Virus record (IMG/VR): IMGVR_UViG_3300010261_000001
Coordinates: 6,378 to 70,377 of that record
Origin: a virus
Lineage: Duplodnaviria; Caudoviricetes
Length of the DNA: 64,000 bases
Strand: one strand, 5' to 3'
The notes beneath the pieces are model-generated. The model was not told the origin of the DNA and searched no databases. It saw nothing but the letters and a program-made list of their open reading frames with translations. Both the position numbers and the translations under genes were made by a program. How positions within the stretch are numbered: the stretch's first letter is position 1; each line of letters begins with the position of its first letter. Shown piece after piece: positions 1-64,000 of the stretch.

Positions 1-341
1 GCTTGATATGTTTTATTAGCTTTCTTAACTCCCCATTCAATCGAACCATCGCCTACATAGAGTCTAGTAGCCTTGTCGACTCCTTCCCAAACTGTTTCTT
101 GTTTTTCTATTTTACCAGTAAGTATATTCCCTACATCGCCATCATAACCGGCATTAAGAATTACTCCAGCTTTTGATTTTATTTCTGATATAGTTTGATT
201 GGATAGGTTATAAATAATTACCTCTGATATGTCGGGATCATCACTATCTCCAAATTCTACTGTAAAATCTATTTCAAAATCATCATTAGTGTATTTCTTT
301 CCACCCGCGATTAACTCAACTTTCTGTTTCCAAAATTTCAT
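1..341 (-). CDS. Baseplate hub-like tail protein (XkdQ-like), runs off the window
   Basis: Read manually from ATG at 341 (MKFWKQKVELIAGG...); open to the window edge; position after the tape measure and baseplate genes. Confidence 0.6.
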   Translation of the reverse strand, partial: MKFWKQKVELIAGGKKYTNDDFEIDFTVEFGDSDDPDISEVIIYNLSNQTISEIKSKAGVILNAGYDGDVGNILTGKIEKQETVWEGVDKATRLYVGDGSIEWGVKKANKTYQ

Positions 342-651
342 CATCATCACCTACCACGTATAAAAATACGTTATCGTTCATATTGTCAAATGTTACTCTA
401 TCTTCATTTTCAGATATATCATAAGGCAATATAATTACCTTCGGAACATCTTTGTATGTGCAACTTGTAAACAAAGGTTTACCATAGACTATTTTTTCAC
501 CCAATATTATTGTTTTATCATTTTTGTATAAATCTACAGTAAAGAAATCATATAGTTCGTTATAATTAATTTCCAGGCTAAAAGTTTCATTTTTTAATGT
601 AATTTCAAATTCATAAGGAATATCGTCTTTGAAAATTTCTATATACTCCAT
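316..651 (-). CDS. Phage baseplate protein
   Basis: 111 aa, GGTGA RBS, position in myovirus tail operon. Confidence 0.55.
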   Translation of the reverse strand: MEYIEIFKDDIPYEFEITLKNETFSLEINYNELYDFFTVDLYKNDKTIILGEKIVYGKPLFTSCTYKDVPKVIILPYDISENEDRVTFDNMNDNVFLYVVGDDDEILETES

Positions 652-661
652 AGAATCACCT

Positions 662-1177
662 CTATATCGGTCTCATAGTAGGACCGTATTTGTTGTCTAA
701 ATGATATTTTGCTAGCTTGTCTTCGCCTGATACTTTTTTCTTTTTAGTTTGTTGCCTTCCTTTATTAGTTTTCTTCTTAACCTGTGTTTTTCTTTTCTTG
801 CCTTTAACTTTGATTTCAACTTCCTTCGCAGTTGCGATTCTAACTTGTTTTAGAGTTATGTTAAATTCATACCCATTTCTTATCTGGATTTCATGTGATG
901 TTCCTATGTCTTCTATAACCATGTTTCCATAAGCGTTTCTGCCTACGTATTTTAGTAACTTCCCTTCTTTTTGAAATTTTTTTAACTTTTGTAGTTTATC
1001 GCTTGAATCATCTCCTACTACCGCACCTATGATATTTATTGTGGAAGGTTTGGGCTTGACGTGATCAGCTACATCTTGTCCCTTTTCTACTGGTTTCTCT
1101 GTTACTTCTACACTGTTGCTTACTCTTTCTGATTCAACTACACTTATTTCAATTCCGCCTAATTTTACTCTTTCCAA
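662..1177 (-). CDS. Tail tube initiator/baseplate protein (XkdP/Dit-like)
   Basis: VTEKPVEKG..DH..PKP motif typical of genes after the tape measure; TTG at 1177 has an AGGTGA RBS (track starts at 1210). Confidence 0.6.
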   Translation of the reverse strand: MERVKLGGIEISVVESERVSNSVEVTEKPVEKGQDVADHVKPKPSTINIIGAVVGDDSSDKLQKLKKFQKEGKLLKYVGRNAYGNMVIEDIGTSHEIQIRNGYEFNITLKQVRIATAKEVEIKVKGKKRKTQVKKKTNKGRQQTKKKKVSGEDKLAKYHLDNKYGPTMRPI

Positions 1178-1200
1178 ATCATCACCTACTTTTAGGCATA

Positions 1201-1230
1201 ATAAAAGCACCCTGCTAAGAGTGCTTATTT
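1201..1230 (-). terminator. Intrinsic terminator after lipoprotein gene
   Basis: AAGCAC..GTGCTT stem followed by TTTAT on the minus strand. Confidence 0.7.
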
Positions 1231-1235
1231 AATGT

Positions 1236-1661
1236 TTACCATGTAATTTTATTAGATGTACTTACTTTTGCTCCTTGTGCTATAGTGTTCTCTGCATTAG
1301 TGCCTACAATTATTTGCAAGTCATAGTATTCGTATAACTCGCCTAAATAATCTTTGCTTGGACCTTTTAACCCATCTACCATAGTTGATAGATATCTTGC
1401 TGTGTTTTCACCTAGTTCCTTTGATTTTTCTTCAGTAGTTCCATCCATGACTTGTATTGCTATTGTGATTTCACCGTATTCAGTCACTTTAATGTATGCA
1501 TCTTTTACTACATCTTCTTCAAGTGCGAAATCTGTTGCACTATTTAATGCAAATTCAGATACGCTTGGTAGATCTCTGACATCTTTGTTTCCGCAAGCAG
1601 ATACAACAAGCAGCACTAATATTATCATAACAGCAAGCAATATTCGCTTGGTCTTATACAT
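1236..1661 (-). CDS. Lipoprotein, moron-like
   Basis: Signal peptide with lipobox VSA-C; own promoter and terminator inside the tail operon. Confidence 0.8.
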   Translation of the reverse strand: MYKTKRILLAVMIILVLLVVSACGNKDVRDLPSVSEFALNSATDFALEEDVVKDAYIKVTEYGEITIAIQVMDGTTEEKSKELGENTARYLSTMVDGLKGPSKDYLGELYEYYDLQIIVGTNAENTIAQGAKVSTSNKITW

Positions 1662-1689
1662 TTAAACCCCTCCTATACATTCTTTAGTA

Positions 1690-1722
1690 TTATTGTATCA
1701 TACTTTTACTAGTATATGTCAT
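1690..1722 (-). promoter_or_regulatory. Sigma-A-like extended -10 promoter for lipoprotein
   Basis: Minus strand ATGACA...TG-A-TACAAT upstream of AGGAGG RBS. Confidence 0.5.
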
Positions 1723-1725
1723 AAA

Positions 1726-4086
1726 TTAACTCATGCTTAATCTTTTTTTCTTTAATTTGTAAAAATATCTTTCTAGCATAGGTTCTAGTTGCTTTTCTAC
1801 CTCTTTTTTTATATCTGCTATTTCCTTTGGGTTAGATGTTTGAGGATAAATATTAATTGTAGGGGCAAATGTATCAGATTGTACTGTATTTGAATTACTG
1901 CTTGTTGTGTTATTTAGTATTTTTTTAGTTTCATTAGCTGTTTTAACCTTGTATCCTTGAGGAAGATTTCTTGTTTGTTTGCCTATTACAAGTTCTGGTC
2001 CTCTTTCTGCTAATTCTGTAAGGCCACCTTTCCAATAGTTAGTGCCTGTTGCATTACGTCCTATTCGTCCTTCTTTATATCTATTTGTTGACTTTTGGAA
2101 CTTTTCTTTTATTGTTGCTATTTTAGGTTGTAGTTTGGTTTTATTCCATTCCTTAAGTTTTTCTATGCCACTTTTTATTCCTTCTCCAACCTTTTTAAAG
2201 GCACCTTTAATTTTATCTAGATTTTTAATTATTAATACACCAGCTACTATTGCTCCGGCTATTGCTAATCCCCATGGGGTAAATAATCCTCCTAACAATG
2301 GTTTGACAAAACCTGCAAACTTGGCTATACCACCACCTAAAAAGCCAAACATTTTAAATAGATTACTTCCAAGCTTTATAGCTCCACTTATGCCTTTTAG
2401 GAACACTTTGCCTACCATTAACACTGGTCCTATAGCTGCTGCTAATGCACCTATCTTTACTATTGTTTCCTGTGTAGCTGGACTTAGTTCTGTAAACTTC
2501 TTTGTCCAATCTCTAACTGTCTCTGCTATATCTCTTACTGTAGGTTTTAAGACGTCACCGACTGTTATAGCTGCACCTTCTAAAGCACTCTTCAATGACC
2601 TAAAAGCACCACCTATATTGTCTTCGTTTACATCTGCCATTCTTTGTGCTTCACCTGTGTATTCTCTTGTAGCTTGAGTAAGCTTTGCATAATCTTCATT
2701 ACTTGCATTTATAATCGACAACATGCCACTCATAGCTTCTTTACCGAATATTGTCGATGCGTATTGTGCTTGCTGTTCTTTAGATAATCCTCTAAACTTA
2801 CTTCTCATATCATCCATTACAGTCTTGAAGGGTTTCATGTTTCCATCTGCATCTGTGATTTTTAATCCTAATTTTTCCATAGCAGTAGCCATGCTATCAG
2901 TTGGTTTTACAAGGTTTGTTATTGCACCTCTTAATGCTGTACCTGCTTTCGAGCCTTTTACACCTGCGTTAGCCATTAAACCTAGTGCTAAAGCCGAATC
3001 CTCTGCTGTATATCCTAGTGAACCAAATAATGGAGCCACATATGAAAATGATTCGCCTAGCATACCAACATTAGTATTAGAGTTCGAACTTGCACTTGCC
3101 AATAGATCTGCGAATTTAGTTGAATCCTTTGCTTGCATTCCAAATGCCGATAAAGCATCCGTTACAATGTCAGATACACCCGCGAGGTCTTCGCCACTTG
3201 CTGCAGCTAATGCCATTACACCTTCTATGCCTGCTAACGATTGTCGTGCATTCCATCCTGCCATTCCCATATAAGTAAAAGCTTCTCCAGCTTCACTAGC
3301 ACTAAATTTTGTGTCACGACCCATCTGTAATGCTTTTGTTCTTAATTGGTCGAATTCTTCTTGACTTGCATTAGTAATACCTCGAACTTGTGACATTGTA
3401 TCGTCAAAACTTGCAGTTGTCTTTATTGCTGCTGCGCCAACGCCGACCATAGGTAATGTAACTCTAGTCGTAAGAGTTTTTCCGACTTGGTCCATCTTGT
3501 CGCCAATTGCATTTATTTTGCTTGTAACATTGTTTACTTTAAAGTTTTTTAACTCTTTATTAAACTCTGCATGTTGAACTCTTAGATCTAAGATGTGGTC
3601 TTCGAGTTTCTGTGCTTCTTTTGAGTTGTCTCCATATTTCCTTTTAGTTTCTTCCAATACAGGGTTAAGCTTTTTAATCTCATTACTAAGTATTTTTGTT
3701 TTTTCTTTTAATACTTGAGATTTTTTACTATTCTTTCTTAATACTATCGCTACTTTGTTTGCAGATAGTTCCCAAAGCTTATGTTGTTTGTTTAGTCTAT
3801 CAATAGACCTTGATGTTGCGTCAGAGCTTTCCTTTATTTTAGATTCTAGTCCCTTAATTTCCATTGTGGCTGTTTTCGACTTTGTCCCTAATTTAGACAA
3901 TCCCTTGGCTGTTTTCTTCGTTGTATCGCCAAATTTAGACGTTGCCATTTCTGTAGTTTTAACATTTGCACCCATTTTGCTAAATCCATCTTTAACTGCA
4001 TCAACTTTGTTGTCAACTTTATTAAGTTCTGGAGTAGCCATATCCCTATATTGAATTTCAACTAAAAGCTCTCTTAATGAATCCAT
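1726..4086 (-). CDS. Tail tape measure protein (TP901-type core)
   Basis: 786 aa; TKFSASEAGEA, GMLGESFSYVAP, GLTELAERGPELV motifs; follows the chaperone gene. Confidence 0.92.
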   Translation of the reverse strand: MDSLRELLVEIQYRDMATPELNKVDNKVDAVKDGFSKMGANVKTTEMATSKFGDTTKKTAKGLSKLGTKSKTATMEIKGLESKIKESSDATSRSIDRLNKQHKLWELSANKVAIVLRKNSKKSQVLKEKTKILSNEIKKLNPVLEETKRKYGDNSKEAQKLEDHILDLRVQHAEFNKELKNFKVNNVTSKINAIGDKMDQVGKTLTTRVTLPMVGVGAAAIKTTASFDDTMSQVRGITNASQEEFDQLRTKALQMGRDTKFSASEAGEAFTYMGMAGWNARQSLAGIEGVMALAAASGEDLAGVSDIVTDALSAFGMQAKDSTKFADLLASASSNSNTNVGMLGESFSYVAPLFGSLGYTAEDSALALGLMANAGVKGSKAGTALRGAITNLVKPTDSMATAMEKLGLKITDADGNMKPFKTVMDDMRSKFRGLSKEQQAQYASTIFGKEAMSGMLSIINASNEDYAKLTQATREYTGEAQRMADVNEDNIGGAFRSLKSALEGAAITVGDVLKPTVRDIAETVRDWTKKFTELSPATQETIVKIGALAAAIGPVLMVGKVFLKGISGAIKLGSNLFKMFGFLGGGIAKFAGFVKPLLGGLFTPWGLAIAGAIVAGVLIIKNLDKIKGAFKKVGEGIKSGIEKLKEWNKTKLQPKIATIKEKFQKSTNRYKEGRIGRNATGTNYWKGGLTELAERGPELVIGKQTRNLPQGYKVKTANETKKILNNTTSSNSNTVQSDTFAPTINIYPQTSNPKEIADIKKEVEKQLEPMLERYFYKLKKKRLSMS

Positions 4087-4098
4087 TTATTCACCACC

Positions 4099-4510
4099 TT
4101 ACTTTTGTGGTTTAGGTGCGTATAAATCCACTGCCATTTCCGCTTCTTTTAGCTCTTCATATGTCATATCCTTTGCGTCTGTGTAACTTAGCCATCCTTT
4201 GATTACAAGTTGCCACATCAATCCCTTATTCTTTACTGTCTTTTCTATCTGCTTTTTCGGTATCTCTGGAAGTAAGAAAGTTTTCGATTTCTACCCCCAG
4301 TTCTATACCAGATTCATAGTCATCATCAAAATCTTCTAGAGTTACATGTGGTTTTACAACACAATGTTTAAATAATTCAGCCATATATGGTGTTCTTAAA
4401 AGTTTGCCATGCTTATCTGTATGTCTATCGTTTATCTCCATGTAGCTTCTAAATGGTATTGCTTGTAGAGCATATTCTACTCCGTTTATTTCAATTGTCT
4501 TTTGTCTCAT
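4099..4510 (-). CDS. Frameshifted tail assembly chaperone (GT), +1 shift near 4274-4282
   Basis: +1 frame open from the AAC TTT CTT site to TAA at 4099-4101 (LLPEIPKKQ...LMWQLVIKGWLSY...). Confidence 0.6.
4226..4510 (-). CDS. Tail assembly chaperone (G)
   Basis: Between tail tube and tape measure genes. Confidence 0.75.
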   Translation of the reverse strand: MRQKTIEINGVEYALQAIPFRSYMEINDRHTDKHGKLLRTPYMAELFKHCVVKPHVTLEDFDDDYESGIELGVEIENFLTSRDTEKADRKDSKE

Positions 4511-4530
4511 TGTTCATTCCTCCTTATATT

Positions 4531-4570
4531 TTAAAAATAAAATAGACACCCTTGATTGAGTGCCTATCTT
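4531..4570 (-). terminator. Intrinsic terminator after tail tube
   Basis: ATAGGCAC..GTGTCTAT stem plus T-run. Confidence 0.6.
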
Positions 4571-4977
4571 ATATCTAGGTGTCCACAAAATATTGTGAAT
4601 TCCCTTTCTCCTACTTCTTTTCCTCTCTCGGCTGGAGCTGGTTTTCTTACTCTTGAATCGTTGCTTGTAGCACTTGTTGCATTAGTATTTAAATCTATCA
4701 CTTGTGTTGGTACTATTGCCCCTTGTCCCTTCGCTAAACCTAGTCTAGTTAGATAAGGTATGCTTGGGCTTGTGCCTGCTAAAGTAACAGTTATCTCGCC
4801 AGTTTCGTTAGCATTTTCAGCCATAGATACTTCGCCTTTTACTCCTACGTATTCAGTAAAAGTATCTTCCATTCTTTCAACAGCTATCATGGAATCCTCT
4901 GAAAAACCAGTAATCACTACTCCGCCTACAATTAAATTGACTTCTTTTGGGTCGTATAATATTATTCCTTCGCCCAT
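4564..4977 (-). CDS. Tail tube protein (DUF3277-like)
   Basis: YDPKEVNLIVGG..ITGFSEDS motif; follows sheath. Confidence 0.8.
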   Translation of the reverse strand: MGEGIILYDPKEVNLIVGGVVITGFSEDSMIAVERMEDTFTEYVGVKGEVSMAENANETGEITVTLAGTSPSIPYLTRLGLAKGQGAIVPTQVIDLNTNATSATSNDSRVRKPAPAERGKEVGEREFTIFCGHLDIR

Positions 4978-4990
4978 CTAATATCCCTCC

Positions 4991-5992
4991 TTAATAAAGT
5001 ACAGTTCCATTAAAAGTACCATTATGAATAGCACCTTCCAGTTTAGCTGTCCATTTTAAATCATTGTAAACTCTGTTTGCTATATCATTCTTTGATACCT
5101 CTTCACGTTTCTTGTATTGTATGTCATATACTGCTTTTCCATCTTCATCCTTCAATATGATTCCCTGGTCCGCTCCTCTTTGTAATACTGACGATACCGC
5201 CCCAATAAGCATACTAATTCCAGTATTATCATAAGATATTTTCTTATTATTTACTGCTACATACATCAATTCTTCTTCCATTCTAGCTTGTAACCAATGA
5301 ACTCCCATTACGATGTCTATATATTCACCTGACGTTGTTTTGCCTTCAGTAGTTTGTAGCACTCCCATTTTCTTTACATAAGTAGCACTATTAGCTTCGT
5401 GAAGTTTGCTTATTTCTGTTTCTCCAACGTCAGCAGGGCCTACGCCATTTACCGTCTTAAATTTAAAAGTAATACTACCAGGATCGTTTACTGATGCTAT
5501 ACCTGCCAACCCTTCAGCAATATATGATTCAGGATCATCGTGATAATAGCACGTTGTATTTTCATTGTTTAAAGTTGCTGGAAATTCTAGATTTTGTGTA
5601 GTTGTAAAATACATCTTCATTTGAGTATCTGTCCATTCGGCTAATGCTGTTATAACTTCATCTGTATTCTCTGTGCAAGTCAAGAAGTACCATTCGTTAT
5701 TCTTTTTAATCAATTCATTTAAAGCTGTAACTAAATCAGCTGGTGTTCCTGTCGCCTTATCATATTTCACTCCATATACTGATATTTTAGCCGGAGATGG
5801 AGATTGCCCAAATATCCTGCTTGCGATTTTATACTCCTTTGACTCTGTTCCAAAATCTTCTCCTACCCCTTCTATTCCTGTGTATTCTGTGTAGGGTTTT
5901 GCTTTGCTTGTACCTAGAATTAAAGGTAATCCAAAGCCTTGTTGGCTTATTGCTTTAGTGAGCTTAGCAATGTTTACTATAAAATCCTTCAC
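4991..5992 (-). CDS. Tail sheath protein (DUF3383-like)
   Basis: GFGLPLILG, TSGEYIDIVMGVHWL motifs; indicates a contractile tail. Confidence 0.85.
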   Translation of the reverse strand: MKDFIVNIAKLTKAISQQGFGLPLILGTSKAKPYTEYTGIEGVGEDFGTESKEYKIASRIFGQSPSPAKISVYGVKYDKATGTPADLVTALNELIKKNNEWYFLTCTENTDEVITALAEWTDTQMKMYFTTTQNLEFPATLNNENTTCYYHDDPESYIAEGLAGIASVNDPGSITFKFKTVNGVGPADVGETEISKLHEANSATYVKKMGVLQTTEGKTTSGEYIDIVMGVHWLQARMEEELMYVAVNNKKISYDNTGISMLIGAVSSVLQRGADQGIILKDEDGKAVYDIQYKKREEVSKNDIANRVYNDLKWTAKLEGAIHNGTFNGTVLY

Positions 5993-5996
5993 TTTC

Positions 5997-6503
5997 TCAT
6001 TCCTCCTTCTTTAGGTTGCTTTTTTCTATTGTTTCTAGTCTTAGTTTCTGTATATCCATAACTCTTATAGCTACATCAAATCCTTGTCGTCTTTCATAAT
6101 TATCTACTATTTGAATTGTCCTGTCTTGGATATTCGATATATCCACTACTACAATTCCGTTATCTTTTAAAAATCTATACCCTTGGAATTTAAACCACGA
6201 TTCCATTTCTAATGCTAGTTGAAAAGCTTCCACATCATCTGTGCTATATGCATTCATAGATATGATCATCTTTGGCTGTTCTTCTCTCGTATATTCAACG
6301 TCATATTCAAATCTTTCGTCCTTTGATGGAACTATATCTTTATATAAGTTGTGTGAGCCCTGATGTATCTTTAGAGTAGTAAATTTATAGCTTATATAAG
6401 GGTAATCAGGCTTATCTCCAATGTCATCCGTTGGCACTACTGGTACATTCAAATAGTCATATAACCCTTTTACTATTGCATTTCTTATTTCTCTATAATC
6501 CAT
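5997..6503 (-). CDS. Tail terminator/neck protein
   Basis: P.YPYISY motif; position before sheath. Confidence 0.65.
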   Translation of the reverse strand: MDYREIRNAIVKGLYDYLNVPVVPTDDIGDKPDYPYISYKFTTLKIHQGSHNLYKDIVPSKDERFEYDVEYTREEQPKMIISMNAYSTDDVEAFQLALEMESWFKFQGYRFLKDNGIVVVDISNIQDRTIQIVDNYERRQGFDVAIRVMDIQKLRLETIEKSNLKKEE

Positions 6504-6856
6504 TAACTCACACCCTTTTTACAGATATAAATATATAAGTCTTTGCTATGGCTACTATAGTCCAATTCCTCTGATATTGTATAATCTTGACCTTTCCATT
6601 TTAGTTTATCGCCTATTTTAAGCCTTTGTTGGATGTATGCCTTTATATCTGATATATTGTATTTTCCACCTTCGCCATATTGGAGATTAGTGTTTAGTCC
6701 TTTTACTCCCATTTGGAATACCGATGCTTGTATTTCCTTTTCTTGAGGTGGTTCTTCTTTCCATACCCCTCCATCATTCCAGTCTCTATACCTTTTACCT
6801 GGGATGTATATAACAATAGTTTCACTATACTTTTGAATTAGGTTTGTAAAATCCAT
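6503..6856 (-). CDS. Head closure protein
   Basis: Position; GDKLKWKGQDYTI motif. Confidence 0.6.
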   Translation of the reverse strand: MDFTNLIQKYSETIVIYIPGKRYRDWNDGGVWKEEPPQEKEIQASVFQMGVKGLNTNLQYGEGGKYNISDIKAYIQQRLKIGDKLKWKGQDYTISEELDYSSHSKDLYIYICKKGVS

Positions 6857-7365
6857 TAAGCCTTCACCACCTTATAAGCAATGCTATCTTTAAGTCTACC
6901 AGTATCTATTAAGGGATTTGAACTGCCTTTCTGTGCTATTGTAAACGGATGGTTAGGTGGAGATTGAACATCCCTTGTCATATATTCAACTAGTTGTCCT
7001 CTTGTATATTCTCCTAATAGGTTGAAATACTCTATTGGGGTTATTTGCATTAGTAGGACTTTTTTCAATAGTTTTATGGACGTATCCTCTATTTTCTTTC
7101 TTCGACTATCCCATCCTGACCTGACAAAGCTTCTTTCTGGGATATTGATAGTAGTTGTGTCTTTTTTTAAATGCAAACCTATCGCATGAAGGTAGTTCCT
7201 CATTTTCTCTGTGACTTGTATCTTACAACCATATTCATTTACATTTGCTATCATAAGAATATCAGATCCACTTTCACCAAATATCCCTATCAAGATTTTA
7301 TGGCTAAATAATTCTTCTAGCATTTTCTTATGGTTTGGTATATTGTTTTTATCTGTTATTTTCAT
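6856..7365 (-). CDS. Neck/tail completion protein
   Basis: IPERSFVRS, KGSSNPLIDTGRL motifs. Confidence 0.75.
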   Translation of the reverse strand: MKITDKNNIPNHKKMLEELFSHKILIGIFGESGSDILMIANVNEYGCKIQVTEKMRNYLHAIGLHLKKDTTTINIPERSFVRSGWDSRRKKIEDTSIKLLKKVLLMQITPIEYFNLLGEYTRGQLVEYMTRDVQSPPNHPFTIAQKGSSNPLIDTGRLKDSIAYKVVKA

Positions 7366-7628
7366 AGAAATCTAGCCTTTTTGATTACATATGGTCTAAT
7401 TAGCGACTTTACGTCATTGGGTAGCCCTTTTAATTCAAAATAGCTTTGTTTTAAATCTGCTATACCTTCGCTTTGTATTGTAGAATCCCTTTGGCCATAC
7501 TTAGCTAATTTCTCTACCGCTAATTGTATAGGAGCTGGAGCATTTGTAATGTCTTTTATCTTGTCTAGTTCAGGGTTCTTACAATAAGCTTGTATATATT
7601 CAAAATACGCTTGTTTTTCGTCAATCAT
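7362..7628 (-). CDS. Head-tail connector (gp15/gp6-like)
   Basis: Position after capsid; size. Confidence 0.6.
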   Translation of the reverse strand: MIDEKQAYFEYIQAYCKNPELDKIKDITNAPAPIQLAVEKLAKYGQRDSTIQSEGIADLKQSYFELKGLPNDVKSLIRPYVIKKARFL

Positions 7629-7636
7629 ATTATCAC

Positions 7637-7915
7637 CTACATTAATAGTTCAAGTAGTTCGTCTTTAGTCATATCGCTATAACCTGTCAGTTCTCTTTCC
7701 TTTGCTATTTGTTTTAATTCCTTTACTGTTAGTCCGTTCAAGTCTTCGTCAATAGGTTCTACATCATCATCTATATCATCGTCTGCAACATCTTCTTCTA
7801 CTACCTCAACAACATCTTCAATCCTTTTTAGTTCATCTTCTTTTATCTTAAATGTATCACCTGGTCTATACTGTTCTCCGTCATGTTTTATGCAAACTTT
7901 TGTCTTTATCATCAT
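7637..7915 (-). CDS. Small protein with Rho-N/HeH-like C-terminus
   Basis: LTVKELKQIAKERELTGYSDMTKDELL. Confidence 0.7.
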   Translation of the reverse strand: MMIKTKVCIKHDGEQYRPGDTFKIKEDELKRIEDVVEVVEEDVADDDIDDDVEPIDEDLNGLTVKELKQIAKERELTGYSDMTKDELLELLM

Positions 7916-7930
7916 CTATTCACACCTCCA

Positions 7931-7966
7931 TAAAATATAAAAGTAGAGGAAATAAATCCTCTACTT
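7931..7966 (-). terminator. Terminator after major capsid
   Basis: AAGTAGAGGA/TCCTCTACTT perfect stem, T-rich tail. Confidence 0.75.
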
Positions 7967-9037
7967 AACTTTTGCTATAAACACCTCATTTGCTGCTGGG
8001 AATGAAGGTAATACTGTTGCCACTGCCTTTGTCCATTTTGCGACTGGATCTATTGTGCTATATACACAAGCTATTATGTTCCCAACTTTACTCATATCGA
8101 TGTCACTTCTCTTAGATAGTTCTATTTCTTCAGCTGTAAGTCCGTAGACTGTGTGTCCTAGTATTCCGTCAGGGAAAACAACAAACTTATCCTCTGGGAA
8201 GTATCTTTGTGTTAGATATGTTCCATCCTCCTGTTGCACTCTGCTTCTAGAATCATATGTTGCTACTTTTGGTAGATCCATTGATTCTAATAGTTGGTTC
8301 AAATCTTCTTTAGTAACTATTTTGTCATAATTAACTCCATGTATTGCTTTTTTGATTGTTGCATGTCTCAATAGTGCGTTTAATACACTTCTTGAAGTTA
8401 ATGCTCTTGATGGAGTTGTTCCTGTGTCTGCTACAATTGTATCTACCATATCATAGATATCTTGCAATGGATCTGAACCTGCATCTGTCCATAAGTCTGT
8501 GCCACTTAATATGTTTTGATGATTTTCAGGCATTCCATATTCTACTGTGAGTTTTACATCGTTTTCGTTTACTGCAATCTTGCCAGATGATAAAGCCTCC
8601 ATCCTCATTGCCTCTGCTCTTGCTAATACACCTGTAACCATATTGTCAACATCGTCGAAAAACTTATTAACTGCATATTGTTTTTCTTGATCATCTCTTG
8701 GCTTATTCAATCTAATTATCAATTCTTCATCCATTCTTATTTTTCTCTTTACTAGTGCTATCTTTTCTTTTACCTTGCCAAATGCATCTCTACTTGCAAT
8801 TTCTGCCTCTGTATCAAATGCATGTACACTTGCCATTACTGGTACGTTACTAGCACCTTTGATATATTCTAACTCTAATCCTTGTATCTTCTTTTCTGGA
8901 AACAATGTTTGTCCTAGCATTGCTGGATATTGTTTTTCTTTTAGATAATCTAATATAACTGGTGTATCGAATAGTTTTTCTATATTGTCTCCATCATCTG
9001 CAAATAGTTGCAAATTCATTTTAAATTTAGTATTCAT
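7961..9037 (-). CDS. Major capsid protein (E family)
   Basis: 358 aa; LNLQLFA-type leader; RAEAMRMEAL, D..VFP motifs. Confidence 0.9.
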   Translation of the reverse strand: MNTKFKMNLQLFADDGDNIEKLFDTPVILDYLKEKQYPAMLGQTLFPEKKIQGLELEYIKGASNVPVMASVHAFDTEAEIASRDAFGKVKEKIALVKRKIRMDEELIIRLNKPRDDQEKQYAVNKFFDDVDNMVTGVLARAEAMRMEALSSGKIAVNENDVKLTVEYGMPENHQNILSGTDLWTDAGSDPLQDIYDMVDTIVADTGTTPSRALTSRSVLNALLRHATIKKAIHGVNYDKIVTKEDLNQLLESMDLPKVATYDSRSRVQQEDGTYLTQRYFPEDKFVVFPDGILGHTVYGLTAEEIELSKRSDIDMSKVGNIIACVYSTIDPVAKWTKAVATVLPSFPAANEVFIAKVK

Positions 9038-9048
9038 ATTCTTCCCTC

Positions 9049-9360
9049 CTATACAAACTTTATTTCTTTTAATGCTGTCTTAGCTTCAGCTGTTACTACT
9101 GCTGGTAGTCTTGCTTCTTTTACATATCCTTCTACCATTAAAGCACCTGGTTGTGGTCCATGTGTAACATCTACTGCTTTAAATAGTATTCCTTTTGCAG
9201 TTGCGTCATTTGCTGGTAGTACTGTACCTGCTGGAACTATCTTATTACCGTTTTTGTCCGCTACTACACCAACATCTGATACTGTTGTTGTAAAGTTGAT
9301 AAAATGTGCACTTGCTAAAAATTCAGGTGTGGTTGAGTATTTAGTTTCTTTTATATACAT
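9049..9360 (-). CDS. Head decoration protein
   Basis: KIVPAGTVLP..GIL..VDVT motif; between scaffold and capsid. Confidence 0.7.
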   Translation of the reverse strand: MYIKETKYSTTPEFLASAHFINFTTTVSDVGVVADKNGNKIVPAGTVLPANDATAKGILFKAVDVTHGPQPGALMVEGYVKEARLPAVVTAEAKTALKEIKFV

Positions 9361-9373
9361 TATTCATTCCTCC

Positions 9374-10063
9374 TTATCCCCATGGATTTAGTTTTGGTTC
9401 TATTTTCTCATTTCTTGACTTTGCTATGTCTAGTCCTAAAGTTACCTCTGTGTCTTTGTTACCTTTGCCTGGTTTAGGTCCCTTTAGCCTATCTTCTACA
9501 GCCTTTTGCACTTCTTTTCTAAATTCATCTTCAAATGTTTCAATGTTTTTCTTAGTTGTTTCTGCATCCTCTTTAATCATCATGTCTACAAAAGTAATGG
9601 GTAGTTCTTTTTCGTTTAGAATGTTAATAGCTTCTAATTTCATTTCTCTATATTTTATTGCATTCTCCTTCTCTACTAGTTGCTTTTGTATCTTGTCTAG
9701 TTCATGTTGCCTTTTTTCATCAGCAGACATCTTTGCTAGTTTTTCAGCTTCTTCTTTTTCTGCCTTTAGCTTCTCTTTATATTCCTTTTCCCATTTATCT
9801 TTAGCTGTTTCTAGAGCTTTAGTAACTCTCTTGTCAGCTTCAGATTGAAGGAGTTTGTCTAATTCTTCTTGAGTGTAAGTCTTGTCTTTTTCTGGCTCCT
9901 TAGGTCCTTTGGGTTCATTTGGTTCTTTTGGTTCAACTGGCTCCTTAGGTTCTCCTGGTTCTTTTGGTTCAGCCGGTTCTCCCTCTGCGAATAATTGTAA
10001 ATTTAGTTTGTGCCCCTTTAAGTTACTATCATTGTCCCTTAAAGTTGCTATTGTATTTTTCAT
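9374..10063 (-). CDS. Capsid scaffolding protein (DUF4355-like)
   Basis: LNLQLFA, EPK repeats, YTQEELDK coiled coil. Confidence 0.85.
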   Translation of the reverse strand: MKNTIATLRDNDSNLKGHKLNLQLFAEGEPAEPKEPGEPKEPVEPKEPNEPKGPKEPEKDKTYTQEELDKLLQSEADKRVTKALETAKDKWEKEYKEKLKAEKEEAEKLAKMSADEKRQHELDKIQKQLVEKENAIKYREMKLEAINILNEKELPITFVDMMIKEDAETTKKNIETFEDEFRKEVQKAVEDRLKGPKPGKGNKDTEVTLGLDIAKSRNEKIEPKLNPWG

Positions 10064-10082
10064 TATTGTGTTCCTCCTTAAA

Positions 10083-10334
10083 TTAATAAATATTTTTTAA
10101 TTGGTCCAAATCTCCATAAGCTAATCCAATAATCTTAACGCTGTTGTTGTGATTATGTTCAAGATTATCGTTATATGTGTTTAAATAGAAGTTCTCTTTA
10201 AAATCAAAGTTTTCTCTTTTATTTATAATCATTTCACCAGCATTTGCACCTGGAATAGAAACTTCAACAAATATATAAGGAGCATTGCTCTCTTTAGCTG
10301 TTTTAAACACTTTCCTCAAATCGCTTTTATTCAT
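10083..10334 (-). CDS. Hypothetical phage protein
   Basis: 83 aa ORF with RBS. Confidence 0.6.
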   Translation of the reverse strand: MNKSDLRKVFKTAKESNAPYIFVEVSIPGANAGEMIINKRENFDFKENFYLNTYNDNLEHNHNNSVKIIGLAYGDLDQLKNIY

Positions 10335-10390
10335 TTCTTACTTCCTCCTTAAATTTTATATAAAAAATGCACCTATTAAGGTATTGTTGC

Positions 10391-10525
10391 TCATACTGTT
10401 TTGCACTTCGTTTTACCGCATTTTAAACACTTGTAGAATATCAGTTTCCCCATTCCATACTCTATCTTGCATTCTCCATAACTTTTGTATTCATGTTTAC
10501 AAAATAACCTTTTAAGAAAATTCAT
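10391..10525 (-). CDS. Small Cys-rich protein (DUF1660-like)
   Basis: Manually read MNFLKRLFCKHEY...KCLKCGKTK, 44 aa, AAGGAGG RBS. Confidence 0.6.
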   Translation of the reverse strand: MNFLKRLFCKHEYKSYGECKIEYGMGKLIFYKCLKCGKTKCKTV

Positions 10526-10553
10526 ATTACCTCCTTAATATCCCCAGCCTTTT

Positions 10554-10985
10554 TTATTCAACTATTATCCAGTCTTCCGCTAACATATCGGTTTGACTTG
10601 CTAGCCACGGAACTCTATCCTTTGGTGCATCTGGATTGTTTGTTTGTAGGCCTGTCGTATCTATAAAAATATAAGAATGTGTCATTTTAGAGTGTGTATC
10701 AGGTCTTTGCAGTTCAATAAAAATTCCTTTGCCATTCCATCCTTTTCTAGCAACTTTATGTCCTTTCTTTAATGCCTCTATAGCTAATCCAAAAGTAAGG
10801 TTGTCTATTCTTCTATAAGCTTCTTCGAATACTTTTTTCGGACTCCAAGATATATAATCATCTTCATATTTTACTTTGTATCCATGCATATTATCACTAT
10901 CACAAGGTTGCCCTTTTTCTCTGTAGAAATCATTTTTCGTCATTGGTTCTGCGTTAATAATCTTAACTCCTAAATACTTTTCCAC
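10554..10985 (-). CDS. DUF2829-domain protein
   Basis: KVARKGWNGKG...PWLASQTDMLAEDW. Confidence 0.85.
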   Translation of the reverse strand: MEKYLGVKIINAEPMTKNDFYREKGQPCDSDNMHGYKVKYEDDYISWSPKKVFEEAYRRIDNLTFGLAIEALKKGHKVARKGWNGKGIFIELQRPDTHSKMTHSYIFIDTTGLQTNNPDAPKDRVPWLASQTDMLAEDWIIVE

Positions 10986-11187
10986 TTCATTTCCTCCCTA
11001 TTTTTTATATTACTTTTAATTGTTTTTTACTATCATAGGTACATATTACATTTTCCTTTTGTTGCACTTGTATTTGGCCATTGCTCCAAATTTTTCTAAC
11101 AATTCCCGTATGTCCACTTCCATCTATAACCCTGTCACCGACTTTCATGTTATAATTCATATTTCTCACCCCACTTATCTTTATTAT

Positions 11188-11215
11188 TAGTCACAAAACC
11201 TTAATTTTGCGACTA
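11188..11215. repeat. Near-perfect 11-6-11 bp palindromic site
   Basis: TAGTCACAAAA-CCTTAA-TTTTGCGACTA. Confidence 0.75.
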
Positions 11216-11257
11216 TTCCTGATTTTGTCTGGTATATTCAATTAATCCACCACCTTT

Positions 11258-11518
11258 TCATAAGATATTTTGACTCTCCTTATTATATTTTTTAATAATT
11301 TCTTTCAGTCTAAAATACTTATTTAAAGGAACGATTAAAATAAAATTAACTCCAAATGATAATAAAAAAGACACTAATCTTAATTCTGGATAATAAATAT
11401 CTAATGAAAATGCAATTCTATTTATTGAAATTGCAATACCAATAATTAAGGCTGTTTTAATATAATATTTCATTACACACCCCACCCATCTTGAATCTCG
11501 CCCATTCCTCATTGACAT
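11258..11518 (-). CDS. Small membrane protein
   Basis: Two hydrophobic segments; likely start MKYYIK. Confidence 0.55.
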   Translation of the reverse strand: MSMRNGRDSRWVGCVMKYYIKTALIIGIAISINRIAFSLDIYYPELRLVSFLLSFGVNFILIVPLNKYFRLKEIIKKYNKESQNIL

Positions 11519-11533
11519 TGTTGCATATTATTC

Positions 11534-11821
11534 CTATGCTTTCTCATAAGTCATTTCAAATATATCAGGTTTGCAAGAATATAATTCACCCTTAACACCT
11601 TTTATAATATAATCTCCTGATTCAGATATATGTGGTCCTTCTAATGTATCTATTATTAAAGTGCCATTATGTTTATCTAGTTTTATCTTATTATCTGCTA
11701 TCGCCTTTTCTAACCATTTAGGAATACAGCTAGTAAAAGATATTTTGACATTGTTTAATGAAGTATCCGTAAACCATTGAAATGCTTCAACCTCTACTGG
11801 TTTCTTTCTATATTTAGCCAT
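11534..11821 (-). CDS. Conserved phage protein
   Basis: MAKYRKKPVEVEA...GDYIIKGVKGELYSCKPDIF family. Confidence 0.75.
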   Translation of the reverse strand: MAKYRKKPVEVEAFQWFTDTSLNNVKISFTSCIPKWLEKAIADNKIKLDKHNGTLIIDTLEGPHISESGDYIIKGVKGELYSCKPDIFEMTYEKA

Positions 11822-12326
11822 CCCTTCACCTCTTTATCGCATATTTATTGATACTTGTGAATAAACATATCATCTTTTCTCGTATTTATAGTTTTTATTG
11901 TGTATAATCATTCACTAAAGTCCTTTGATATCTTTCCCTTTGGTGCCCTTACCATAAATGAAGGTAATCATCGCGTAGCTCTAGACCAACTTCTTGACAA
12001 GATACAACCTCTTCGTCTTCGATAACTCCACTACAACTCAATGTATTGCTTTTATCCATCAACTTTAATAGCTTTGCTATTTCCTCCGGTGTTCCCTCGA
12101 ATGTCTCGTAAACATCACCTATCGACCTTGTATACTCCATTACTTCACCCCCTTTCCCTCTTTCCCTTTTAAGATACTTCTAAAAGCAAGTTTGGCATGA
12201 AGAAACCAATTGGTTTTATGTGTTGCTGGTTTTGGATCCAATGGGCTAACTGGATGGTATGTTAAGCATTCATCGTATTTCTTGCAATCAACGCCTGACC
12301 TTGCATATTCCATTGTTTCGCCCCCT

Positions 12327-13169
12327 TTAATCATCAATAAAATCTATTATAAAGTCACATCTACAATTGCAATCCTCTTCTGGTACTCCAAACATACCAG
12401 GACCAAATCCTCTATTTCCATTTGGCGTTATAAAATCTTCTTCATAAGGCACAATTATTCCATCCATGTCAACATGATTAGCTTTGTCGCGTGGTTTGTA
12501 TCCTCTTACTCTCTCATCATTACTAGTGATCCATTCTTTTGTCATCTTGACCTTCTTACTAGCACCGTCAAGGCTGTCTTTCTTAGCTTCCTGAAACACT
12601 CTATGGCTTTCAGTTCTGACAATTCTCATGGGGTTTACTACTTGTCCTGATAAACTCTTGTTTAGTTCTTTTGACATAGTAGAATATGTTTGACCTTCTA
12701 TTAATCCTTTAGTTACTGTTTCTCTTATTTTTAATACTGCTGTTTCTCTATGAAGTCCCATTCTGTCTGTCCATCTTAGTCCAGATATATCGTTATACAT
12801 TGCCTTTTTTAATACATCTTCTCGTATTATTGGGATTAACTTCTTATTTTGTGTTAATTCTACTATTTCTTTGACTCCATTATAGTTTAATTTGTAAGTT
12901 TCGCTTAATACGTCTTTAATTGCCTTTGTATTGCGTTTATATGTTTCGTTGACCAATACATCTAATTCTTTATAAAAACCTTGCATACGCTTGTATTTTG
13001 CCATCTCTTCATAAGTTAATTTTCCATTTTTTTCATATTTCCTAAACATGTCAGCTGTAAGCTTATACATAGCCTTTAGTGCTACTGTATATTCTGTAAC
13101 TATGCCTTTTTCTGCTTTCTTGATGAGTTTCTCGTATTCTTTGAATAACTTCTCAAATTTCTTTCTCAT
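12327..13169 (-). CDS. Minor head protein (SPP1 gp7/Mu F-like)
   Basis: RIVRTESHR, KEW, NCRC motifs; follows portal. Confidence 0.85.
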   Translation of the reverse strand: MRKKFEKLFKEYEKLIKKAEKGIVTEYTVALKAMYKLTADMFRKYEKNGKLTYEEMAKYKRMQGFYKELDVLVNETYKRNTKAIKDVLSETYKLNYNGVKEIVELTQNKKLIPIIREDVLKKAMYNDISGLRWTDRMGLHRETAVLKIRETVTKGLIEGQTYSTMSKELNKSLSGQVVNPMRIVRTESHRVFQEAKKDSLDGASKKVKMTKEWITSNDERVRGYKPRDKANHVDMDGIIVPYEEDFITPNGNRGFGPGMFGVPEEDCNCRCDFIIDFIDD

Positions 13170-14539
13170 TCTTCGTCTTCCTCTAATTCTCTTTTTCTTA
13201 ATTCCTCATCTAAATTAAAATAGTTGCCTTTGCTTTGCTGTTCTGCTTCTATCTTTTCTAATTCTTTAGCTGTATCTTCGACAAATGGTAGTTGTGCTAA
13301 TAGCGTTTCATCTGATGTTATCCCTTTGAGTTTTTGTGCTGATTCTACTATTTCAGTTAAATTCATAGGAATATTTCTAACGAAAGATATTTCTACATCA
13401 AGGTAATCAAATGATCCTTGTCCTTTTTTCGCCAGCATGTTGCATATAAGCTCTATTCTTCTTTGTAATGCACGTTTGAACTTTCTTTCCTTTGTTACTG
13501 CCGCCTGTTCCAATCCCCACAGTTTATATCGAATTGCAATTCCAGATAATGTCCCCGCAAAAGATTCATCTGTAAGGTTTGGCACTTGAGAGAATCTGTG
13601 TATATCCTTTTGCAGTCTAGTCTTGAAGTTCTCTACTGCACTATCGTTTATATCTTTTATTAGCCAATAAGCTCCAGATTTTTCTCCTTCTACACCATGT
13701 GGTAAAACTATGACCCTGTTCTTTTTCATTTCCTTTACATCTTCTTCGTTTGTGTCTGGTACACCTTCTAGTACCATATAGGCATCTGAAAAATACTCTA
13801 GGTCATTTAATGTGTCTGATTGGGATTTATCATACGCATCTATCAACGTCATTACATTTTCAAAGTCTCCTAATCTTTCATCGTTATTTGGGAATTCTAC
13901 TACAGGTACGTCTCCCCAGTAGTGTTCTATTTCTTCCATTAGCTCTATCTGTCCTTTTTCTTCTCTATAACGAATTATCTTTGATTTAGTGTATACTTCT
14001 ATGTTGGTTATTTCTCCACTTTCACATAGGCTTTCAGTTGTATAGTATCTAATAGCAAAGTTAGGCTTACATTCTATTGTAGTGTCGTATACTATCAACA
14101 TTTCGTCTCTTTCAACTACATCAAACCTTATGTTTACATCTTCGTCTACAAAAAATAATTCATATGCACTGCCCTTTATTCCCATTGATTTCGCCAATTC
14201 GCTATTTTCATCCTGTTCATCATTGTAATCGAATATATCTTGTAACAATTCCATCAACTTTTCATTTTCACTCGTATAACGTATTGGTTCACCTGTAAAG
14301 TAGCCTTGTAGCACGTCTACAATGTATTTAGGAAAGCCATGTACCAATTTGTTGTTTGGCTTAGTGCTATCTTCTATATTTCTATTCAGTATATCGTGTT
14401 TGCCTTCATAGTATTCTTGTAGTTTTTTGCATTGGTTTACTTCTACTTCATGCTTTTTTATTAAAGCTTGTATCTGTTCTGGTGTTGGTTCTTCTATGTC
14501 GTATCTAAACAAATTTATCACCTTCCTTTTTAGTCGCAA
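13166..14539 (-). CDS. Portal protein, SPP1 gp6 type
   Basis: NNKLVHGF, LSGIAIRYKL motifs. Confidence 0.92.
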   Translation of the reverse strand: MRLKRKVINLFRYDIEEPTPEQIQALIKKHEVEVNQCKKLQEYYEGKHDILNRNIEDSTKPNNKLVHGFPKYIVDVLQGYFTGEPIRYTSENEKLMELLQDIFDYNDEQDENSELAKSMGIKGSAYELFFVDEDVNIRFDVVERDEMLIVYDTTIECKPNFAIRYYTTESLCESGEITNIEVYTKSKIIRYREEKGQIELMEEIEHYWGDVPVVEFPNNDERLGDFENVMTLIDAYDKSQSDTLNDLEYFSDAYMVLEGVPDTNEEDVKEMKKNRVIVLPHGVEGEKSGAYWLIKDINDSAVENFKTRLQKDIHRFSQVPNLTDESFAGTLSGIAIRYKLWGLEQAAVTKERKFKRALQRRIELICNMLAKKGQGSFDYLDVEISFVRNIPMNLTEIVESAQKLKGITSDETLLAQLPFVEDTAKELEKIEAEQQSKGNYFNLDEELRKRELEEDEE

Positions 14540-14561
14540 AGGATATATTTTGTGACTATTT

Positions 14562-15851
14562 TTATAACCCTAACCTAGATTTATTAAATGTTCCTATCTT
14601 TCTAGCGCCCCTCATATCGTCTTCTAATGCATATCTTGTTAAATCAATAAAGTGATTATCTTTGTCAGGGAATTCAGCTTTAAAATTTCCATTCCTATCT
14701 TTTTCTAGTTCATAATTTAAGAATTCCTTTGCTGCATTAGGACATCTTTCTCCATCTATAATGATTTCTTCTAAGTCCTGTAAGAACTTCATGCCATACT
14801 CTACTGAATCAGGACCTTTCCTTGCTCCTCTTACGTTTAACCCATAGCCTTTAAGCTCTGCTATTGATTTAGGTTCAGCACTATCAGCTGTTATAAGTCC
14901 ATTGCCAATATTTCTTTGTTTAATTAGTTTTGCCGCTTTTCTATTACTTAATCCTACTTTGTAGATCTCGTCATAGATGTATAGTTTTCTTCTAGTCTTA
15001 TCGAAATGCATTTCTCCATAAGCAAACGGATCAATTGCATATCCAAAGTCAATTCCTCTCTTTATTCTGTCAAATGTTGCTATTTCTTCATCTGTTATTT
15101 CTCTTACTTTAACATTACTAAATACTTCTCCACCTGTTCCAGTTACTTCACCTAAGTATTCATGATTATAGGCTGTTGGATTGACTTTTTTTAAGTGTTC
15201 AGCTTCTATAAAAAATTGCTCCCCTAACCATTTTTTTGGCACACTTTTATAGTTACTATGATGGACAAGTCTGTCGTTTCTTTTAATTGCGGATTCAGTG
15301 TTTACCCAGCTTTGTACTGACTTAGGGGGATTGTAAGTATAGAATACAACAAAATCATCCCCACCTCTCATCAGAGATTGGTTTATGTTCCTTATTTCCT
15401 CCATACCATTAAATTGATCTAATTCTTCATACCATATATACTTTATATATCCTTTTGATACTTTGGTAGACTTTAGCTTTACAGGATCATCCGCTCCACG
15501 GAATAGTATCTTTTGGCCCGTGGGTATATATGTTATCTCTAGTTTTGCTTTTGGTATATCCCATAAATGAGATACTCCTAATTTTTCTATCGCCCATGTT
15601 ATTTGTTCAAATACACTATCTTTTAGCGTGTCTTTTACTTTTCTTATCACCACCGCATTTGTCATATTGCCTTTGTTAGCATCGTCCATCATCCCCAGTG
15701 GAACTTCTATGCCAACAAACGATGATTTAGTGGAACCTCTTCCACCTTTTAGCCAATGGTGAATATGTTTGCCTTTTTTTATATCTTTATGAACTGTGTA
15801 AAAAGATGGAGCTATTAAGTCTGATAATCTAATTTTCTTCATCTTCATCAC
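14562..15851 (-). CDS. terL: Terminase large subunit, PBSX family
   Basis: KGGRGSTKS Walker A, WYEE Walker B, GIDFGY, D..NHFID nuclease. Confidence 0.93.
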   Translation of the reverse strand: MMKMKKIRLSDLIAPSFYTVHKDIKKGKHIHHWLKGGRGSTKSSFVGIEVPLGMMDDANKGNMTNAVVIRKVKDTLKDSVFEQITWAIEKLGVSHLWDIPKAKLEITYIPTGQKILFRGADDPVKLKSTKVSKGYIKYIWYEELDQFNGMEEIRNINQSLMRGGDDFVVFYTYNPPKSVQSWVNTESAIKRNDRLVHHSNYKSVPKKWLGEQFFIEAEHLKKVNPTAYNHEYLGEVTGTGGEVFSNVKVREITDEEIATFDRIKRGIDFGYAIDPFAYGEMHFDKTRRKLYIYDEIYKVGLSNRKAAKLIKQRNIGNGLITADSAEPKSIAELKGYGLNVRGARKGPDSVEYGMKFLQDLEEIIIDGERCPNAAKEFLNYELEKDRNGNFKAEFPDKDNHFIDLTRYALEDDMRGARKIGTFNKSRLGL

Positions 15852-16290
15852 TGCTTATATCGTCTATTATTTTTACTCCCATATTTCCTTCTACGTCAAC
15901 TTTGTCTGTGAACAAGCTGTATCTTTTACCCAATAGTTCCGCTGCTTTTATTCTGTCTTTTGCAGATATCTGCTTTTCAACTATCCTAGCCTTGCTTTCA
16001 AAATCTCCGGTGTTTTCAGTTACTACTACTTCTTCTACTATCTCTCCCCTCATAGCAGCTGTAAGATGTTTTAATACTTCTTCAGCTTTTGCTATTTGTT
16101 TATCTTCTATTTCTTTCATCTTTTCATCAATGTATGATTTTATATGAGGTTTATTGAGGTTTTCATATCCCATTTCTGCTGCTGTTTTTTTACTATATCC
16201 TGCTTTTATAGCAGACTCTCTTGCGTTTCCTGTCTTAATAAATTCATCAGCAAACTTTTTTTGCTTTACTGTTAATTTTCTATTCTCCAT
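15829..16290 (-). CDS. terS: Terminase small subunit
   Basis: LTVKQKKFADEF..GNARESAIKAGYS. Confidence 0.9.
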   Translation of the reverse strand: MENRKLTVKQKKFADEFIKTGNARESAIKAGYSKKTAAEMGYENLNKPHIKSYIDEKMKEIEDKQIAKAEEVLKHLTAAMRGEIVEEVVVTENTGDFESKARIVEKQISAKDRIKAAELLGKRYSLFTDKVDVEGNMGVKIIDDISSDEDEEN

Positions 16291-16490
16291 ATCACCACCT
16301 CATTCCTTTTTTACTATCATAAAGCTTATTCCTTACATTTGCTTATAGCCACAATGATTAATAAGCTAATCTCTAGCTGAACATGATACAAGCCCATTGT
16401 AACCATGTTTTGCAATTATGCGTTTTGATGTAACCTCAACACCGTTAGCCTTTAGAAACTTAGTAGCTCTTGCTCTAGTCCATTTTTCAT

Positions 16491-17018
16491 TCATAAAGCA
16501 TCCTCCCTTTTTTCAATAGCTTTTCTTTCCACTACAACAATCGTATCGTTGTGCCAACCACCATGAGAAACCAATAATATCTCCATTATTTCAAAACCAT
16601 ATTTCTTCCCAATTCCACCACTATTCCAGCTACAAGTAATTACTATTCCACCTTTTTTAACTATCCTACTTATTTCTTTTTTCTGACTAGACCAATAACT
16701 AGCCTGTGTTGTTTGCATGTTTACTGTTTGTCCTAAAGATTTATAACATTCACTTACTTGTCGTGGTGAATATGGCGGGTCATATAAAACCATATCTACT
16801 GAATTGTCATCAAATAATTTAAGAAAATCTAGTGCGTCAAGATGATAGTCTGTATCATATTGAGTATCTAAATCATTAGTAATTGTTGCTGTTTTATTTT
16901 TATTCGCAAAAGGATCGATGATAATCCCATCTATTATATATTTATTAATCAACTCTTTTATAGGCTTAATGTCAAATGTGTTTTTATTAGGCATAGCCCA
17001 TTTTCTGTTAATAATCAT
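16491..17018 (-). CDS. Adenine-specific DNA methyltransferase-like protein
   Basis: DPF SAM motif and DPPY catalytic motif. Confidence 0.75.
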   Translation of the reverse strand: MIINRKWAMPNKNTFDIKPIKELINKYIIDGIIIDPFANKNKTATITNDLDTQYDTDYHLDALDFLKLFDDNSVDMVLYDPPYSPRQVSECYKSLGQTVNMQTTQASYWSSQKKEISRIVKKGGIVITCSWNSGGIGKKYGFEIMEILLVSHGGWHNDTIVVVERKAIEKREDAL

Positions 17019-17022
17019 TTAA

Positions 17023-17181
17023 TCACCTACCAAGTTTCTTGTATTGTCTTTTTAGATAATGATATAAGCCCCACTCAAAAGTAAAATAGCCATCTTCTAT
17101 TTTGAACTCATATCCGAATATAAAACATGAAACTAAAAGCGAAATTATGCCAAATAATAAATATTTTAATATTTTTTTCAT
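17023..17181 (-). CDS. 52-aa membrane protein between 19-bp direct repeats
   Basis: Manually read MKKILKYLLFGIISLLVSCFIFG...; RBS present. Confidence 0.55.
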   Translation of the reverse strand: MKKILKYLLFGIISLLVSCFIFGYEFKIEDGYFTFEWGLYHYLKRQYKKLGR

Positions 17182-17198
17182 TTAATCACCTACCAAAC

Positions 17199-18105
17199 TT
17201 AATATAATAAATGCTGTATATTGTAAAATCTCATTAGTAAAACATCACCACTTACAAAATGGTTAATACTATAATCGCAATTAGGGAAGTCTTGATTGAA
17301 ATAGTCAATAATTATTTTCTTATAATCATCTAAAGTAGGGTTATAATCTACTTCATCTATATAGGAAATACAATCGATGATTTTCTCTATTTGTTCATTC
17401 TTTAATTTAGCAGGTTCTATGTTTCGCATATGTCCACCATAGTTATAATACATTCTGAAAAATTCTTTTATATCGTTAGTATCTAAATTGCCTATAACAC
17501 CATTATTGCTAATAGAGTTCATAATCTTTTCTATTTGCTTATCCAGTATATCGAATGAAAAAAACACCTAGTGGCGACTTGTCGCTACCCTTATAACCTT
17601 CTAAAGAATTAGTATTATTTAAATTAGTATTATTATAATGAATATTATTTCCACTTCTTTGGTTGCCAACAAGTTCCTTCTTTGGCTGTTTCAAGTTACC
17701 CCCTATGGAAGTATCTTTAGGATTTGCAAGTCTTTCAGCCTTTTCTTTGCCATTTTTCAATAATTTTGCTAGTAATTCGCTGTTAGGTATGATTTTAAAA
17801 TGTCTCCTTGCAGGCAATCCTTTTAGCTTAGCTTTTATAAGTCCTATTCTCTTTAGATTGTTTATAGCAGTCCTTTGTGCCTTTTCTCCAAGTCCAGTCC
17901 CAGCCTGTAAATCATATTGAGTATTATAAAAATAACCTTCTTCATCTAGCATTTCTTTAGTTTTAAAGTAATTGTATCTTGATAATAATTCGCAATATAA
18001 TACAGCTTCATTTAATCCAATGGCTTGTATAAGACTTTTGTTTACAGTTATACTGCCATCAGCTCTTAATAGTTCTATCGCTACATCAAAATTAAAATTA
18101 TTCAT
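17199..18105 (-). pseudogene. Replication initiator-like wHTH protein split by frameshift at a T7 run
   Basis: ORFs 17539-18105 and 17199-17567 overlap exactly at GTTTTTTTC (T7 at 17558-17564). Confidence 0.6.
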
Positions 18106-18213
18106 TTTTAAACATCTCCCTAGAATTTTTATTTCAATAGTGGTAATCCCTACTTTCTAGGATTTTCAGGAAACAATCCGTCGATTGCTGTCCCACTATT
18201 TGATTTCTATATT

Positions 18214-18240
18214 AAAAAAGACACTTGCCTTTGAGTGTCT
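18214..18240 (-). terminator. Intrinsic terminator
   Basis: AGACACT/AGTGTCT stem plus T6. Confidence 0.7.
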
Positions 18241-18772
18241 ATATCTCTATTTCGGATCTTCTCTATTAAAATCCCCAAGGCTGGGAATGCATCTAGGTAA
18301 TGCACATTTGTATTTTAATCCAGTCCATGTACCCCAAACACAGTCTTCGCATTTGTGAGATTTTTTCTTCTTAAGGAGTTTACCTAAAATATAATTTCTC
18401 ATTATTCCATTTGTATATTTGTCTATAGCCATCATTCCCACCCCAATTTGACCGATTTTATATCATAGTATAACTGCATCCAATATAAATTCTTTTTCCT
18501 GTATAGTCTAACCAATACTTTATAGCAAGGTATTGGTGTGTATTTGTCTTGATAACAACTCCAACTTCCATAATTCTTTGACATATATCCGTCCTGTTTT
18601 ATTTCTCCCATGTAGGTTGCCTTAGTTTCTATTTCTTGTCCTAGGAAGCTTTCTACTATTAAGGTTATTTTAGTGTCTTTCTCTATGCCTTTAAATATAT
18701 CAATTAAATCTTTGGCCATGTTTTTCACCTTCTTTAAAATATGTAAAAATCACCCTGTTAGAATGCTAAATT

Positions 18773-18848
18773 TGGCATAGGCTATAGGAATCGAACCTAT
18801 CGCACGGGATTTTGGAGATCCTGTCGCCACCTTGGAACATGAGCCTAC
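18773..18848 (-). tRNA. trnW: tRNA-Trp (CCA), atypical
   Basis: CT-CCA-AA loop, GGTTCGATTCC T-arm, encoded CCA; C8 and an A-C mismatch in the anticodon stem. Confidence 0.8.
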
Positions 18849-18853
18849 ATATT

Positions 18854-18938
18854 TGGTGGGAAGTAGTGGAGTCGAACCACTCGAGTCTAAGACAACGGAT
18901 TTACAGTCCGCACCGCTACCTCTACGGTATAACTTCCC
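18854..18938 (-). tRNA. trnY: tRNA-Tyr (GTA)
   Basis: GGGAAGT/ACTTCCC acceptor, CT-GTA-AA loop, long variable arm, CCA end. Confidence 0.92.
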
Positions 18939-19692
18939 ATAATTAAATTGCTTTTTATTTAACGGTATTCCACAAGTAGTGACAAACCATCTAGCCATCT
19001 TCTCCTTCTTCAAATTCAATTTCTAATATATTCAATTTACAGTACGGACATTTATTTTCTCCTACGTGTCCGCCTTTTCTGTATATATAATTAATTAAAT
19101 GCTCCCATTTTGGCTTTTCTATTAAGACATCACATAATGGACAATATGCTTTCATTTTCATCACCTGCTTATTAACTTCACTATAAAAGTCAATCCACGT
19201 ATCACACTTGATATTATACAAAACAACACCAAGGTAATTATAAACCAATCTATTGCTTTAAATTTTTGAGTTTTTATCCATTTTAACACTTTCATTTCTT
19301 AACCACGCCCTTGTTGATATACTTTTCTTTTTTCCCTTTTTCTTCATCTATTTTAAGTTTTTCCATTCGTTGTATAAGTCTTTTTTCATATTCTTTGTCT
19401 AGGGTAATTCTTCTACATGCCTCTAGCATATATTCTTCTTCGCTATTTCTTATTATTTTTCTATCTGCATATATAGCACATCTAATAGCGGCTTTTCTAC
19501 TAAAATAAAAATGACTATGGTTTTTATATTCGCCTTTTAAATTTTTGACTATCCATCCTTTTTTAACTTTTCTTACTTCAAATTCATTAATTCGGTATTC
19601 TATCATGGAAACACCTCGTTTTTTGAGTATAAAAAATAGAAAGACTCGGTGTAAAGGGGGCAAATCACCAAATCTTTCTGTAAAGCCTGTTT

Positions 19693-19723
19693 AAAAAATT
19701 AGGCAGAATGATGAGTTCTGCCT
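19693..19723 (-). terminator. Terminator downstream of large ncRNA
   Basis: AGGCAGAA/TTCTGCCT stem plus T-run. Confidence 0.65.
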
Positions 19724-19809
19724 GTGTTCCTGTTTATTTAGATATATTTTAACACCTATTAAGATGTTAATTGCTATTGTATACAAGTAGAACCATGCTA
19801 TAATAATTG

Positions 19810-20160
19810 TATGTTGGCACGTTCACTTATTGGCTACCTCGGATTACTTGCAATAATTACTTAGGAGACTTTCGGCCCTATTATATGGTTTGTACTAGAT
19901 AGGTGAATATTTTGGTTTCAGGTCTAAGCCTTACTTCCTATCTTCTCTAGATTCTAGCATAGAGATTAATACGCTGTAATTGTATAGTCGTTACCACTCG
20001 CCACTTATAAGTTGTAGCCACTGCTTACTAACTACATTTCGTTATTGCTTTTATCCTAACCTCTAAACTTCCAGCCACTTGTATTAATTATATTCGCTCA
20101 ATACACGAGCATTAGATCCGCTTCAATCTACTTATTGTAGATAAGCACGTTATGCACATA
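19810..20160 (-). ncRNA. Large structured ncRNA, ROOL-like (GOLLD not excluded)
   Basis: No ORF; 5' TATGTGCA/ACGTGCTTAT pairs with 3' ATAAGT-GA-ACGT/TGCCAACATA; many internal helices; next to phage tRNAs. Family call is from recalled motifs only. Confidence 0.65.
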
Positions 20161-20170
20161 GTAAATAGGT

Positions 20171-20203
20171 AATAAAAGACCGGCTTTCCCATAGGAACCC
20201 GGT
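20171..20203 (-). terminator. Terminator-like hairpin just downstream of late promoter
   Basis: CCGG-G-TTCC-TATG-GGAA-AG-CCGG then TCTTTTATT. Confidence 0.65.
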
Positions 20204-20255
20204 ACTCTCTTTCTACCATCGGTAGATGAACTAGTGCTTCTAGGTATTTCTACCT

Positions 20256-20316
20256 ATTATAATTGTATCATATCCTATCGTGTATTAGTGTTGCAAAAGT
20301 GTGCGAAAGTGTGCGA
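20256..20316 (-). promoter_or_regulatory. Probable late promoter with activator repeats
   Basis: Tandem TCGCACACTT x2 plus a degenerate third copy; TG-A-TACAAT/TATAAT -10 without a -35. Confidence 0.6.
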
Positions 20317-20954
20317 TAACATACGGTATAATCTAATGCTGTTTCGTATTTATCATTTCTTATCAAATTATCTTCAGTCTTTGCTAAAACACCATGCATG
20401 CACAACGCTTGTATGATACTGTAAAAGTTTTATAGTAAGGTTTGCCTATTTTAAGATGTTTTATGCATTGTTTTAGGTGGTATTTGGTATTTTTAGGCAA
20501 ACCTTGATAGTTTTTAATTTACCAACCTGTAAATTCGTCTAAATTTTCAATTTCTTCTTTTGCCATTTCTGTTAATCCCCATTCAAATCCTAATGCTTCT
20601 ATTTTTTCTCCAACTTTTAGATTTTTTATTTCGTATAATATATTATCTTTGATGTTCATCTTTTCTTCTTCTGTTTTATCGTTGTAATAAAGTTCATCTA
20701 ATTCTAATGATATTTCTTCTTCTATTGTGCCAAAGTTATCATGTATACAACCATTACCACCCACTATTCTTTGAGTATAAACCTTCATTCTACATTCCCC
20801 TTTCTTCTCTAGCTTATCTAATGCTTTCTCTAATTCTCCTGTTCTCTCATGATGTAAACAAGAGTAATATTTACCATTGACACATATACAAGCATGGTCT
20901 AAAGGTATTTCTTTTCCACATACAATACATTTATTTACCATTTTATATTCCCTC

Positions 20955-21275
20955 CTATAAATGTGGATTTATGCACTTATCATCTATATAGACATCTGCA
21001 TATATCTTTCTTCCTGTATCTCCGTATGGATTGAGTGGATTCTCGTTTATATAGTCAAACTCAATTCCTCGTTTCTTGCACCATTCAACTGCTTCTGTTA
21101 GGTATTTTCTTTCAGGTTCATCCTCTCGACATGTCCATAATATTATTATGTGACCTTCTTCTTTCAACTTTCTAACCATTTCGTGTACTTCTTTGTGAAT
21201 GTTTTTAACTTCTCCTATTTCAGGAAATGCACTCTCACAAAGGCATCCGTCAAAGTCTACTGCGACAAATTTCAT
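20955..21275 (-). CDS. HAD-superfamily hydrolase
   Basis: VDFDGCL, WTCR, YIDDK motifs. Confidence 0.85.
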   Translation of the reverse strand: MKFVAVDFDGCLCESAFPEIGEVKNIHKEVHEMVRKLKEEGHIIILWTCREDEPERKYLTEAVEWCKKRGIEFDYINENPLNPYGDTGRKIYADVYIDDKCINPHL

Positions 21276-21701
21276 TTAATCTACCTCCTTATATGGCTCT
21301 GGTAATGGTCTCCATGCTTTTACATATCTTTGAATTAAAAATTCTGGCATATCTTCCCCATCAAATACTGAAAACTCATTATTATAAGCTTTGAGTTCTT
21401 CCTTTTCTGAAAAATATAAATATCCTACCACTTGTATTTCTTTACCTTCGCTATTTCTTAAAAATAAAAGAACATGTTTATTCTTTTCTGGTAATCTTTC
21501 ACTTGTTGGTATCCATCTATTAGTTAATTGTTTTTCTAGTGAATTTATCACAGTTTCTATCGCAACGTTTCTTTCCTCGATCTTTATATCGTATTTAAAA
21601 TCACTAATACCTAATCCTACTTGAGTTCTACACATTCCCCTATGTTCCCTGTCTCTGTCTATCCATTCCTTTAATAATTTTATTGCTTTTTCAACATCCA
21701 T
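21276..21701 (-). CDS. DUF551-like protein
   Basis: WIPTSERLPE...AWRPLPEPY. Confidence 0.75.
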   Translation of the reverse strand: MDVEKAIKLLKEWIDRDREHRGMCRTQVGLGISDFKYDIKIEERNVAIETVINSLEKQLTNRWIPTSERLPEKNKHVLLFLRNSEGKEIQVVGYLYFSEKEELKAYNNEFSVFDGEDMPEFLIQRYVKAWRPLPEPYKEVD

Positions 21702-22492
21702 TAATTATCACTCTCCCATGGAAACTCTTGTACAAAATCTTGTCCCATTAATTCTCTTAGGCTTTCCTTCATAAATATTGGTACTCCTGCATTTCTGCAT
21801 TGCTCTTTTATCTCCATTATCCATTCTTTTTTAGGGATAACCTTGTCTTTTCTGTTGCCCGTTTCTGCTCCTATTATTACCCAATCTGTAAAAAAATCCG
21901 GATTCACTAGTTCCCCAAATGGCTCTAATATTGGCTCTATGCTAATAAAACTTTTAAAATTCATATCTTTAAACCATATAAATTCATCCCTCGAAGTAGT
22001 GCAAGTAGTGCCAAGCCATAAATTATCTCTATTTGGTAATATGTTTTTATCGTATAATTTTATATACCTGCCTGGATTCTTAGTTAAAAACAAATATCTA
22101 TGCTGCGGAGCTTTCTCACATGCCTTAAATACTTTTTGTATCCATTCATCTGGCACCCATTCTCCAAATAAGTCGGCCATACTACATACGAATATATTTA
22201 CACCTTTGGTCTTTCTTGAAGGTTCATCTAATCTGTATTTATGGAATGTAGGGTAAAAATCATAAGGATATGGATTATCTCGCTTATAATGTAATTCGAC
22301 CACCCCTTTCTCATCTCTATGCTCTCCAAACCTATTGGCAATTCTTCTAGCATAGCAATATTCACACCCATGCAAGCACCCTGTAACTGGGTTCCAGCTA
22401 TAATCGCACCAATCTATTTTTGTTTTATTCATTCTATTTCCTCCATTTCTTGTTTTCTCTGTTCTTCTGCCATCTCTAATTCTTTGTACCAT
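21701..22492 (-). CDS. DUF5131 (gp37/gp68) radical-SAM-like protein
   Basis: WNPVTGCLHGCEYCYA CxxxCxxC; FVCSMADLF. Confidence 0.85.
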   Translation of the reverse strand: MVQRIRDGRRTEKTRNGGNRMNKTKIDWCDYSWNPVTGCLHGCEYCYARRIANRFGEHRDEKGVVELHYKRDNPYPYDFYPTFHKYRLDEPSRKTKGVNIFVCSMADLFGEWVPDEWIQKVFKACEKAPQHRYLFLTKNPGRYIKLYDKNILPNRDNLWLGTTCTTSRDEFIWFKDMNFKSFISIEPILEPFGELVNPDFFTDWVIIGAETGNRKDKVIPKKEWIMEIKEQCRNAGVPIFMKESLRELMGQDFVQEFPWESDN

Positions 22493-22630
22493 TGTCTTAT
22501 ATGTTTCTCATCTATAAAAAGCCTAACAGGTCTAAAATCTTCATCTGGTGGATTGTTTTTTATGTCTGATTTTTCCATCACTACTGTATTTTCACGATAT
22601 AAATAAGCCATCAATCCTCTTATCATAGCT

Positions 22631-23068
22631 TTATTCCTCCTTTGCTCCCTTCTTGTAATTACAACATTCTTTATTGGTATAATGGTCTATTTCTGTAGGG
22701 TCAAATGCCCTTTCACAATGAGGGCATCTTGGCATCATGCCCCTCATGTATGAATTTTGTAAATCTCTAAATGCATTCATTCTAAATCTTTTGTTGTGTA
22801 GTGAGTTTATCTCCTTTATATATTCATTCTTTTTCTCTATTAGCTCGTTTCGCTCTTTATTAAGTCGCTCTTTTTCCTCGTTGTACCACTCTATATTTTC
22901 AGCTAAACCTACCAAGGCATCGAACGGGTGTATATAAGCACCACATTTGGTACATTGAACTAATCTATTAGTTGTATCAATCTCATATGCTGGTGGGTCG
23001 CACCTGCATATTTTCTGTGCATTTTTATTGATTCTCATTATGTTAAAGTCAATGATTTTATTAGTCAT
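22631..23068 (-). CDS. Zn-finger phage protein
   Basis: CxC, CxxC pairs. Confidence 0.6.
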   Translation of the reverse strand: MTNKIIDFNIMRINKNAQKICRCDPPAYEIDTTNRLVQCTKCGAYIHPFDALVGLAENIEWYNEEKERLNKERNELIEKKNEYIKEINSLHNKRFRMNAFRDLQNSYMRGMMPRCPHCERAFDPTEIDHYTNKECCNYKKGAKEE

Positions 23069-23082
23069 ATATGAACTCCCCC

Positions 23083-24066
23083 TTATAAGTCGTTTATGGT
23101 TAATTGTCTTGTCCTATGTTCAACTTCTCCATAGAATATTTTTCTAAATATGCTTTCAAAGATTGTTACTGGTATTGAGTTACCCGCTTGGTGATATAAT
23201 GCTCCATTTAAACAACCTTCTCTGCCTGGATGAACTGCTAATGCTCTTTCAAAATCTTCATCAGAATATCCTTGCAATCTCCAACATTCTCTTTCAGTTA
23301 AATATCTGTATCTGCCATCTCCTAGGTCAATGACCCCACTGTTCGGACTTCTCATTTGCTTAGTAGTTATGGTCCAACAAAAATCATCTATTATACGCAC
23401 TCTACCATTGAAAGTTGAATCGCTTTTCTTGTTTATCACTTTCAACATGCTAGGTTGAGTTACTATATATTTTTCTTCCTCTGTATCTTCTAAGAATTCT
23501 TTTATATGTGGTGGTTCTGTTCTAATTAGATCATCAAAGTTGAATTTAGTACCATCTAGGCACGAAATAGTAAATACCCTATCTCTATTTTGCGGCAATC
23601 CAAAATCCATAGCATTTAATATTTCGTATGAATTTGTATATCCTAATTGCTTCATCTTAGACAAATATTTATTAAAATTGTGTACCATATGCTTAGACAA
23701 TGCATTTTTTACATTCTCCCATATTACAATCCTTGGTTTCCATACTCCCATTTGCTCAATAATATGAAGTGTTTCCCACATAAGGCTTGACCTAGTACCG
23801 CTGTTAGGGTCTGCTCCTTTCTGGTAACCAGCTATACTAAAATCTTGACAAGGTGAACCATGGATTAATATGTCGGGTTTCAAATTCCAACCTCTTACAT
23901 CTTGGGTCCTATACCTTAAATCTTCTTCGAACATTGCATTGTAACTTTTTACTGCTTTTTCATCTATTTCGACATAATCTATTGATTTAACTGGAATACC
24001 GATATTTCTAAGGGCTATTCTCGGACTTCCTATTCCGCCAAATAACTCCAATATTTGAACTGTCAT
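23083..24066 (-). CDS. DNA (cytosine-5) methyltransferase
   Basis: ELFGGIG, GSPCQ, ENV, QNRDR, QAGNS motifs. Confidence 0.93.
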   Translation of the reverse strand: MTVQILELFGGIGSPRIALRNIGIPVKSIDYVEIDEKAVKSYNAMFEEDLRYRTQDVRGWNLKPDILIHGSPCQDFSIAGYQKGADPNSGTRSSLMWETLHIIEQMGVWKPRIVIWENVKNALSKHMVHNFNKYLSKMKQLGYTNSYEILNAMDFGLPQNRDRVFTISCLDGTKFNFDDLIRTEPPHIKEFLEDTEEEKYIVTQPSMLKVINKKSDSTFNGRVRIIDDFCWTITTKQMRSPNSGVIDLGDGRYRYLTERECWRLQGYSDEDFERALAVHPGREGCLNGALYHQAGNSIPVTIFESIFRKIFYGEVEHRTRQLTINDL

Positions 24067-24423
24067 TCATAGCCCCCTTCCTTAGTACTGCCCTATATTT
24101 ATTAATGTTAGTATCAGGTCATGTAATTCGTTCCAATTGTAATGTTTTTCTTCGCCTGTGTATAATTCTATTGTTATTCCTTTACTATCGTGGGACTGTC
24201 TTATTCCTCCACTTGCTCTAAATGAATATCCGCCTACGCCGTATTCATCCTTTAGAAGTTTTATTCTTTCACTTTTAGTAATATCTTTCTTATACATTTC
24301 TTTTATTCTTTTCTTTCCATCTTCAAAGCCGCTCCCCCTTTTTAAATCTTCCATTATAGTTTTTTGAAATTTTTCTTCTAGAGAATCTTCAAATAGTGAC
24401 ATTTGTAACATCTATATCAACTC

Positions 24424-24966
24424 CTATACCATCATTTCAAATAGTGATATCTGACCTTCTTTTGGTTCTTCCTCTACTCTTTCTCTACATTTTTTAAAGC
24501 TATCAAGGTATCGTTCATATCCTTCGTGCCTTCTCATTGCCACTAAATCATCTTCTTTTATATAATCTTCTAGTCCTCTACAATAGCCAATAACGTTGTC
24601 TATTGCCGTTTGCTCTATCTGCCTTTTGTTAAGCATATTTATTGCCTTTAAAAGATATTGATAATCTTCGTTGGCTTTATATTCTTTTAATGCTATCTTT
24701 GCATTTTTTCTTATTTCATCTGCTCTAGCCATATACTCCTGGTCTACCTCCGGTGGAGTTTCTCTATAATAAATATCTGGAAGTTCTAATTCGTCTTTTT
24801 CGCATAATTCCTTTATTCTTCTTTTTTCATTGAATATATGATTTCTAACTAGATTCATATTGCAACCATCTTCCCAAAATGGGTCTTGCCCTCCATATTC
24901 CTTTAAATGTTCCCATCTATTAAAGCTATCTTCCAGTTCTTTAATTAACTTTTTTAATTCTTTCAA
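24424..24966 (-). CDS. Conserved phage protein
   Basis: GGQDPFWEDGCNMNLVRNHI; TTG start after GGAGGGG. Confidence 0.65.
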   Translation of the reverse strand: MKELKKLIKELEDSFNRWEHLKEYGGQDPFWEDGCNMNLVRNHIFNEKRRIKELCEKDELELPDIYYRETPPEVDQEYMARADEIRKNAKIALKEYKANEDYQYLLKAINMLNKRQIEQTAIDNVIGYCRGLEDYIKEDDLVAMRRHEGYERYLDSFKKCRERVEEEPKEGQISLFEMMV

Positions 24967-25063
24967 ACCAAACCCCTCCAAAAATGCTATACTAAAATTG
25001 TGTGTGCTTGTGGAGAAGCCCTTCGGTCGCCAAACTTTTGGGACTTCCCCTTGCACTCACACC

Positions 25064-25846
25064 CTATTGACCTATCATCATTTGGTCTAATGGCATACTT
25101 ACTTGAATACTGCTTAACATTATGTCTTTAGCCTTTCTATAAATAAATCTATCTATCTCAAAACCATAGCTATGTCTATTTGTTTCTGCTGCTGCTTTTA
25201 GTGTTGTTGCACTCCCTGCAACCGGATCTATTACTACATCCCCTTCATCTGTAAATATTGATATTAGCTTCTTTAATAGCGGAATTGGTTTTTGTGTCGG
25301 ATATATCTTTGGTGTATCTTTATCTGTGGGCCATTCCATCCAATTAAATATCATCTTCCCATTGTTATTGAATTTAGGAAGTTTATCTCTATACAAAACT
25401 ACTGCATGCTCTGTTGCTCCTACTATTTTCATATTTGCTTTTAGAACCTGTGGGCTATAGTTTTTTATAAAGAATAGAGGGTAGTCATGGTTGAATCCAT
25501 ATCTTTTACCTGTGTCAATTAGCATCTGCATTTGGTCGAATGCACAAAATACAATCATTGCTGGTGCTTGTCCTCGTTCCTTTGGCTCTTTTTTAAGTAA
25601 TTTACTACAAAAGTGCATATATTCTACTAGATTGAAATTGCTGTCACTGTTAAAGAATTGTTTACCCGCTTTCTTGCTTTTGCCTTTCTTATTATCTCCG
25701 TCAATGTACCATTCTGTACTTGAAGCATATGCATTTACCCCTAAATTGTATGGAATATCAGCTATAACCAATTGTGCCTTTGGTATGTTATAACGCTTAT
25801 AATTTTGAAAATTGTCATGATATAATTCACATTTTATGTTTTGCAC
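25064..25846 (-). CDS. DNA N6A/N4C methyltransferase (beta class)
   Basis: DIPY catalytic motif, PTQKP, DPVAGS. Confidence 0.85.
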   Translation of the reverse strand: MQNIKCELYHDNFQNYKRYNIPKAQLVIADIPYNLGVNAYASSTEWYIDGDNKKGKSKKAGKQFFNSDSNFNLVEYMHFCSKLLKKEPKERGQAPAMIVFCAFDQMQMLIDTGKRYGFNHDYPLFFIKNYSPQVLKANMKIVGATEHAVVLYRDKLPKFNNNGKMIFNWMEWPTDKDTPKIYPTQKPIPLLKKLISIFTDEGDVVIDPVAGSATTLKAAAETNRHSYGFEIDRFIYRKAKDIMLSSIQVSMPLDQMMIGQ

Positions 25847-26474
25847 ATTATCACCTTCCTAGTAGTAGTTAGTAGTTTCTTTTGCTTGAGTCTATTTCCT
25901 CAACTAAGTTGACATTGCTCATATTTACTAAATGTTGATGTCCTTCCCTTGTTCTTACTAATGCCATGTTGCCCGATTGTTCTATCTCTGTTACATTGTT
26001 AAAATTTCTTGAAGTAGACAAGCTGTTGAACCATATTTTTATCGTCGCATTGTCGAATTCTGCTTTCATCCTAAACCTCCTTAATTGTGTATTCTCTTGT
26101 CATAAAGTCTACTTTTAAAAAACATTCTACATATCCACTATTGCTTCTAAATATATAAAACCTATCAGCTTTTTTAAGCAATGTTCCTGTGAATCTATTG
26201 CCACCGTTTTTCCTGTGCCTTCCTGTGTATTTGATATTATATTTTTTGCCTTCTTTTAGTTCGTTATCTAATTCTTTAAAACTTGCTAAAGCTGAATTAC
26301 TTTTCTGTTTTACATTTTCTTTTTTCTTTTCTATGAGTCCTTTATCTCTTAGTATTCTTACTTTGTAATCATAAACACTTCTTGTTATTCCTAGCTTTTT
26401 AGCCATTTCATCATAAGTGAATTTTTTATAGTTTTCGATTATGAATTTATCATCAGCATCAATATCCATTTTAA

Positions 26475-26918
26475 TCACTCCTTGATTACTGCCATTTCTG
26501 GATTGTCCCAACGATTGCCTAGAATCTTCATGGTGTCATCTTCTTCTCCTTCTTTGCACTCTATATTCCATAGCCATAGTGAGTGATACCTTATTCCTCC
26601 TAATATTTTTTCAGCTATATACCATCCGTACTGGTGCAATACTACTTCGCCTGTATATTCCCTTATTCCCTCTATTTCTTCTCTGCCACAATTGGTATAT
26701 ATTGTTTCTCTAACTTTAACGATATCGCCTTGGAATACTTTCTTTTGGTGAATATCTTTTATACCGATGTATTGTCCTATGGTTTCAGGTATAACCTTCA
26801 CGAACTCACCACAACATTTAACTTCTATTTCTGATATTTGATTGTCTCTGCCATATGAGGGCAGTCCATAATGCCAAACCCTATTTTCACCTAGTCCTCT
26901 AAATTCAACTTCCATCAT
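26475..26918 (-). CDS. YopX family protein
   Basis: EFRG..., VIPETIGQYIG, GDIV, ILGNRWDNPE. Confidence 0.8.
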   Translation of the reverse strand: MMEVEFRGLGENRVWHYGLPSYGRDNQISEIEVKCCGEFVKVIPETIGQYIGIKDIHQKKVFQGDIVKVRETIYTNCGREEIEGIREYTGEVVLHQYGWYIAEKILGGIRYHSLWLWNIECKEGEEDDTMKILGNRWDNPEMAVIKE

Positions 26919-27475
26919 TGCTCTACCTCCACCCTTTCAAATTCGATAACCCACACCCAACTTTCTTCTGTACATTCTGGATATATTTCTAATATTGCTT
27001 TGATGAATTCTTCTCTTGAATTAAATCCTTCTTTGATTGCCTGCTCTTCTGTTATATCCATAATCCTCTCAACCCTTACATCCGTTACTTTTAAAAATAT
27101 CCTTGCTGCTGTCTTAGGCATATGAATTGATGGTTTCCATTTTACTATGTCTTCATCTAAATATTTGTAGTCAGCTCTGTAAAGAATGTCGTACGCTCTT
27201 GGTTCAGGTTCAAACAATATTTCTGTTGTATCTGCTCCATAGCACCATGTTTCCCTAACATAAAGAATATCTCCAACTTTGTATGGTGGTCGCTTTATTC
27301 CACCTGGATAATAAATATAATCCGTTGCTCCGCTTTCAGGTAAATGTCCAGTCATTCCTTCTGGAAATTTTATAACTCTTCTAGTACAAGTCTTTCTACC
27401 ATCCAGTATTGCCTTCACCATTTCTGTATTAAACAAAATGAGCTTCCCTACCTTTAGCAATTCTTCTCTAGTCAT
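26915..27475 (-). CDS. ASCH/PUA-like protein
   Basis: MVKAILDGRKTCTRR, VGDILYVRETW, WKPSIHMP. Confidence 0.75.
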   Translation of the reverse strand: MTREELLKVGKLILFNTEMVKAILDGRKTCTRRVIKFPEGMTGHLPESGATDYIYYPGGIKRPPYKVGDILYVRETWCYGADTTEILFEPEPRAYDILYRADYKYLDEDIVKWKPSIHMPKTAARIFLKVTDVRVERIMDITEEQAIKEGFNSREEFIKAILEIYPECTEESWVWVIEFERVEVEQ

Positions 27476-28426
27476 TCTTTATCTCTCTCCTTTCCAATTC
27501 AACAATTTCACATGAAGTAGTAACATAATCAACTCTTCTACCTATAAGATATTGAAGCACATCTTCTATATCATCAATTAATACACTTTTTATAAAAGCT
27601 CCTTGGCTTATTGGTAATTCTCTTACCGTTATTGGATAAGGTATATCTAAACCTAACTTATCAGCTGTACCTACGATTACATCAACTCTTTGCGTATCTT
27701 TACATACGATATATTTCCACTCTTTATTTGACATTTTGACTAATTCCGTTGTTTTCCCTTGTCCTCTATCTGCTCTTATGATTTTCATTTACTCCACCTC
27801 GCCTTTTGTTTTTTTACTAAATGCCCATACAGGACAACTGCCCTTCTTTCTTTTATAACTTTCAAGCCACCAACCCGCACAAGGTTCTCCATCATCATTT
27901 ATCCCAGCTCTCCATTTTACATACATTTCTAAAACTTCATATTGCCCTATTTCTTTTCCGACTTTGTCAGGTTCACATTCTCTTTCAAATACTTCTATTG
28001 CTTCTTGTTTGGTGTATTTTTCTGCATTAACTGCAAAATCTTCCCATCCCCCATAAAAACTAGCATATTCAAATTTACTCACCTATTCCACCTCGCCTTT
28101 TATTTCTAGTAATTCTTGTATAATTGCACTTGCTTCCTGTTTAGTTAAGCTGTCAATGTCAACCTCTGGCTCTTGCCCTAATTCTTCATAAAGACTTAAT
28201 ATAAAATTCTTTTGGTTAACAGTTATCACCTATTCCACCTCCCTTTTTAATAGAATTCGCTATAATCCTTTGGTTTTATATAAAGCAGATGTACATTGCC
28301 GAGATATGTTTTTTCTATTTTAATAATGTTTTCTTTTGGTATTTCTTTGTAATTGAGGAAATCAATCAGTAGTTGATAACTGCTAAAACATTTATATTTA
28401 TACTCATAATCTAAGCAATCCTTCAT

Positions 28427-28975
28427 CTATTCCACCTCCACTAACTTCATCACATAGTCATACATATCTACTGTGATTTTACTTATGCTTTGTATCTTCT
28501 CTATTGCTTCTCTTCTCCGTCTCTTTGCCTGATCTTTGCTCATGTAGTTATCTCTCTTTAGCTGTTCTAGTACTTCAGCCCAAGTTCTATTTTCTATATA
28601 GAATAACTTTAGTATCTTTTGCTGTGTAGGAGATAATCGCTTAAATGCTATGTCTAGCTTGTCATTAACCAATTCAATATAAAGTTTTTCTTCTAGTAGA
28701 TGTTTTTTAGTTTCTTTCATGTCCTTGTCCCACATCTGCTCTGCATTAAGTGCCGTATCTCCTGTTGTATCGCTTAATTTACCCGAATGTGGAGAATCGC
28801 TTAATACTTTATTTCCTATGATTTTAGTGTAAATATCATCGTCTGTAATCCCTGTTTTACTTGTACATTCATATAGTTCCAGTTCTCTCTCTAGGCTTTC
28901 TCTTATGCCTTGCAAAGTCGGCCACTTCTTAAAAAGTTCTTCTGTTTGAATGTAGCTAATATATTCCTGTGCCAC
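28427..28975 (-). CDS. ArpU/RinA/sigma-region-4-like transcriptional activator
   Basis: C-terminal LSPTQQKILKLFY..TWAEV HTH. Confidence 0.65.
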   Translation of the reverse strand: MAQEYISYIQTEELFKKWPTLQGIRESLERELELYECTSKTGITDDDIYTKIIGNKVLSDSPHSGKLSDTTGDTALNAEQMWDKDMKETKKHLLEEKLYIELVNDKLDIAFKRLSPTQQKILKLFYIENRTWAEVLEQLKRDNYMSKDQAKRRRREAIEKIQSISKITVDMYDYVMKLVEVE

Positions 28976-29800
28976 AATTTCACCCCTTTACCAGCTTTTA
29001 AACATTTGATTATATGATGTTCTTAGATATCCTTTCTTAAACCTTTTTTCCCTTTTGGTTTTGCCTAAATCTTGCTTGAGTATTCCTCTTTGTTTTTCAC
29101 TATTTGCTATGAGTATCTCCCTGAAGTTTCCCCCAAGGAAATACAGTTCAACTATTTGGTCTATGAGTTTATTCATCTTTCATCACCAATCCTTGCAATA
29201 AAATCAATTGCATTTTGTAACTCCTCAATAGTTTTCTTTACATCCGATATAGAACTAAAGTCTATTTCGTCCATGTTTTCTGCATCTTCAATACTTACAT
29301 AATATTTTTCTATGTCTGCGTCTATCTCGTCATCTTCTCTTTCCCATATGTTTAATTCATATTCGTTGCAATTAGTACCTGTAAATTGAAATCTCTTTTT
29401 TAATATTGCCATTTATTTGTCCCCTTTCTCCATGTAACGCTTATTGTCCTTGCCTTGTTGTCGCCTTTACGTTAGAGTTAAATTGTTCTAAACATTTAAC
29501 TCTAGCTTGCAAATTATTTATCTTTCATCATCTCTCTTAGATGTTCATTGTATCTTGTTAAGCTTGCGTTCTTTGTTATTAGGTCCAGAGCTTGTTTCTC
29601 TAATTCGCTTATTTTCATCAGCTGTTCATTACTGTCGCATATGTCTTGTCCCATTTGTAAGTGTTTTTCTGTATATTCTTTATCTATCTTTGCTCTTTGA
29701 AGATTTAATGTTAGTAAGATGAAGTTGAATCCTACATTTATGAAACAATATATCGTTAATGCTATTTCCCATAATTTCATTTAATTTACCTCCTTTTTTC

Positions 29801-29828
29801 ATTGCGTATAATGCTGGTTATGTGTCTT
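29801..29828. repeat. dif/Xer-like site 3
   Basis: ATTGCGTATAA-TGCTGG-TTATGTGTCTT. Confidence 0.7.
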
Positions 29829-30390
29829 ATCTGATTAAAATTAACGGATTGTCTACACCTTTTAACTTTAAAAGTTTATATCGTTCATAATGACTTAGCT
29901 TTCTAATTTTACCTATTGTTTCATCTGAAAATTTATCTAAATTCCTTTTAAAATATTTAAAATTCCCCTTCTTTTTAGATAGTCCTAACTTGTTTAATAT
30001 TAGATTTTCTAAATCTTTGCAAGATGATAGCCCATTGTTTACATCTTTTATTAACTGAGCTTTTACATGTTCTCTTATAGATGTATCTTCTACAAGTTGA
30101 GTCTTTAACTTCTTAAACTTACTTTTAGCATGTTTAGCATTATTGAAACGATACATATTAAACTTTCCTTTAAAAAAAGCATGTTTAGCATTATTTATTG
30201 AATTGAAAGCCCCATTCACTTCAGAAGAATAATAAAACTCATGTACTGTTAGGCTTATTGGTAGCTTTTCTTCTTTTGGACATATGTCATACTCACATTC
30301 TCCAATTCCACAGCACTTACAGCATTCAAATCCTTCTAACACTCCACAACTTACTGTATACTTTCTACAATCTTCACAACTCATTTCCAT
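29827..30390 (-). CDS. Cassette gene, Cys-rich N-terminus, unknown function
   Basis: 187 aa; bounded by dif-like sites. Confidence 0.65.
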   Translation of the reverse strand: MEMSCEDCRKYTVSCGVLEGFECCKCCGIGECEYDICPKEEKLPISLTVHEFYYSSEVNGAFNSINNAKHAFFKGKFNMYRFNNAKHAKSKFKKLKTQLVEDTSIREHVKAQLIKDVNNGLSSCKDLENLILNKLGLSKKKGNFKYFKRNLDKFSDETIGKIRKLSHYERYKLLKLKGVDNPLILIR

Positions 30391-30404
30391 TCCTCCCTTT
30401 TTTC

Positions 30405-30432
30405 ATTGCATATGATACTTGTTATGTGCATT
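30405..30432. repeat. dif/Xer-like site 2
   Basis: ATTGCATATGA-TACTTG-TTATGTGCATT. Confidence 0.7.
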
Positions 30433-30698
30433 TAATCTAACCCCAATTCTACCATAGTTCTTTTACTCATTATCAAATCACTATCTAATCCATAGATAAC
30501 AATATTATCACTAACAATACTTGGTAATCTTAACAAATCATCTATACAATTAATTGTTAAATCTGCTTTAAATATTCCTTCATCATCAACTCTTACATTA
30601 TCAAATGTCACTTCACCAGTTAATGCCTTGATAAAATATTCCTTTTGAAACTCTAAATCTCCATCCAGTTTAAGTGCTTCCCATAATTCGAATTTCAT
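30432..30698 (-). CDS. Cassette gene, unknown function
   Basis: 88 aa; bounded by dif-like sites. Confidence 0.65.
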   Translation of the reverse strand: MKFELWEALKLDGDLEFQKEYFIKALTGEVTFDNVRVDDEGIFKADLTINCIDDLLRLPSIVSDNIVIYGLDSDLIMSKRTMVELGLD

Positions 30699-30715
30699 AT
30701 TTATCCCCTTTCTTT

Positions 30716-30743
30716 ATTGCATATAAATAACATTATCCGCCCT
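30716..30743. repeat. dif/Xer-like site 1
   Basis: ATTGCATATAA-ATAACA-TTATCCGCCCT. Confidence 0.65.
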
Positions 30744-31242
30744 ATCTGCCTGTACTTCCAAAGCCTTTAGTATTCCTTTCTGTTTCGCTCAATTCATCTA
30801 CAAATTCCAACTCTGGCTGTTCATATGGAATAATAATCATCTGTGCTACTCTATCACCTTTCTTGATGGTGTAGGGTTCTTTGCCTTCGTTGATAAGTCT
30901 TATGCCTATGTCGCCCCTGTAATCTTCGTCTATAATGCCTACATCATTTATCAGGCTTATTTGTCGTTTGTAACTTAGTCCCGACCTTGCTACTACCATT
31001 CCAAAACGTCTGTGTGGTATTTCTACTGCTAGTTTAGATTTAATGTCCACGATATCCCCTGGATTAATTGTTACTTCCTCATTTGCTCTTAGGTCCAATC
31101 CCGCTGCATACTCATTTGCATATGATGGTTTTTCACCTTTGCACACCACTTTCATTTCATGGTTACGTTTAATGTTTCTAATTAATAAAACAAAGTTAAT
31201 ACATATTAAAATCAATATTACTATCTCGACAAAAGTTATCAT
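30742..31242 (-). CDS. dut: Trimeric dUTPase
   Basis: AAGLDL, RSG, GIIDEDYRG, GDRVAQ, RNTKGFGSTG. Confidence 0.95.
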   Translation of the reverse strand: MITFVEIVILILICINFVLLIRNIKRNHEMKVVCKGEKPSYANEYAAGLDLRANEEVTINPGDIVDIKSKLAVEIPHRRFGMVVARSGLSYKRQISLINDVGIIDEDYRGDIGIRLINEGKEPYTIKKGDRVAQMIIIPYEQPELEFVDELSETERNTKGFGSTGR

Positions 31243-32556
31243 TCAAAATCTTCCTCCTTTAAATCAACCACATATAATAGATGACTCCCTGCTTTAAATT
31301 CTGGGCAATCTTTACTTCTCCCTCGACCATGTTTTTCGATATATTCAAGATTATAAGGTTCTATTTCTGTGCCTTTTTCTTCAAGACAAAGCATACAAGA
31401 ATCTTCAAAATAATGTATGCATTTATGGTCCATACAAAATGAATTTGTATATGTTGCCTTCATGCTCAAAACCTCCTATTTCCTTTTTACGCGTTCTAAT
31501 ATTCTTATTAATGTAATTACTACTATTGCTATAATTAGTCCATCTATAAATGTCATATTGCCTCCTAATTTACCATTTTATATAGTTCTCTCTTAGTTTC
31601 TGTTGGTATTATTTCTCCTATAGTTATAAATCCTTTTTCATCATTTTCTTTATCTCTTGTAAAAAGCCTGATTAGTTTTTTAATCCAACTTTTTACCCTG
31701 GATAACATTTTTATTCCTCCTGTTCTTCTATTTTTATATTTCTCACGCCTTCAAAATAGCCTTTAAGGTATTTTTCTACATCACTTTCAAATGATGTCAA
31801 TAATTCGTTTATTTCATCTGACCCACATGTACCACTATCAAAGTCGAATGTTAACTGTATTTTAACGTTGTTTCTATTCTGCTCTCTTATTGCTTGGCAT
31901 ACATCTTCGCAATGTTCTTTGTATTGACAGTAGTCGCAACACTCTTCACAAAGTTTACTTCCAATATATTTGTTATAAGCTATTTTAACTTTGCAATAAG
32001 CCGCTGATTCTTGGTCGCATTTATCCATTTTTTATTCCTCCTTTATGTTGTTTTTGATGATTTCTGCCAATCTCTGTAACCTCTTGTCTCCGAATCCAAA
32101 CTCGGACCTAAGCCCATCTTCTGTAGCTTTTAATCCCGCCATAATTCCTTTTAAAAATATTTGTTTTTCATACTCTCTTAATACTGTTGGATCAACCTTT
32201 GCTAATTGCCTTTGTGCATATCTTTTTTGTTGCCTACTCACGCTTACCAACCTTCTTTTCTAGTTCATCTACTCGTTTTGTTAATTCTTCAATTTTCTTA
32301 GTGCTTGTACATTTATTAATGTTTTCTTCTATTTCATCTATTCGTGACATTAAGCCTTCTATAGCGTCTATGTTAGAGTTTTTAATGCTGGTTTGGATGT
32401 AATCTTTTAATAGTGGTTTCAATGTTCCAAAATACCCTACATTGACCCATATTTCATTGCCTTTGTTTTTCCCTGATTGAGCTATTCTCTTTTCTTCTAA
32501 AATAAAGTTTAATGGATCAGTTGTGATTCTATAATTTTCATCTAATTGAATATTCA

Positions 32557-32967
32557 TTATTTTACCTCCTCTAACAATTCTGGATTTTCGTATATGCTGC
32601 CTATAACTTCTCCTTTCAAAAAGTCATATATAGGATATTCTGGTTCGTGTGTTGGCTCTTTTCCCATAAAACAACCATTGACATATACTACTTCTGCCAA
32701 TATATATTCATCTTCGGCTACCTTATCCCTTATAATATCTCCTTCGTAAATCTCCTTGCCATTCTTATCTTTAAGCCCTGTGTATTGCATTACAATTAAA
32801 TCGTAACTATCCATTCCACTTGGCCCAACATTTCCAGCCATTAGTCCATATTCTTTAGTTATACAGTGCCAATTGGCCCTGAGCTCATTTTCGCTATACT
32901 CCACCTCTTCGCCATAATACATATGTTTTATTACGTCATCCCAAAATCTAAATTTAATCTCTCTCAC
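32557..32967 (-). CDS. YopX family protein
   Basis: MREIKFRFWD, MQYTGLKDKNGKEIYEGDI. Confidence 0.9.
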   Translation of the reverse strand: MREIKFRFWDDVIKHMYYGEEVEYSENELRANWHCITKEYGLMAGNVGPSGMDSYDLIVMQYTGLKDKNGKEIYEGDIIRDKVAEDEYILAEVVYVNGCFMGKEPTHEPEYPIYDFLKGEVIGSIYENPELLEEVK

Positions 32968-33351
32968 TTACTCTACCTCCCTAAGTTTTATTTCCATTCT
33001 CTCTTCTTTCTGACTCTTGCATGGTTTCTTTTCTCCTATAGCCCTAACTACTTGTCTATCATCGTCATATGCTATTTTGTTTAGTGAGTCCATTGCTGTT
33101 TTAATATAGTTGTCTACGTCTCCATCCATTCCCATAGGAGTTGTTTTCCCATGAAGGTATACTGTTACACCTATTTCTATATTTCCGTTCAGTTTAGGAC
33201 CTTTTTTAGCTTTATAGGACCATGCTACTGTGGATTTATAATCCATATATCTCTGTGCATTCTTTTTTACGTATTTACCTCGTTGAGTCATTCTTACATA
33301 TGGTATTGGTCTACCAGGTACTACTATCTTTGTTTCTGTAATTATCCCCAC
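32968..33351 (-). CDS. rusA: RusA Holliday junction resolvase
   Basis: DVDNYIK..DSL...YDDDRQV. Confidence 0.9.
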   Translation of the reverse strand: MGIITETKIVVPGRPIPYVRMTQRGKYVKKNAQRYMDYKSTVAWSYKAKKGPKLNGNIEIGVTVYLHGKTTPMGMDGDVDNYIKTAMDSLNKIAYDDDRQVVRAIGEKKPCKSQKEERMEIKLREVE

Positions 33352-33511
33352 CTCCCATTGCCTTTCATCCTACCGATTGCCTGTGTTACATAGTCGAGAT
33401 ATTGGCATTCCTCCTTATCTCTTGTTTTGGATTCAGCTTTCCATTCCTTATAGTCTTTGCATTGACTGTGACAATATAGTTTTCTTTCTTCACACCTGTA
33501 ACATGGATTTT

Positions 33512-33856
33512 TCATTTATCTTTCACCTCTTTGTCCAATAGTGGTGGTATTAGCGTTGCACCTTGAAATTCTATTAAGCAACTTGTACAATAATAAACGG
33601 TTTTTACGTTATTATTTATACAAGATGTTACTGTGTTACTTGGTTTGCCACATATAGGGCAACAAAGGACTTCCCTTTTATTTTTCTTTGGCTTCCTAAA
33701 TCCATACTTTTTCTTTTCTTTCTGTATTTGATAATATCTTGTCTCTATTGCTCTTGGAGTTCTGCCTAGCTTAATTGCTATTGGTTCTTTTCCTAATTCT
33801 TTGTAGTTGTCCATGACGAATTTTTCTTCTTCGTCTGTCCAATTGCGAAGAGCCAC
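33512..33856 (-). CDS. HTH plus Zn-ribbon protein
   Basis: WTDEEEKF..IAIKLGRT; CxxC pairs. Confidence 0.6.
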   Translation of the reverse strand: MALRNWTDEEEKFVMDNYKELGKEPIAIKLGRTPRAIETRYYQIQKEKKKYGFRKPKKNKREVLCCPICGKPSNTVTSCINNNVKTVYYCTSCLIEFQGATLIPPLLDKEVKDK

Positions 33857-33871
33857 ATTATATCCTCCTTC

Positions 33872-34303
33872 CTAAAAAGGTATATCCGAATCATCTACTG
33901 GCATAAATCCATCTGGTATAGAATTGTCTTGTCCACTATTGCCTTGTTGCTTGTCTCCCCATTCTAAAAACTCTACATTACTTGCAACCACCTCTGTTGT
34001 ATACACCCTTGTCCCATCATCTTTGGTGTAACTGCCTGTTTGAATCCTGCCTTGTACTCCTATTAATCTACCTTTTGCTAAATAAGTAGCACATGATTCG
34101 CCCATCTTTCCCCAAACTGTGATATTGATAAAATCTGCTGTTTGCCATCCTTTGCTTTCTGCTTCTTGTTTCTTTTCTTTTGATAATCCTCTGTCTACTG
34201 CTAGATTGAATCTGCATAATGGTGTTCCGTTGCCTGGTAAAAATCTAAGTTCAGGGTCTCTAGTTAATCTCCCTATAAGCACTACTGAATTCATAATTAA
34301 CAT
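33872..34303 (-). CDS. ssb: Single-stranded DNA-binding protein
   Basis: MNSVVLIGRLTRDPEL...DIPF. Confidence 0.95.
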   Translation of the reverse strand: MLIMNSVVLIGRLTRDPELRFLPGNGTPLCRFNLAVDRGLSKEKKQEAESKGWQTADFINITVWGKMGESCATYLAKGRLIGVQGRIQTGSYTKDDGTRVYTTEVVASNVEFLEWGDKQQGNSGQDNSIPDGFMPVDDSDIPF

Positions 34304-35563
34304 TCCTCCTGTTTCTCTAATATTTTTAATATTTCTTCATCTTTTCCATTGATAATTATTTCTACTAAAATGTTTATGGCTTCTCTATCCGTAATATTGA
34401 ATTTATCTCTTAATTCTCTACCTAAAGCCTTAAAATCTTTTGCAACAAATCCATTGGCTATTACTGTTTTCATTTTGTTTCGATATTCTCTTATATCTGC
34501 TATTGTTAGTTTCATCTAACATTCCTCCTTTAAGCTGTTTTCTATCGTTTTATTTAGGAGCCAATTCATTCTAACAATCGCTAAAGCCGCTTCTGATGAA
34601 GCAATGTTTTTCACCAGCATCTGATTGTTGTTATCATCTATGAAAGTTCCTATAAACCTATCAAATTCCTCTGTTGTACCATCTTTATGAACTAAAATTA
34701 CCTTCTTAACATCTGCCATTGTTTAATTCCTCCTTTGAATACTTTTCTCCACAGAATGGGCAATACTCTGTCATTAAATATTCTGTTTTTTTAATTTTTA
34801 CTTCTTTTCCTTTTTTATTTAGCTTAGTACCTTCAATATTTATTGGTATTACAAGCCTAGCTTTGCCATCCTTGAAACCTATCATCTTATTTAGGAAATA
34901 CGTATATTTTATTTTTACATCTTTATAATCTTCATTTTTTAGAGATAATTCTTCTTTAAATCTCTTTTCTGTAGTTAATATACATTTACACATTTTTGCA
35001 TTCCTCCAGTTCTTTAATTTCATATTTGCAAGTTACAAATAACACCTTGGGTTCACGTTCTTTTTTTAATTCCTTAGCAAAATCTATCGCTCTTTCCCTT
35101 GAATAGAATTTAACCGCTTCTGAAATATCATCTGTTGCATCTTCGTATACGCTTCTATGAATATAACCTTCGTCGATTTTTACGGTATAAAATTTATCCA
35201 CAATCTATTCATCCTTAATAATTTTCTTGATGTATTCTTTTATTTTCAGTAAATCATCTAAGCCTAGTTCGCTAATTCTGATTGTTTCGCTTATATCGCA
35301 TTTTAGCTGTTTTTCTTCTTCTATTCTTTTTATTATGCTGTCATAAGTTTCTTTGTCTGGATAAGCTTTGTAATAGCAAGTAAAGCCTTCGCTTATTCCC
35401 GTTCTTTTATCGAATCTAAGCTCTGTTCCTCTATCGAAAGTCTTTACATAAAAACTTTTTGTATTTACTTTTGTTATCTCACCTTCAAAGGTTGTCGCTG
35501 TTCTATTCACAAACCTATCATGCATTGCGATAAATATTTTTTGCCCTTCTTTTACCGAAAACT

Positions 35564-36229
35564 TCATTCAATCCCTCCAATAATCTCTTTCACATCTGCT
35601 AATACTTCTTCAATGCTTCTGTTTGCATCTACTACATAATCACATTTGCATTTAGAAAAGATTTTTGCATCTTTCGTTAGTCTACTTTCAGTTTCTTCCC
35701 ATATTTCGTATTTGGCTCTTTGCAATTCAATCAATTTCCCCGCATTGAGAATAGACACATAATTAGGAACACCTCTACTTTCGTATGCTCTGTCACTCAA
35801 CCTACTAGCTCTAACTCCTTCATCTGCCATCAGGAATATTGTTACTACCTCTGCATCTTTGACGTTCCTTTTAACTTGTTCTGCTCCATCTGGATCTACT
35901 ACATATATGCTTGTGCCTTTGCCTTGGTATTGTTCTTTGGTTGCAAAATACACTTCGCCTTTAGAATAGTCATTGAAGAAAGCTATCATTTCACCTTTTT
36001 CACCTTCGTAAGCCTTTAGTATTTGGGTTCCCTCGCTGTCATACCCTGTAATCGCACCTTCTTTCTCTACCAATTTATCTATAAAAGTATGTCCCCACTC
36101 TCCCTCATATCTCGGTGGTCTTGTAGTGTAGCTATGAATTATGTTATAGCCTAGCTTTTCTAATTCTTTGGCAATGGTGGTTTTTCCACTGCCACTTGGA
36201 CCTACTATGTTGAAAATTCTATCTTTCAT
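35564..36229 (-). CDS. Guanylate-kinase-like NMP kinase
   Basis: GPSGSGKT, SYTTRPPR. Confidence 0.8.
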   Translation of the reverse strand: MKDRIFNIVGPSGSGKTTIAKELEKLGYNIIHSYTTRPPRYEGEWGHTFIDKLVEKEGAITGYDSEGTQILKAYEGEKGEMIAFFNDYSKGEVYFATKEQYQGKGTSIYVVDPDGAEQVKRNVKDAEVVTIFLMADEGVRASRLSDRAYESRGVPNYVSILNAGKLIELQRAKYEIWEETESRLTKDAKIFSKCKCDYVVDANRSIEEVLADVKEIIGGIE

Positions 36230-36239
36230 GGTCTTCCTC

Positions 36240-36659
36240 CTAATAAAATTTGTCTCCCATCAGTCTTTTGATGATGTTTTCTTTTCTATAATAAACACTG
36301 TCGCCTGTTATATGTGCCGGTAGCTTTTTAACTAATAACCACGATTGCCTTGGTTCTATACCTAATATTTCTATCAGTTCTTCTTCCGTGTATAGATTCT
36401 TGTCTAATACTGTATATAGAGTGTTTTGTAATTCTTTTTTTAGTTTCAGATCTAATTCATCACCATTTTTCCCATGCACCCCATAATCTCCATGGTGACA
36501 GTTCCAACATAAAAACTTAACTGAATATTTGTTTTCACAAAGCTTTCTTTTTCCTTTCCCTCCGATTACATGATGGTGTTGCAATAAGTAGTTACCTTTA
36601 CATACTTCGCAAACACCGCCTGACCTCTTTTGTACTGCTTGTACTATTTTCTTATCCAT
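36240..36659 (-). CDS. HNH endonuclease-like protein
   Basis: CEVC, QHHH, LCWNCH. Confidence 0.7.
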   Translation of the reverse strand: MDKKIVQAVQKRSGGVCEVCKGNYLLQHHHVIGGKGKRKLCENKYSVKFLCWNCHHGDYGVHGKNGDELDLKLKKELQNTLYTVLDKNLYTEEELIEILGIEPRQSWLLVKKLPAHITGDSVYYRKENIIKRLMGDKFY

Positions 36660-37176
36660 TATTGCCTCCTATACTTCACTTTGTATCCTTAGTATGCTTT
36701 GTAATGCCCCTATTTGTATTTGTATAGCCTTCATACTATCTCTTGCAGCTATATATGTTTCTTTTGCCAAGTCCCTTTCGTATCGTAAGTCTGCTAAATT
36801 CCCTCTTGCTACATCCTCTATAAGTCCAACTGGCATACCTTCATCTCTTAGTTTTATCTTTTCTGCCGCTAATGATACTCTATAATCTCTTTCTTTTTCT
36901 GCCATTACCTTTGCCAGTTTGAATATTTCTTCGCTTGCTTTTTCTAGCCTTTTACTGCCTTGATATAATTCTTTAGTTATGCTTGTAAGTTCCATTTAAT
37001 CACCTATACCTATTCTTCATCTAATGCCTCTATAACTCTTTCTATTGCTATATTCTTTTCTTCAACAAATTTATCAAAGTCACTCTTAGGTTCTTTCAAG
37101 TTCATCATTTTTCTATCTAGATTAACCCACGCTTTCAGTATTGATATAGCCTTGTCAAGTTCCACATTATCCCTCC

Positions 37177-37893
37177 TTAAAACATTGTTGTTTGCCTATC
37201 TTCCCAGTAAAATTTTTCTTCTAATTCCTGTATGCTGTAATCACTTCTGAATTTTCTTCCAAACTGTTTTATGCTTCTAAAGTCATATTCTTTCATCTTT
37301 TGCCAAAGTTCATGATAATCTCTGTATATTACTTTTAGTTCCCCTAATCGTTGTAATGGACATAGATAGCAACTTACTCTGTCTAATTTCTCATACAGTC
37401 CATTCCAATCAAAGCCTTTACTATAGCAATACTCTAAACAGTCTCTTTCTGTCATTCCCCATTCAATTAAAGGATGCTTAATATTTCTTCCATCTTTATT
37501 TTTCTTTGCCCTATGTGATTCATCTAGTGCTATGCCATGATATTCTGTTACTTCTTCATATTTGCTTAGGTACTGACTTATTAATTGCTTTTTAAGTGCT
37601 TGAGTGCACCATCTGTTTCTAAAATCAGGCCATGAGTATCCTTTTTTACCTTTGTTTTTACCTTTCGTTTTCTCATATTCAAACATTAGATATTCAAAGC
37701 TGTACTGACTTTTTAATACTGTTATTTTTCTGCCGACCATCTTCTCGACCTCGGCAATATGGTCGTACATCTCTGGAAATTCTACTCCTGTGTCACCAAA
37801 TATTATTTCATCTATTTGCATATCTTCTTCTAATATTCTTAGTAATAATGCTGTACTGTCTTTGCCACCTGAAAAACTAACTATATGTTTCAC
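37177..37893 (-). CDS. PAPS reductase family (PP-loop) protein
   Basis: KHIVSFSGGKDS, RWCT, RVSCYLCP; GTG start at 37893. Confidence 0.85.
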   Translation of the reverse strand: MKHIVSFSGGKDSTALLLRILEEDMQIDEIIFGDTGVEFPEMYDHIAEVEKMVGRKITVLKSQYSFEYLMFEYEKTKGKNKGKKGYSWPDFRNRWCTQALKKQLISQYLSKYEEVTEYHGIALDESHRAKKNKDGRNIKHPLIEWGMTERDCLEYCYSKGFDWNGLYEKLDRVSCYLCPLQRLGELKVIYRDYHELWQKMKEYDFRSIKQFGRKFRSDYSIQELEEKFYWEDRQTTMF

Positions 37894-38115
37894 CTTTCCA
37901 CCCACTCAAGATATATTTCATCTCGAATAGGTAATTGCAAAGCCTACCCATCCCCTTAGGAACGACCTAAGAGAGCAAGTCATATGCAATTTTGCACTTC
38001 GTTTCTACAGCTAAAACGCCTTTTAATAGGTCGTGAACCTAATTGAATAGACGATATATTCTCGGGCTTGTAACCTGCTTTAGCAGGATTGGAAAGGTAT
38101 CGGTTTGAGTTTCAA
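37887..38115. mobile_element. 222-bp non-coding structured insertion with 6-bp direct repeat
   Basis: GTTTCA at 37887 and 38109; CCTTTCCA/TGGAAAGG inverted repeat; removal restores RBS-TTG AAA CAT. Confidence 0.55.
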
Positions 38116-38116
38116 A

Positions 38117-38479
38117 TTATCCCTCCTTGCTTTTATCTTCTAAACTTAACATTTCTTTATTGTCTTGTAACATTGACAAGCGTTCCTCTCTTTTTTTTCT
38201 GCATATTTCTTCAAGCTGTGCTTCTGTATACTTGTCTGTCCTTTGCTTAAAGTTATGGAAGCCTGTCTTTTTAGCTGTTTTAATTCCTCTTATATCTGCT
38301 ATGGTAGGAGGATATGGACTTTCCATAATATGCTTTTCAGCTGCTATCAGTGCATCTTCTGTTCTTATATCTTTTAATGATTGGTACCATAGCTTAACTG
38401 TTTGTTCATTAACTTCTTTCATGTTTGGATAAGCTACCGACAACATTGCTAGTAACTTGATTACTTCTGGCTTAGTCAA
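38117..38479 (-). CDS. Helicase loader/inhibitor (G39P-like N-terminus)
   Basis: VIKLLAMLSVAYP...PPTIADI; follows replisome organizer. Confidence 0.7.
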   Translation of the reverse strand: MTKPEVIKLLAMLSVAYPNMKEVNEQTVKLWYQSLKDIRTEDALIAAEKHIMESPYPPTIADIRGIKTAKKTGFHNFKQRTDKYTEAQLEEICRKKREERLSMLQDNKEMLSLEDKSKEG

Positions 38480-39473
38480 TCAATCCACCCTCTTCCTCCG
38501 CTAGTGCTTCTTGATACATTTCCTCTAGCTTGGATAAGTTTTTATTCTGCTTAGGTTTTTTCTCTCCAGCCCTTCTAAGTTCTAATGTGTCCCATTGCTT
38601 CCTTAATTTCTGTGGACTTCTGATGTTGCTACACCAGAATGTATCGTTTTGAGCCCATCTAAATAACTCTGCTATTGCTCTTGGAGTTCGCTTGTCCAAT
38701 CTAATCATCCAGTCAATATGCTTGGCCCAGTCTTGCAGGCTTTTGACATCATTTTTTGGAACTCTGCTGTCAGGTTTAACCCTTAACATTTCACTTATCA
38801 TAAATCTTGCTAATGCTATTTCTGTAGAATCTTCTTCAAATTTAAGTTTTATTTCAGTTGACTTTTCATCGTTGCTACTTTGTTGCAACATGTCTTTATC
38901 TTCTTTATCTATATCTTTATCTGTATCTATATCTTTATCTGTATCTGTATCTATCTCTATATCTATATCTGTGTTACTTTTTATTACTTCGTCGTTACCT
39001 TCTGTTACATCAGTGTTACTTTGTAACATTTCTTTATTTTCTTCGCTTTCTAGGGCTTTTTTCTGTCTATGCTTTCTTACTCTCTTAGCCGAATCTGTTT
39101 CAGAACCTATCATATTTTGAGTTTCAATCATAAATAAAGTTCCATCATCCCAAACCTCCATTAAATCTAACTTTGCAAATAAATCTATTGCCACTCTAAC
39201 TGTGTCTATATCTGTTCCTGTAATTGCTGATAACATTTCAGGAGTGTAAGGAATTATATTTCTAAATTTTAATTTGCCTTCTGTGCTAATTGATTTTAAT
39301 AATAGTTTTAAGTAGAAAATTATATAATCTTTTCCGTTTGGCATATTCTCTATAACTTTGACTTCTTCTCTCTCGAAGAAGTTTTCATTTAGTTTTAGCC
39401 AATAGTATCTTTTAGCCAATTTATCACCTACTTTACAATCTCCGCTATTGCTTTTGTTTTCCCAAAGTCCCAC
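38472..39473 (-). CDS. Phage replisome organizer (lytic initiator) with internal ori
   Basis: KRYYWLKLNENFF N-terminus; GTTAC repeats at about 38971-39025; DID repeats. Confidence 0.88.
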   Translation of the reverse strand: MGLWENKSNSGDCKVGDKLAKRYYWLKLNENFFEREEVKVIENMPNGKDYIIFYLKLLLKSISTEGKLKFRNIIPYTPEMLSAITGTDIDTVRVAIDLFAKLDLMEVWDDGTLFMIETQNMIGSETDSAKRVRKHRQKKALESEENKEMLQSNTDVTEGNDEVIKSNTDIDIEIDTDTDKDIDTDKDIDKEDKDMLQQSSNDEKSTEIKLKFEEDSTEIALARFMISEMLRVKPDSRVPKNDVKSLQDWAKHIDWMIRLDKRTPRAIAELFRWAQNDTFWCSNIRSPQKLRKQWDTLELRRAGEKKPKQNKNLSKLEEMYQEALAEEEGGLID

Positions 39474-40075
39474 AAACTTTTGTGTGGTTCGTTCTGCTTA
39501 AAATCTCCCCAGAAGAAATCTATCTTATTGCCTTTTACTGCTCCACCTGTGTCAATTGCGTTGTAAATGCCATTGTATTTGCTATATCCTTTCTCTGTAA
39601 AAGTTAGCCTTACTTTACTACCCAGTGGTATTACTTTAGGGTCTACTGCTATAGCCCTGGCTGTTTTCCATGTATGTCCTACTAGACTAACTCCGCTAGC
39701 TGTTATTCCATAGCCTTTACTACCTACTGGCTTGCCGCAACTTTGGACCGATAAGTCGTAACAGGTAACAACAAATTCGCCTAAACTCCTTGATACATTT
39801 CCTCTAGATGTTGTAGTTTTTATCTTTTCTTTCAGTTTCTTAGATTCTGATTGATACTCAACGATAGATTCTTTTAACTCCTTATTTTCTGCTTTTAATT
39901 CGCTATTCTCTGTTTTCAGTTCTTCTAGCTTACTTTCCAGTTGCTCGTTTTCCTTTGCTAGTTCTTCATAACCTACTTTGAATTCATTAATTATAGTTTT
40001 CATTCCAGCTATAGCTGTTAGAAGAATCACAAAATATAGCAATATTACTGCTCTTTCTCTTTTCATCATCAGCAC
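39428..40075 (-). CDS. 3D-domain cell-wall protein with TM and coiled coil
   Basis: GITASG, IAVDPKVIPLGS, AIDTGGAVKGNKIDFF. Confidence 0.85.
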   Translation of the reverse strand: MLMMKRERAVILLYFVILLTAIAGMKTIINEFKVGYEELAKENEQLESKLEELKTENSELKAENKELKESIVEYQSESKKLKEKIKTTTSRGNVSRSLGEFVVTCYDLSVQSCGKPVGSKGYGITASGVSLVGHTWKTARAIAVDPKVIPLGSKVRLTFTEKGYSKYNGIYNAIDTGGAVKGNKIDFFWGDFKQNEPHKSLWDFGKTKAIAEIVK

Positions 40076-40940
40076 CTTCTCTCGTACTTTTAATGGTTAT
40101 CGTTCTTGTATGCCCAAGGATGGTCTTTGTGGTAATGGATTCTCTTTCCTCTGCCCTCTAAATCTGTAACCACTCCTTCATTTGCATAAGCCCAACCAAA
40201 GGTGTCGCAAGCATATATTGGATATTCGGTTTCCTGTTCTCCATTTTTACATTCGGGGCAAGTATCGTATTTGGCCCCATTATAATTACCAAACCAAATT
40301 AATCCACAACGACTACAACAATACTCTCTAAATGGCATTTTCATTCTCCTTTATTCGCTCGTTATAATCTTCTATTACTTTAAAGAATTCACTAGCTTTT
40401 ATTTCTGTTAGTTTATCCTTAGGCTTAAATTCCCCATCTGCATTAAATGAACAATAAACAACTCCATCTATTTCAAATAATCTTGATTGCATCCGACCTC
40501 CCCAATATATGCCAAAATATAATGGAACCATTGGTCTAGATATGACTTGAACTTCATTTGCTTCTAACGTTCTAACCCACGCTCTATTGATTTTAGAATT
40601 AGCTCTAAACCTATATAGACCATCTTTAGGTTTACATAATTGATTGCTAAATTTTTCTTTATCTTCTTCGGTTGGAACAATGTGAATATAATTGTTATTT
40701 GCATAATATTCTTTTGCGGTTATACCATGTGTTTCAAATAACTGTATTGCCAATTTCCTAACTTTTTTAGCACTCTCTAAATGTTCTAAATAATCTTTTC
40801 TTAATTTCGAACCTTCCTCTGCAATATAAAACTTTTCCATTAATCTTCCCCCTTACTATTCCTTTGTATATCTAGCCACATTCCTACACTAAACATCCAG
40901 ATGAATAATCCTAACGAGAATAAACTCATTATTTGACCTC

Positions 40941-41330
40941 CTAATCGTTGCTTGTAAATTTTACAGGTTTAATCATTTCGGGTAAGAAGTTTACTTCATA
41001 GTGGTATTTGTCTACATTTGCACCACCTACATCTTCCACTACCCATAAGGTCCATTCTGTTAATCCTACGGAATGTTTTTTATATTCGTTTGGCCCAGTT
41101 TCTACTGTTGCAATTATTCGGTTGTTTTGCAGTTCAAAAGAAAATGCTCCAATTAGTTCAAACATAGGTTTGTCTGTTCTTGCGTTTAAGACTGTTAATC
41201 TTCTTATCACATTGAAATTATCTGCTTCTTTCGATACGTTGTACGATACTCTTTCTGCTTGTCTACAGCTTGTAAGTGTCACTATCAACACAATTGAAAA
41301 TATAATTAATACTATTTTTTTATTTTTCAT
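40941..41330 (-). CDS. Conserved phage lipoprotein
   Basis: Lipobox LTS-C; SYNVSKEADNFNVIRR family. Confidence 0.75.
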   Translation of the reverse strand: MKNKKIVLIIFSIVLIVTLTSCRQAERVSYNVSKEADNFNVIRRLTVLNARTDKPMFELIGAFSFELQNNRIIATVETGPNEYKKHSVGLTEWTLWVVEDVGGANVDKYHYEVNFLPEMIKPVKFTSND

Positions 41331-41381
41331 TTTACATCCTCCTTTTAATATGGAAACATTACAAAATCTATCTCTGACCTC

Positions 41382-42116
41382 CTAACTAAAACTAGCTTCT
41401 GGCTCTGCTTCAGGTCGAACTCCTTCATCTACATATTCTTCATCGATAATTATCTTTGTTCCTGATTGTGCCAATCTCATTAAGAATATAGAGAATTTAT
41501 CAATCCCTCTAAGTGAACTAATATTGGTAATTGGTGTTGAATTAATATCCCATCCATAACTCATAAACTCCGATATTCTTATTTCTCTGTTTAATTCTTC
41601 ATCATGTTCACACTCTAAAACTATAGTAGCGTGTTTGAAATTGCTCCAACTTCTCGTTTCGTCATATACAACTTCCATAGTCACATTTACATACTCATAT
41701 TCTGGTCCATCATCAAATTCCACTTCTAAGTCTGATGTATCAACTTCTTTAGCTACATAGTCCATCCACTTATCAAATATTTCAGAAACTTTTATTGTTT
41801 CTCTATCTTCTAACGTCATTAAATCCTTAAAATTCTCTAATATGTTCTTATTGTCCAATGTTGTATTCTGCAATATTTCAACCAATACTGTATCTAGTTT
41901 TAAAATATACTTTGAATAATCGTAACTCTCTAGGTATGGAATAATGACTTCTTTAAGTTTATTTTCTATGACCTTACTTCCATCTCCCCAACTTCTAAAT
42001 AAGCTATTTAAAGCTTCATTAATTCCTTTCTCTAATTGTTCTCCTACAAGCCTTTCAACAGTTCCATCTTCCAATTTCTTTGATATAACATCCTTAATAC
42101 TGTTTTCTAAGTTCAC
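41382..42116 (-). CDS. Conserved phage protein
   Basis: 244 aa acidic ORF with RBS. Confidence 0.65.
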   Translation of the reverse strand: MNLENSIKDVISKKLEDGTVERLVGEQLEKGINEALNSLFRSWGDGSKVIENKLKEVIIPYLESYDYSKYILKLDTVLVEILQNTTLDNKNILENFKDLMTLEDRETIKVSEIFDKWMDYVAKEVDTSDLEVEFDDGPEYEYVNVTMEVVYDETRSWSNFKHATIVLECEHDEELNREIRISEFMSYGWDINSTPITNISSLRGIDKFSIFLMRLAQSGTKIIIDEEYVDEGVRPEAEPEASFS

Positions 42117-42274
42117 AATAATTCCCCCTATTTTTTATTTTTATTAAAAACCTTCTTATTTGCCTTTTAATGCTTTTTATTTGCTTGTCTTACAAATACT
42201 CTAGATGTATAGCTATCTTTTCTGTATCGGCTTGTACTATTGTTTAAAATAGATTAGGAGAACATATCTCCCAT

Positions 42275-42910
42275 CTATTTTTTCTCTAGTTTTTGTAGCA
42301 TGGTAATTAAGTCACTAGCTTCAGATTTCGTTAGTTCGTTGCTCTTGCTTTTCTTATACATAGTTTTGATGTAATTACTCATACTTTCTTTGCTATAGTT
42401 TTTTTCTGCAGATAATTTATATATAAGGTTTAGTTGATTTTCACTTGCTAAGTTATTTTGACTTGGTTTACTTTGATTGTTCGATTTATTTGTCTTAGCA
42501 TTAACCTTTTTTTGTTTATCGTTTAAATAATCTTCATCTTTTGTATCATCTATTGCGAATAAGCCATTTAGAGCGTATTTTCGTGCATATGAACTTGTAC
42601 TGCCTGTAATTTGTGCTATGTCCATCTTTGTCTTGGTTTCAGATTCTCTTGCATAGGAAGTCGTTTCTATGCTTTCGCCTTTTTCTATATCAATTAGTTT
42701 AGCTATTGCTTTGACGTAGTATCTGTCACCTACTTGCATAATTTCATCATTTATAATTAAAGTAGCCTTGTTTTTCACTAGTAAGGGTTTTAGTTCTTCT
42801 AGTATCTCTTCACAACTTCTATAATGATAGCTACCAAATTCGCTATACTGGCTCTTTGGGACTTTTAACTCTGCTTGTATATTCATGAGCTTTTCATATA
42901 TAGTAGCCAC
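42275..42910 (-). CDS. erf: ERF-family single-strand annealing protein
   Basis: YRSCEEILE, GSTSSYARKYALNGLF. Confidence 0.9.
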   Translation of the reverse strand: MATIYEKLMNIQAELKVPKSQYSEFGSYHYRSCEEILEELKPLLVKNKATLIINDEIMQVGDRYYVKAIAKLIDIEKGESIETTSYARESETKTKMDIAQITGSTSSYARKYALNGLFAIDDTKDEDYLNDKQKKVNAKTNKSNNQSKPSQNNLASENQLNLIYKLSAEKNYSKESMSNYIKTMYKKSKSNELTKSEASDLITMLQKLEKK

Positions 42911-44455
42911 TTATTTCACCTCCACCTTAAGCTCTTGGCCTTCAACAACTCTCGCTTCAATTATTTGTGTGTCTAGTTCGTTGTATTTGGTTATGCTTTC
43001 TGCGTTATCTATAAAAATAGGAATTTTGAAATTTATGTTATTCATAATTAAATTTCCTATTTCTAGACCTGCCTTGATCCTTTCTGAATTACTTAGTACA
43101 TTAAATTCCTTACCTTCGTATAAAATTTTAAAGTCATCTTTAATTTCTCCTTGTTGAGTTACTTTTTGTAGTTGTATTGTCACCTTGTCTAAATATACGT
43201 TTATGTTTTCAGCTTGTTTTCTTAACTTAATAGAGTTAAATTCTTTTGCTGCGTCCATTTGCATTTTGATGTTTGATTTTCTTTTATCACTGTTTTCTAT
43301 ATCTTTTTTAGCTTCCTCGATTTTAACCTTATTTTCTTCTTGTAGTTTAAGTAGTTGCTTTCTTGTAGCGTTGTTTGCTTCTATTGTTGATTTTTCTTTT
43401 TCTATTTCTTTAATAGCATTTAGTAACTTTTCATAGTCTGCAGCTACCTTAGACAATTCAGTTTCTTTTTCTTCTCTTAATTTATAATGTTCTTTTATTA
43501 TTTCTTCATTTTCTAGTTCCTTTGATTTAATTGTATCTGCGATATCCTTGCCTTTTTTCTCAAGCACCTTTAGTTCTTTAACGAGACTATTTTTCCTATC
43601 TAAATCTAAGTCAATTTTGTGTTTGCAGTTTGGACATTCTACTGTATTGTTTAAGTTGATTAACTCTTCCTTAAGAGAAACATATCTACTTCTTATAAAA
43701 TCCAGTTCCTTTTGAAGAGGCTCAACTTCTATTAGTTTTGGTTTTTCATCTTCTTTTAATTCTTCCATTTTCTTTTCTGTGTCAACTCGTTTTTCATAAA
43801 GTGTTTTGAGTTCAGATTCGTCAAATTGCATTTCAGGTGGTATTTCTATATCCTCTTTCTTAGCAGCTATGAATCCTTCGGAGAAAATAACATCATCTTC
43901 AACTTCTTTCATTTCTTCTCTTTTATTCTCTAAGAATAAGTTTGAATTCTTAAAATTATTGCCAATTAATAGTTCTCTTTCAAAATCGGACATTTCCTCA
44001 AAAACTTCTTCGTTGCTTACTTCTTTTAAGACACTATTTAATAATTCTTTTGCTTGTTTTGGTGCTAAATTTGGAAAATATTCAGGATTGAATATACTTA
44101 AAAATGTATCCTTGTCCCTGTAAACGTGCACTAAATCATTACTCTTTATTTCAGTACCATCGAGGTAGATGTCCGTTTTATTGCCTTTTTTTCTCCTAAT
44201 TAAATTATGCTCTTTGCCTTCTAGCTCAAAATCTATTTCAGCATATATCGTTTTCGAATCATTGTTTGTAAGTCTTGTAGTAGCTCTTTCATTTCCTGTT
44301 AAGTCCGTCCCCAATAGGCACCATGTAATAGCTTCGCCTATCGTTGTTTTACCTTCCCCATTATCTCCACTCACTATAGTCTTGCTAGAAAGATTGTATT
44401 CAACTAAGTTTTTATGGTTTTTAAAACCTTCCATCCCTACCTTAATTACTTTCAT
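42911..44455 (-). CDS. Rad50/SbcC-like AAA ATPase
   Basis: GDNGEGKTT, coiled coil, LSNSE, FIDNAES. Confidence 0.85.
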   Translation of the reverse strand: MKVIKVGMEGFKNHKNLVEYNLSSKTIVSGDNGEGKTTIGEAITWCLLGTDLTGNERATTRLTNNDSKTIYAEIDFELEGKEHNLIRRKKGNKTDIYLDGTEIKSNDLVHVYRDKDTFLSIFNPEYFPNLAPKQAKELLNSVLKEVSNEEVFEEMSDFERELLIGNNFKNSNLFLENKREEMKEVEDDVIFSEGFIAAKKEDIEIPPEMQFDESELKTLYEKRVDTEKKMEELKEDEKPKLIEVEPLQKELDFIRSRYVSLKEELINLNNTVECPNCKHKIDLDLDRKNSLVKELKVLEKKGKDIADTIKSKELENEEIIKEHYKLREEKETELSKVAADYEKLLNAIKEIEKEKSTIEANNATRKQLLKLQEENKVKIEEAKKDIENSDKRKSNIKMQMDAAKEFNSIKLRKQAENINVYLDKVTIQLQKVTQQGEIKDDFKILYEGKEFNVLSNSERIKAGLEIGNLIMNNINFKIPIFIDNAESITKYNELDTQIIEARVVEGQELKVEVK

Positions 44456-46139
44456 TTATTCATCCTCCCCTTTCAAATCCTTTATATCTAATTGACCTTC
44501 TATTCTTTCAACTTCCTTTTCGTTCAAGTCTCTTTTTTCATCTTTCGCTATTCTGCTATAACAGTAAGAACCATAACCTCTTTTTCTGCTTTCTTCGCTT
44601 TTTAGCTTTCTTCCACATCTCTTACAATATAGAGAATACATTTTTTATTTTCCCCCTTTGAAACAGCTTTGATAAATATAATCCTTCGTATTTTTTGGTA
44701 AAGAATCTATACGTCTGATTGCTCTATCTCTACTTTCTTCTAAACCTTCTTGAGTTTTAAAAAAGTTGCAGCCTTTACAATCCTTTTTCTTTAATGCACT
44801 GCAATAACTATCTCTATCTGCGAAACATTTAGCCATTCATATTTCCTCCCTTTAGTGATATAATAAAAGTAATGATATTTTTATTTGACCTTTTCAGTTG
44901 GTGGCTGGAAGGTCTTTTTTGTTACCTCCTTCAATTTCTTTTCTCTGATATAATTATTAAGCTTTTCCTCTGCTGCTAGGAGTTCGTAAGTTACTATATT
45001 GATGTAATCCTCATTTGCATTGTTGAAGTTGTCCTGTGCCTGTTTTACATCTTCTATGAGTGAGTTAAGATGTAGCTCCAATTTGTCCACCTCCTAATCT
45101 TCGATATACCAATCATCCAACATTACTTTCTTAAAATAGCCTGGTCTTTCTGTTAAATATTTAAACGTATAAAGCAAATCCTCGTAATCAGGAAAAGTTA
45201 AATACTGTCCCTTTGGTTTAATCTTCTTGCCTTCTAAGCCTGCCTTAAAAGCTTCTTGCCAAGTCACTGGTTCCTTTATCTCTTCCCATTCTTCAAAGCC
45301 TGTCAAATCTCCAATTCTCCAACCATTCCTTGATAAATCTGTAAGACTTTTAAATTCAGTTACTTTTGCTATTTCTCCAACTGATATACGGCCATATTCA
45401 TAAAGAATTCCTTTAGTTAATCTGAATTTTTTGCCTCTCATTTCATTAGGATTTTCATCTATCATTTTACGAATTTCCCATGTTTTCATCTATTCTTCCT
45501 CCTTATATTCTTTTACCATCTCAATAATCACCGCAGCTCCTAATATAAAAGCTATTGCTGGAGACCATGCACTACAAACAAAATTTCCCACTATTTCACC
45601 TCCGTTATAGTTTTTTACACAACCCTAAGCCACCGCTTATTCTCGGTAATCTTTGAAATTTATCTACATATTGACAAGTATCTTTTAATTCGCACTTCCA
45701 ACATTCACATTTCTTATCTTTGTTTTCATAAACTTTTCCCACTACATCACCTCCCCCACTCTGCTATTTCTGCGTCTATGTCCAACTGCTAGTGTGTTTC
45801 TTGCTGTAGCAATTGCAGTACCTATGTTAGTTACTTTAGTTGGTCTAATCTCCTTTGGCCCTCTTAAAACTTCTTTCTTTTCGATAAATACAAATAACAC
45901 TTTCGACATCTCTTCATATGCTCTGTACAATGAGTGCAACATCTACTTCACTCTCCTTCCTAGTTCTTCAGCTATTTGTACCAATGCACTTATTACTATT
46001 TCTTCATCCTGTAATTCTTGCTCGTCCCATTCATCTTTTATGATTTTAGCTAATGCAACAACTCCGTTATTACTTAAGCTTTCTAATTTGATATTTTTCA
46101 ATGCTTTTTCTTTCCTGCTCTTGCAATTTGTAAGCTTCA

Positions 46140-46841
46140 TTAGATTACCTCCCTTATCCTTAATTGGCTGTTGTGTTCCTCTATTTCTCTTAGGAGCTTT
46201 CCTTGCACCTGCCAACCGTCTAAGTATTCCATAGCTTTGTTAAAATCTATTCTTGGAGTATCTCTGTAACTAGCAATCATAAAATAATCTTTATAATCTC
46301 TCCATATAGCACTAAAAACCCTTCCACGTACGCTGTTGTCTTTGTAGGCTTGGCTTTCTGCTCCACCTAGAGCCTCTATAGCTTTCGACTTTGCTTTATT
46401 TTGTAATAATCTCTGCTGTCTAAAGTCTACTGTCATATTATCCTCTAATGCTCTGAGCCTTTCTTCGTGCTCGTCCAATACTTCATATTGAAGCTTTAAC
46501 TGTTCCATTGGAGAAAGTTTTTTAACTTGAGTTAGTTCCTTTTCCATCAGGTTAAAAGCTTTAATATATTTCAGCTTCCATTCAAGAGCCTTTTTGCCTG
46601 TGAAACCCATTACTAGTAGCGAAAAACCATCTCTTGTTAATAAATATTCTGGATATGTTCTGCCTCTACTGTTCACGTACTCGCTTTTTAGGATTATGCT
46701 TGTCACTGCGGAATTTTCCGCTATGAGATTTCTTATTGCTTCTAGTACGTCTTTATGTTCCTTTTCAAAGTTCTTCGCTACTTCTCTACTACCTACTACT
46801 AATTTTCCATCTTGATTAGAAATATTTATCAAGTTATTCAC
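46140..46841 (-). CDS. rha: Rha-family antirepressor with ORF6C-like C-terminus
   Basis: SREVAKNFEKEHKDVL..I, TRDGFSLLVMGFTGKKA. Confidence 0.9.
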   Translation of the reverse strand: MNNLINISNQDGKLVVGSREVAKNFEKEHKDVLEAIRNLIAENSAVTSIILKSEYVNSRGRTYPEYLLTRDGFSLLVMGFTGKKALEWKLKYIKAFNLMEKELTQVKKLSPMEQLKLQYEVLDEHEERLRALEDNMTVDFRQQRLLQNKAKSKAIEALGGAESQAYKDNSVRGRVFSAIWRDYKDYFMIASYRDTPRIDFNKAMEYLDGWQVQGKLLREIEEHNSQLRIREVI

Positions 46842-46848
46842 TCTATCC

Positions 46849-47277
46849 CTCCCTTAAAGTAAATTAATCTTGCTTTTCTGTGTCCGAATTTACTTTAAGT
46901 AAATCCACAGGTAAAAAAATATCTTCGTATTTGACGTTGAAAGTTTCTAAAATTGTATTTATTTCACTTACAGTAAAATCGGTTTTGCCATTTTCTCTTG
47001 TGCGATACGTTGGCGGAGTCATATTAAGTAGTTCTGCCATATCGTCTTGAGTCATGCCATGTAAAACCCTCAAACTCTTTAATCTCCTATTTCCCATATA
47101 TCTTTCACCTCCCAACTCGTCCATGTTTTGCTATCTATATCTAATATTACTAAACTTTAAGTAAATTGTCAAGCGTTTTTGCAAAAATACTTTGCTTAAA
47201 GAATATTTTATTTTTTGTTGTATATATTATATAATGTTAGGAGAATGTTATATTGAAAAATATAAACTTTAAGTGTA
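46849..47277. promoter_or_regulatory. Repressor operators (TTTACTT-T-AAGTAAA-like) and cro promoter
   Basis: Copies at 46849, 46889, 47151, 47191, 47263; TTGACA-17-TAATAT at about 47144-47172 carries one in its spacer. Confidence 0.7.
46864..47097 (-). CDS. Cro-like HTH regulator
   Basis: TQDDMAELL..RENGKTDF; divergent from repressor. Confidence 0.85.
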   Translation of the reverse strand: MGNRRLKSLRVLHGMTQDDMAELLNMTPPTYRTRENGKTDFTVSEINTILETFNVKYEDIFLPVDLLKVNSDTEKQD

Positions 47278-47301
47278 TTTTTAAAAAAAGGTGGTGATAT
47301 C

Positions 47302-47658
47302 ATGACTTTTGGCACAAGGTTAGAAAGGTTGATAGAGGAAAAAAATATTTCTAAAAAAGAGTTGGCGGAAGAATTAGAAGTAAGCCAAGGGTTGATTTCT
47401 GGATATGTGAAAGACACTAAAAAACCTAGTTTTGAAATGCTATTGAAACTTGCTGAATATTTTAATGTGTCTATAGATTATTTGATGTGTAAAGCGGATG
47501 ATAGGAATATATACTTAAGTATAAAAAATATGCCACCAGAGCTTTTTAGAATCGGTGTTGAATATATATCTTTGGCTAAGGAAATGGAGGATAAAGAGAT
47601 ACCTCCAGAAGATATTAAGAAGATAATAGATGTAATTAAAAACATAAACAAAAAGTAG
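47302..47658 (+). CDS. CI-like XRE repressor
   Basis: SKKELAEELEVSQGLISGY; only large plus-strand gene at the switch. Confidence 0.88.
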   Translation: MTFGTRLERLIEEKNISKKELAEELEVSQGLISGYVKDTKKPSFEMLLKLAEYFNVSIDYLMCKADDRNIYLSIKNMPPELFRIGVEYISLAKEMEDKEIPPEDIKKIIDVIKNINKK

Positions 47659-47686
47659 CGATCAATTCAAATCGCTACTTTTTTTA
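47651..47686. terminator. Bidirectional terminator
   Basis: AAAAGTAGCGAT/ATCGCTACTTTT. Confidence 0.8.
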
Positions 47687-47859
47687 TAGTCCAAATTTAT
47701 TATAAAAACATATCCTGATAATTGGAGAAATTCTATGTAACTTATTCCTAAGTGCTTATAAATAATTTTCATGAAATCCCTCCTATATATTAAAAAAACA
47801 GTGCTTGTCTACATTATAACAAAAAACAAGTCTGATTCTTATAAACTCCCAGTTATATT

Positions 47860-47900
47860 TTCGACAAAATTCCATATTTTGTTCATAGAAAAATGTCGAA
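47860..47900. promoter_or_regulatory. Inverted pair of Spo0A-box-like heptamers
   Basis: TTCGACA at 47860 and TGTCGAA at 47894; a third at 48009. Confidence 0.5.
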
Positions 47901-47932
47901 ACACCCCACATAATAAAGTCGGGGGTGTGTAT

Positions 47933-48142
47933 ATGCGTCGATTGAGACTTAAAGCAAGGCTAACTCAAGAGCAGCTTGCGGTAAAAGTTGGAATTAGTCA
48001 AGTATATGTGTCGAAAATAGAAAACGGATATATAAAAGGATTAACAATAGATACATTAGTAAAAATTGCTAATTGCTTAGAGATACGTCCGGAAAAATTG
48101 TTACGTGCTTTATTGTCAGATGAAAATAACTTGAATGAGTAG
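47933..48142 (+). CDS. Small XRE/SinR-like HTH protein
   Basis: LTQEQLAVKVGISQVYVSKIENG; ATG at 47933 after GGGGGTG. Confidence 0.8.
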   Translation: MRRLRLKARLTQEQLAVKVGISQVYVSKIENGYIKGLTIDTLVKIANCLEIRPEKLLRALLSDENNLNE

Positions 48143-48157
48143 ATAGACTCTACTCAT

Positions 48158-49003
48158 TCAGTTTGCGTAATATTCTTCAATCGCATTAAATAACAATATA
48201 GAAAAATATTTAGTTTTATTCTTTATGTAAGTATTGTTTTTTGCTCCTTTAAACTTATTTAAAGCATAATCACATACATTAAAATCTAATTCATTTAGCT
48301 TGTCCATTATTTCTTCATTGTTATAAACTCTATTCTTTACGTTAACTTCACGTAAATACATTAAATCTAAAATTGCATTCTCTATTAACTTCATATCTTT
48401 CACATCTTCAAATAAATACAATTGACATTTTCCACATATAAACTCGTGTTGTTTTTTCAGTCTGTCATTTTCGACTGACTGAGTATCAATAAAATCAGTA
48501 TCAATAAAATCAGTATCATTACCGTCCAATTTTTGGACTTCTTGAGGTCCGTTTTTTGGACTTCCTGAAGTCCGTTTTTTGGACTTCTCGTATTTTTCAA
48601 CGTTTGAAGGCAATTCGGGTTTTAGTATGTACATTCTATTCGTTTTGCCTTGCCCCATTCTCTTGTCTACTATTAGGTTATACTTAACCAATTCCTTTTT
48701 GTATTTCATAACTGTTTTTCTATCTACTTCTAATATTTCCATTAAACTTAACTCCCTAGGCTCCTTTTCTTCCACAGTCCTTTCGTCGTCCTTTGCTGGC
48801 TCTATTTTGAATAAAAGATATATATAACCATCTTCATCAACCCATTTGTTTTTTATGGATAAATCTTGTCTATCCCTTAAAATTGAATACATTGCCTTTG
48901 CTCCTAAAGATAGTCCTTTATATTTTTTGTTATTAAACAATGCTTTTGGCATTTGGTAGAACCTTAAATTTAGTTCTTCTTCCGCTTTGTAGAACCTTGA
49001 CAT
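48158..49003 (-). CDS. repA: Plasmid replication initiator, RepA_N family
   Basis: RFYQMPKALF, AKAMYSILRDR..LS.KNKWVDEDG.IY. Confidence 0.88.
   Translation of the reverse strand: MSRFYKAEEELNLRFYQMPKALFNNKKYKGLSLGAKAMYSILRDRQDLSIKNKWVDEDGYIYLLFKIEPAKDDERTVEEKEPRELSLMEILEVDRKTVMKYKKELVKYNLIVDKRMGQGKTNRMYILKPELPSNVEKYEKSKKRTSGSPKNGPQEVQKLDGNDTDFIDTDFIDTQSVENDRLKKQHEFICGKCQLYLFEDVKDMKLIENAILDLMYLREVNVKNRVYNNEEIMDKLNELDFNVCDYALNKFKGAKNNTYIKNKTKYFSILLFNAIEEYYAN
48482..48590. repeat. Iterons within repA (plasmid ori)
   Basis: GTCC-N7-GGAC x3 at 23-bp period (48524, 48547, 48570); 15-bp AGTATCAATAAAATC tandem. Confidence 0.8.
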
Positions 49004-49047
49004 AAAAAATACCTCCAATTTGTATGTATGAAGGTATAAATTTGCTA

Positions 49048-49210
49048 TTGCAATAACACATTGCTTATGCTATACTTTTTATACAAATAAAAAATGAATA
49101 GCAAATTTATACACTGCCCACCTGAAAAGGTGGGTTTCGCCTTTGTATATAATTTTACACTTTTATCGAGAAAAAGACAAGAAAAAAGACAGTAGATTTT
49201 TCTACTGTCT
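49048..49210 (+). ncRNA. Putative antisense copy-control RNA with promoter
   Basis: TTGCAA-17-TATACT at 49048; ends at terminator 49187-49210; overlaps repA leader (TTGTCT-17-TAAAAT on minus). Confidence 0.55.
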
Positions 49211-49493
49211 AATCGTCATATATGCCTATGTTTTTTAATTTATTTTTTAATAAATTGTCTTTTGTATAGTTTTTGGACTCTATAATTGCTCTAGGTGCGT
49301 TTTTATATTCTTTCTCGATAATTTCCTTTACTATATCCTCTATGTCTTTGCTGTCGGCTTTGTAGTGCTTCAAATAATACTTGGCTGCATTTACAAAGAA
49401 TCCGCTAACATTAACTTTATCTTTTTCTAGTTTTTCTATATGAACTATAACATCTTTATCAGATTCTTCACTTAAATAGATAGTCTTTCTCAT
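49209..49493 (-). CDS. ParR-like adaptor
   Basis: Small RHH-like protein coupled to parM. Confidence 0.65.
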   Translation of the reverse strand: MRKTIYLSEESDKDVIVHIEKLEKDKVNVSGFFVNAAKYYLKHYKADSKDIEDIVKEIIEKEYKNAPRAIIESKNYTKDNLLKNKLKNIGIYDD

Positions 49494-50449
49494 TTTACTA
49501 GATCACCCATTTCATAAAATCCCTTGCAATTTGCAAATTGGCTTTCTTCCATGTTAAACATAAAATCTGCGTCTTTAAAATATTTGTCTAAGTAATCCAT
49601 TAGCATAAAGCTAGTTCCGCCTACAAAAGCTACGTTGTACAGCTCTTTATTGATATTATTCTTGTTTAATTCTTCTAGTATATTGATCTCGATATACTTA
49701 GATATTTCTTCGTTGATTTTCTTGCTTGTATCTTCTAAGCTAAGCACATCATTTTTTAGATATCCATTTGATATAGCTGTTCTCATAACTGCATTTGTGA
49801 TATTCTCTATACCTTCGCTTTCAAAACTATTTATAAGCGTTTGCTCTATCGTAGTTCCACCTGCATTTTTTGAAAACATCTTATCGACATTTGGGACCAT
49901 ATCATCAAATAAGATTACATTAAGGTTCTGGCCTCCTATATCTATTACAAGCGTATTTTGATTAAGAAATAGATCCGGCCTTAAAACTGTTATTCCTGCT
50001 CCCTCTGGTCTAATTCTTATACGTTCAAATTCAAAGTAATAATCTTCCCCATCTACTTTTATATCAACTTTTCCATTTCCATGGATATTTTGTTTATATT
50101 CTTCTTTTAGGTCCGCATTCTTAAAGATAGTGGCTGGACAACCTGTGATTAAATCGATTTTGTGACTTGTATTTGGCGTAATAAATTGAGCAATTGCTAC
50201 ATATTGACATAGTTTATTGATTTCATCTGTTTTAGAAGTAGTATGATTCCTTTTAGTTCCACTATCACCTATTAGATATTCCTTTCCATTATAGACTATA
50301 TGATGAGTGTTACCTGCTACAATCGTGTCCCCACCTTCTTCAAAGCTGTAAATCTTGCTTTGAAACTTCTCTGTGACATATAATCCATTTTCTTTTATAC
50401 AAGCTTTCGTTGAATCTTTACCTGCATCTACACTAATTAACATTTTCAT
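49490..50449 (-). CDS. parM: ParM/StbA actin-like partition ATPase
   Basis: VDAGKDSTK, RPEG, IDIGGQNLN, VGG motifs. Confidence 0.9.
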   Translation of the reverse strand: MKMLISVDAGKDSTKACIKENGLYVTEKFQSKIYSFEEGGDTIVAGNTHHIVYNGKEYLIGDSGTKRNHTTSKTDEINKLCQYVAIAQFITPNTSHKIDLITGCPATIFKNADLKEEYKQNIHGNGKVDIKVDGEDYYFEFERIRIRPEGAGITVLRPDLFLNQNTLVIDIGGQNLNVILFDDMVPNVDKMFSKNAGGTTIEQTLINSFESEGIENITNAVMRTAISNGYLKNDVLSLEDTSKKINEEISKYIEINILEELNKNNINKELYNVAFVGGTSFMLMDYLDKYFKDADFMFNMEESQFANCKGFYEMGDLVK

Positions 50450-50472
50450 TCCCCCTTAATTTGTATTACAAT

Positions 50473-50532
50473 TCATACTTTATCATACATTTTAACCTTC
50501 TGCAATGTGTGTTTTATCATACTTTGTCATAC
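50473..50532 (-). promoter_or_regulatory. parC-like centromere/operator and parM promoter
   Basis: TCATAC at 50473, 50483, 50517, 50527 flanking TTGCAG-17-TAAAGT. Confidence 0.6.
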
Positions 50533-52713
50533 TTATAGTATTTTAGGCAACTTAGAAATAAATCTAGAATATTGGTTATTGTGTCTAATTACATTCAAGC
50601 TTTCCCATTCCTTTAAGTTCATAGCTTCATCTATAGTAAATGGCTGTATTTCCTCTTTTAAAGCCATTAGATTTTCTTTTTCTAATCCATTCAGTAGCAT
50701 ATAACTTGCCCCTGATGATTTAACTGCATCTAAAAGTGTCTTGAACTGTTTCAGGTAATGAACTGTGAAAAATGGAGCAATACCAAACTTTCTAAATTCT
50801 GTGATATGATTTTCTAAAAAAGCCGCTGCTGTTGGAATTTGGCTTACTTCGTCAACTACTATATGAGCAATGTTTGGCTTATCAATGGAACTTCTCTCAT
50901 AACATGCCATTACTATCCTTGTCATGAAGTAGGTAACAATCACATCTTTAGTTGATTTATCTCTAAACATGCTCTGCGGCATCCTGATATATACTGCCTT
51001 GCCTTCGTTCATATATTTTGTGAAATTATGCTTATCGGGCTTAGAATTAAGCATTAACGACATTCGTGGATCATCTTGAAATTTATCTATTCTGTTTATT
51101 ATTCCAGCTATAAGATGATGCCTGGTACCTATGATTTTACCATCTTCATCAGCATCATTTAATTCTCTAAGTGTATTCAATGTTCTATCGTTATAATCAT
51201 ATATACCCTTTGTTTTTCGTATGTATTCCCCTCTAGTTTTCCAATCCTCAAGCACTCTCAAGCAATTATCTAGCGTTTCGTTAGGATGAATAAACACCAC
51301 TCTAGCTGCCGCTTTAAGGTATCGAACCATGGCACCTGTAAGAGGGCCAGTGTTTTCATCTGTGACGGAATTTATCAAATAAGTCACTTGTTTCGCAATA
51401 TCGCTCGCTATTTCTATCCTTTCAAACGGTGTGGAAAATTCATTTAGCTTATATGATATTTCTGGATATGAAAAGCTCGGCAAATTGTTTATATCGGACA
51501 GATCTATAATAACGTTGTTTTTAGTATGCTTACTTGCTGTTTCCGTTAGTTCACAATTCTTTATATAGTCGAATACAACAGTGCAATGACCTAGCTTGTT
51601 GGCTGATACTATGAAGTTTTCTGTGTACTTACTTTTGCCTGAACCCTGGGGACCCGCAACAATTTTAGGAAGTGCCATGCTATTATAATCATTGCACCAA
51701 TACGCTTTTAATTTTTCTCTTTTTACATCTGATATTCCTATTGGTATTCCTGGAACTTGTAGATCAGGTGGTATAGATATTTCTCTAGCATCGATATTGT
51801 CTATTTTATATGTTCTTTGATAGTCCTTTGTCGGCAATTGCATGATTTGAGCTAATTCTTTTGAAGATAATATATTTTTATAGTTGCTTTTGTTTACTAA
51901 TATAAATTTGTTGTCTCCGTCCATAGCATTAAAAGATTTTAAAATGTTCCTGAATAAAACTTCACTTCTATTTGATATTGTGGAGATTATAATTTTTGTT
52001 TTATAAGCACTGTATTTTGATTTCTGCAATGTGTCATTACTTAGTCCACTTCTCATCAGATTTGCATATCTTGCATCGTCTGGGTATTCGTGTTCAATTT
52101 TTTCATCGCTAATCATATCGTTTATAAAATCTATTCCGTCATAAACAAATTCAAGTGCTAGATTGACGATTTTAGTCGCTATTACCCTTTTATCAATTTT
52201 ACTTTTAGATGTAACTATACCATTTTGCTTAAATCGTTCGATACACTCGTCTGCTTCCTTGTACCAAGTCGGACTCTCAGGCTCTAATTCTAATCTTATG
52301 TAAAGCATTTCACCGTATTTTAGCATATTTTGAGTTTCTAATATGTTTGAAAGCGGCCATTCTCCCCTTAAGTCTGTTTTAAGTGATAAAAAATAATGTT
52401 CTGCTAGTTCTAGTTCCTTTGTTGTTTCTCCTATAAATGCAAAATTAGTTTCTTTAAATGTAGCATTTTTCCAACATACATTTAATTCCGTTGTGAAATT
52501 ATCTCTTATTCTATCATCAAACCCTATAAAAAACTTAATATCATCATTAGTCATTAAAATTTCATAAGTAGTGGTATATTGATATTCAAATGTCCATGAG
52601 TCGCCATTATCTCGAATTCGATTAAATGGTTTTCTGTAATAGTGGGTATTTTCCAGTAATCCTACTAACTTAGAATTATTAATGCTCAAATTTGGTATAA
52701 CTTGATATTTCAT
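50533..52713 (-). CDS. Large P-loop ATPase (VirB4/TraG/HerA-like)
   Basis: GPQGSGKS Walker A, IVVDE Walker B; ATG 52713 after AGGTGA. Confidence 0.75.
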   Translation of the reverse strand: MKYQVIPNLSINNSKLVGLLENTHYYRKPFNRIRDNGDSWTFEYQYTTTYEILMTNDDIKFFIGFDDRIRDNFTTELNVCWKNATFKETNFAFIGETTKELELAEHYFLSLKTDLRGEWPLSNILETQNMLKYGEMLYIRLELEPESPTWYKEADECIERFKQNGIVTSKSKIDKRVIATKIVNLALEFVYDGIDFINDMISDEKIEHEYPDDARYANLMRSGLSNDTLQKSKYSAYKTKIIISTISNRSEVLFRNILKSFNAMDGDNKFILVNKSNYKNILSSKELAQIMQLPTKDYQRTYKIDNIDAREISIPPDLQVPGIPIGISDVKREKLKAYWCNDYNSMALPKIVAGPQGSGKSKYTENFIVSANKLGHCTVVFDYIKNCELTETASKHTKNNVIIDLSDINNLPSFSYPEISYKLNEFSTPFERIEIASDIAKQVTYLINSVTDENTGPLTGAMVRYLKAAARVVFIHPNETLDNCLRVLEDWKTRGEYIRKTKGIYDYNDRTLNTLRELNDADEDGKIIGTRHHLIAGIINRIDKFQDDPRMSLMLNSKPDKHNFTKYMNEGKAVYIRMPQSMFRDKSTKDVIVTYFMTRIVMACYERSSIDKPNIAHIVVDEVSQIPTAAAFLENHITEFRKFGIAPFFTVHYLKQFKTLLDAVKSSGASYMLLNGLEKENLMALKEEIQPFTIDEAMNLKEWESLNVIRHNNQYSRFISKLPKIL

Positions 52714-52721
52714 GCTATCAC

Positions 52722-52925
52722 CTACAATAACATTGAAGCTATTTGAATTATAATAAATCCATATAGCCCATTTTTGCATAGTTTTTTCCCGCCAAACTCA
52801 TTGCCCATCATTATCAAGACTCCACCTATGCATAATACAACGACCAATCCGGCCCAACTTAGAGTAGCTAACTCATTTACTATTGTTTGTAAGATTGGCA
52901 ACACCTTGCTTGAGAATCCTTTCAT
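52722..52925 (-). CDS. TrbC/VirB2 pilin-like two-TM protein
   Basis: 67 aa, two hydrophobic helices with G-rich/basic linker. Confidence 0.55.
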   Translation of the reverse strand: MKGFSSKVLPILQTIVNELATLSWAGLVVVLCIGGVLIMMGNEFGGKKLCKNGLYGFIIIQIASMLL

Positions 52926-53026
52926 TGTTTAAAACCTCCTTTTATGATTTTTATTAACCCTTTGAGTATAAAAAATATGCTTAACGCTAATAATAAGACT
53001 GAAACGATCGTTAGAAAATTACTCAT
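52922..53026 (-). CDS. 34-aa single-TM peptide
   Basis: AAAGGAGG RBS; ATGA-coupled to pilin-like gene. Confidence 0.55.
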   Translation of the reverse strand: MSNFLTIVSVLLLALSIFFILKGLIKIIKGGFKQ

Positions 53027-53066
53027 ATACATCCTCCTTTAAAACTTTTGATTGGTGGTGAAAAAC

Positions 53067-53141
53067 ATGACTGAAATAGGAATAGGATTAGTTTTATTCT
53101 CTATAAGTTCCTTTATTGCTAAAATCGCAACAAATTTATAA
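53067..53141 (+). CDS. 24-aa hydrophobic peptide
   Basis: MTEIGIGLVLFSISSFIAKIATNL; GGTGGTG RBS; terminator at 53226-53252. Confidence 0.4.
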   Translation: MTEIGIGLVLFSISSFIAKIATNL

Positions 53142-53403
53142 TTATTCCAGTTGGACTAGCAATTTTCCTCGACCATCTGCATAAGCTATAGCAAAGCCTT
53201 GCTAATAGCGAACTGGCCCAAATGGCACCCTGATACAATCGGGGTATTTTTTATTGCCTTTTCGTATGTTTAGTATGATTTTGTCTTACACTGTATGTAT
53301 ATGCGGTATTGCCTGTACTTATTGACAATTATTTTTAATTTTTATGAATATTTAATTTTTTATGGTGATACTAAAGATAATAGAATCGGAAAGGAGAATA
53401 CAA

Positions 53404-53460
53404 ATGGGATGGATGATAGCTGGAATAGCTCTATATATTTTTAGTCAACTGCCATTATAG
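53404..53460 (+). CDS. 18-aa hydrophobic peptide
   Basis: MGWMIAGIALYIFSQLPL; AAGGAG RBS; terminator 53466-53491. Confidence 0.45.
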   Translation: MGWMIAGIALYIFSQLPL

Positions 53461-53720
53461 GCATAAAAAAGTGGGGTTTATCCCCACTTAATTTATTTTA
53501 TTAATATTTTCTATCAACTCACTTAAACTATTATAATATTCTCCACTATTCCAAATCAAATTTCCATATCTTATAAGATATCCATTGGCTTTAATGAATT
53601 GACTTCTCTCAAGCCTAAACAATATCATGTAATCCTTTTTTACATCCAGCACAATAACATCACCAATGCTATCGTTTACATGAATTTTATTTCCTACGTT
53701 TATTTCCATATTTTCACCTC

Positions 53721-53924
53721 CTATATTTCATATGTTTCTAACCCTTGACACTCTGGACATTCATCATTTTCTGCCCCTATGAATTGATACCCGCACTCTC
53801 TACACTCGATAAGGTATAGCTCCTCAAATTCTTCACTTTCACATTCTGGGCATTTCTTAGGATACCCTGTATTTCCATCTTCCCATTCATAATCACAATC
53901 TAGACAATGAAATCTATATAACAT
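53721..53924 (-). CDS. Double Zn-ribbon protein
   Basis: Four CxxC pairs. Confidence 0.7.
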   Translation of the reverse strand: MLYRFHCLDCDYEWEDGNTGYPKKCPECESEEFEELYLIECRECGYQFIGAENDECPECQGLETYEI

Positions 53925-54194
53925 ATTAACCCCTCCCTTTATTCTTCTTCGTACCAGTTTAAAAAACCTCTGTCACACACCCAGTCTAATAATGCTTCTC
54001 CTATTTCTTCATCCGTTGCATCGTCGTCAAATTCAACTGGTTCTTCCGTCAAGCTACATGCTACATTAGTACTAATCTGAAAAACTACTTTTCTCATAAT
54101 CTTACCTCCCTACGAATTTAATCTCTTATCAATATTCTTTCAGTAATTTTGCTTCGTTGTATAATCCTTCATGTAGTAAATCACATTGCGGACC

Positions 54195-54377
54195 TTACTT
54201 ATCGTTTTCTTTTAAAATAATTATTTTTTCACCATCAAATTTTAATTTTAAGTTTCTTGTATTTTCGTCCAAACCCATTTCTCTAATCCATTTTGTTGGA
54301 AGAGTTGCTCTAAAAGTAGAATTTCCAGCACCAGATTTATTTACTACCATTTTCGCTTTCCTAGTTTCGATTTTCAT
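54195..54377 (-). CDS. AbrB/MazE/SpoVT-like DNA-binding protein
   Basis: KSGAGNSTFRATLPTKWIREMGL. Confidence 0.75.
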   Translation of the reverse strand: MKIETRKAKMVVNKSGAGNSTFRATLPTKWIREMGLDENTRNLKLKFDGEKIIILKENDK

Positions 54378-54378
54378 A

Positions 54379-54930
54379 TCACTTCACCCTACAATTTACT
54401 TCAGAATATTTAACCATATCTTTTATTGAGTAATTTCTAAATATTGTATTTAGCTTATTGCTATATTCTATCTCATTAAAATCTTCTTTTCCCTGTGCTT
54501 TGATGCTTTGTTTCAATCTTCTTGAATACTCTGTGCTAAATCCAATATACCTTAAAGCTTTTACTTCACCTGTTGTTGTATCTATTAAAGTAATCATGCA
54601 ACCATACCCTTCACCATCTTCAACTTCATCTAGCGTCGTTAGATTTTTCGATAATCTTACATGATATGGTGCATCCATCCATGGCATACTGCCAAATTTA
54701 CTTAGTATAAACATTACACCTTCTTTGATGTACATTCCAAATTGGAGCTTACCTGTTTTAACTTGTTCTATCTCTTTTTGGCTAGGAGTCTTAAATAGTA
54801 ATAATAGTGTAGCTCCATCATCTGCCATATCAAACTTAACTCCGTCATTTGCTCCTTTAAACTTTTGTATTTTGTCTCCTATTTCTATTTTATACATAAC
54901 TATTCCCCTTATTATTATTTTGTTTCCCAT
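54379..54930 (-). CDS. Conserved hypothetical protein
   Basis: 183 aa ORF in operon; WMDAPY motif. Confidence 0.6.
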   Translation of the reverse strand: MGNKIIIRGIVMYKIEIGDKIQKFKGANDGVKFDMADDGATLLLLFKTPSQKEIEQVKTGKLQFGMYIKEGVMFILSKFGSMPWMDAPYHVRLSKNLTTLDEVEDGEGYGCMITLIDTTTGEVKALRYIGFSTEYSRRLKQSIKAQGKEDFNEIEYSNKLNTIFRNYSIKDMVKYSEVNCRVK

Positions 54931-55424
54931 GATCTTGAAAAATCTTTATCTTTAAATAATGCAGCTAGGCCTGTAATTTGCTTTAATCTTAATATTTCAT
55001 CTAGATCCATTCCAATGTTTTTAGCTATCCAAGCATCACTCATTCCACTTTCGACTAATTCAGCTACTATATTAGACATAAGTTCTATGTCGTGGCTTCC
55101 TCTTGCTCTATTGTGCCTTATGGTGCTTGCCATACGATTTTGCAAAGGTTTGTCAATAATGGATACTGGCAAACATCCATTCTCCCTATCATATATATCT
55201 TTGTGTTCTTTAATGATCCTGTACCTATGATAACCATCTACTATTTCATAAATATCTTCGTCTTCTATATAGTAACATACAATCGGCATGGTATAGCCAT
55301 CTTGCTTAATGCTTTGGTATAATAATTTCATCTCAGGTGGAGCGACTGCATTTGGATTGTAAGCGTTAGCTTGTATTTTTTCTACTGGTACTGGTTTGAC
55401 GCTATAAACCGGGCTCTTAAACAT
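54915..55424 (-). CDS. ibrB: ParB/Srx-like protein (IbrB/YbdM-like)
   Basis: NAYNPNAVAPPEMKLL, IVDGYHRY, STIRHNRARG. Confidence 0.88.
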   Translation of the reverse strand: MFKSPVYSVKPVPVEKIQANAYNPNAVAPPEMKLLYQSIKQDGYTMPIVCYYIEDEDIYEIVDGYHRYRIIKEHKDIYDRENGCLPVSIIDKPLQNRMASTIRHNRARGSHDIELMSNIVAELVESGMSDAWIAKNIGMDLDEILRLKQITGLAALFKDKDFSRSWETK

Positions 55425-55437
55425 AATATCATCTCCT

Positions 55438-55932
55438 TTATTTTAGTTTTTGTATTTGCTTACATATATAATTTATGGTTTCTTTCATTTCTAACTCATC
55501 GTTGATAGATAAGATAATTTTAGCTAAAGGAACCAAATGCTTATCTATGTCTTTTTTATTACTTGTCGTTATTTGTTTATCCCTCTTCATAAATGTTATG
55601 TCGTTTGGCTTTTTACTAACTTCTTCGAATCCTTGTTTTTTAAATATATTTTTCGAACCCTTTGTGGCAAAAACGCTCATATTCTTATCATTTCTCAATA
55701 CATGTTCTACTAACGCTGTACCTATACCTTTGTTCTTGTAATTATTTTCAACTAAAAAACCTTTTATTCTTGCTATGTTTTTATATTCTAGTGTAGATAT
55801 AACGCCTACAAGAAGATTATCTTTGTAGTAGCCCCAATGGATTCCTTTTTCATTTATTGAGACTTGTTTTTTTGAAGAACCATTTTGTCTTAGAAACGAT
55901 GCATAGGTTTTTGAATCAATTTTTTTAATCAT
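55438..55932 (-). CDS. GNAT acetyltransferase
   Basis: FLVENNYKNKGIGTALV (motif A), F.KQGF (motif B). Confidence 0.8.
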   Translation of the reverse strand: MIKKIDSKTYASFLRQNGSSKKQVSINEKGIHWGYYKDNLLVGVISTLEYKNIARIKGFLVENNYKNKGIGTALVEHVLRNDKNMSVFATKGSKNIFKKQGFEEVSKKPNDITFMKRDKQITTSNKKDIDKHLVPLAKIILSINDELEMKETINYICKQIQKLK

Positions 55933-57253
55933 AGTTTTTCCCCCTAATAATGTTCTTGTATTTCTTCATAACCTCCCCTCTTTTTTGCTGTTCCGTTTTT
56001 GTTTGTGCAAATCCCATATACTTGCACGTGTGATCGTTTTTCATTATACAAATACACATTCGTTTATAAGTTGGAACTCTGCTAAAGTCAGTAACGTTTG
56101 TATCGTCTAAATAATCATCAAATTTTATTATCTCTTTATCGCCTTTCCCCCTTTTCGACACCTTACCAGTTCTAATAACAGGCGCTCCTTCTTCCTCTAA
56201 CTCCTTTATTGTTTGGGAATCTCTTGCACCCCCAACCTTCCAACTTTTTTTTGATACTTCTAGTTTTTTAAGATAATTTTCTCTAGCACTTTTTGGTAAT
56301 GTATCAAGTAAGAAATACATGTATTCCTTCCATGTAAAATGTTCAGGCTTTTTAATATTTTTCCATCCCATTGCTACTGTACCGCCATAGGTTCCTGCAA
56401 AATTTACTCCATTCACTCTACTGATAAGTTTTCCCCATGTATGTGGTTCTATAACTTTGTAGAGTTTTAGACTTTCTGTAGCACAATCGTTAAAAGGACT
56501 AGCTACCCTCATCTGATTTAAGGTTAATCCAGCCTGATAAAATAAATCATACAATTTATTATATTTCCATCCAAAGGTTCCGTTTGCTATCCATATATCT
56601 TCTGCTTTCCAATCGTAAATCGGATAACTTTTTATCAATTTATCGTTTTCTGGATCAACTGTACACCATTCCAATCCTTCGTATTGGTTTGTTTTTTGTT
56701 TACTCGTTATAGCAGCTTGTCTATTGAGGCTTTCATCTGCCCTCAGCCCAATCAGTACAGCTGTCTTACCATTAGCAACAGCATACCATCTACTAAAATT
56801 ATCTTGAACTTCATAATCCCAAGTACCTTTCGTAAATTTAAATGGAACATTATTTTCATTTATTACAAATTTGTTATCTGGCATATTCCTTACCCATATT
56901 TCTTTTTCTTCACTATTCCAAGGTATCCAGTGATCCTGATACATCGAAACTGCACATTGTGCTGCAACAGGTAAGCATAACCAATATTTCTTTATACCTT
57001 CAAAATCATTAATAAAACTTTCCTCTACATATTTAGTTGTATTCTCGTACTGAGCTTCATAATCTAAGTGATACATTGCTAGCTTACCTAAATTATTAGT
57101 TTCTTTAGCATATTGATAGCATGAATTTAATAAAATGCCGCTATCTTTACCACCACTAAAAGCTACTAGTACATTGTCAAATTCTTTAAATATATATTCC
57201 AGTCTTTCCTGTGTAGCTTCATATACATTTTTACCCGTATAAATTTTAGGCAA
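55925..57253 (-). CDS. ibrA: PAPS-reductase/DUF3440 protein (IbrA/YbdN-like)
   Basis: FSGGKDS, GLRADESLNR, YPIYDW, MRVASPF, CICIMKND. Confidence 0.88.
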   Translation of the reverse strand: MPKIYTGKNVYEATQERLEYIFKEFDNVLVAFSGGKDSGILLNSCYQYAKETNNLGKLAMYHLDYEAQYENTTKYVEESFINDFEGIKKYWLCLPVAAQCAVSMYQDHWIPWNSEEKEIWVRNMPDNKFVINENNVPFKFTKGTWDYEVQDNFSRWYAVANGKTAVLIGLRADESLNRQAAITSKQKTNQYEGLEWCTVDPENDKLIKSYPIYDWKAEDIWIANGTFGWKYNKLYDLFYQAGLTLNQMRVASPFNDCATESLKLYKVIEPHTWGKLISRVNGVNFAGTYGGTVAMGWKNIKKPEHFTWKEYMYFLLDTLPKSARENYLKKLEVSKKSWKVGGARDSQTIKELEEEGAPVIRTGKVSKRGKGDKEIIKFDDYLDDTNVTDFSRVPTYKRMCICIMKNDHTCKYMGFAQTKTEQQKRGEVMKKYKNIIRGKNYD

Positions 57254-58719
57254 CTAATTCCCCTCCTTCAAGTCTTCTATATCCGTTATAGTTTCTTTTA
57301 CTTTTCCTCTAATTTTTAATCTCCCTTTGCGATCTCTTTTATAAATATAACTTTCGATAAATAATTGTTTATTATCCTTTTGCTTTTCTATTTCAGACTT
57401 AAAACTGTCTACTAAGTTTTCTTTTTTCCATAAGCATTTTAATATTCTTTCATCCAGTGTATAGGATGCACATAAATCTATTATGTGCACATTCTTATCC
57501 TGTCCTATCCTATGCACTCTATCTTCGCTTTGTGCTCTTGTAGCAAAGTCCCAATCATTTGAATAATACACAACATAACTACAAAACTGTAAATTAAGTC
57601 CATATCCAGCACATACTTTATTTGCCACTAAAAATTGAGCACCATTTCTAAAAACATCTATGTTTTTTTGCCTTTTTTTCTGATTTAGTTCTCCATAAAA
57701 AGGCACCGCCTTTCCTTCTCCATACTTTTTGTTTAATATCGCTGTGATAGTTTCGATTTCGTCTGTATATTTGCAAAATATTATTACCTTTTGATCCACG
57801 CCATCAAGCACCTCAAGCAATGTTTTTATTCTAGGATTATCATATGGAGTTTTAAAAAATGGTTCTCTTTTCATTGGACGTTCTGTCCTCGTTACCTTAA
57901 ATCCAGATATAACACTTTGTAAACCACTAAATAGCCTATATATGGTTTCCGGTTCTAGTTCATCCACTTCAAACAACAGTGTATCTGCAATTTCTTGATA
58001 ATGCCAATCTTGCATTTCATCTAATTCATAGTAAACAGTTTTGTATGATTTATTAGGTAAATCTAAGCACTCTTCTTTTCTCACCTGGTAAGTATATGGT
58101 GCTATTTTCCTTACTAAATAATCAGTATTTAAGCATCTATTAATTTTGCCCGGGATGTTAGGATCATATTCTAGGTGATTACCTGCAAAGCTCCAAAAGC
58201 TCCGATAACCTAGTATTCTCCAGTCTAAAATATACCACTGTGAAAACAAATCTTTTTCATTTCTGCTAATAGGTGTTCCGTTTAAAATTAATTTGTATTG
58301 GCAAAATTCGCTTAGTCGAATAATGTTTTTTGTCCTTTGAGCCATGTGATTTTTAACTAGATTGCTTTCGTCGACTATCAAATATACTTTTCTTTCCTGT
58401 ACTAACCTTAATAAAATAGAGTTAGCCCTAATACTGCTAGATAGTGTTTCTATGCCACATATAGTGAACATTGACAAATCACCTTCACAGTGCTTTTTTA
58501 TGTCTCTTTTTAGATTCTCCTTTACACTGCAAGGGCAAAGCCAAAGTACGTGATTAACTTTGCCCTTATCCAATCTATCTTTTATAAGTTCCAACGCTGT
58601 CCTAGTTTTTCCAGTTCCCATTTCAAGGCTTTCCAAAGATACAACGCTCCTACCTTTACTTTAGACAATTTTTCAACTGCTTTTTTCTGATGTTCATATA
58701 GGCTCGTTGTAAATCTCAT
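57254..58719 (-). CDS. SNF2-family helicase interrupted by 11-nt insert at 58625-58635
   Basis: Q motif LYEHQ in 58719 frame; EMGTGKT, DES, GYGLNLQ, QSEDRVHRIGQ in 58636 frame. Confidence 0.8.
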
Positions 58720-59495
58720 TCAACCACCTCCTCTTTATATCTCCATATGTATCCCAAATATGATGGTATCTTGTTTTTGCAACATTTAATTATTCCTGTT
58801 AAACAAGTCTTGTCTTTTGTTTTATTATTTTCTAGCAGCCATCTTGCAGCATCTGACATAACTTCAAATTCCAACTGTTTTTCCATCGTCATTTTATCAA
58901 ACGCTACTATTGGTTTGTTGTTGGAGTGTTTTAATACATTAACTGCGTGTCTCTGATTTTCTCTATTAGTAGTCCATTCTAGGTTTTTAACATTGTTATT
59001 TAATCCGTTTCCATCTTTATGGTTTACGTATGGTTTATTTGAAGGGTTTTCTATAAAGGCTGTTGCTACCAATCTATGCACAGAAAACATTTTTAGCTTT
59101 CCATTCTTGCACAAGCTAACTTGGTAATATTCAGCTTTAGATTTCTGTGTTAATAGTTTCTGACTTAAAATTTTTTCTTTTTGAACATAGCCTATCTGTG
59201 TCCTGCCTATTTTTTTTGTTTTTCTATATCTTTCTAAGCTCTTAACCCTCCCTAAATTACTAATTGCATACAACCCTTCGTAACCATTTATGTTCCTCCA
59301 GATTTCACCTTCTAGGTTTGGAACTTTAGGTAACGGTGTGTTATCTTGCTCTTTGCGTTTTCTTTTCAGTTCCCTTCTTTGCTCTTCTTTACAACATTTG
59401 CACCTGCTATCACGTCCGTATTTGCCTTTTTTGTTTCTATAAAACTCAGATAATGGTTTTTCTTTGCCGCACCTCGTACATATTCTAGTTAACAT
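58716..59495 (-). CDS. Freestanding HNH homing endonuclease (Zn finger, NUMOD4, HNH, NUMOD1-like)
   Basis: YAISNLGRVKS, VHRLVA, VNHKDG..NN...NLEW. Confidence 0.9.
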   Translation of the reverse strand: MLTRICTRCGKEKPLSEFYRNKKGKYGRDSRCKCCKEEQRRELKRKRKEQDNTPLPKVPNLEGEIWRNINGYEGLYAISNLGRVKSLERYRKTKKIGRTQIGYVQKEKILSQKLLTQKSKAEYYQVSLCKNGKLKMFSVHRLVATAFIENPSNKPYVNHKDGNGLNNNVKNLEWTTNRENQRHAVNVLKHSNNKPIVAFDKMTMEKQLEFEVMSDAARWLLENNKTKDKTCLTGIIKCCKNKIPSYLGYIWRYKEEVVE

Positions 59496-59555
59496 ATAAT
59501 CACCTCTGTACATAGTATATCATACATAGGTAAAACATACTATGCATAAAACATT

Positions 59556-60752
59556 TTAATCATCCTTTAAATCTTCTAAAATATCTGAATTAGATTCAAG
59601 TATTTTTTCTAACCCGTCAATACTTTCTTTTCCTTCTACTTCTACAGGATCAACTACTTCAACTTTATTTAAAGATTCTTTATATTCATCTATAGCTTTT
59701 ATAGCACCTGTTGAAAGTTTAAAACCGTACAATTCTGCAAATTCCTCTATTTCTTTATAATGCCATACTTTTATTTTCATTCCACTATCCCAATATGCTC
59801 CAGGAAGAGATTTGGCTGCTTTATATAGCTTATTATCAAATCCATCCCATCTGATAACTAATAAATCACTGTCCGTTATTTTGAATATCCAATTAGTGCA
59901 TTCAGGTTCATACACTCCATTTATCGCATTATTTCTTATTTCTTCATCTAGTATCATAATAGGGAATCCTGCATTTAAAAGCTCGTTACCTAATTCGGCT
60001 GCCCTGTCTCCTACTGTACCAGTTGCTTGAGTTATTTTTCTTTCCCATATGCCATTCCAAGTATAGCCAAGACTTTTAACTATTTTTCTAAACTCTTCAT
60101 TTCTTTCAAATCTTACAGTTATCTTACCTTCTTTAGGGGTTATTTCTGCGACTGCATTTGTGATTTTGTTTTCTGGATAAACAGTCGATTCTAATTTTAA
60201 TTCTTTTACCGTTTTTTTCTCTATTTCTTCTCTTGCTTTTTCTTCATCCGTTTTAAAAGCTTCATCATGAAAGTCTAGTATATATCTAAATAAATCAGTG
60301 TTCCTATTGTCAATATAAAACCTTGCTGTTGTTTTGTTTTCTATTATATAGTCTCTTATTGTTATAAAGGATTCTTCGTTTAATAGTTGTTTGATATACT
60401 CTTCTCCTAAGTTCTTTTTTATTTCTTTTAATTCTAGTTTATAGTAATATTTATAATCGTTTATTTCATTTTCTTTTATTTTGCTCATTTTTTCTATAAA
60501 GTTTTGTCTTAAAGTGTTAGCCCACGCAACCTGTTTTTCTGATCCCGCTAATTTTGGTAGTTCCATTTCTTTTGCTTTTTCTTCAGCTTCTTTATTAGCC
60601 TTTTGTCTTTCTTCCTCTAAATATTTTTCCCAGCACTCTGGACACATTTTTTCAAACTGTCTATCCGCCTTCCATTGTCTGTCTTTGGTAGGGCCAATAA
60701 TATTAACCCTACCTTCGTGACCACAACTATAAGTTCCATAATACCAAGCCAT
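59556..60752 (-). CDS. Conserved protein with N-terminal Zn site; possible HARP-like repeats
   Basis: YSCGH..CPEC, GSEKQVAWAN; typically upstream of SNF2 genes (recollection). Confidence 0.6.
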   Translation of the reverse strand: MAWYYGTYSCGHEGRVNIIGPTKDRQWKADRQFEKMCPECWEKYLEEERQKANKEAEEKAKEMELPKLAGSEKQVAWANTLRQNFIEKMSKIKENEINDYKYYYKLELKEIKKNLGEEYIKQLLNEESFITIRDYIIENKTTARFYIDNRNTDLFRYILDFHDEAFKTDEEKAREEIEKKTVKELKLESTVYPENKITNAVAEITPKEGKITVRFERNEEFRKIVKSLGYTWNGIWERKITQATGTVGDRAAELGNELLNAGFPIMILDEEIRNNAINGVYEPECTNWIFKITDSDLLVIRWDGFDNKLYKAAKSLPGAYWDSGMKIKVWHYKEIEEFAELYGFKLSTGAIKAIDEYKESLNKVEVVDPVEVEGKESIDGLEKILESNSDILEDLKDD

Positions 60753-60765
60753 TTTTATACCTCCT

Positions 60766-61056
60766 TTAAAATTTTTCTGTTTTTAGCTTTAAAAACTTTA
60801 TTTTTTCTATTATTAAATCCTTTGCCTTTGCAATATCTAATTCGCCTTCTTCTTCCCAAATTACGAAGTTGTAATATGGATCTGCTGCCCTAGTTATAAT
60901 TGCTTCTACTTCTTTTCCTTCTACAGTAGTGAGTGTGCCAAACCTGCTGATCGTTCTTTCCCTGTGATAAACTGCATCTAGCCATTCTACTTTAATCTCC
61001 ATTTCTTCTATCAAAACAAAGCTTTCTAGCTTTTCTCCAGTGTATATACTTTTCAT
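60766..61056 (-). CDS. Hypothetical protein
   Basis: AGGAGG RBS, first gene after promoter. Confidence 0.6.
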   Translation of the reverse strand: MKSIYTGEKLESFVLIEEMEIKVEWLDAVYHRERTISRFGTLTTVEGKEVEAIITRAADPYYNFVIWEEEGELDIAKAKDLIIEKIKFLKLKTEKF

Positions 61057-61099
61057 TTTATTACCTCCTTGAATTGCTTTTCCTCTACCTCTTATCTAT

Positions 61100-61128
61100 A
61101 ATATATCAAAACAACGTTACGTTGTCAA
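61100..61128 (-). promoter_or_regulatory. Sigma-A promoter with palindromic operator
   Basis: TTGACA-17-TATATT; ACAACGT-T-ACGTTGT at 61111-61125. Confidence 0.8.
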
Positions 61129-61240
61129 GGATTAATATGTAGTATTTTTAAATATTTTTATTCCTTGTAGTCATTGGTATTGCTTAATTACAGCCTATAT
61201 GTAGTATTGTGTCGAAAAGTTTTTTAAAATTATTTCTCCA

Positions 61241-61274
61241 AAAAAATAAAAAAAGACCAAGGTTTCCCTTGGCC
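61241..61274 (-). terminator. Terminator after lysis genes
   Basis: GGCCAAGG-GAAA-CCTTGGTC plus T-run. Confidence 0.85.
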
Positions 61275-61284
61275 TATAATAAAT

Positions 61285-61659
61285 CTACTCAACTTTCCTC
61301 TGTGTTTCACTAGCAAAATTAACTTTCATATATTCATCAGAGTAACCTAATAGATCCTTATCTTTGGAGAGGTACTCTTTCATATATTGTACTCCATCCT
61401 CAATAAGTCTATCTAACTCTTTCTTAGATATAAGTAGAGTTAATATGCTAGGTAACATCTTGTAAATATTCTCAACAACCATGGCATACTTGAGTTCTCC
61501 AGTTCCTGAACCCAAAGCCTTCTCTGCCTGAACCACTAGACTCAATACCGCTTGTCTAACAAATTCTTTTTTTCCTCTTTTGTAAAGAAAAAGTAGCCCT
61601 ATTATAAAAACTAGAACTACCAGGATTGAACTTAGATTCATTTTTATAAAATCTAACAT
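61285..61659 (-). CDS. Holin-like protein (LL-H-type)
   Basis: N-terminal TM, AEKALGSGTGELK motif; after endolysin. Confidence 0.65.
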   Translation of the reverse strand: MLDFIKMNLSSILVVLVFIIGLLFLYKRGKKEFVRQAVLSLVVQAEKALGSGTGELKYAMVVENIYKMLPSILTLLISKKELDRLIEDGVQYMKEYLSKDKDLLGYSDEYMKVNFASETQRKVE

Positions 61660-61660
61660 A

Positions 61661-62452
61661 TTATTTTTCCTCCTTATAATTTATTGTTACTGTTCCATTC
61701 TTCCAATCGATTTTGTAACCTAACTTTTCTAAAAATCTTATAGGAATATAATTTGTGCCTTTTTCATATATCCCATCAGTTTCAATCTGTTTTCCATGCA
61801 AATCGATTTTGATTTTGTCTAATTTGGTTTCTTCCTTCTGTTCCACTTTGGTAATTTCTTTTTCTTTGCCTGTAAAATACTCTAGTGATTTAGTTCCCAT
61901 TAGTCTATTTAGGTCTAGATTACCATTGTATCCGTCCAATCTTCCAACACTCGTATATTGGTGTATGTCACAAGGAAAAGCAGGTTTACTGTTTACTTTG
62001 CCATTATTGACTCCATAGTGAGGAATCCATACTGCATCAAACTTACTCATGTCTAAATTAAATTGCTTATATAGATGATGTGCAATGTACACCCCTACTT
62101 TCTTTACTCCTAATTTTCTAAGTTGGCCCACATATGCAGATATACCAACTCTCATATTGGCCATAGATTTTTCTTCTACATCCAAGAACCAGAATGTAGG
62201 ATTTAAGTCTTTAGTACGATTGTAGAAGTCAGTTGCTTCTTTCCTCATGTCATTTTCAGATATTCCTCTAACCCATGCATAACAAGCTGTAGGAACTCCC
62301 CTCTTTCGGAATTCTTTGTGATGGGTTTTGTAGTGCCTGTCTAATGTTCTACTGCCGTACTGGGTACGGATGATTGCAAGGTCAACTTGTTTGGCTAACT
62401 TATCATAATTCATACTCTTTGGATCTTGATGATGTGATATATCAATAATCAT
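61661..62452 (-). CDS. Endolysin, GH25 muramidase
   Basis: IDISHHQ, WFLDVEE, IHQYTS..GNLDLN; C-terminal stalk-like domain. Confidence 0.92.
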   Translation of the reverse strand: MIIDISHHQDPKSMNYDKLAKQVDLAIIRTQYGSRTLDRHYKTHHKEFRKRGVPTACYAWVRGISENDMRKEATDFYNRTKDLNPTFWFLDVEEKSMANMRVGISAYVGQLRKLGVKKVGVYIAHHLYKQFNLDMSKFDAVWIPHYGVNNGKVNSKPAFPCDIHQYTSVGRLDGYNGNLDLNRLMGTKSLEYFTGKEKEITKVEQKEETKLDKIKIDLHGKQIETDGIYEKGTNYIPIRFLEKLGYKIDWKNGTVTINYKEEK

Positions 62453-62676
62453 CTTCTCTTCATCTCCTCTCTTATATCCACTACATCTTTCTGTATATCC
62501 TCCACTATTCCAAGTTTCTGAGACAATTCTTTTATTATACTTTGATTCTCATAGATTGTAGTTTGGTATTTCTTCTCTCTATTTCTACTATCATAGAGAA
62601 CATACACAAACAAAAATACATACAATGCAGCCCATATGCCATTTCCTGCAGCTAACTTAAAAAGTTGTTCTTCCAT
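62449..62676 (-). CDS. BhlA/UviB-family holin
   Basis: GIWAALYVFLFVYVLYDSRNREKKYQ. Confidence 0.85.
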   Translation of the reverse strand: MEEQLFKLAAGNGIWAALYVFLFVYVLYDSRNREKKYQTTIYENQSIIKELSQKLGIVEDIQKDVVDIREEMKRR

Positions 62677-62708
62677 ATTCCACCTCCGTCAAAATATCCA
62701 GGAGGGCA

Positions 62709-62733
62709 TAAAAAATACACCCTCCCAGGTGTT
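62709..62733 (-). terminator. Terminator after tail-fibre chaperones
   Basis: ACACC-TGGGAG-GGTGT plus T6. Confidence 0.65.
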
Positions 62734-62766
62734 AAGTTTTAATTTATTTAGTTGCACATTATAATC

Positions 62767-62898
62767 CTATTGTTTATCTAAAACTTGATAGACTACTTCT
62801 TGTAAATTAAAGAGTTTTGGTACATTCTCTCTAGGTACTCCTTCCCTCACTTTTCTAGCCCAAAATTGCACTAAATAGTTCTCTGCTGTAAAAGTCAT
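62767..62898 (-). CDS. XkdX/CD1375-like small protein
   Basis: Manually read 43 aa MTFTAENYLVQFWARKV...VPK. Confidence 0.6.
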   Translation of the reverse strand: MTFTAENYLVQFWARKVREGVPRENVPKLFNLQEVVYQVLDKQ

Positions 62899-62899
62899 A

Positions 62900-63238
62900 T
62901 TATTTAGCACCTCCTTGAAGTCCTGCTATGATTGTAGTTAATTCCATTATCGTACCTTCTAATTCAGCAATCTTAGAATTTAATTTGGTATTAGCATTTT
63001 GTAGATTAGTATTTTCTTCTTCTAGTTGTACTAATTTATCTTGAACCATTGTGTCTACTTTTGGTTCATAAATCTCTTGACTCCATTGGTTACCTAACCA
63101 TTTCCTATAACGAACTGTTTCGTTGTATTCAGGTAATTCTACATACCTATTAACATCTTTCAATCTGTCTACCCTACTTACAATTTCTATACATACGTCA
63201 TTATCGTTAAGACGTGCGTAGTAATAAAACTTCTTCAT
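62900..63238 (-). CDS. XkdW-like tail-fibre chaperone
   Basis: YARLNDNDVC; C-terminal coiled coil; position. Confidence 0.6.
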   Translation of the reverse strand: MKKFYYYARLNDNDVCIEIVSRVDRLKDVNRYVELPEYNETVRYRKWLGNQWSQEIYEPKVDTMVQDKLVQLEEENTNLQNANTKLNSKIAELEGTIMELTTIIAGLQGGAK

Positions 63239-63309
63239 TTTTTACATTCCTCCTTTATTATTTATAAAAATATTTGTAGTAACCTTAGAACCTTTCTATC
63301 AATAAGCAC

Positions 63310-64000
63310 CTAACCAAATATATACACATCCCACTCACTATCGTTGGCATACGTTGGCAGTGGTAGACATATATTGTGTTGACTTACTCTTGCACCCTCT
63401 CTATTAACAACACAGAAGTGAGGGAAACTGTAGTCGTATAATATGTTAAAATCATATCCATCCTCATTGTGGGTAGGTTTAGCGAGAGATCTGTACGAGT
63501 TATATATAACATACGAGCCAGGGAACACTCCATGGGGTTGTGCCTTATTGTTGTACGCCAATATAAATTTTGGAGTGAATCCTAAGTCTTCGTTTATCTC
63601 GAGGAAAAGCTCAGTCTCCCTCATAGTACCTTTGTCGTTTTGGTAATCAAAAATTAGAAAGTATTTCCGTAACGTTGTGGGTTGATAGGTCGTGTGATAG
63701 AAAGATCCACCAAAGGTCCCCACAACTCCACCAACATTAACACCTTTTTTAATATTCTCAGCAATTAAATTAGTAATCTGTGCTTTTACATACCCGCTAC
63801 CATTATGGTAACCTTTTGGTATATAAATCTGTCCATTTTGAGTAGTGATTATTTTGTTTATACTACCATTATTGGGCATTGTTCCATTTTTAACACCTTC
63901 TTCTGTACCTATAGTTTTGCCAGATATCACATCTTGGGCTTGGGCTGTTCCATACTCACCTCCTTCACCCTGTAATATAAAATTTGAGCCATTATATCGA
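63310..64000 (-). CDS. Tail fibre/receptor-binding protein (partial, enters from window edge)
   Basis: Frame is open to the edge (RYNGSNFILQGEGG...); GTMPNNG, IPKGYHNG, AENIKKGVNVGG repeats. Confidence 0.8.
   Translation of the reverse strand, partial: RYNGSNFILQGEGGEYGTAQAQDVISGKTIGTEEGVKNGTMPNNGSINKIITTQNGQIYIPKGYHNGSGYVKAQITNLIAENIKKGVNVGGVVGTFGGSFYHTTYQPTTLRKYFLIFDYQNDKGTMRETELFLEINEDLGFTPKFILAYNNKAQPHGVFPGSYVIYNSYRSLAKPTHNEDGYDFNILYDYSFPHFCVVNREGARVSQHNICLPLPTYANDSEWDVYIFG

Follow-up and report, generated by a model that had tools for sequence, protein, structure and literature searches.

Most joints in mosaic phage genomes carry no recognizable signal, and how phages gain and reshuffle their numerous small genes without known function is an old open question. 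The locus described here raises this question in a concrete form: directly downstream of the dUTPase gene dut, three similar 28-bp sites alternate with small genes, and it may be asked whether these sites are boundaries at which genes are exchanged and what would carry out such an exchange. The window (the whole stretch of 64,000 nucleotides that was analysed) is part of a 70.4-kb IMG/VR virus record, which is linear and about 76% complete. The comparisons of contigs reported below show a conserved boundary element with dyad symmetry. In a group of Clostridium-type phages, this element separates the promoterless accessory genes of a hypervariable array and marks the recombination joints. By the same comparisons, the three sites of the window are members of this family, and relative to relatives of the L109 type the two intervening ORFs are insertions that resemble cassettes.

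Genes and Sites of the Window

The minus strand carries all genes in the 26-38 kb region of the window, and their order in the coding direction, with the sites included, is dut, site 3, P0002, site 2, P0001, site 1, P0003, genes of 79 and 62 aa, and a gene encoding a 182-aa regulator. The dut gene (30742..31242, minus strand; Pfam PF00692, E 8e-31) is the conserved upstream anchor of a variable slot, and P0003 (29514..29780, minus strand; 88 aa, with an N-terminal membrane helix) is its conserved downstream anchor. The 182-aa protein (28427..28975, minus strand) resembles sigma-70 region 4, with a weak Pfam match and a match to phrog_36 (E 2e-10). It is likely a late-gene activator, and in all relatives the accessory region ends at its gene, which is family F1 in the array maps. 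The record also encodes a RepA_N protein and a ParM-like protein, and its large terminase is nearest to those of Clostridium perfringens phages (52% identity).

The three 28-mers were found at 29801-29828 (site 1), 30405-30432 (site 2), and 30716-30743 (site 3), all on the minus strand and with the letters that the sequence-only reading had quoted. On the sense strand, site 3 reads AGGGCGGATAA-TGTTAT-TTATATGCAAT and is followed by the linker AAGAAAGGGGATAAAT and then an ATG; site 2 reads AATGCACATAA-CAAGTA-TCATATGCAAT; and site 1 reads AAGACACATAA-CCAGCA-TTATACGCAAT. In terms of the spacer classes defined in the next section, site 3 belongs to class B, site 2 to class A with the canonical CAAGTA spacer, and site 1 to class A with a diverged spacer. 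Each site extends 1-2 nt into the stop codon of the upstream gene (29827-29829, 30432-30434, and 30742-30744); after it come an A-run, a GGAGG-type ribosome-binding site (RBS), and the ATG of the next gene, as had been described.

It was also confirmed that the ORFs of 88 and 187 aa each correspond to exactly one site-to-site unit and that they are AT-rich orphans, with a GC content of 0.24-0.31 compared to about 0.33 overall and with no Pfam or PHROG family. The first, P0002 (30432..30698, minus strand), encodes an acidic protein. The second, P0001 (29827..30390, minus strand), encodes a protein with a Cys-rich N terminus and a helical bundle; its true start is probably at 30384, which would give a protein of 185 aa that matches the database copy. 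The AlphaFold model of P0001 (mean pLDDT 63) has a three-helix core, with the Cys-rich N terminus unmodelled. PADLOC, searched in addition to Pfam and PHROG, likewise returned no family for P0001, P0002, or P0003.

A 48-nt repeat of 79% identity, which spans the A-run, the RBS, and the ATG, includes sites 1 and 2, whereas site 3 has only about 19 nt in common with them. The sites were evaluated with a leave-out profile, built solely from the sites of other contigs and run over the 70-kb genome and 20 shuffled versions of it. Site 2 was the best match genome-wide (18.6 bits, E 1e-4; the maximum in the shuffles was 10.4 bits, n = 20), site 3 ranked second (8.7 bits), and site 1 ranked fourth (7.4 bits), the latter two scores being weak by themselves. 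All three sites are on one strand within 0.9 kb. Because the leave-out profile places them at ranks 1, 2, and 4 in a genome of 70 kb, the sites are real and not due to chance.

Sites 1 and 3 are diverged members of the motif family. The left arm of site 3 is shared with the dut-proximal site of contig L111, and its right arm together with the RBS linker is shared with sites in L113/L114 and L105, where the downstream genes differ. Similarly, the left arm of site 1 is homologous to that of the site following the P0001 homolog in L099, and its right arm is homologous to that of the site preceding the P0003 homolog in L113/L114.

A Family of Elements in Other Phage Contigs

Members of the motif family were found in over 20 further phage contigs, which derive from gut and fermenter metagenomes. 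The consensus on the sense strand is (T)GAACATAA-N6-TTATRTG, with a core of about 20 bp that forms an imperfect inverted repeat around a 6-bp spacer; 24-30 members of the family have the core CAYATAA-N6-TTATRTG. Two classes of spacer were recognized, namely CAAGTA (class A) and TGTTAT, TGTTTT, or TGATTA (class B). The earlier observation that the three spacers of the window all differ is correct, but it does not reflect free variation, as the family has two conserved classes. The class A spacer is more conserved than the arms (CAAGTA in 9 of 12), the outer part of the left arm is just 50-70% conserved, and right-arm positions 8-11 show no conservation, with the RBS taking their place in L344, L356, L333, and L111.

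The search profile was trained on 16 sites, and the copies listed here lay outside this training set. In IMG/VR records that had been reached through 17-mer scans, the profile found three copies each in G001 and G002, four in G003, and two each in G004 and G005; five copies were found in the JGI contig L108, and additional copies were found in the metagenome contigs L330, L333, L337, L344, L347, L350, L353, L356, L361, and L363. The scan of related phages that had been proposed thus recovered clustered, same-strand copies at the boundaries of ORFan arrays: in G000-G005, L108, L099, L104, L105, L113, L330, L347, L350, L356, and L361, the copies number 2-5, share one strand, and lie within 0.3-2.5 kb. 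Outside the cluster, no copies were found elsewhere in these genomes, including a 39-kb provirus that is 96% complete.

The copies are always on the coding strand, the upstream stop codon is at a fixed distance of 3-4 nt ahead of the ACATAA core, and in most copies an RBS follows the element by 0-15 nt. A few copies precede a terminator or have no RBS after them (L108 at 3068, L353, and G001 at 7497). The genes between sites are mostly singletons or ORFans in the data set, and the flanking genes belong to shared families. The order of a class B site followed by a class A site recurs in at least 10 arrays whose contents and flanking genes are unrelated.

Other searches were uninformative. The 17-mer scans of IMG/VR and 19-mer scans of metagenomes gave mostly chance matches, in contexts such as cellulase and glycosyltransferase genes, an archaeal membrane protein, and non-coding eukaryote-like DNA, and revealed no chromosomal dif-like single copy. 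An RBS-containing pattern matched IMG/VR at 95 single, unrelated places and retrieved no relatives. Nothing was found with megablast and tblastn against named phages, with scans of the genome contigs using the P0001 family or the 182-aa regulator, or with a scan of IMG/VR using the 182-aa regulator.

The Variable Slot Between dut and P0003

Relatives of the window, all of them metagenomic contigs, were reached through P0003 homologs of 70-77% identity (L109-L117). Their common backbone consists of a 107-aa gene, a 48-aa gene, dut, the P0003-like gene, and the 62-aa and 182-aa genes, and the P0003 homologs are invariably followed by the latter two. It was found that the slot between dut and the P0003-like gene is empty in L109 and L110 (5 nt from the dut stop codon to the next ATG), contains genes of 82, 55, and 48 aa in L111 and L112, and contains genes of 66, 52, and 97 aa in L113-L117 (94 aa instead of 97 in L115), and that the window has P0002 and P0001 at this position. 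The comparison of cassettes after dut that the sequence-only reading had suggested therefore shows that close relatives carry 0, 2, or 3 differing genes. A more distant dut relative, L001, was too far diverged to be informative.

The dut sequence of the window can be aligned to those of L109, L111, and L113 as far as the dut stop codon. A blastn map and the junction sequences show that an extra block of 948 bp with three sites and two ORFs (29794..30741, minus strand) is missing from L109, and that the empty slot of L109 retains no site. This block, in the order class B site, P0002, class A site, P0001, class A site, would have been gained relative to L109-like phages; alternatively, L109 may have lost it by way of two GGAGG-containing junctions.

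Elements are also present in occupied slots of relatives. In L113 and L114, the 97-aa gene has a class B site ahead of it, and the P0003-like gene has one of class A. In L111, the site after dut is of the B type, with the left arm of site 3 but a different right arm and a different downstream gene. The homologs of P0001 (45-79% identity, L098-L107) are found in differing gene contexts. In L099, L104, and L105, the homolog is flanked by one site of class B and one of class A, and in L102 an A-like site follows it; the P0001 homologs on C. botulinum plasmids have no site. A single homolog of P0002 was found (62% identity), on contig L108, where it adjoins the five motif copies.

Positions at Which Homology Breaks

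All 435 pairs of 30 well-formed copies were compared, and six pairs had long similarity on one side only. The breaks in these six pairs are at -14, -11, -11, -7, +5, and +12 nt relative to the spacer, and in each informative pair the breakpoint falls at the element. The window is directly involved in only one of the six informative junction sets. For the pair of site 3 with the L111 site, the break is within the spacer. The range of -14 to +12 nt is compatible with strand exchange in the spacer but is not diagnostic of it.

The outer bases of the left arm track the upstream gene (e.g., AAGnCnCAT after every P0001 homolog), and the outer bases of the right arm track the downstream gene (e.g., GCAAT before P0003 in the window and in L113). 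Because the outer bases of each arm go with the adjoining gene, the element is the crossover point. Furthermore, a site-bounded cassette array is supported, because the slot content differs among relatives and their homology is interrupted within the motif or at its edge.

Not all joints are inside the 28 bp. Site 3 and the class B sites of L113 and L105 share the 15-nt RBS linker AAGAAAGGGGATAAT ahead of three unrelated genes, and the class A site of G002 and the class B site of G001 have an identical right flank, GCAACAG..GAAAGGAG. The P0001 homolog of L098 has on either side an unrelated direct repeat of about 30 nt, which includes the local RBS. The different repeat in L098 indicates that the duplication of a linker in this phage group does not need a dif-like sequence.

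Comparison with dif and pdif Sites

The sequence-only reading had interpreted the sites as an integron-like system that uses the XerC/XerD recombinases of the host. The part of this interpretation that held is that the sites bound gene-sized units in a hypervariable slot; the part for which no support was obtained is the involvement of Xer, and the likeness to Firmicutes dif is at the background of the genome. The 11-6-11 geometry is indeed present, as two 11-bp arms that form an imperfect inverted repeat with a 6-bp centre and an inner ATAA...TTAT, and the inner dyad CATAA-N6-TTATG resembles dif.

When scored against Firmicutes dif sequences (B. subtilis, S. aureus, B. anthracis, and the class Clostridia predictions in the supplement of Kono 2011), which may differ from the dif of the host, the sites matched at 14-16 of 22 arm positions, and 20-100 other places in the genome scored equally. 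Kono et al. 2011 obtained no reliable dif for Clostridium sensu stricto, and the prediction failed for C. perfringens and C. beijerinckii. Against an Acinetobacter pdif site (PMC13141974, Table 1), site 1 matched at 18 and site 2 at 17 of 22 positions, within the top 3 of about 140,000 positions, and one chance site also scored 18. Against E. coli dif, all three sites were within the seven best matches of the genome. Site 2 had been said to match either arm of E. coli dif at 8/11, and we measured 6/11 and 8/11. In several relatives, the left arm ATTGAACATAA is identical at 10/11 positions to the reverse of the E. coli XerD arm.

A serious alternative, which we consider somewhat less likely than the linker explanation given below, is that a host Xer-type tyrosine recombinase exchanges the cassettes, with the 11-6-11 elements as candidate core sites. 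In its detailed form the two spacer classes would be heterospecific, such that genes with a class B site on their upstream side and one of class A on their downstream side would be replaced between unrelated phages through a cointegrate or a circle, and the array would not be deleted. We regard as slightly less likely the broader proposal that such an exchange serves phages that lack a recombinase of their own, with the host Xer swapping promoterless genes between TGTTAT sites upstream and CAAGTA sites downstream among unrelated phages and phage-plasmids. If true, it would amount to a naturally occurring equivalent of recombinase-mediated cassette exchange (RMCE), distinct from integrons and pdif modules.

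Several observations are in agreement with a host Xer enzyme. In addition to the dif-like inner dyad and the scores against pdif, E. coli dif, and the E. coli XerD arm, the class A spacer is conserved above the arms, as expected where partner sites must match, and the recurrent B...A order around unrelated content is what heterospecific sites would give. The fixed distance from the stop codon to the core provides a sharp left boundary. As had been claimed, no recombinase gene is present in the window, and a scan of its contig found neither a tyrosine nor a serine recombinase; the PF00589 tyrosine recombinase is also absent from the six records G000-G005. The presence of the plasmid genes RepA_N and ParM in a phage that lacks a recombinase also fits. 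A large serine integrase is encoded at the contig end of G004.

Other observations argue against it. The Firmicutes dif score is at background and the chance site ties the best pdif score. The 11-bp arms are not conserved over their full length among the copies, because right-arm positions 8-11 are variable or taken by the RBS and the outer left arm is 50-70% conserved, and conservation reaches the RBS and the ATG whatever the downstream gene. In L108, three sites have one orientation and one spacer sequence, an arrangement that Xer would be expected to delete, and the empty state in L109 retains no site. pdif modules alternate in orientation (PMC13141974), whereas the copies in every array are on one strand, with no alternation of C/D and D/C sites.

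Regulatory Function and Chance Resemblance as Alternative Explanations

The element could instead be solely regulatory, that is, an operator or roadblock of the stoperator type or a 5′-UTR element, bound by a phage or host factor and copied along with genes with no role in shuffling; we consider this unlikely, although far more likely than a chance origin. The copies occupy short intergenic gaps, without exception on the sense strand and mostly directly before an RBS, as expected for such a function, and stoperators have the same pattern of many intergenic copies in one orientation (PMC9283540). The element is conserved in sequence and not in structure. Only class B folds (-4 to -9 kcal/mol), and class A has a folding energy of about 0 kcal/mol; therefore, a shared RNA or single-strand hairpin is excluded. 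Rfam contained nothing relevant to the element. Sigma-70-like promoters are not enriched (18 found compared to 22.8 expected) and none is common to the copies, and the elements contain neither a G+C-rich hairpin nor a T-run terminator. The absence of both a promoter signal and a shared RNA fold counts against a purely regulatory role, as do the restriction of the copies to the ORFan array, with none at promoters or in the rest of the genome, the few copies that precede a terminator or lack an RBS, and the homology breakpoints at the element in every informative pair.

Known motifs were also considered, namely the LexA, Fur/PerR, Rex, NrdR, and ArgR sites, DnaA boxes, ECF and sporulation sigma promoters, the T4 RegA operator, and a mini-ORF (ATG CAA TAA) present in some copies, and each was set aside for wrong spacing or sequence.

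A chance resemblance of AT-rich intergenic regions, with no element at all, is barely credible: although sites 1 and 3 are singly within the score range of the shuffled genomes and many 17-19-mer matches in big collections are in unrelated contexts, site 2 is far above the shuffles, three of the top four matches cluster on one strand, and the motif recurs at comparable positions in more than 20 contigs.

A Proposed Short-Homology Linker with a Function of Its Own

The explanation that we tentatively prefer, by analogy with the PeSLs of T4-type phages, is that the element is kept by a putative protein-binding (regulatory) function and is also used as a short-homology linker. The element fills the gap from a stop codon to the next RBS in the array ahead of the late regulator, and in this model it would be maintained by a function of its own, most likely DNA binding by a dimeric protein that is a putative regulator. 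As the sole sequence common to otherwise unrelated cassettes, it would serve as a linker of short homology, and recombination by phage or host functions between two copies, either in co-infecting phages or inside one genome, would insert, delete, or replace the intervening genes. Excised circles consisting of a gene plus a linker are a possible intermediate. The assembled contigs of one sequencing run, the probable source of the record, contain no joints or variants, but contigs of this kind are not informative about circles or deletions. This mechanism of exchange is an inference.

The linker explanation is favoured by the clustering of the motif family, the ORFan content, the variable slot, the breaks at junctions, the lack of a recombinase, and the PeSL precedent. 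We weight it above the Xer explanation because conservation extends past the 28 bp to the RBS and ATG, L098 has an unrelated linker, the outer arm is unconstrained, and the likeness to Firmicutes dif is at background. Counting against it are the lack of a sigma-70 promoter and terminator in the element, unlike PeSLs, and the imperfect homology of about 20 bp, which is very short for homologous recombination. Moreover, a site-specific recombinase would account at least equally well for the inverted repeat, for the two discrete and highly conserved classes of spacer, and for the recurrent B...A order.

A defined motif of 20-28 bp that marks the joints of ORFan arrays in more than 20 phage contigs, with the shape of a recombinase site and two spacer classes, makes the question of small-gene acquisition testable, through protein binding, the detection of circles or deletions, and the distinction of homology from an Xer-type enzyme. 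The motif is also a practical marker for arrays of accessory, possibly anti-defence, genes in Clostridium-type phages.

Comparison with Known Systems

The stoperators of cluster A mycobacteriophages are asymmetric 13-bp sites that are bound by the immunity repressor and distributed genome-wide, including at early promoters (PMC9283540). The elements resemble them in their many copies, in their single orientation relative to transcription, and in their location in short intergenic gaps near stop and start codons. They differ in that they are dyads confined to a single ORFan array, within a stretch of 0.3-2.5 kb per genome.

Integrons (IntI, attI, attC) share with these arrays the promoterless cassettes in one orientation within one transcription unit, bounded by a site-like element, and a content that is mostly of unknown function and differs between relatives. 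In contrast to integrons, the elements have no integrase gene (an IntI-type recombinase with attI was not found beside the array, PF00589 being absent from the six records), no GTTRRRY core, and no bulged hairpin of the attC type with R and L boxes, as class A does not fold; they are conserved in sequence rather than in structure.

The pdif modules of Acinetobacter plasmids, which are XerC/XerD targets (PMC13141974, PMC6449649), have the same 28-bp 11-6-11 geometry, and one arm of the element is up to 10/11 identical to the pdif XerC arm. In both cases gene-sized accessory modules are bounded with no recombinase in cis, and the identity of the spacers would set the pairing of sites. However, pdif sites alternate in orientation, have two well-conserved arms, and match the host dif, whereas the elements are all direct, have an outer arm that is free or occupied by the RBS, are at background in likeness to Firmicutes dif, and are carried by a phage replicon. 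If a host recombinase is responsible, the Xer-mediated shuffling of modules known from Acinetobacter plasmids would extend to phages of Gram-positive anaerobes.

PeSLs are mobile regulatory cassettes of T4-type phages that are exchanged through short homology (Arbiol et al. 2010, PMC2839356; PMC4122927), and recombination between their copies gives deletions and mini-circles. They differ from the elements in having a strong sigma-70 promoter and a G+C-rich stem-loop terminator, neither of which is detectable here, and in their number (about 50 per genome, compared to 2-5 copies in one array), and the elements are inverted repeats with a 6-bp spacer in phages of Firmicutes. The likeness is in the arrangement: both are conserved intergenic motifs that extend from a stop codon to a Shine-Dalgarno sequence, directly before ORFans in a hyperplastic region, and both mark the junctions at which related phages differ by an insertion, a deletion, or a replacement, with no dedicated recombinase. 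If a host recombinase is not responsible for the exchange, the PeSL principle would extend beyond the T4-type phages.

Repeats at and within genes

A second family of repeats, reading approximately AAAAGGCGAGGTGGAATAG and then GTG or ATG in the sense strand, was found on the minus strand of the window at 27785-27808, 28079-28102 and 28226-28249 and upstream of the gene that starts at 28426. These are repeated translation-initiation regions, and each of the four consecutive small genes immediately downstream of the regulator gene (sigma-70 region 4-like, 28427..28975, minus strand) is headed by one of them. The family is a further sign of the reuse of intergenic linkers in this phage.

On contig L098, a direct repeat of about 30 nt is present on both sides of the homolog of P0001, a 187-aa cassette ORF of the window (L098:3662-3731 and 4290-4330). 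This repeat reads TAGGACAAGCAG.GGTGAT.A.AATAGA, which is different from the boundary element, and it contains the RBS type found throughout the L098 phage.

In the motif-array contigs L108 (3068-3140) and L353 (near 192, minus strand), no RBS stands after the final copy of the boundary motif; what directly follows it is a hairpin with a T-run that resembles a rho-independent terminator.

A near-perfect palindrome, GCACATAA-TAGAT-TTATGTGC, is located at window positions 57467-57489, within a 460-aa ORF (57254..58636, minus strand). Its arms are the same as those of the boundary element and its spacer is 5 nt; it scored 7.9 bits with a profile built from the sites of other contigs only, and it may be a chance occurrence.

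Differences among relatives

The dut genes of three relatives (L113:4243-5355, L114:1901-3013 and L115:81-1193) encode proteins of 370-372 aa with a LAGLIDADG_2 domain. Here the dUTPase has probably been interrupted by an intein or a homing endonuclease; the window dut encodes 166 aa without such an insertion. Relatives L111 (3286-3969) and L113 (2709-3380) have a gene for a 223-227-aa sigma factor (Sigma70_r2 and r4) between 110-aa and 94-aa genes; in the window, the counterpart position (~32032-32250) is occupied by nothing more than a 72-aa ORF. Therefore, this is another variable slot.

Plasmid connections

Large plasmids of Clostridium botulinum and C. sporogenes carry P0001 homologs of about 53% identity, annotated as hypothetical proteins (PLSDB matches H13-H20, e.g., NC_010418.1 and NC_010379.1); no boundary motif flanks the homolog in the one copy examined (L100). 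The window itself encodes a RepA_N replication initiator (48158-49018) and a ParM-like actin (ALP_N/ParM; 49490-50449), and no integrase was found anywhere in the 70-kb contig. The two genes and the lack of an integrase are consistent with a phage-plasmid lifestyle.

Follow-up and report, generated by a model that had tools for sequence, protein, structure and literature searches.

Layout of the locus and its boundary repeat

The locus lies on the minus strand of the window, the 64-kb stretch of phage DNA that was analysed as a whole, and comprises two genes with a 222-nt element at their junction. The upstream gene, encoding a G39P-like helicase loader (38117-38479, minus strand; PF11417), ends with AAG GAG GGA TAA, the stop codon occupying 38119-38117. 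Within its last codons lies a strong Shine-Dalgarno sequence, referred to as SD1 (AAGGAGGG, 38121-38128), with a calculated duplex energy of -15.0 kcal/mol against the generic Firmicutes anti-Shine-Dalgarno sequence and a spacing of 5 nt to a TTG codon at 38115-38113. This TTG follows the upstream stop codon one base later and opens a leader ORF of 11 codons, MKLKPIPFQSC, that runs over 38080-38115 (minus strand) and is closed by UAA at 38082-38080, in agreement with the original prediction of an 11-aa frame behind a strong ribosome-binding site.

The downstream gene (37177-37893, minus strand) encodes a PAPS-reductase-like PP-loop protein of 238 aa when read from GUG (MKHIVSFSGGKDS...; PF01507, E = 6e-16), and the protein collection entry for this very gene likewise starts with MKHIV and counts 238 aa. 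The protein has 1537 homologues at E <= 1e-20, and four cysteines are invariant in its alignment; four invariant cysteines are likewise a property of PP-loop enzymes that thiolate nucleic acids. The gene carries a Shine-Dalgarno sequence of its own, referred to as SD2 (GAGUGGGUGG, 37898-37907, minus strand), whose GGUG core is placed 5 nt ahead of the GUG at 37893. This site had initially been regarded as weak, a description that does not fit its calculated energy of -9.3 kcal/mol against the Firmicutes anti-Shine-Dalgarno sequence and its 5-nt spacing.

Read along the minus strand, the strong ribosome-binding site is followed by TTG AAA C (38115-38109), the 222 nt, and then AT ATA GTT AGT TTT TCA GGT GGC AAA GAC AGT. 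The hexamer TGAAAC occurs twice at a distance of 222 nt (38114-38109 and 37892-37887), and in silico removal of the 222 nt yields TTG AAA CAT ATA GTT AGT TTT TCA GGT GGC AAA GAC AGT, translated as MKHIVSFSGGKDS, so that both the duplication and the restored junction are present in the sequence as originally described. Initiation at the GUG (37893) and initiation at a TTG brought next to the gene by splicing lead to the identical MKHIV N-terminus, and N-terminal mass spectrometry, which had been proposed as a check, is therefore uninformative between the two routes. The element has a G+C content of 41% as compared to 33% for the 64-kb window, which ranks it among the highest 1.6% of 222-nt windows and within the range of the tRNA region; no tRNA or tmRNA was detected in the element region by ARAGORN, and no promoter or terminator was found to bound the 222 nt.

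Homologous genes do without the element. It is absent from about 100 homologous IMG/VR loci (blastn-short/BLAST and nhmmer; about 120 loci searched), and in the 19 upstream regions that were read from these roughly 100 loci the gene mostly begins with (A/G)TG AAA CAT ATA GT right behind a ribosome-binding site. The upstream region of one homologue, L005, showed no unusual folding (z = -0.02), and Rfam gave no match on homologous loci L004, L005, L062, L072, and L093. Among the IMG/VR relatives of the G39P-like gene none has a PAPS-reductase gene next downstream, leaving no true empty site with these same neighbours for comparison. The search for empty alleles and other copies advised at the outset returned homologous genes free of the element, but neither a same-context empty site nor a further copy.

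The TGAAAC repeat suggests an insertion, although the argument is weaker than claimed at first, since its TG comes with the start codon, its AAA is the most frequent second codon (found at 13 of 89 rough gene starts), and a single C makes up the rest. The chance that two unrelated gene starts share TGAAAC amounts to about 2%. The repeat itself is real and suggestive, but it does not prove an insertion. If the element were native rather than inserted, the repeat would have to be this 2% coincidence, and because 2% is small an insertion stays the likelier origin, probably through an insertion in the DNA or the recombination of a cassette at the first codons of the gene. By its sequence the region is a mosaic, in which a 21-nt direct repeat (right copy AAGGAGGGATAAT GTGGAACT, 37158-37178; left copy, 38108-38128; both on the minus strand and identical at 19 of 21 positions) brackets a unit of 950 bp that consists of the leader element and the PAPS-reductase gene. 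The 13-mer AAGGAGGGATAAT is found exactly at only two sites in the 64 kb, before the TTG and, at 37178-37166, before the start of the next gene.

These features would also suit a non-autonomous DNA transposon of the MITE or PATE type, or a recombination scar, which made a 6-bp duplication, survived through the start codon it recreated, and yields an RNA devoid of function. Like bacterial MITEs and the IS200/IS605-derived PATEs, the element is small, ORF-less, equipped with hairpins near its ends, and possibly flanked by a 6-bp target duplication, the TGAAAC repeat lying exactly at its boundaries; in addition, a 9-bp inverted repeat is present (ACCTTTCCA / TGGAAAGGT), homologous genes lack the element, and the surrounding phage region with its 21-nt repeat is mosaic. 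Unlike in such elements, however, the inverted repeat is terminal on the right only, its left arm being located 15 nt inside the end as counted from TGAAAC, and the two subterminal hairpins are dissimilar, with 5 bp on the left, 14 bp on the right, and unrelated sequences. The element is moreover single-copy in the 70-kb record (about 76% complete) despite 24 occurrences of TGAAAC on that strand, and large collections hold no copy beyond chance. Its conservation above the neighbouring coding sequence, with changes that preserve base pairs (see below), likewise speaks against a functionless relic, which is altogether an unlikely reading.

The individual mobile-element classes fare no better, including the IS derivative (IS1111 or IS605) that was the first of three options in the original prediction and that is contradicted by the missing terminal inverted repeats, the dissimilar hairpins, and the lack of both a transposase gene in the record and another copy in the collections searched. 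A MITE was rejected in view of the inverted repeat that is not terminal on the left and the single copy, in spite of the 6-bp repeat. An IS110/IS1111 derivative was dismissed as well, its subterminal inverted repeat being on the left side only, with the IS110 transposase (PF01548) absent and no further copies found, as were a PATE or IStron, with unlike subterminal hairpins and neither TnpA (PF01797) nor TnpB (PF07282) in the record. A retron non-coding RNA would have the closing helix seen here, but reverse transcriptase (PF00078) is absent from the 70-kb record, as is an RtcB gene.

Searches for known relatives of the element covered both RNA families and DNA. The Rfam set comprised 4227 families and was applied to the whole window at the gathering score, where it returned one tRNA plus noise and no group I intron elsewhere, and to the element regions at E <= 10, where 801 nt and 251 nt gave only noise far below the gathering scores (21 bits of a required 108 for a miRNA model, 12 of 40.5 for the Na+ riboswitch). 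No similar DNA was detected by blastn in GenBank phages and PLSDB plasmids, and BLAST did not find the element in 50 whole related phage records. Exact patterns (two element blocks, the SD2-GUG region, and the start region combined with the protein motif) had no match in IMG/VR, and exact 19- to 21-mers gave nothing beyond chance in 2.9 million IMG/VR contigs, 185,579 GTDB species genomes, and 241 million JGI contigs. The 19-mer scan produced four matches in GTDB, for which roughly four are expected by chance, and three in JGI. One of these, the look-alike L027, proved not to be conserved in 200 Saprospiraceae genomes and its small ORF has no protein relatives; the other 19-mer matches are unrelated.

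Predicted fold and masking of the start codon

The 222-nt RNA has a minimum free energy fold of -73.5 kcal/mol (z = -4.18), a stability that none of 200 shuffled sequences reached, and all hairpins listed in the original prediction were recovered in the sequence or the fold. All of the following helices are given on the minus strand. At the 5′ end a small hairpin, UUUGA-AAC-UCAAA (38104-38116), is tentatively predicted to enclose the TTG start. The long-range helix H1 is formed, in the minimum free energy and the centroid folds alike, between UACCUUUCC (38091-38099), which covers leader codons 6-8, and GGAAAGGUG (37891-37899), which contains the GUG start at 37893-37891; it spans 190 nt and encloses a multi-helix core of about 160 nt. 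Helix H2 is a hairpin, CCUGC-UAAA-GCAGG (38074-38087), with the stop codon of the leader in its loop, so that the leader ends 8 nt past the H1 arm. The central domain (37962-38034) is built from H3, in which ACGACCUA (38034-38027) pairs with UAGGUCGU (37969-37962), and which encloses H4 (38013-38018 with 38000-38005) and H5 (37993-37997 with 37984-37988). Finally, H6 is a 14-bp hairpin (37900-37932) whose 3′ arm (37900-37913) takes up most of SD2.

In place of the central domain two local hairpins may form, and the two conformations are nearly equal in calculated energy (-69.1 vs -67.7 kcal/mol). The original prediction held that CCTTTCC could otherwise sequester the ribosome-binding site of the downstream GTG; in the model, CCUUUCC of codons 6-8 pairs with GGAAAGG-UG and both SD2 and the GUG are almost fully paired. 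The predicted probability of being unpaired in the free RNA is 0.01 for SD2, rising to 0.17 with the leader ORF region forced open in the model, and for the GUG it rises in the same way from 0.10 to 0.43. H6 is still folded in the model with H1 open, and the predicted unmasking of SD2 is consequently incomplete.

The same geometry has to be weighed as a possible site of translational bypass, in which ribosomes would hop over the 222 nt from the first AAA to the second. The AAA codons match, a hairpin is present at the first of them and an SD-like tract ahead of the second, and H1 would juxtapose both sites. Against this, the take-off codon is followed by the sense codon CUC (Leu), which is neither a stop nor rare, take-off at codon 2 allows no nascent peptide, the gap of 222 nt exceeds the longest known bypass gap more than fourfold, and ordinary initiation at GUG gives the same protein. 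A bypass of the T4 gene 60 type was rejected for want of the stop and the nascent-peptide signal, its matched AAA codons notwithstanding, and bypass in general is barely credible here.

The closing helix and multi-helix core could alternatively belong to a stand-alone, stable non-coding RNA that is cut from the operon transcript, has its ends held together by H1, and acts as a partner or substrate of the enzyme or as a decoy against host defence. This would accord with a G+C content similar to that of tRNA genes, with conservation above that of the neighbours, with the existence of a G+C-rich relative in run X8 whose 5′ 46 nt are alike (43 of 46) before a different peripheral hairpin follows, and with an adjacent enzyme whose four invariant cysteines recall the nucleic-acid-thiolating PP-loop enzymes. 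The element, however, has no bounding promoter or terminator and no likeness to tRNA, tmRNA, or an Rfam family, and the next gene has its start codon inside the closing helix, a position that indicates a role in cis. A separate RNA is quite improbable.

Conservation in related sequences

Relatives of the element are known from the public read sets X2, X6, and X8, and were compared through the difference tables of these three runs. Run X2 contains a 71.8-kb contig that matches 37892-38478. It differs from the window at 8 of 222 nt in the element (3.6%) as against 46 of 364 nt in the upstream gene (12.6%; Fisher p = 2e-4), and the element is thus better conserved than the adjacent coding sequence. 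The PAPS-reductase gene of X2, which begins with GTG AAA CAA ATA GTA ATG TTT AGT GGT GGA, is less than 80% identical and falls below the alignment limit; to judge from these sequences, the element occupies the same site ahead of two very different PAPS-reductase alleles. Run X8 (wastewater) yielded one contig over 37914-38128 with 91% identity, as well as two further contigs that match the first 46 nt only (38115-38070, 43 of 46 identical), have a different upstream flank with the RBS-like GAAAGGGG, and continue into the different, G+C-rich peripheral hairpin. Run X6 (anaerobic digester) contributed a single 180-nt contig at a depth of 3.4, of which 30 nt are visible; it shares the SD2-GUG region, upstream of which H6 has diverged, with an upper stem that differs in sequence yet still pairs through several two-sided changes.

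The leader ORF and its ribosome-binding site are kept in three lineages. In X2 the sole change in the ORF is CUC to CUU, which is synonymous, and the G+C-rich X8 variant preserves the 11 codons, the hairpin, and the stop. The 5′ arm of H1 is invariant in X2 and X8, while SD2 and the GUG are conserved in X2, X6, and X8. Several substitutions fall into predicted helices and keep them paired. In X2, the change at 38107 converts a G-C pair of the 5′ hairpin to G-U, and those at 38001 in H4 and 37994 in H5 likewise turn G-C into G-U; a G to A change at 37903, common to X2, X6, and X8, replaces a G-U pair of H6 with A-U; and in the H2 of the X8 variant the C-G pair 38083/38078 has become G-C, a compensatory change that retains UAA in the loop. 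The G-U pairs of H4 and H5 survive on the sense strand only, and since such changes amount to mismatches on the opposite strand, it is the sense-strand RNA that is conserved. Two other X2 changes, at 38052 and 37951, break weak predicted helices, which are not trusted.

The conservation of structure that the original prediction had asked after is thus visible as pair-preserving substitutions in the difference tables of X2, X6, and X8. These substitutions keep five predicted helices paired on the sense strand alone, as judged from a thin data set of three runs' difference tables with only 30 bases from X6, and the element appears to be under purifying selection for its RNA fold. High conservation of the element could also stem from a recent transfer.

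A different use of a conserved sense-strand fold would be RNA-level excision, the second option of the original prediction. The element may represent an unrecognised self-splicing intron, for example a very reduced group I-like ribozyme, that rejoins RBS-TTG-AAA-C to AT ATA GTT. In one register a U stands ahead of the 5′ junction and G37893 is the final inserted base; of the seven possible registers only this one combines a terminal G with U at -1, an agreement of little weight. The helices can also be read in a group I-like order, namely CCUUU, ACGACCUA-UU-AAAAGG, hairpins, UAGGUCGU, a long 3′ hairpin, and G, in which CCUUU/AAAGG and ACGACCUA/UAGGUCGU would give a P3/P7-like pseudoknot with two hairpins at the P8 position, followed by a P9-like stem. 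The strands concerned are invariant in the relatives, the core is invariant in X2, and the G+C content of the element is raised.

Most other observations, however, count against excision. Neither RF00028 nor any other Rfam model matched at E <= 10, including in a search confined to 251 nt, and no other intron was detected in the window. A guide sequence is absent, as pairing of the 5′ exon reaches at most 2-3 bp and includes no U-G wobble; the best pairings around U38115 are UU with AA in the UUUGA/UCAAA hairpin and a GAU at 38101, and one of these guide-like pairs is lost in X2 through the change at 38116. P5 is lacking, the equivalent of P4 is a 5-bp hairpin, and the 9-bp H1 is favoured over the P3-like pairing (-69.1 vs -58.5 kcal/mol), so that forcing the latter costs 10.6 kcal/mol. 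Introns generate no 6-nt boundary repeat of the kind found here. The conservation of SD2 and of an in-frame GUG also argues against splicing, as a sequence that is spliced out needs neither. Among the assembled contigs of four runs, in which rare forms are invisible, no joint skipping the 222 nt was seen.

Structural comparison with phage group I introns and IStrons (Tourasse et al. 2014, PMC4227781) leads to a similar picture. The element shares with them the nature of an ORF-less, structured, G+C-richer insert in a conserved phage gene, the restoration of the frame upon removal, the U before and the G ending the insert, and a possible P3/P7-like nested pairing, but it differs in having no covariance-model match, guide sequence, U-G wobble, P5, or transposase gene, and in possessing a 6-nt boundary repeat together with its own SD and start codon at the 3′ end. 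A self-splicing intron that has escaped recognition is accordingly improbable. There is also a slim chance of a new class of self-excising, intron-like RNA that lacks a group I/II core, sits at the first codons of phage PP-loop genes, and brings its own back-up ribosome-binding site.

A putative translational control leader

The explanation that accounts best for these observations is a new structured leader, probably derived from an insertion, that masks the start of the PAPS-reductase-like gene and couples translation of the enzyme to that of the leader ORF; it is put forward tentatively, as a reading that may well be correct but stops short of being probable. Translational attenuation was the third option of the original prediction and the sole one of the three to gain support, through the SD2 and GUG masked in the model and the helices kept in relatives. 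The 222 nt would accordingly constitute a lineage-specific, functional leader that remains part of the mRNA and controls how the enzyme is translated. Ribosomes finishing the helicase-loader gene would restart 1 nt on, at the TTG, by means of the strong SD1, translate the 11-codon leader ORF, and terminate within the H2 loop, while the enzyme would start at its own GUG (37893) with SD2 and hence with the same MKHIV... as its relatives. In the free RNA, SD2 would be buried in the 3′ arm of H6 and the GUG in H1 against leader codons 6-8. Since H1 has to be melted by any ribosome that reads the leader, translation of the leader would free the start, and synthesis of the enzyme is therefore proposed to be low and dependent on translation upstream. 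With its two folds of nearly equal energy, the core, H2-H5, may respond to an additional input, be it a ligand, a protein, or temperature.

The RNA belongs to no known family, but mechanisms like the one proposed have precedents. Like the leader-peptide attenuators of ermC, cat, and cmlA, the element combines a short leader ORF behind a strong SD (SD1 with 5-nt spacing; 11 codons in X2 and in the X8 variant as well) with a regulated SD and start codon that are sequestered in helices, here by computation and with one- and two-sided changes in H6, and because the leader coding region supplies one of the masking strands, a translating ribosome would remodel the fold. It differs from these systems in that neither a resistance gene nor a known arrest peptide is involved, in that a 190-nt helix encloses a multi-helix core of about 160 nt where the attenuators have four short segments, and in that the leader is also coupled to the stop codon of the upstream gene. 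The control of the MS2 replicase by the coat gene and the fold-back of mok-hok provide a second parallel, as pairing with a coding segment far upstream closes the start of the later gene until ribosomes read that segment, the only way to open it; for the present element this opening is a prediction of the model. Unlike in those cases, the upstream frame is a mini-ORF of 11 codons with no evident function of its product, and a second, local hairpin, H6, holds the SD.

Translational OFF riboswitches resemble the element in their multi-helix junction, a P1-like closing helix with the start codon in its 3′ strand, and two core folds. In contrast to them, the element matches none of the 4227 Rfam families, has no known ligand, and has a closing helix whose 5′ strand is part of a leader ORF. 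The size of the core counts against a leader that merely couples two frames, 160 nt being far larger than a simple coupling device requires.

Should the masked-leader explanation be correct, the element would define a new RNA family, conserved and about 210 nt in length, in which a translated mini-ORF is combined with a large bistable core and with a long-range helix concealing a start codon. The gene under its control would encode a PP-loop/Fe-S enzyme that is very often met beside phage replication genes. The element could then indicate when and why such PP-loop enzymes are needed, and its core is a possible binding site for a ligand or a protein. An insertion at the first codons of a gene would, by the same token, be able to stay harmless without splicing. 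The case also carries a caution for the reading of similar inserts, in that restoration of the reading frame upon removal is nearly automatic for any insert that lies between two start codons.

A possible Fe-S sulfur-transfer signature in the PAPS-reductase-like family

Four invariant cysteines (C96, C156, C175, and C178) are found in the family of the PAPS-reductase-like protein encoded at 37177-37893, beside a SGGKDS PP-loop. This combination suggests a Fe-S, DndC- or TtcA-like sulfur-transfer enzyme rather than an assimilatory CysH. In one homologous locus from an IMG/VR phage (L062, 1501-2555), the PAPS-reductase match comprises 200 residues over 1055 nt, and the gene therefore contains about 450 extra bases, which could represent either a domain insertion or an intervening sequence. 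A search of Rfam families across this interval found none.

A look-alike of the leader ORF in a Saprospiraceae MAG

The 11-codon leader ORF (38080-38115, minus strand) has an exact 21-mer, AAACCGATACCTTTCCAATCC, in common with a small ORF (containing LKLFKPIPFQSRQVGGYPAG) in a Saprospiraceae MAG (contig CAZQSF010000059.1, 7535-7690). In the G+C-rich X8 variant, the wastewater-run form of the element in which a different hairpin follows the shared first 46 nt, the tail is similar to the 30 nt following this 21-mer. The small ORF is without protein relatives and is not conserved among 200 Saprospiraceae genomes. A terminator lies at its end and an ATP-grasp gene downstream, an organization that looks like a RiPP precursor arrangement.

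Repeats and base composition in the window

The 950-bp unit formed by the leader and the PAPS-reductase gene is flanked on both sides by a 21-nt direct repeat (37158-37178 and 38108-38128, 19/21 identical), whose 13-mer AAGGAGGGATAAT has exact copies only at these two positions in the 64 kb scanned. This repeat looks like a cassette joint, or else like a translation-start region present in duplicate.

Iteron-like tandem repeats at 38902-38976 and 39194-39222, consisting of the unit TCTTTATCTGTATCTATA and its variants with spacings of 12 and 18 nt, are contained in the replisome-organiser gene (PF09681) and probably constitute the phage lytic replication origin. In the whole window, the stretch at ~3040-3360 has the highest G+C for its size (~45% vs 33%), a value within the range of the tRNA region (18.7-18.9 kb).

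Follow-up and report, generated by a model that had tools for sequence, protein, structure and literature searches.

The 64,000-nucleotide stretch of phage DNA analysed here (hereafter the window) carries a SNF2 helicase gene, ibrA, a GNAT gene and ibrB side by side, which raises the question of whether a GNAT lodged between IbrA and IbrB is a true component of this module, and what the module does for the phage. The four genes belong to one minus-strand unit that runs from 61128 to 53469, is bounded by one strong promoter and two terminators, and is made up of genes whose ORF coordinates abut or overlap one another, as in translational coupling. On its phage contig, which is 70 kb long and also has a ParM-like partition gene, the unit follows the lysis genes. 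Starting from the lysis cassette and following the unit 5' to 3', the features are:

61661-62452: endolysin of the upstream lysis cassette (phrog_291, E 1.5e-49)
61285-61659: holin-like gene of the same cassette
61254..61275, minus strand: intrinsic terminator of the upstream lysis genes (9-bp stem and T run)
61100..61128, minus strand: sigma-70-type promoter TTGACA-17-TATATT with extended TG (11/12 matches)
61112-61124: perfect 6-1-6 palindrome CAACGT-N-ACGTTG, overlapping the -35 hexamer and spacer
60766..61056, minus strand: p96, 96-aa, first ORF of the unit, no Pfam or PHROGs family
59556..60752, minus strand: Zn398, 398-aa, N-terminal CxH...CxxC zinc-ribbon-like motif (phrog_16123, E 4.7e-17)
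58716..59513, minus strand: predicted free-standing HNH homing-type endonuclease, between Zn398 and SNF2
58582..58719, minus strand: N-terminal frame of SNF2, 45-aa
58625..58635, minus strand: 11 additional bases, TGGAAAGCCTT, flanked by CTT triplets
57254..58636, minus strand: SNF2 body, 460-aa, from Walker A to the C-terminus
55925..57253, minus strand: IbrA, PP-loop ATP-pyrophosphatase (PAPS-reductase) fold plus DUF3440
55438..55932, minus strand: minimal GNAT (Acetyltransf_10, 44.1 bits; cut-off 23.6)
54915..55424, minus strand: IbrB, ParB/Srx-fold protein
54379..54930, minus strand: p183, 183-aa (phrog_12389), between IbrB and the AbrB-like gene
54195..54377, minus strand: SpoVT/AbrB/MazE-like protein, 60-aa (phrog_2329, E 1.2e-17)
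53488..54097, minus strand: three trailing ORFs, p52 (53939-54097), p67 (53721-53924; double CxxC zinc ribbon) and p73 (53488-53709)
53469..53489, minus strand: intrinsic terminator at the end of the unit

Pfam and PHROGs place the domains in the order given by the first-pass annotation, with two corrections at the ends: p96, and not the zinc protein, is the first gene, and p183 separates IbrB from the AbrB-like gene, which is itself followed by the three small ORFs before the terminator. The same annotation had the unit driven by one promoter with a perfect operator. The promoter holds up, being the top-scoring promoter-like site of the region. As for the operator, 16 perfect 6-1-6 palindromes occur in the window, and only the one at 61112-61124 has at least three G/C per arm; because it is single-copy, with no second occurrence within the window, we refer to it as a putative operator.

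IbrA has the architecture of the IbrA/YbdN family, i.e., PAPS_reduct (43.7 bits over residues 162-239; cut-off 22.5) followed by DUF3440 (PF11922; 271.8 bits, E 3.3e-81; cut-off 25) in one protein. Its SGGKDS motif (residues 33-38) is invariant in 60 sequences, along with ~40 further residues, a degree of conservation that fits catalysis, beyond mere binding. Cysteines C93, C400 and C410 are conserved at 95% or more and C402 at 81%; the C-terminus, earlier described as Cys-rich, has three cysteines (C400, C402 and C410). In an AF2 model (pLDDT 86), CysH/APS reductase heads the structural matches of the N-domain, with TtuA/NcsA/TilS ranking further down, while DUF3440 gave no match to a recognisable fold in structure comparison, so that the substrate-binding part of IbrA cannot be read from it.

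Databases label the two proteins ‘PAPS reductase’ and ‘ParB partition protein’, and IbrA/IbrB is often taken for a sulfur-metabolism gene. We consider it very improbable that the pair performs auxiliary sulfur metabolism on small molecules: the Pfam match and the CysH-like N-domain agree with the label, yet that match is modest in score and confined to a short stretch, a 200-aa DUF3440 is present in addition, the module has no other genes of sulfur assimilation linked to it, and IbrA has a ParB-fold protein as obligate partner and frequently a DNA translocase as well.

That pairing is evident across the 142 distinct IbrA loci that we collected with their flanks, where IbrB lies directly 3' of IbrA in 140 and SNF2 directly 5' of it in 72. 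No SNF2 gene was found within the fetched flanks of 61 of the 142, hence IbrAB may work without it. In the window, IbrB is on the same strand as IbrA, 500 bases downstream, with the GNAT alone between them; it scores 31.3 bits against ParB_N (cut-off 26.3) and E 8e-81 against phrog_2159, and carries the motifs DGYHRY and RHNRARG. No other gene of the module is as well conserved: its median identity across 138 loci is 72%, compared with 50% for IbrA and 28% for SNF2.

The SNF2-IbrA-IbrB core is therefore a common phage module, and only the form bearing its own GNAT is rare. The phage-borne trio of AQ113, CHPC1062, 36L and Fusobacterium phage phiFN37 shares with the window the three genes, their order in most cases and the post-lysis slot, whereas the window adds the GNAT, Zn398, the HNH insertion, p183 and the AbrB-like gene. 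Since the slot after the lysis cassette is occupied likewise in Lactobacillus phage AQ113, Streptococcus phage 36L and the S. thermophilus Moineauvirus CHPC1062, and no integrase is listed in the fetched stretches of these three, a role on the side of the phage is favoured.

The GNAT gene overlaps the stop of ibrA by 8 bases and encodes a ~120-aa minimal form with a ~45-aa C-terminal extension. Its cofactor loop reads KNKGIG, where most of the 21 subfamily members have RxxGxG; with its score above the Pfam threshold and this loop counted as the (Q/R)xxGxG/A acyl-CoA pyrophosphate-binding loop, the protein was placed in the GNAT superfamily. A Pfam scan returned generic GNAT families only, with neither Mom nor TmcA among the matches at E<=0.01. 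We define an IbrAB-associated GNAT subfamily by a separated profile score together with a gene adjoining IbrA and IbrB: the profile search recovered 16 clusters at E<=6.5e-30, the next match lying at 8.7e-8, and all eight of the new members looked up were flanked by PAPS_reduct+DUF3440 and ParB_N genes. An invariant Phe replaces the usual Tyr before the GF motif in this subfamily, which spans at least three IbrA lineages and hosts of 27-58% GC, and in one phage lineage (two assemblies) the GNAT is fused in frame to IbrB.

The insertion had been singled out beforehand as the unusual part of the operon, a one-off occurrence being among the outcomes that would have spoken against a modification or anti-defence system. 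The neighbourhood survey revealed instead a dedicated subfamily and an IbrB fusion, making the arrangement a rare subtype of a common core in which IbrA, GNAT and IbrB form one co-inherited unit with intact enzyme motifs. No member was detectable among 50,697 deposited phage records; cultured Limosilactobacillus agrestimuris DSM 106037 harbours an intact SNF2-IbrA-GNAT-IbrB prophage module. Confinement of the subfamily to the IbrAB operon, together with its fusion to IbrB in one lineage, would imply that the proteins form a complex and that acyl-CoA serves as co-substrate. A related operon group, however, has a GNAT-like protein without the cofactor loop in the same slot (hhalign 81%, E 1.2e-5), and for this reason the fold may be structural and not catalytic.

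Of the functions we weighed, the one we lean towards, at slightly less than an even chance, is that the module modifies nucleic acid in an ATP-dependent manner to the benefit of the phage, the GNAT being an acylating or adaptor subunit. The likeliest target would be double-stranded DNA of the phage itself, modified after replication. IbrB, with its ParB/Srx fold and nucleotide-binding arginine motif, would bind DNA and position the complex, and the SNF2 translocase would move it along the duplex or expose the target. The PP-loop of IbrA would then adenylate an oxygen on base or backbone, whose place would be taken by a sulfur or nitrogen nucleophile; a metal or Fe-S centre may be bound by C93, C400, C402 and C410. 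It counts against this scheme that the module has no linked gene for a sulfur or amine donor. Where a GNAT is present, it would be bound to IbrB and either acylate the newly installed group from acyl-CoA or act as a substrate-holding adaptor, and the expected benefit for the phage would be escape from restriction or other DNA-sensing defences.

The more specific proposal, that IbrA, IbrB and the GNAT make a so far undescribed acylated DNA hypermodification in which a base or backbone oxygen is adenylated, an amine or sulfur installed and the product capped from acyl-CoA by the IbrB-tethered GNAT, is doubtful. Were it true, other IbrAB operons would be expected to swap the decorating enzyme, and the module would be a general phage DNA-decoration platform. 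GNAT folds that modify nucleic-acid bases are exemplified by Mu Mom (acyltransferase fold, adenine) and TmcA (helicase plus GNAT, tRNA ac4C); in comparison, the window's GNAT is a minimal form specific to IbrAB operons. Few gene pairs of phages and prophages that lack a known reaction are as widespread as IbrA/IbrB, and the literature searched contained no biochemical study of the family and no modified nucleoside, substrate or phenotype. The operon-specific GNAT subfamily, the highly conserved IbrB and the cultured strain DSM 106037 offer handles for biochemistry, and a new DNA mark, if that is the product, would matter for phage-host conflict, restriction evasion and the reading of modified bases in sequencing data.

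In E. coli ECOR-9, ibrAB reportedly activate prophage eib genes (Sandt and Hill), and this is, to our knowledge, the sole experimental report on the family, one that points to gene regulation. The family owes its name to this activation, and annotation strings read ‘co-activator of prophage gene expression’. A system that co-activates transcription or counters silencing, in which IbrB binds DNA and a RapA-like SNF2 remodels RNA polymerase or nucleoid proteins so that phage or prophage genes are switched on with no lasting chemical change to the DNA, would also suit the weak similarity of SNF2 to RapA (E 8e-9) and the position of the module where late and early regions meet, behind its own regulated-looking promoter. 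No RNA run appears among the listed carriers of the pair. We nevertheless regard it as unlikely: the invariant PP-loop and the many invariant residues of IbrA point to an enzyme, and a dedicated GNAT is unexpected for a pure DNA-binding activator. The two readings are compatible, as a mark on the DNA could in turn be what alters expression. The E. coli pairs, i.e., IbrA/IbrB of the ECOR-9 island and K-12 YbdN/YbdM, likewise consist of a PAPS_reduct+DUF3440 protein followed by a ParB_N protein, whereas the window's core is phage-borne, has a SNF2 gene upstream and has its IbrA and IbrB split by a GNAT, none of which holds for the E. coli pair. The E. coli ibrA/ibrB pair is under the control of a LysR regulator (PMC9068703).

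The module is similar to DNA phosphorothioation systems in its working principle, without being one of them. DndB/DndC, and also SspD and BrxP, resemble the window in combining a PP-loop PAPS-reductase-family protein having conserved cysteines with a DNA-acting ParB-fold protein, yet the window lacks the partners DndA, DndD and DndE, and DndC lacks DUF3440. In the 7-deazaguanine system DpdA/DpdB, a ParB-like NTPase assists the DNA-modifying enzyme, and the systems covered by PADLOC include the SNF2-type helicase DpdE; the window has no transglycosylase, and its chemistry would be PP-loop adenylation. IbrA is no orthologue of DndC or SspD, which the first-pass annotation had cited as PP-loop precedents: it scores 23.5 bits against TIGR03183, far under the cut-off of 290.4, matches the PADLOC DndC model over a short stretch only (E 1.2e-5) and gave no match to the PADLOC SspD model. 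Separately, another PAPS-reductase gene of the window (37177-37905) does match PADLOC SspD (E 4.2e-29).

These comparisons bear on whether the module serves as protective cargo for the lysogen, through modification-dependent defence or superinfection exclusion of the Dnd/Ssp/BREX type 4 kind. The pairing recalls DndC/DndB, SNF2 weakly matches the PADLOC models of ZorD, DpdE and DrmD, and a post-lysis position with its own promoter and terminators is frequent for morons. Against this, IbrA falls short of DndC and SspD as just described, the loci examined show no nuclease or other effector conserved alongside the trio, and the module is present in CHPC1062, whose fetched, integrase-free stretch carries Cro-like and antirepressor genes; we judge protective cargo to be distinctly improbable.

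The copy of SNF2 in the window calls for caution of another kind. The helicase assignment was borne out by its domains (SNF2-rel_dom, 54.7 bits; Helicase_C, 63.5 bits) and motifs (GTGKT, DESN..KN, NGTPI, QSEDRVHRIGQ), and the body is 72% identical to the intact SNF2 of the nearest relative, locus L003, but it does not form a single intact ORF. Whereas the L003 gene is one uninterrupted 478-aa frame that reads ...VGALYMEMGTGKT at the junction, the 11 extra bases in the window lie immediately 5' of the Walker A codons (EMGTGKT) and shift the frame: the N-terminal frame keeps 28 native residues up to ...VGALYL before it runs out of frame for 17 more and ends at a stop. Because of this frameshift, the copy may not work like an intact module.

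In T4, the MobA endonuclease gene lies beside the gene 60 bypass element, a 50-base untranslatable insert with identical flanking codons. The window, similarly, has a homing endonuclease gene beside a short, CTT-flanked insert in a conserved ATPase gene, and the CTT triplets make a ribosomal hop over the insert possible. Unlike the gene 60 element, however, the insert is 11 bases long and not 50, no stop follows the take-off codon and there is no stem-loop. We rate a simple inactivating indel no less probable than a T4-like bypass.

Such an indel would agree with a cassette in decay, where SNF2 would have been knocked out by the frameshift and the arrival of the homing endonuclease gene, with the remaining genes now being lost. 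Other decayed copies exist (e.g., locus L165), no slippery site suggests recoding, and RNA structure around the insert is nothing unusual (z 0.2). Conversely, IbrA, GNAT, IbrB and the SNF2 body are all open with motifs kept, many loci show no SNF2 within the fetched flanks, a ribosomal hop might rescue the frame, and the body has a possible internal start (AGGAG 9 bases before a TTG at 58636; ATG at 58621). On balance, decay seems to us unlikely.

The HNH gene, counted as a member of the system in the first-pass annotation, appears from its distribution to be a later, selfish and window-specific insertion and no component. It contains NUMOD4 (47.6 bits) and HNH_3 (27.6 bits) by Pfam and matches the PADLOC homing endonuclease model (E 1.3e-21); between Zn398 and SNF2 it is missing in loci L003, L006, L011 and L166, the gap in L003 being 12 bases.

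The remaining small genes are unevenly shared. No homologue of p96 was found in any related locus examined. Zn398, for which an Atlas search gave no functional lead, goes with the closer type of SNF2 and lies directly upstream of it in L003, L005, L006, L011, L045, L162, L164 and L166. The proposed AbrB-like regulator matches phrog_2329, a family with no assigned function, and its score against Pfam MazE_antitoxin is under the cut-off (18.3 bits, E 0.0023; cut-off 24.7), making the call a weak one; homologues occur in L003 and L004/L156-159. Finally, p183 is a clade-specific companion, with homologues 3' of IbrB in L003, L086, L162 and L166.

The operon proved to be one tightly packed minus-strand unit, lying between intrinsic terminators at 61275-61254 and 53489-53469, in which each gene from SNF2 through the AbrB-like one touches or overlaps the next. 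The first-pass annotation was correct in describing a single unit that encodes a zinc protein, SNF2, IbrA, a GNAT and IbrB, yet erred in counting the HNH gene as a component and in reading SNF2 as one frame.

Features of the operon and its surroundings (window positions)
61661-62452: endolysin
61128-61100, minus strand: promoter, TTGACA-17-TATATT with extended TG, the top-scoring promoter candidate hereabouts
60766-61056, minus strand: p96 (96-aa ORF), no family
59556-60752, minus strand: Zn398 (398 aa), N-terminal zinc-ribbon-like motif; phrog_16123
58716-59513, minus strand: HNH endonuclease, NUMOD4 + HNH_3
58719-57254, minus strand: SNF2, split over two frames
55925-57253, minus strand: IbrA, PAPS_reduct + DUF3440, E 3.3e-81
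55438-55932, minus strand: GNAT
54915-55424, minus strand: IbrB, ParB_N; phrog_2159, E 8e-81
54379-54930, minus strand: p183 (183-aa ORF)
54195-54377, minus strand: 60-aa protein, sub-threshold MazE/AbrB match
After the 60-aa MazE/AbrB-like gene, minus strand: three small ORFs, last in the unit
49490-50449: ParM-like partition gene, phrog_691, E 6e-49
Near 38-39 kb: replication organiser genes

The annotation had also placed a perfect operator at the promoter. A perfect 6-1-6 palindrome (61112-61124) does overlap the -35 hexamer and spacer, occurring once in the window and being the sole G/C-rich one of 16 perfect 6-1-6 palindromes there; its position is suggestive of a putative operator, a role that had been stated too firmly. 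Similarly, the proposed AbrB-like regulator corresponds to the 60-aa protein, whose MazE/AbrB match is present but scores below threshold. In the Atlas, Zn398 and p183 matched nothing beyond unnamed clusters or entries with low TM-scores. A 67-aa ORF towards the end of the unit (53721-53924) carries two CxxC...CxxC pairs, a double zinc ribbon, and none of the related loci yielded it.

The nearest relative, the IMG/VR contig L003 (IbrA 70% and SNF2 72% identical), clarified the upstream half of the operon. In L003, Zn398 is followed by 12 bases and then by an intact 478-aa SNF2 reading ...VGALYMEMGTGKT, whereas in the window a homing-type HNH endonuclease gene lies between the two, its stop overlapping the SNF2 start codon. 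Since L003 lacks the HNH gene at this position, we rejected it as a system component and regard it as a mobile insertion. The window SNF2 itself runs to ...VGALYL, continues with 11 extra bases (TGGAAAGCCTT, 58635-58625) flanked on either side by a CTT triplet, and resumes as EMGTGKT in a different frame, so that it is encoded as a 45-aa fragment and a 460-aa body. Judged by this comparison, the SNF2 gene is broken and the HNH gene selfish, both lesions being specific to the window relative to L003. Three readings fit the insert: an indel that inactivates SNF2, a split gene (possible internal starts are a TTG at 58636, with AGGAG 9 bases before it, and an ATG at 58621), or a small jump of the ribosome from one CTT triplet to the other. 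In layout, a free-standing HNH gene directly upstream of an insert near the SNF2 Walker A motif resembles the T4 MobA/gene 60 cassette. No recoding signal was found: no slippery site (X XXY YYZ) was seen in the local sequence, and the RNA fold at the insert was no better than that of shuffles (z 0.2). Decay of the window's own copy of the module is in our estimate improbable.

To place the operon among its relatives, IbrA loci were fetched from IMG/VR (80), from one genome per species (66) and from metagenomes (80); removal of identical IbrA genes left 184 distinct loci, of which 142 had sufficient flanking sequence. IbrB lies directly 3' of IbrA in 140 of the 142, and SNF2 directly upstream of IbrA in 72 (anywhere in the fetched locus in 81). 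The SNF2-IbrA-IbrB core is thus common, its hosts including Bacillota, Bacteroidota, Verrucomicrobiota, Campylobacterota and Spirochaetota, and an IbrA homologue is present in 134 deposited phage records. The position of the trio in the window, between the lysis cassette and the early region that follows, recurs in three phages: AQ113 of Lactobacillus, 36L of Streptococcus and the Moineauvirus CHPC1062. Median identity is 72% for IbrB, 50% for IbrA and 28% for SNF2. The IbrB motifs DGYHRY and RHNRARG are nearly invariant. Across 60 IbrA sequences, SGGKDS and ~40 further positions never vary, and conservation reaches 95% or more for the cysteines C93, C400 and C410 and 81% for C402. The highly conserved IbrB gene seems to be favoured by homing elements. 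Three homologues (P0063, P0013 and P0008) showed additions: in one of 553 aa, a LAGLIDADG endonuclease domain before the ParB domain, which may represent an intein or a fusion; in one of 293 aa, an HNH_3 segment; and in one of 333 aa, two tandem ParB_N domains. Separately, Fusobacterium phage phiFN37 (L001:2535-3366) encodes a queuine tRNA-ribosyltransferase-like gene beside another ParB-like gene. This DpdA/DpdB-like pair lies ~2.6 kb from the phage's IbrA-IbrB-helicase set, so the phage may carry two ParB-assisted modules.

Against this background, the GNAT gene marks a subtype. The annotation had singled out a GNAT between IbrA and IbrB as unusual, and indeed only 8 of the 184 distinct loci, besides the window, bear one. 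The neighbourhood survey it had proposed, here run by tblastn, found the arrangement again at L003/L154/L155, L007, L009, L086, L087, L160 and the decayed L165, with L140 ordered IbrB-GNAT-orf132-IbrA. When a profile built from the GNATs of these loci was searched against 5.8 billion proteins, 16 clusters matched at E<=6.5e-30 and the next match came only at 8.7e-8, which by sequence sets the GNAT apart as a discrete subfamily. All eight new members whose context was checked adjoin genes for a PAPS_reduct+DUF3440 protein and for a ParB_N protein (seven as IbrA-GNAT-IbrB, one in the L140 order); the one-off insertion that the annotation had considered is thereby contradicted. The subfamily retains an RxxGxG acyl-CoA loop (KNKGIG in the window) and is marked by an N-terminal segment, FLKxNxANKEQV; Phe is invariant at the position that in many GNATs holds the catalytic Tyr. 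Three subfamily GNATs gave no tblastn match in 50,697 deposited phage records. In an IbrA tree (FastTree), GNAT-bearing loci make up five of the seven rows of the window's small clade (support 96), with L009 and L140 elsewhere; to explain the distribution of GNAT and GNAT-like genes, the tree needs no fewer than six gains or losses, a rough number given its long branches. The GC content of GNAT-bearing loci ranges from 27% to 58%.

The assemblies L003 and L155, which are 99.99% identical, have lost the stop codon of the GNAT, and the frame continues into the IbrB start (...DDLF|MFKSPVY...), yielding a 295-aa Acetyltransf_10 + ParB_N protein. No further GNAT-IbrB fusion came to light: a word search using the GNAT portion of this L003 protein gave no match, and a full HMMER scan with the entire protein yielded IbrB homologues, of which none of the ten long ones contained a GNAT (these were tandem ParB, LAGLIDADG+IbrB, HNH+IbrB and an ectoine-synthase join). 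Nine other loci, eight from uncultured Clostridia (L136-L139, L141-L144) and one from a viral contig (L045), have in the GNAT slot a 117-137-aa ORF with no Pfam match. Profile-profile comparison aligned these with the GNAT subfamily (81% probability, E 1.2e-5) while skipping the cofactor loop, and they are possibly a GNAT-derived variant. If so, the operon can keep the fold without acetyl-CoA binding, which would point to an adaptor role.

L238:2215-7366 and L239 (ENA ERZ27236854, ERZ27303336) represent a ~40-kb phage contig with a family-B DNA polymerase and IbrA-GNAT-IbrB (324-328 aa), followed in turn by a 120-aa ORF, a further IbrA paralogue of 377 aa and a DNA methyltransferase of the N6/N4 type. 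L165:4600-8100 (BNJT01002883.1, a 216-kb contig) is a decayed module, with a fragmented SNF2, a truncated IbrA start and a GNAT seen only by tblastn. L087:3129-8219 (Limosilactobacillus agrestimuris DSM 106037, NZ_CALPCW010000003.1) has an intact 412-aa gene, SNF2, a 102-aa ORF, IbrA, GNAT and IbrB; its host being a cultured type strain, it offers a handy entry to experiments.

In an AF2 model of IbrA (pLDDT 86), the N-terminal domain matches PAPS/APS reductases, CysD and FAD synthetase; TtuA and NcsA, which are Fe-S tRNA thiolases, rank lower, as does TilS. DUF3440 alone (pLDDT 77) matched nothing above noise (best VIA-align Z 4.3, Foldseek E>1), and no solved structure related to IbrA by sequence was found. 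Identity as a DndC or SspD orthologue was rejected, the scores falling far under the cut-offs. Small-molecule sulfur metabolism, a reading to which the reductase matches might lend themselves, strikes us as very improbable for a gene so regularly joined to IbrB. A literature search found no biochemical study of IbrA/IbrB or DUF3440; of the E. coli pair YbdN/YbdM, the papers searched record no more than that the LysR regulator YbdO targets it (PMC9068703). Transcriptional co-activation, the phenotype behind the family name, is an unlikely function, though the least so of the alternatives.

What the sequences show is the module's composition, linkage and conservation, the fusion and the specificity of the subfamily. 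From this anatomy we infer the substrate, chemistry and benefit: the module would be an ATP-dependent nucleic-acid-modifying complex, and the DNA-modification interpretation of the annotation is plausible. IbrB would bind DNA and nucleotide through its ParB/Srx fold, the PP-loop enzyme IbrA would activate an oxygen by adenylation, and SNF2, where present, would act as a double-stranded-DNA translocase; in the GNAT-bearing subtype, the GNAT, tethered to IbrB, might acylate the installed group or hold the substrate. As to benefit, a role serving the phage, e.g., restriction evasion, is favoured over defence of the lysogen because the module turns up in phages with no integrase listed in the stretches fetched, and no nuclease effector is linked; we give lysogen defence little credence. 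The window thus holds a GNAT-bearing subtype of a known, biochemically uncharacterised module, in a copy with a selfish endonuclease and a broken SNF2.

The contig is that of a tailed phage; the window spans bases 6378-70377 of its 70,377, at ~32% GC and with nearly all genes on the minus strand. Megablast of 24 kb found no close relative among deposited phages and none among plasmids, where the sole match was 39 bases of RepA. The only sequencing run listed for the contig is a gut metagenome (DNA), probably its source sample; the contigs of that run matched in just two pieces of 19 bases, too little to cover the window usefully, and no RNA run is listed. An Rfam scan of the whole window found a single tRNA, outside the operon, and nothing else. 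In the replication region, at a location unrelated to the IbrAB operon, lies a second, shorter PAPS-reductase-family gene (37177-37905), a match to phrog_424 and, at E 4.2e-29, to the SspD model of PADLOC. The operon is closely followed by a 748-aa phrog_5156 protein and the ParM-like gene (49490-52779), which fits the phage-plasmid noted in the first-pass annotation.

Follow-up and report, generated by a model that had tools for sequence, protein, structure and literature searches.

How could a phage helicase gene whose reading frame is broken just before the Walker A motif still encode a helicase, and how did the break come to lie at that position? The question is raised by a minus-strand gene in the window, i.e., the whole 64,000-nt stretch of DNA analysed here, which was taken from a viral IMG/VR contig of 70.4 kb whose G+C content is 33%. 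The gene begins at ATG 58719, which opens MRFTTSLYEHQKKAVEKLSKVKVGALYL and overlaps the stop codon of an HNH gene (ATGA), and its junction reads TAT CTT TGGAAAGC CTT GAA ATG GGA ACT GGA AAA. Past the first CTT (58638–58636), frame 0 continues as WKALKWELEKLGQRWNL for 17 more codons to a TAA at 58584–58582, and the helicase body lies in the −1/+2 frame relative to the N-terminal coding segment, referred to below as the N-exon. When the 11 nt are omitted, the 28-codon N-exon and the 456-codon body join into a 484-aa product through GALYL-EMGTGKT. The features of the locus are, in the order of transcription:

59514–59555, minus strand: cassette leader, between the stop of the upstream gene (59556) and the HNH open reading frame; it aligns with the leaders of loci L283, L366 and L369.
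58716–59513, minus strand: HNH homing-endonuclease gene with NUMOD4 and HNH_3, I-HmuI-like; its stop TGA overlaps the helicase ATG.
58636–58719, minus strand: N-exon of 28 codons, MRFTT...KVGALYL, the cassette-borne replacement N-terminus of the helicase, with the Q-motif helix and strand beta1.
58636–58638, minus strand: putative take-off codon CTT (Leu28), with which the N-exon ends; CTT in 13/13 recoded loci.
58628–58635, minus strand: 8-nt coding gap TGGAAAGC; its first codon is TGG in the window and TGA in two sister alleles.
58625–58627, minus strand: putative landing codon CTT, the same as the take-off codon; found in 3/3 of the 11-nt alleles.
58622–58624, minus strand: E codon of the body, GAA in the window.
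57254–58624, minus strand: helicase body, EMGTGKT... to the stop, 456 codons, SNF2-related plus Helicase_C, an intact open reading frame.

An earlier note on this DNA had described an 11-nt insert between matched CTT codons before Walker A, an ATG at 58719 coupled to the HNH stop and a 484-aa product on skipping. The coupling and the product were reproduced, and the insert proved real relative to the family. The junction reading was drawn from the 120 best homologues and about 190 fetched loci, all of which, the recoded alleles aside, have KVGALY[M/L]EMGTGKT with nothing between; since the homologues lack extra residues here, the 11 nt represent a true insertion. The codon before the E is ATG in 98 of 101 normal alleles vs. 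CTT in all 13 recoded loci, and CTT makes up only 13% of Leu codons across the window. The same note had seen the TGGAAAG...TGAAA of the junction recur at an element near 37887, a claim that did not hold: TGGAAAGNNNTGAAA occurs once in the window, at the junction alone, and the sequence at 37887 is an RBS-like GGAAAGGTGAAAC ahead of a different gene. The record is a metagenomic IMG/VR contig without read evidence, which leaves room for an assembly or sequencing artefact. However, an 11-nt non-repetitive insertion is atypical as an error, and the same architecture is present in the isolate Clostridium ihumii AP5 and in an independent Logan contig. An artefact is thus scarcely credible, and the insert is almost certainly a real, cassette-linked feature, even without raw-read data.

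The protein interrupted by this insert satisfies what is expected of an SNF2-family helicase/ATPase, i.e., an SNF2-related N-lobe with Walker A and a Helicase_C lobe: it matches PF00176 and PF00271, contains the Walker A sequence GTGKT, scores 3.5e-90 against PHROG 62 and has more than 4000 homologues. In the AlphaFold (AF2) model of a normal homologue (P0004), the Q-motif helix spans residues 9–18, strand beta1 residues 23–28 and the P-loop residues 29–33; on this model, the junction falls between strand beta1 and the P-loop, and a body begun at Met30 would be without beta1 and the Q motif.

Comparison of 137 homologous loci showed that the break is not confined to the window. About 124 of these loci encode the GALY[M/L]EMGTGKT region unbroken, and 13, representing 9 distinct alleles, are frame-broken at exactly the junction position. 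The 13 broken loci come from at least 10 samples and three helicase subfamilies, with identity down to 33%, and no break was found elsewhere in the approximately 1300 nt of helicase body in any of the 137 loci. Breaks at the same site thus exceed chance. The earlier note had proposed aligning homologues for the same or variable inserts, and both kinds were obtained, i.e., the 11-nt gap in two diverged alleles and a 1-nt break in others. The prophage of C. ihumii AP5 (L004; an isolate; 68% aa identity) reads TAT CTT TGAGAGTA CTT GAA ATG, and the Logan contig L079 reads TAC CTT TGAAGTAG CTT GAG ATG. Both have TGA directly after the first CTT and share the 11-nt length, the position and the flanking CTTs with the window. 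These three are the only 11-nt alleles known. In every pair of them, 5 of the 8 positions of the gap interior differ, with length and flanks kept. The second class, with one extra T, comprises nine loci in three helicase subfamilies: L201, L202, L203, L204 and L283 read TAT/TAC/TTC CTT T GAA ATG, and L369–372 read TTC CTT T AAA ATG, i.e., CUU UAA.

The sister alleles also bear on how the ribosome could reach the body. The earlier note had listed a −1 shift among the alternatives, and a −1 or +2 frameshift near CTT TGG would give GALYL(L)ESLEMGTGKT, with 3–4 extra residues before the P-loop; the −1 frame is indeed open through the gap in the window and in L004. However, this frame contains a TAG inside the gap of L079, which excludes a simple −1 shift as the common mechanism. 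There is also no slippery heptamer, and none of the approximately 124 normal alleles has extra residues at the site. A shift of this kind is therefore judged very unlikely. For each of the three 11-nt alleles, the TGA of cTTGA closes the +1 frame, and in L079 every frame between the CTTs is closed (frame 0 by TGA, −1 by TAG, +1 by the TGA of cTTGA), so that only a hop or fresh initiation could reach the L079 body. Three further explanations were considered and rejected. A pair of consecutive +1 shifts (CTT T ... NCT T GA) would add up to the right frame, but re-pairing on CUU is not possible for all of ACU, GCU and CCU; a T run of only 3 nt rules out slippage during transcription; and with an alternative genetic code, in which TGA is Trp, frame 0 still stops past the gap.

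Wider searches added few carriers. Viral scans for the +1 and 11-nt patterns returned only L283 and the C. ihumii prophage, the rest being in-frame A-F-E-M false positives, and a pattern search of 401 Clostridia-class genomes returned C. ihumii alone. The pattern used for the metagenome scan was too loose, all 120 of 120 matches being in-frame and in unrelated helicases (VFAYFMEMGTGKTKV), and blastn against deposited phages found no DNA relative. Gene callers shorten the recoded helicases to MGTGKT... (P0001, P0009, P0058, P0071, P0073, P0085, P0107), an annotation consequence of the junction. Two proteins called from MEMGTGKT (P0051, P0059) were considered as insert alleles and rejected, being normal alleles with an ATA-type start. 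Normal alleles that seemingly start with ATA (ATA GAA CTC ATA ACA...) were seen at L075:2915–3000 and L078:2915–3000; the apparent ATA start leads gene callers to pick the internal MEMGTGKT, which mimics truncation.

The gene upstream of the junction encodes a homing endonuclease by the criteria used here for an I-HmuI-like HNH protein (NUMOD4, HNH_3 and similarity to I-HmuI). It matches PF07463 (1.9e-12) and PF13392 (2.2e-6), aligns with PDB 1U3E at E 4.2e-15 and with PHROG 59 at 2e-43, and is 56% identical to the HNH protein of L283. The true start is probably ATG 59495 (M7, MLTRICTRCG...), since this ATG follows GAGGTG at a 5-nt spacer and the first ATG, 59513, lies inside the putative −10/RBS region. 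An N-terminal extension of 69 residues forms a CxxC...CxxC zinc-ribbon and matches endonuclease VII and Lar-like PHROGs; the L283-type HNH protein is without it. The window leader contains an extended −10-like TG-n-TATACT (59522–59514), followed by the GAGGTG at 59506–59501 as the RBS of the probable HNH start, and the L283, L366 and L369 leaders have promoter-like boxes (TTGAAA/TTTACA-17-TATAAT). A promoter consensus scan of the window leader made no call, there being no good −35. An additional perfect hairpin was observed in the relic/leader region of L368.

Judged from sequence comparison, the junction is the right boundary of a mobile cassette, which consists of the leader, the HNH gene and a replacement N-exon whose last codon is CTT. 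From the E codon on, L283 and the HNH-less L284, its sister, match at 300 of 300 positions, but upstream they are mosaic. Relics of the original N-exons remain upstream of the HNH gene in four loci (L283:2222–2350, L366:2375–2500, L369:2392–2500, L368:178–300) and end at the junction codon, the L283 relic MGYSKLKNQQLAFDKLSRLKVGALF being broken exactly there. The alleles L369–372, from four samples, show 0 differences over approximately 720 nt of HNH gene and N-exon, and polymorphism starts less than 60 nt past the site. The HNH relatives whose contigs were fetched (P0122, P0124, P0125 and P0128; 64–76% identity to the L283 HNH protein) all lie directly upstream of an SNF2 helicase. Some cassettes join the body in frame (CTT GAA in L368 and L373, ATG GAG CAG in L366), which indicates that the N-exon is meant for fusion to the body and that recoding is not obligatory for the element.

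The N-exon and the body also have different relatives. The nearest relatives of the window N-exon are the N-exons of other recoded alleles. In family A, 5 of the 7 recoded alleles have only other recoded alleles as their three closest N-exon relatives, and over the seven, recoded alleles hold 18 of 21 nearest places, the pattern being weaker for L202 and L203. In the body tree, recoded alleles are scattered among normal ones, and their body neighbours are mostly normal alleles. Six recoded loci (L204, L079, L201, L202, L203, L004) have no HNH gene, yet an HNH 3′ end or leader precedes their helicase ATG, which suggests that the nuclease was lost and the junction kept. The earlier note had offered translational bypass or a homing scar as possibilities. 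That proposal stands as far as the insert lies at an HNH cassette junction and the matched CTTs recur; the recoding itself is only inferred, and the comparative data support the bypass and homing-scar ideas jointly. What the note had not foreseen is the sister class with a 1-nt, prfB-like CUU UGA and the fact that the 28 N-terminal codons are cassette-borne.

If the junction were only an inactivating homing or repair scar that hitch-hikes with the cassette, the allele would be dead or dying and no functional helicase would be made. The window has TGG after the first CTT with frame 0 open for 17 codons more, no stimulatory signals were found, the SNF2-IbrA-IbrB module to which the gene belongs may be dispensable, and costly alleles can spread by selfish drive (bioRxiv 10.1101/2022.08.31.505936, discussion), all of which leave room for this possibility. 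However, the bodies (379–456 codons), starts, RBSs and N-exons are intact in 13/13 broken loci. The N-exon omega is 0.10–0.48 between recoded alleles (0.13–0.20 for the window N-exon vs. those of L201, L079 and L004) and 0.1–0.3 in the cassette lineage despite a synonymous divergence (dS) of about 1, showing purifying selection. While the gap interior has drifted apart at 5 of 8 positions, the two CTTs, the landing one included, have persisted, as have the TG and the GAR ATG, and the six recoded alleles without an HNH gene still keep the gene whole. Because the cassette changes backgrounds, the body dN/dS of 0.04–0.18 mostly dates from before insertion and is no proof of selection afterwards. 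A dead allele is unlikely on this evidence, although it cannot be dismissed.

The reading preferred here, with a probability of roughly 0.6, is a cassette like that of T4 mobA/gene 60, recoded by either a +1 shift or an 11-nt stop-hop, in which recoding, cleavage and protection are all inferred. Beyond the observed insert, its recurrence, the cassette boundaries with their mosaicism and the purifying selection on the N-exon, the proposed steps are as follows. By analogy with MobA, the HNH protein would cut or nick cassette-free alleles at or near ...TAT ATG|GAA ATG GG..., and repair would then copy the cassette into the target. The changed junction (CTT, CTT + 1 nt or CTT + 11 nt) would spoil the target of the cassette's own HNH protein, a step that is likewise inferred. 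During translation, the peptidyl-tRNA-Leu on CUU may re-pair forward while the A-site codon is decoded slowly: in the 1-nt alleles, the tRNA would move +1 onto UUU, as at the prfB/RF2 shifty stop, and in the 11-nt alleles it would land on the matching CUU, 11 nt farther downstream, in what amounts to a stop-hop or short bypass. Both routes would lead to the GALYL-EMGTGKT product, and the junction peptide expected from recoding in C. ihumii AP5 is VGALYLEMGTGK. The A-site codon after take-off is UGA or UAA in 12 of the 13 loci and UGG in the window, and matched take-off and landing codons (CTT...CTT) are present in 3/3 of the 11-nt alleles, with TGA after take-off in 2/3 and TGG in the window. 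Without RNA or protein data, translational recoding is considered fairly likely for at least the stop-containing alleles. Whether the window's own TGG allele is productively hopped is an evenly balanced matter, again without such data; with UGG in place of a stop, take-off may be inefficient or the copy may be in decay.

Stimulatory signals were sought at the junctions without success. Complementarity to the 16S 3′ tail, assessed as duplex energies, was no better than that of shuffled sequences, so no SD-like stimulator was identified, and the K-V-G-encoded GGTAGGTG sits 8–10 nt, not 3 nt, before the CUU. RNA folding of the junctions gave no shared or conserved structure, with z-scores of about 0. 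In some +1 alleles (L283:2997–3020; L201:2988–3011), the shift site lies in the 7-nt loop of an 8-bp hairpin, UUGUUCCU UUGAAAU GGGAACAG (UUGUUCC...GGGAACA), with z = −2.7 in L283; this hairpin is not kept in all alleles. The only tRNA found in the window is a tRNA-Tyr(GTA) at 18854–18938, and a UAU (Tyr) codon precedes the take-off CUU, a match that is probably a coincidence.

The helicase could also be a gene in pieces, in which the 28-aa N-peptide ends and synthesis of the body begins anew at the ATG of E-M-GTGKT, either through reinitiation or with the help of a weak RBS within the gap, the pieces then associating or the body sufficing alone. In the 1-nt alleles, a single nucleotide separates stop and ATG (TGA A ATG), a spacing classic for coupling; the gaps are purine-rich; and HNH-split genes with assembling halves are known, i.e., T4 gp39/gp60 and Aeh1 NrdA. 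However, such a split would run through a single RecA fold, with beta1 and the Q motif on one side and the P-loop on the other, and the same N-exon is fused to the body in the in-frame cassette alleles. No SD-like pairing above shuffled sequences precedes the ATG, and the N-peptide reading frame of the window overlaps this ATG by 37 nt, with no stop before it. The conserved landing CTT and GAR codon, untranslated in such a split, would also be left unexplained. Independent production of the two pieces is accordingly regarded as quite unlikely.

A known system close to the proposed stop-hop and shift cassette is T4 mobA/gene 60, in which ribosomes decode gene 60 by bypassing 50 nt (Manning & Atkins, bioRxiv 10.1101/2022.08.31.505936; Bonocora et al. 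2011 cited there). The MobA element of T4 combines an HNH gene with an element-encoded replacement region and a bypass located where the insert ends 3′; this bypass prevents self-nicking, and in many cases the endonuclease has later disappeared while the bypass persists (bioRxiv 10.1101/2022.08.31.505936). The helicase cassette likewise has an HNH gene inserted in a conserved phage gene, its own replacement coding sequence and a recoding signal at the 3′ end of the insert. Like the T4 element, it has matching take-off and landing codons, a stop or slowly decoded codon directly behind take-off, frequent loss of the nuclease and repeated insertion at one site. Besides the matching codons, it satisfies two further requirements for a MobA-type element: the HNH gene adjoins the recoding site within one mobile unit, with boundaries drawn from L283/L284 and L369–372, and the target replacement (HomR) is element-encoded and ends at the recoding signal. 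In contrast, it targets an SNF2 helicase, at a point between beta1 and the Walker A loop, and not the Toprim domain of a topoisomerase; the carriers are low-GC Clostridia-type phages and prophages, not T4-like myoviruses; the break is an 8-nt gap (11-nt shift) or a 1-nt +1 break, as against 50 nt in gene 60; a take-off hairpin, a gap SD and a nascent-peptide signal all went undetected, nor has sequence homology to the gene 60 cassette come to light; and the whole N-terminus is replaced, the gene not being left as two functional open reading frames. The features specific to gene 60 (50-nt gap, take-off stem-loop, gap SD and Topo2L target) are not met, and their absence indicates that the helicase cassette works like the mobA/gene 60 family without being a member.

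The 1-nt alleles resemble a different system. The prfB frameshift site is built around UAU CUU UGA (PMC13245932), and the 1-nt alleles have UAU CUU UGA or UUC CUU UGA/UAA, the UAU spacer codon often being shared. A shifty stop, defined as CUU UGA with the downstream reading frame at +1, is present in L201–204 and L283; L369–372 have CUU UAA. The window allele does not qualify, its shift being 11 nt (+2 frame). Unlike prfB, the junctions lack an SD-like element 3 nt upstream, the upstream sequence being GCA TTG TAT, and the base after the stop is A, not C; the gene is not RF2 and has no autoregulatory logic, and one lineage uses UAA. C. ihumii, the host of L004, has a programmed +1 site in its own prfB (AAGGTG TCT CTT TGA C; L380:1490–1540). 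For the 11-nt alleles, a close precedent is provided by the stop-hops and short bypassing observed in E. coli (Weiss et al. 1987, reviewed in PMC5009743), in which a peptidyl-tRNA also re-pairs at a matched codon a few nt past a stop. However, those events were synthetic or low-level, whereas a natural gene would depend on the event here. As a mobile element, the cassette recalls the free-standing and intron-less homing endonucleases of phages, i.e., I-HmuI of SPO1 and Seg/Mob of T4 (PMC2988022). It shares with them an I-HmuI-like HNH with NUMOD4, co-conversion of the flanks and a sporadic distribution among close relatives, but it is not intron-encoded and carries a duplicated exon and a frame-breaking junction.

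No paper was found in the literature that describes HNH-linked recoding at the Walker A site of a helicase. To our knowledge, little beyond T4 gene 60, its homologues and some yeast mitochondria offers natural bypassing that is efficient, and little beyond prfB offers CUU UGA +1 shifting. The cassettes described here may represent a second, independent family of homing endonuclease plus recoding cassettes that invades phage SNF2 helicases at the Walker A codons, with its own N-exon, a self-protecting frame-breaking junction and two interchangeable repairs, i.e., a +1 shift of the RF2 type at CUU UGA/UAA or a stop-hop of 11 nt from CUU to CUU; this wider proposal could equally well prove right or wrong. 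What is new is the presence of prfB-type +1 and 11-nt hop junctions at one site, with a mapped cassette boundary and a cultured carrier, the isolate C. ihumii AP5. Whichever of the two signals occupies this position, it is linked to an HNH cassette in every case. If the proposal is true, natural short hops would be a decoding mode in actual use, and helicase output would be tied to release-factor activity. If recoding is confirmed, selfish endonucleases would repeatedly recruit it, disarming their own target without destroying the host gene. The junctions would also be short enough (1 and 11 nt) to serve as convenient test pieces when the rules of take-off and landing are studied in Firmicutes.

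The genomic setting of the helicase deserves a separate comment. Downstream of it (window 55438–57253) lie a DUF3440/PAPS-reductase-like (IbrA-like) gene and a GNAT gene, which places the helicase in an SNF2-IbrA-IbrB module of unknown function rather than in an obvious replication module. In L075:5821–6834 and L076:4982–5995, a different NUMOD/I-HmuI-like HNH was found fused or adjacent to a ParB-like (IbrB) gene, downstream of IbrA; this HNH at the IbrB gene in cassette-free phages may mark another homing site of the same module.
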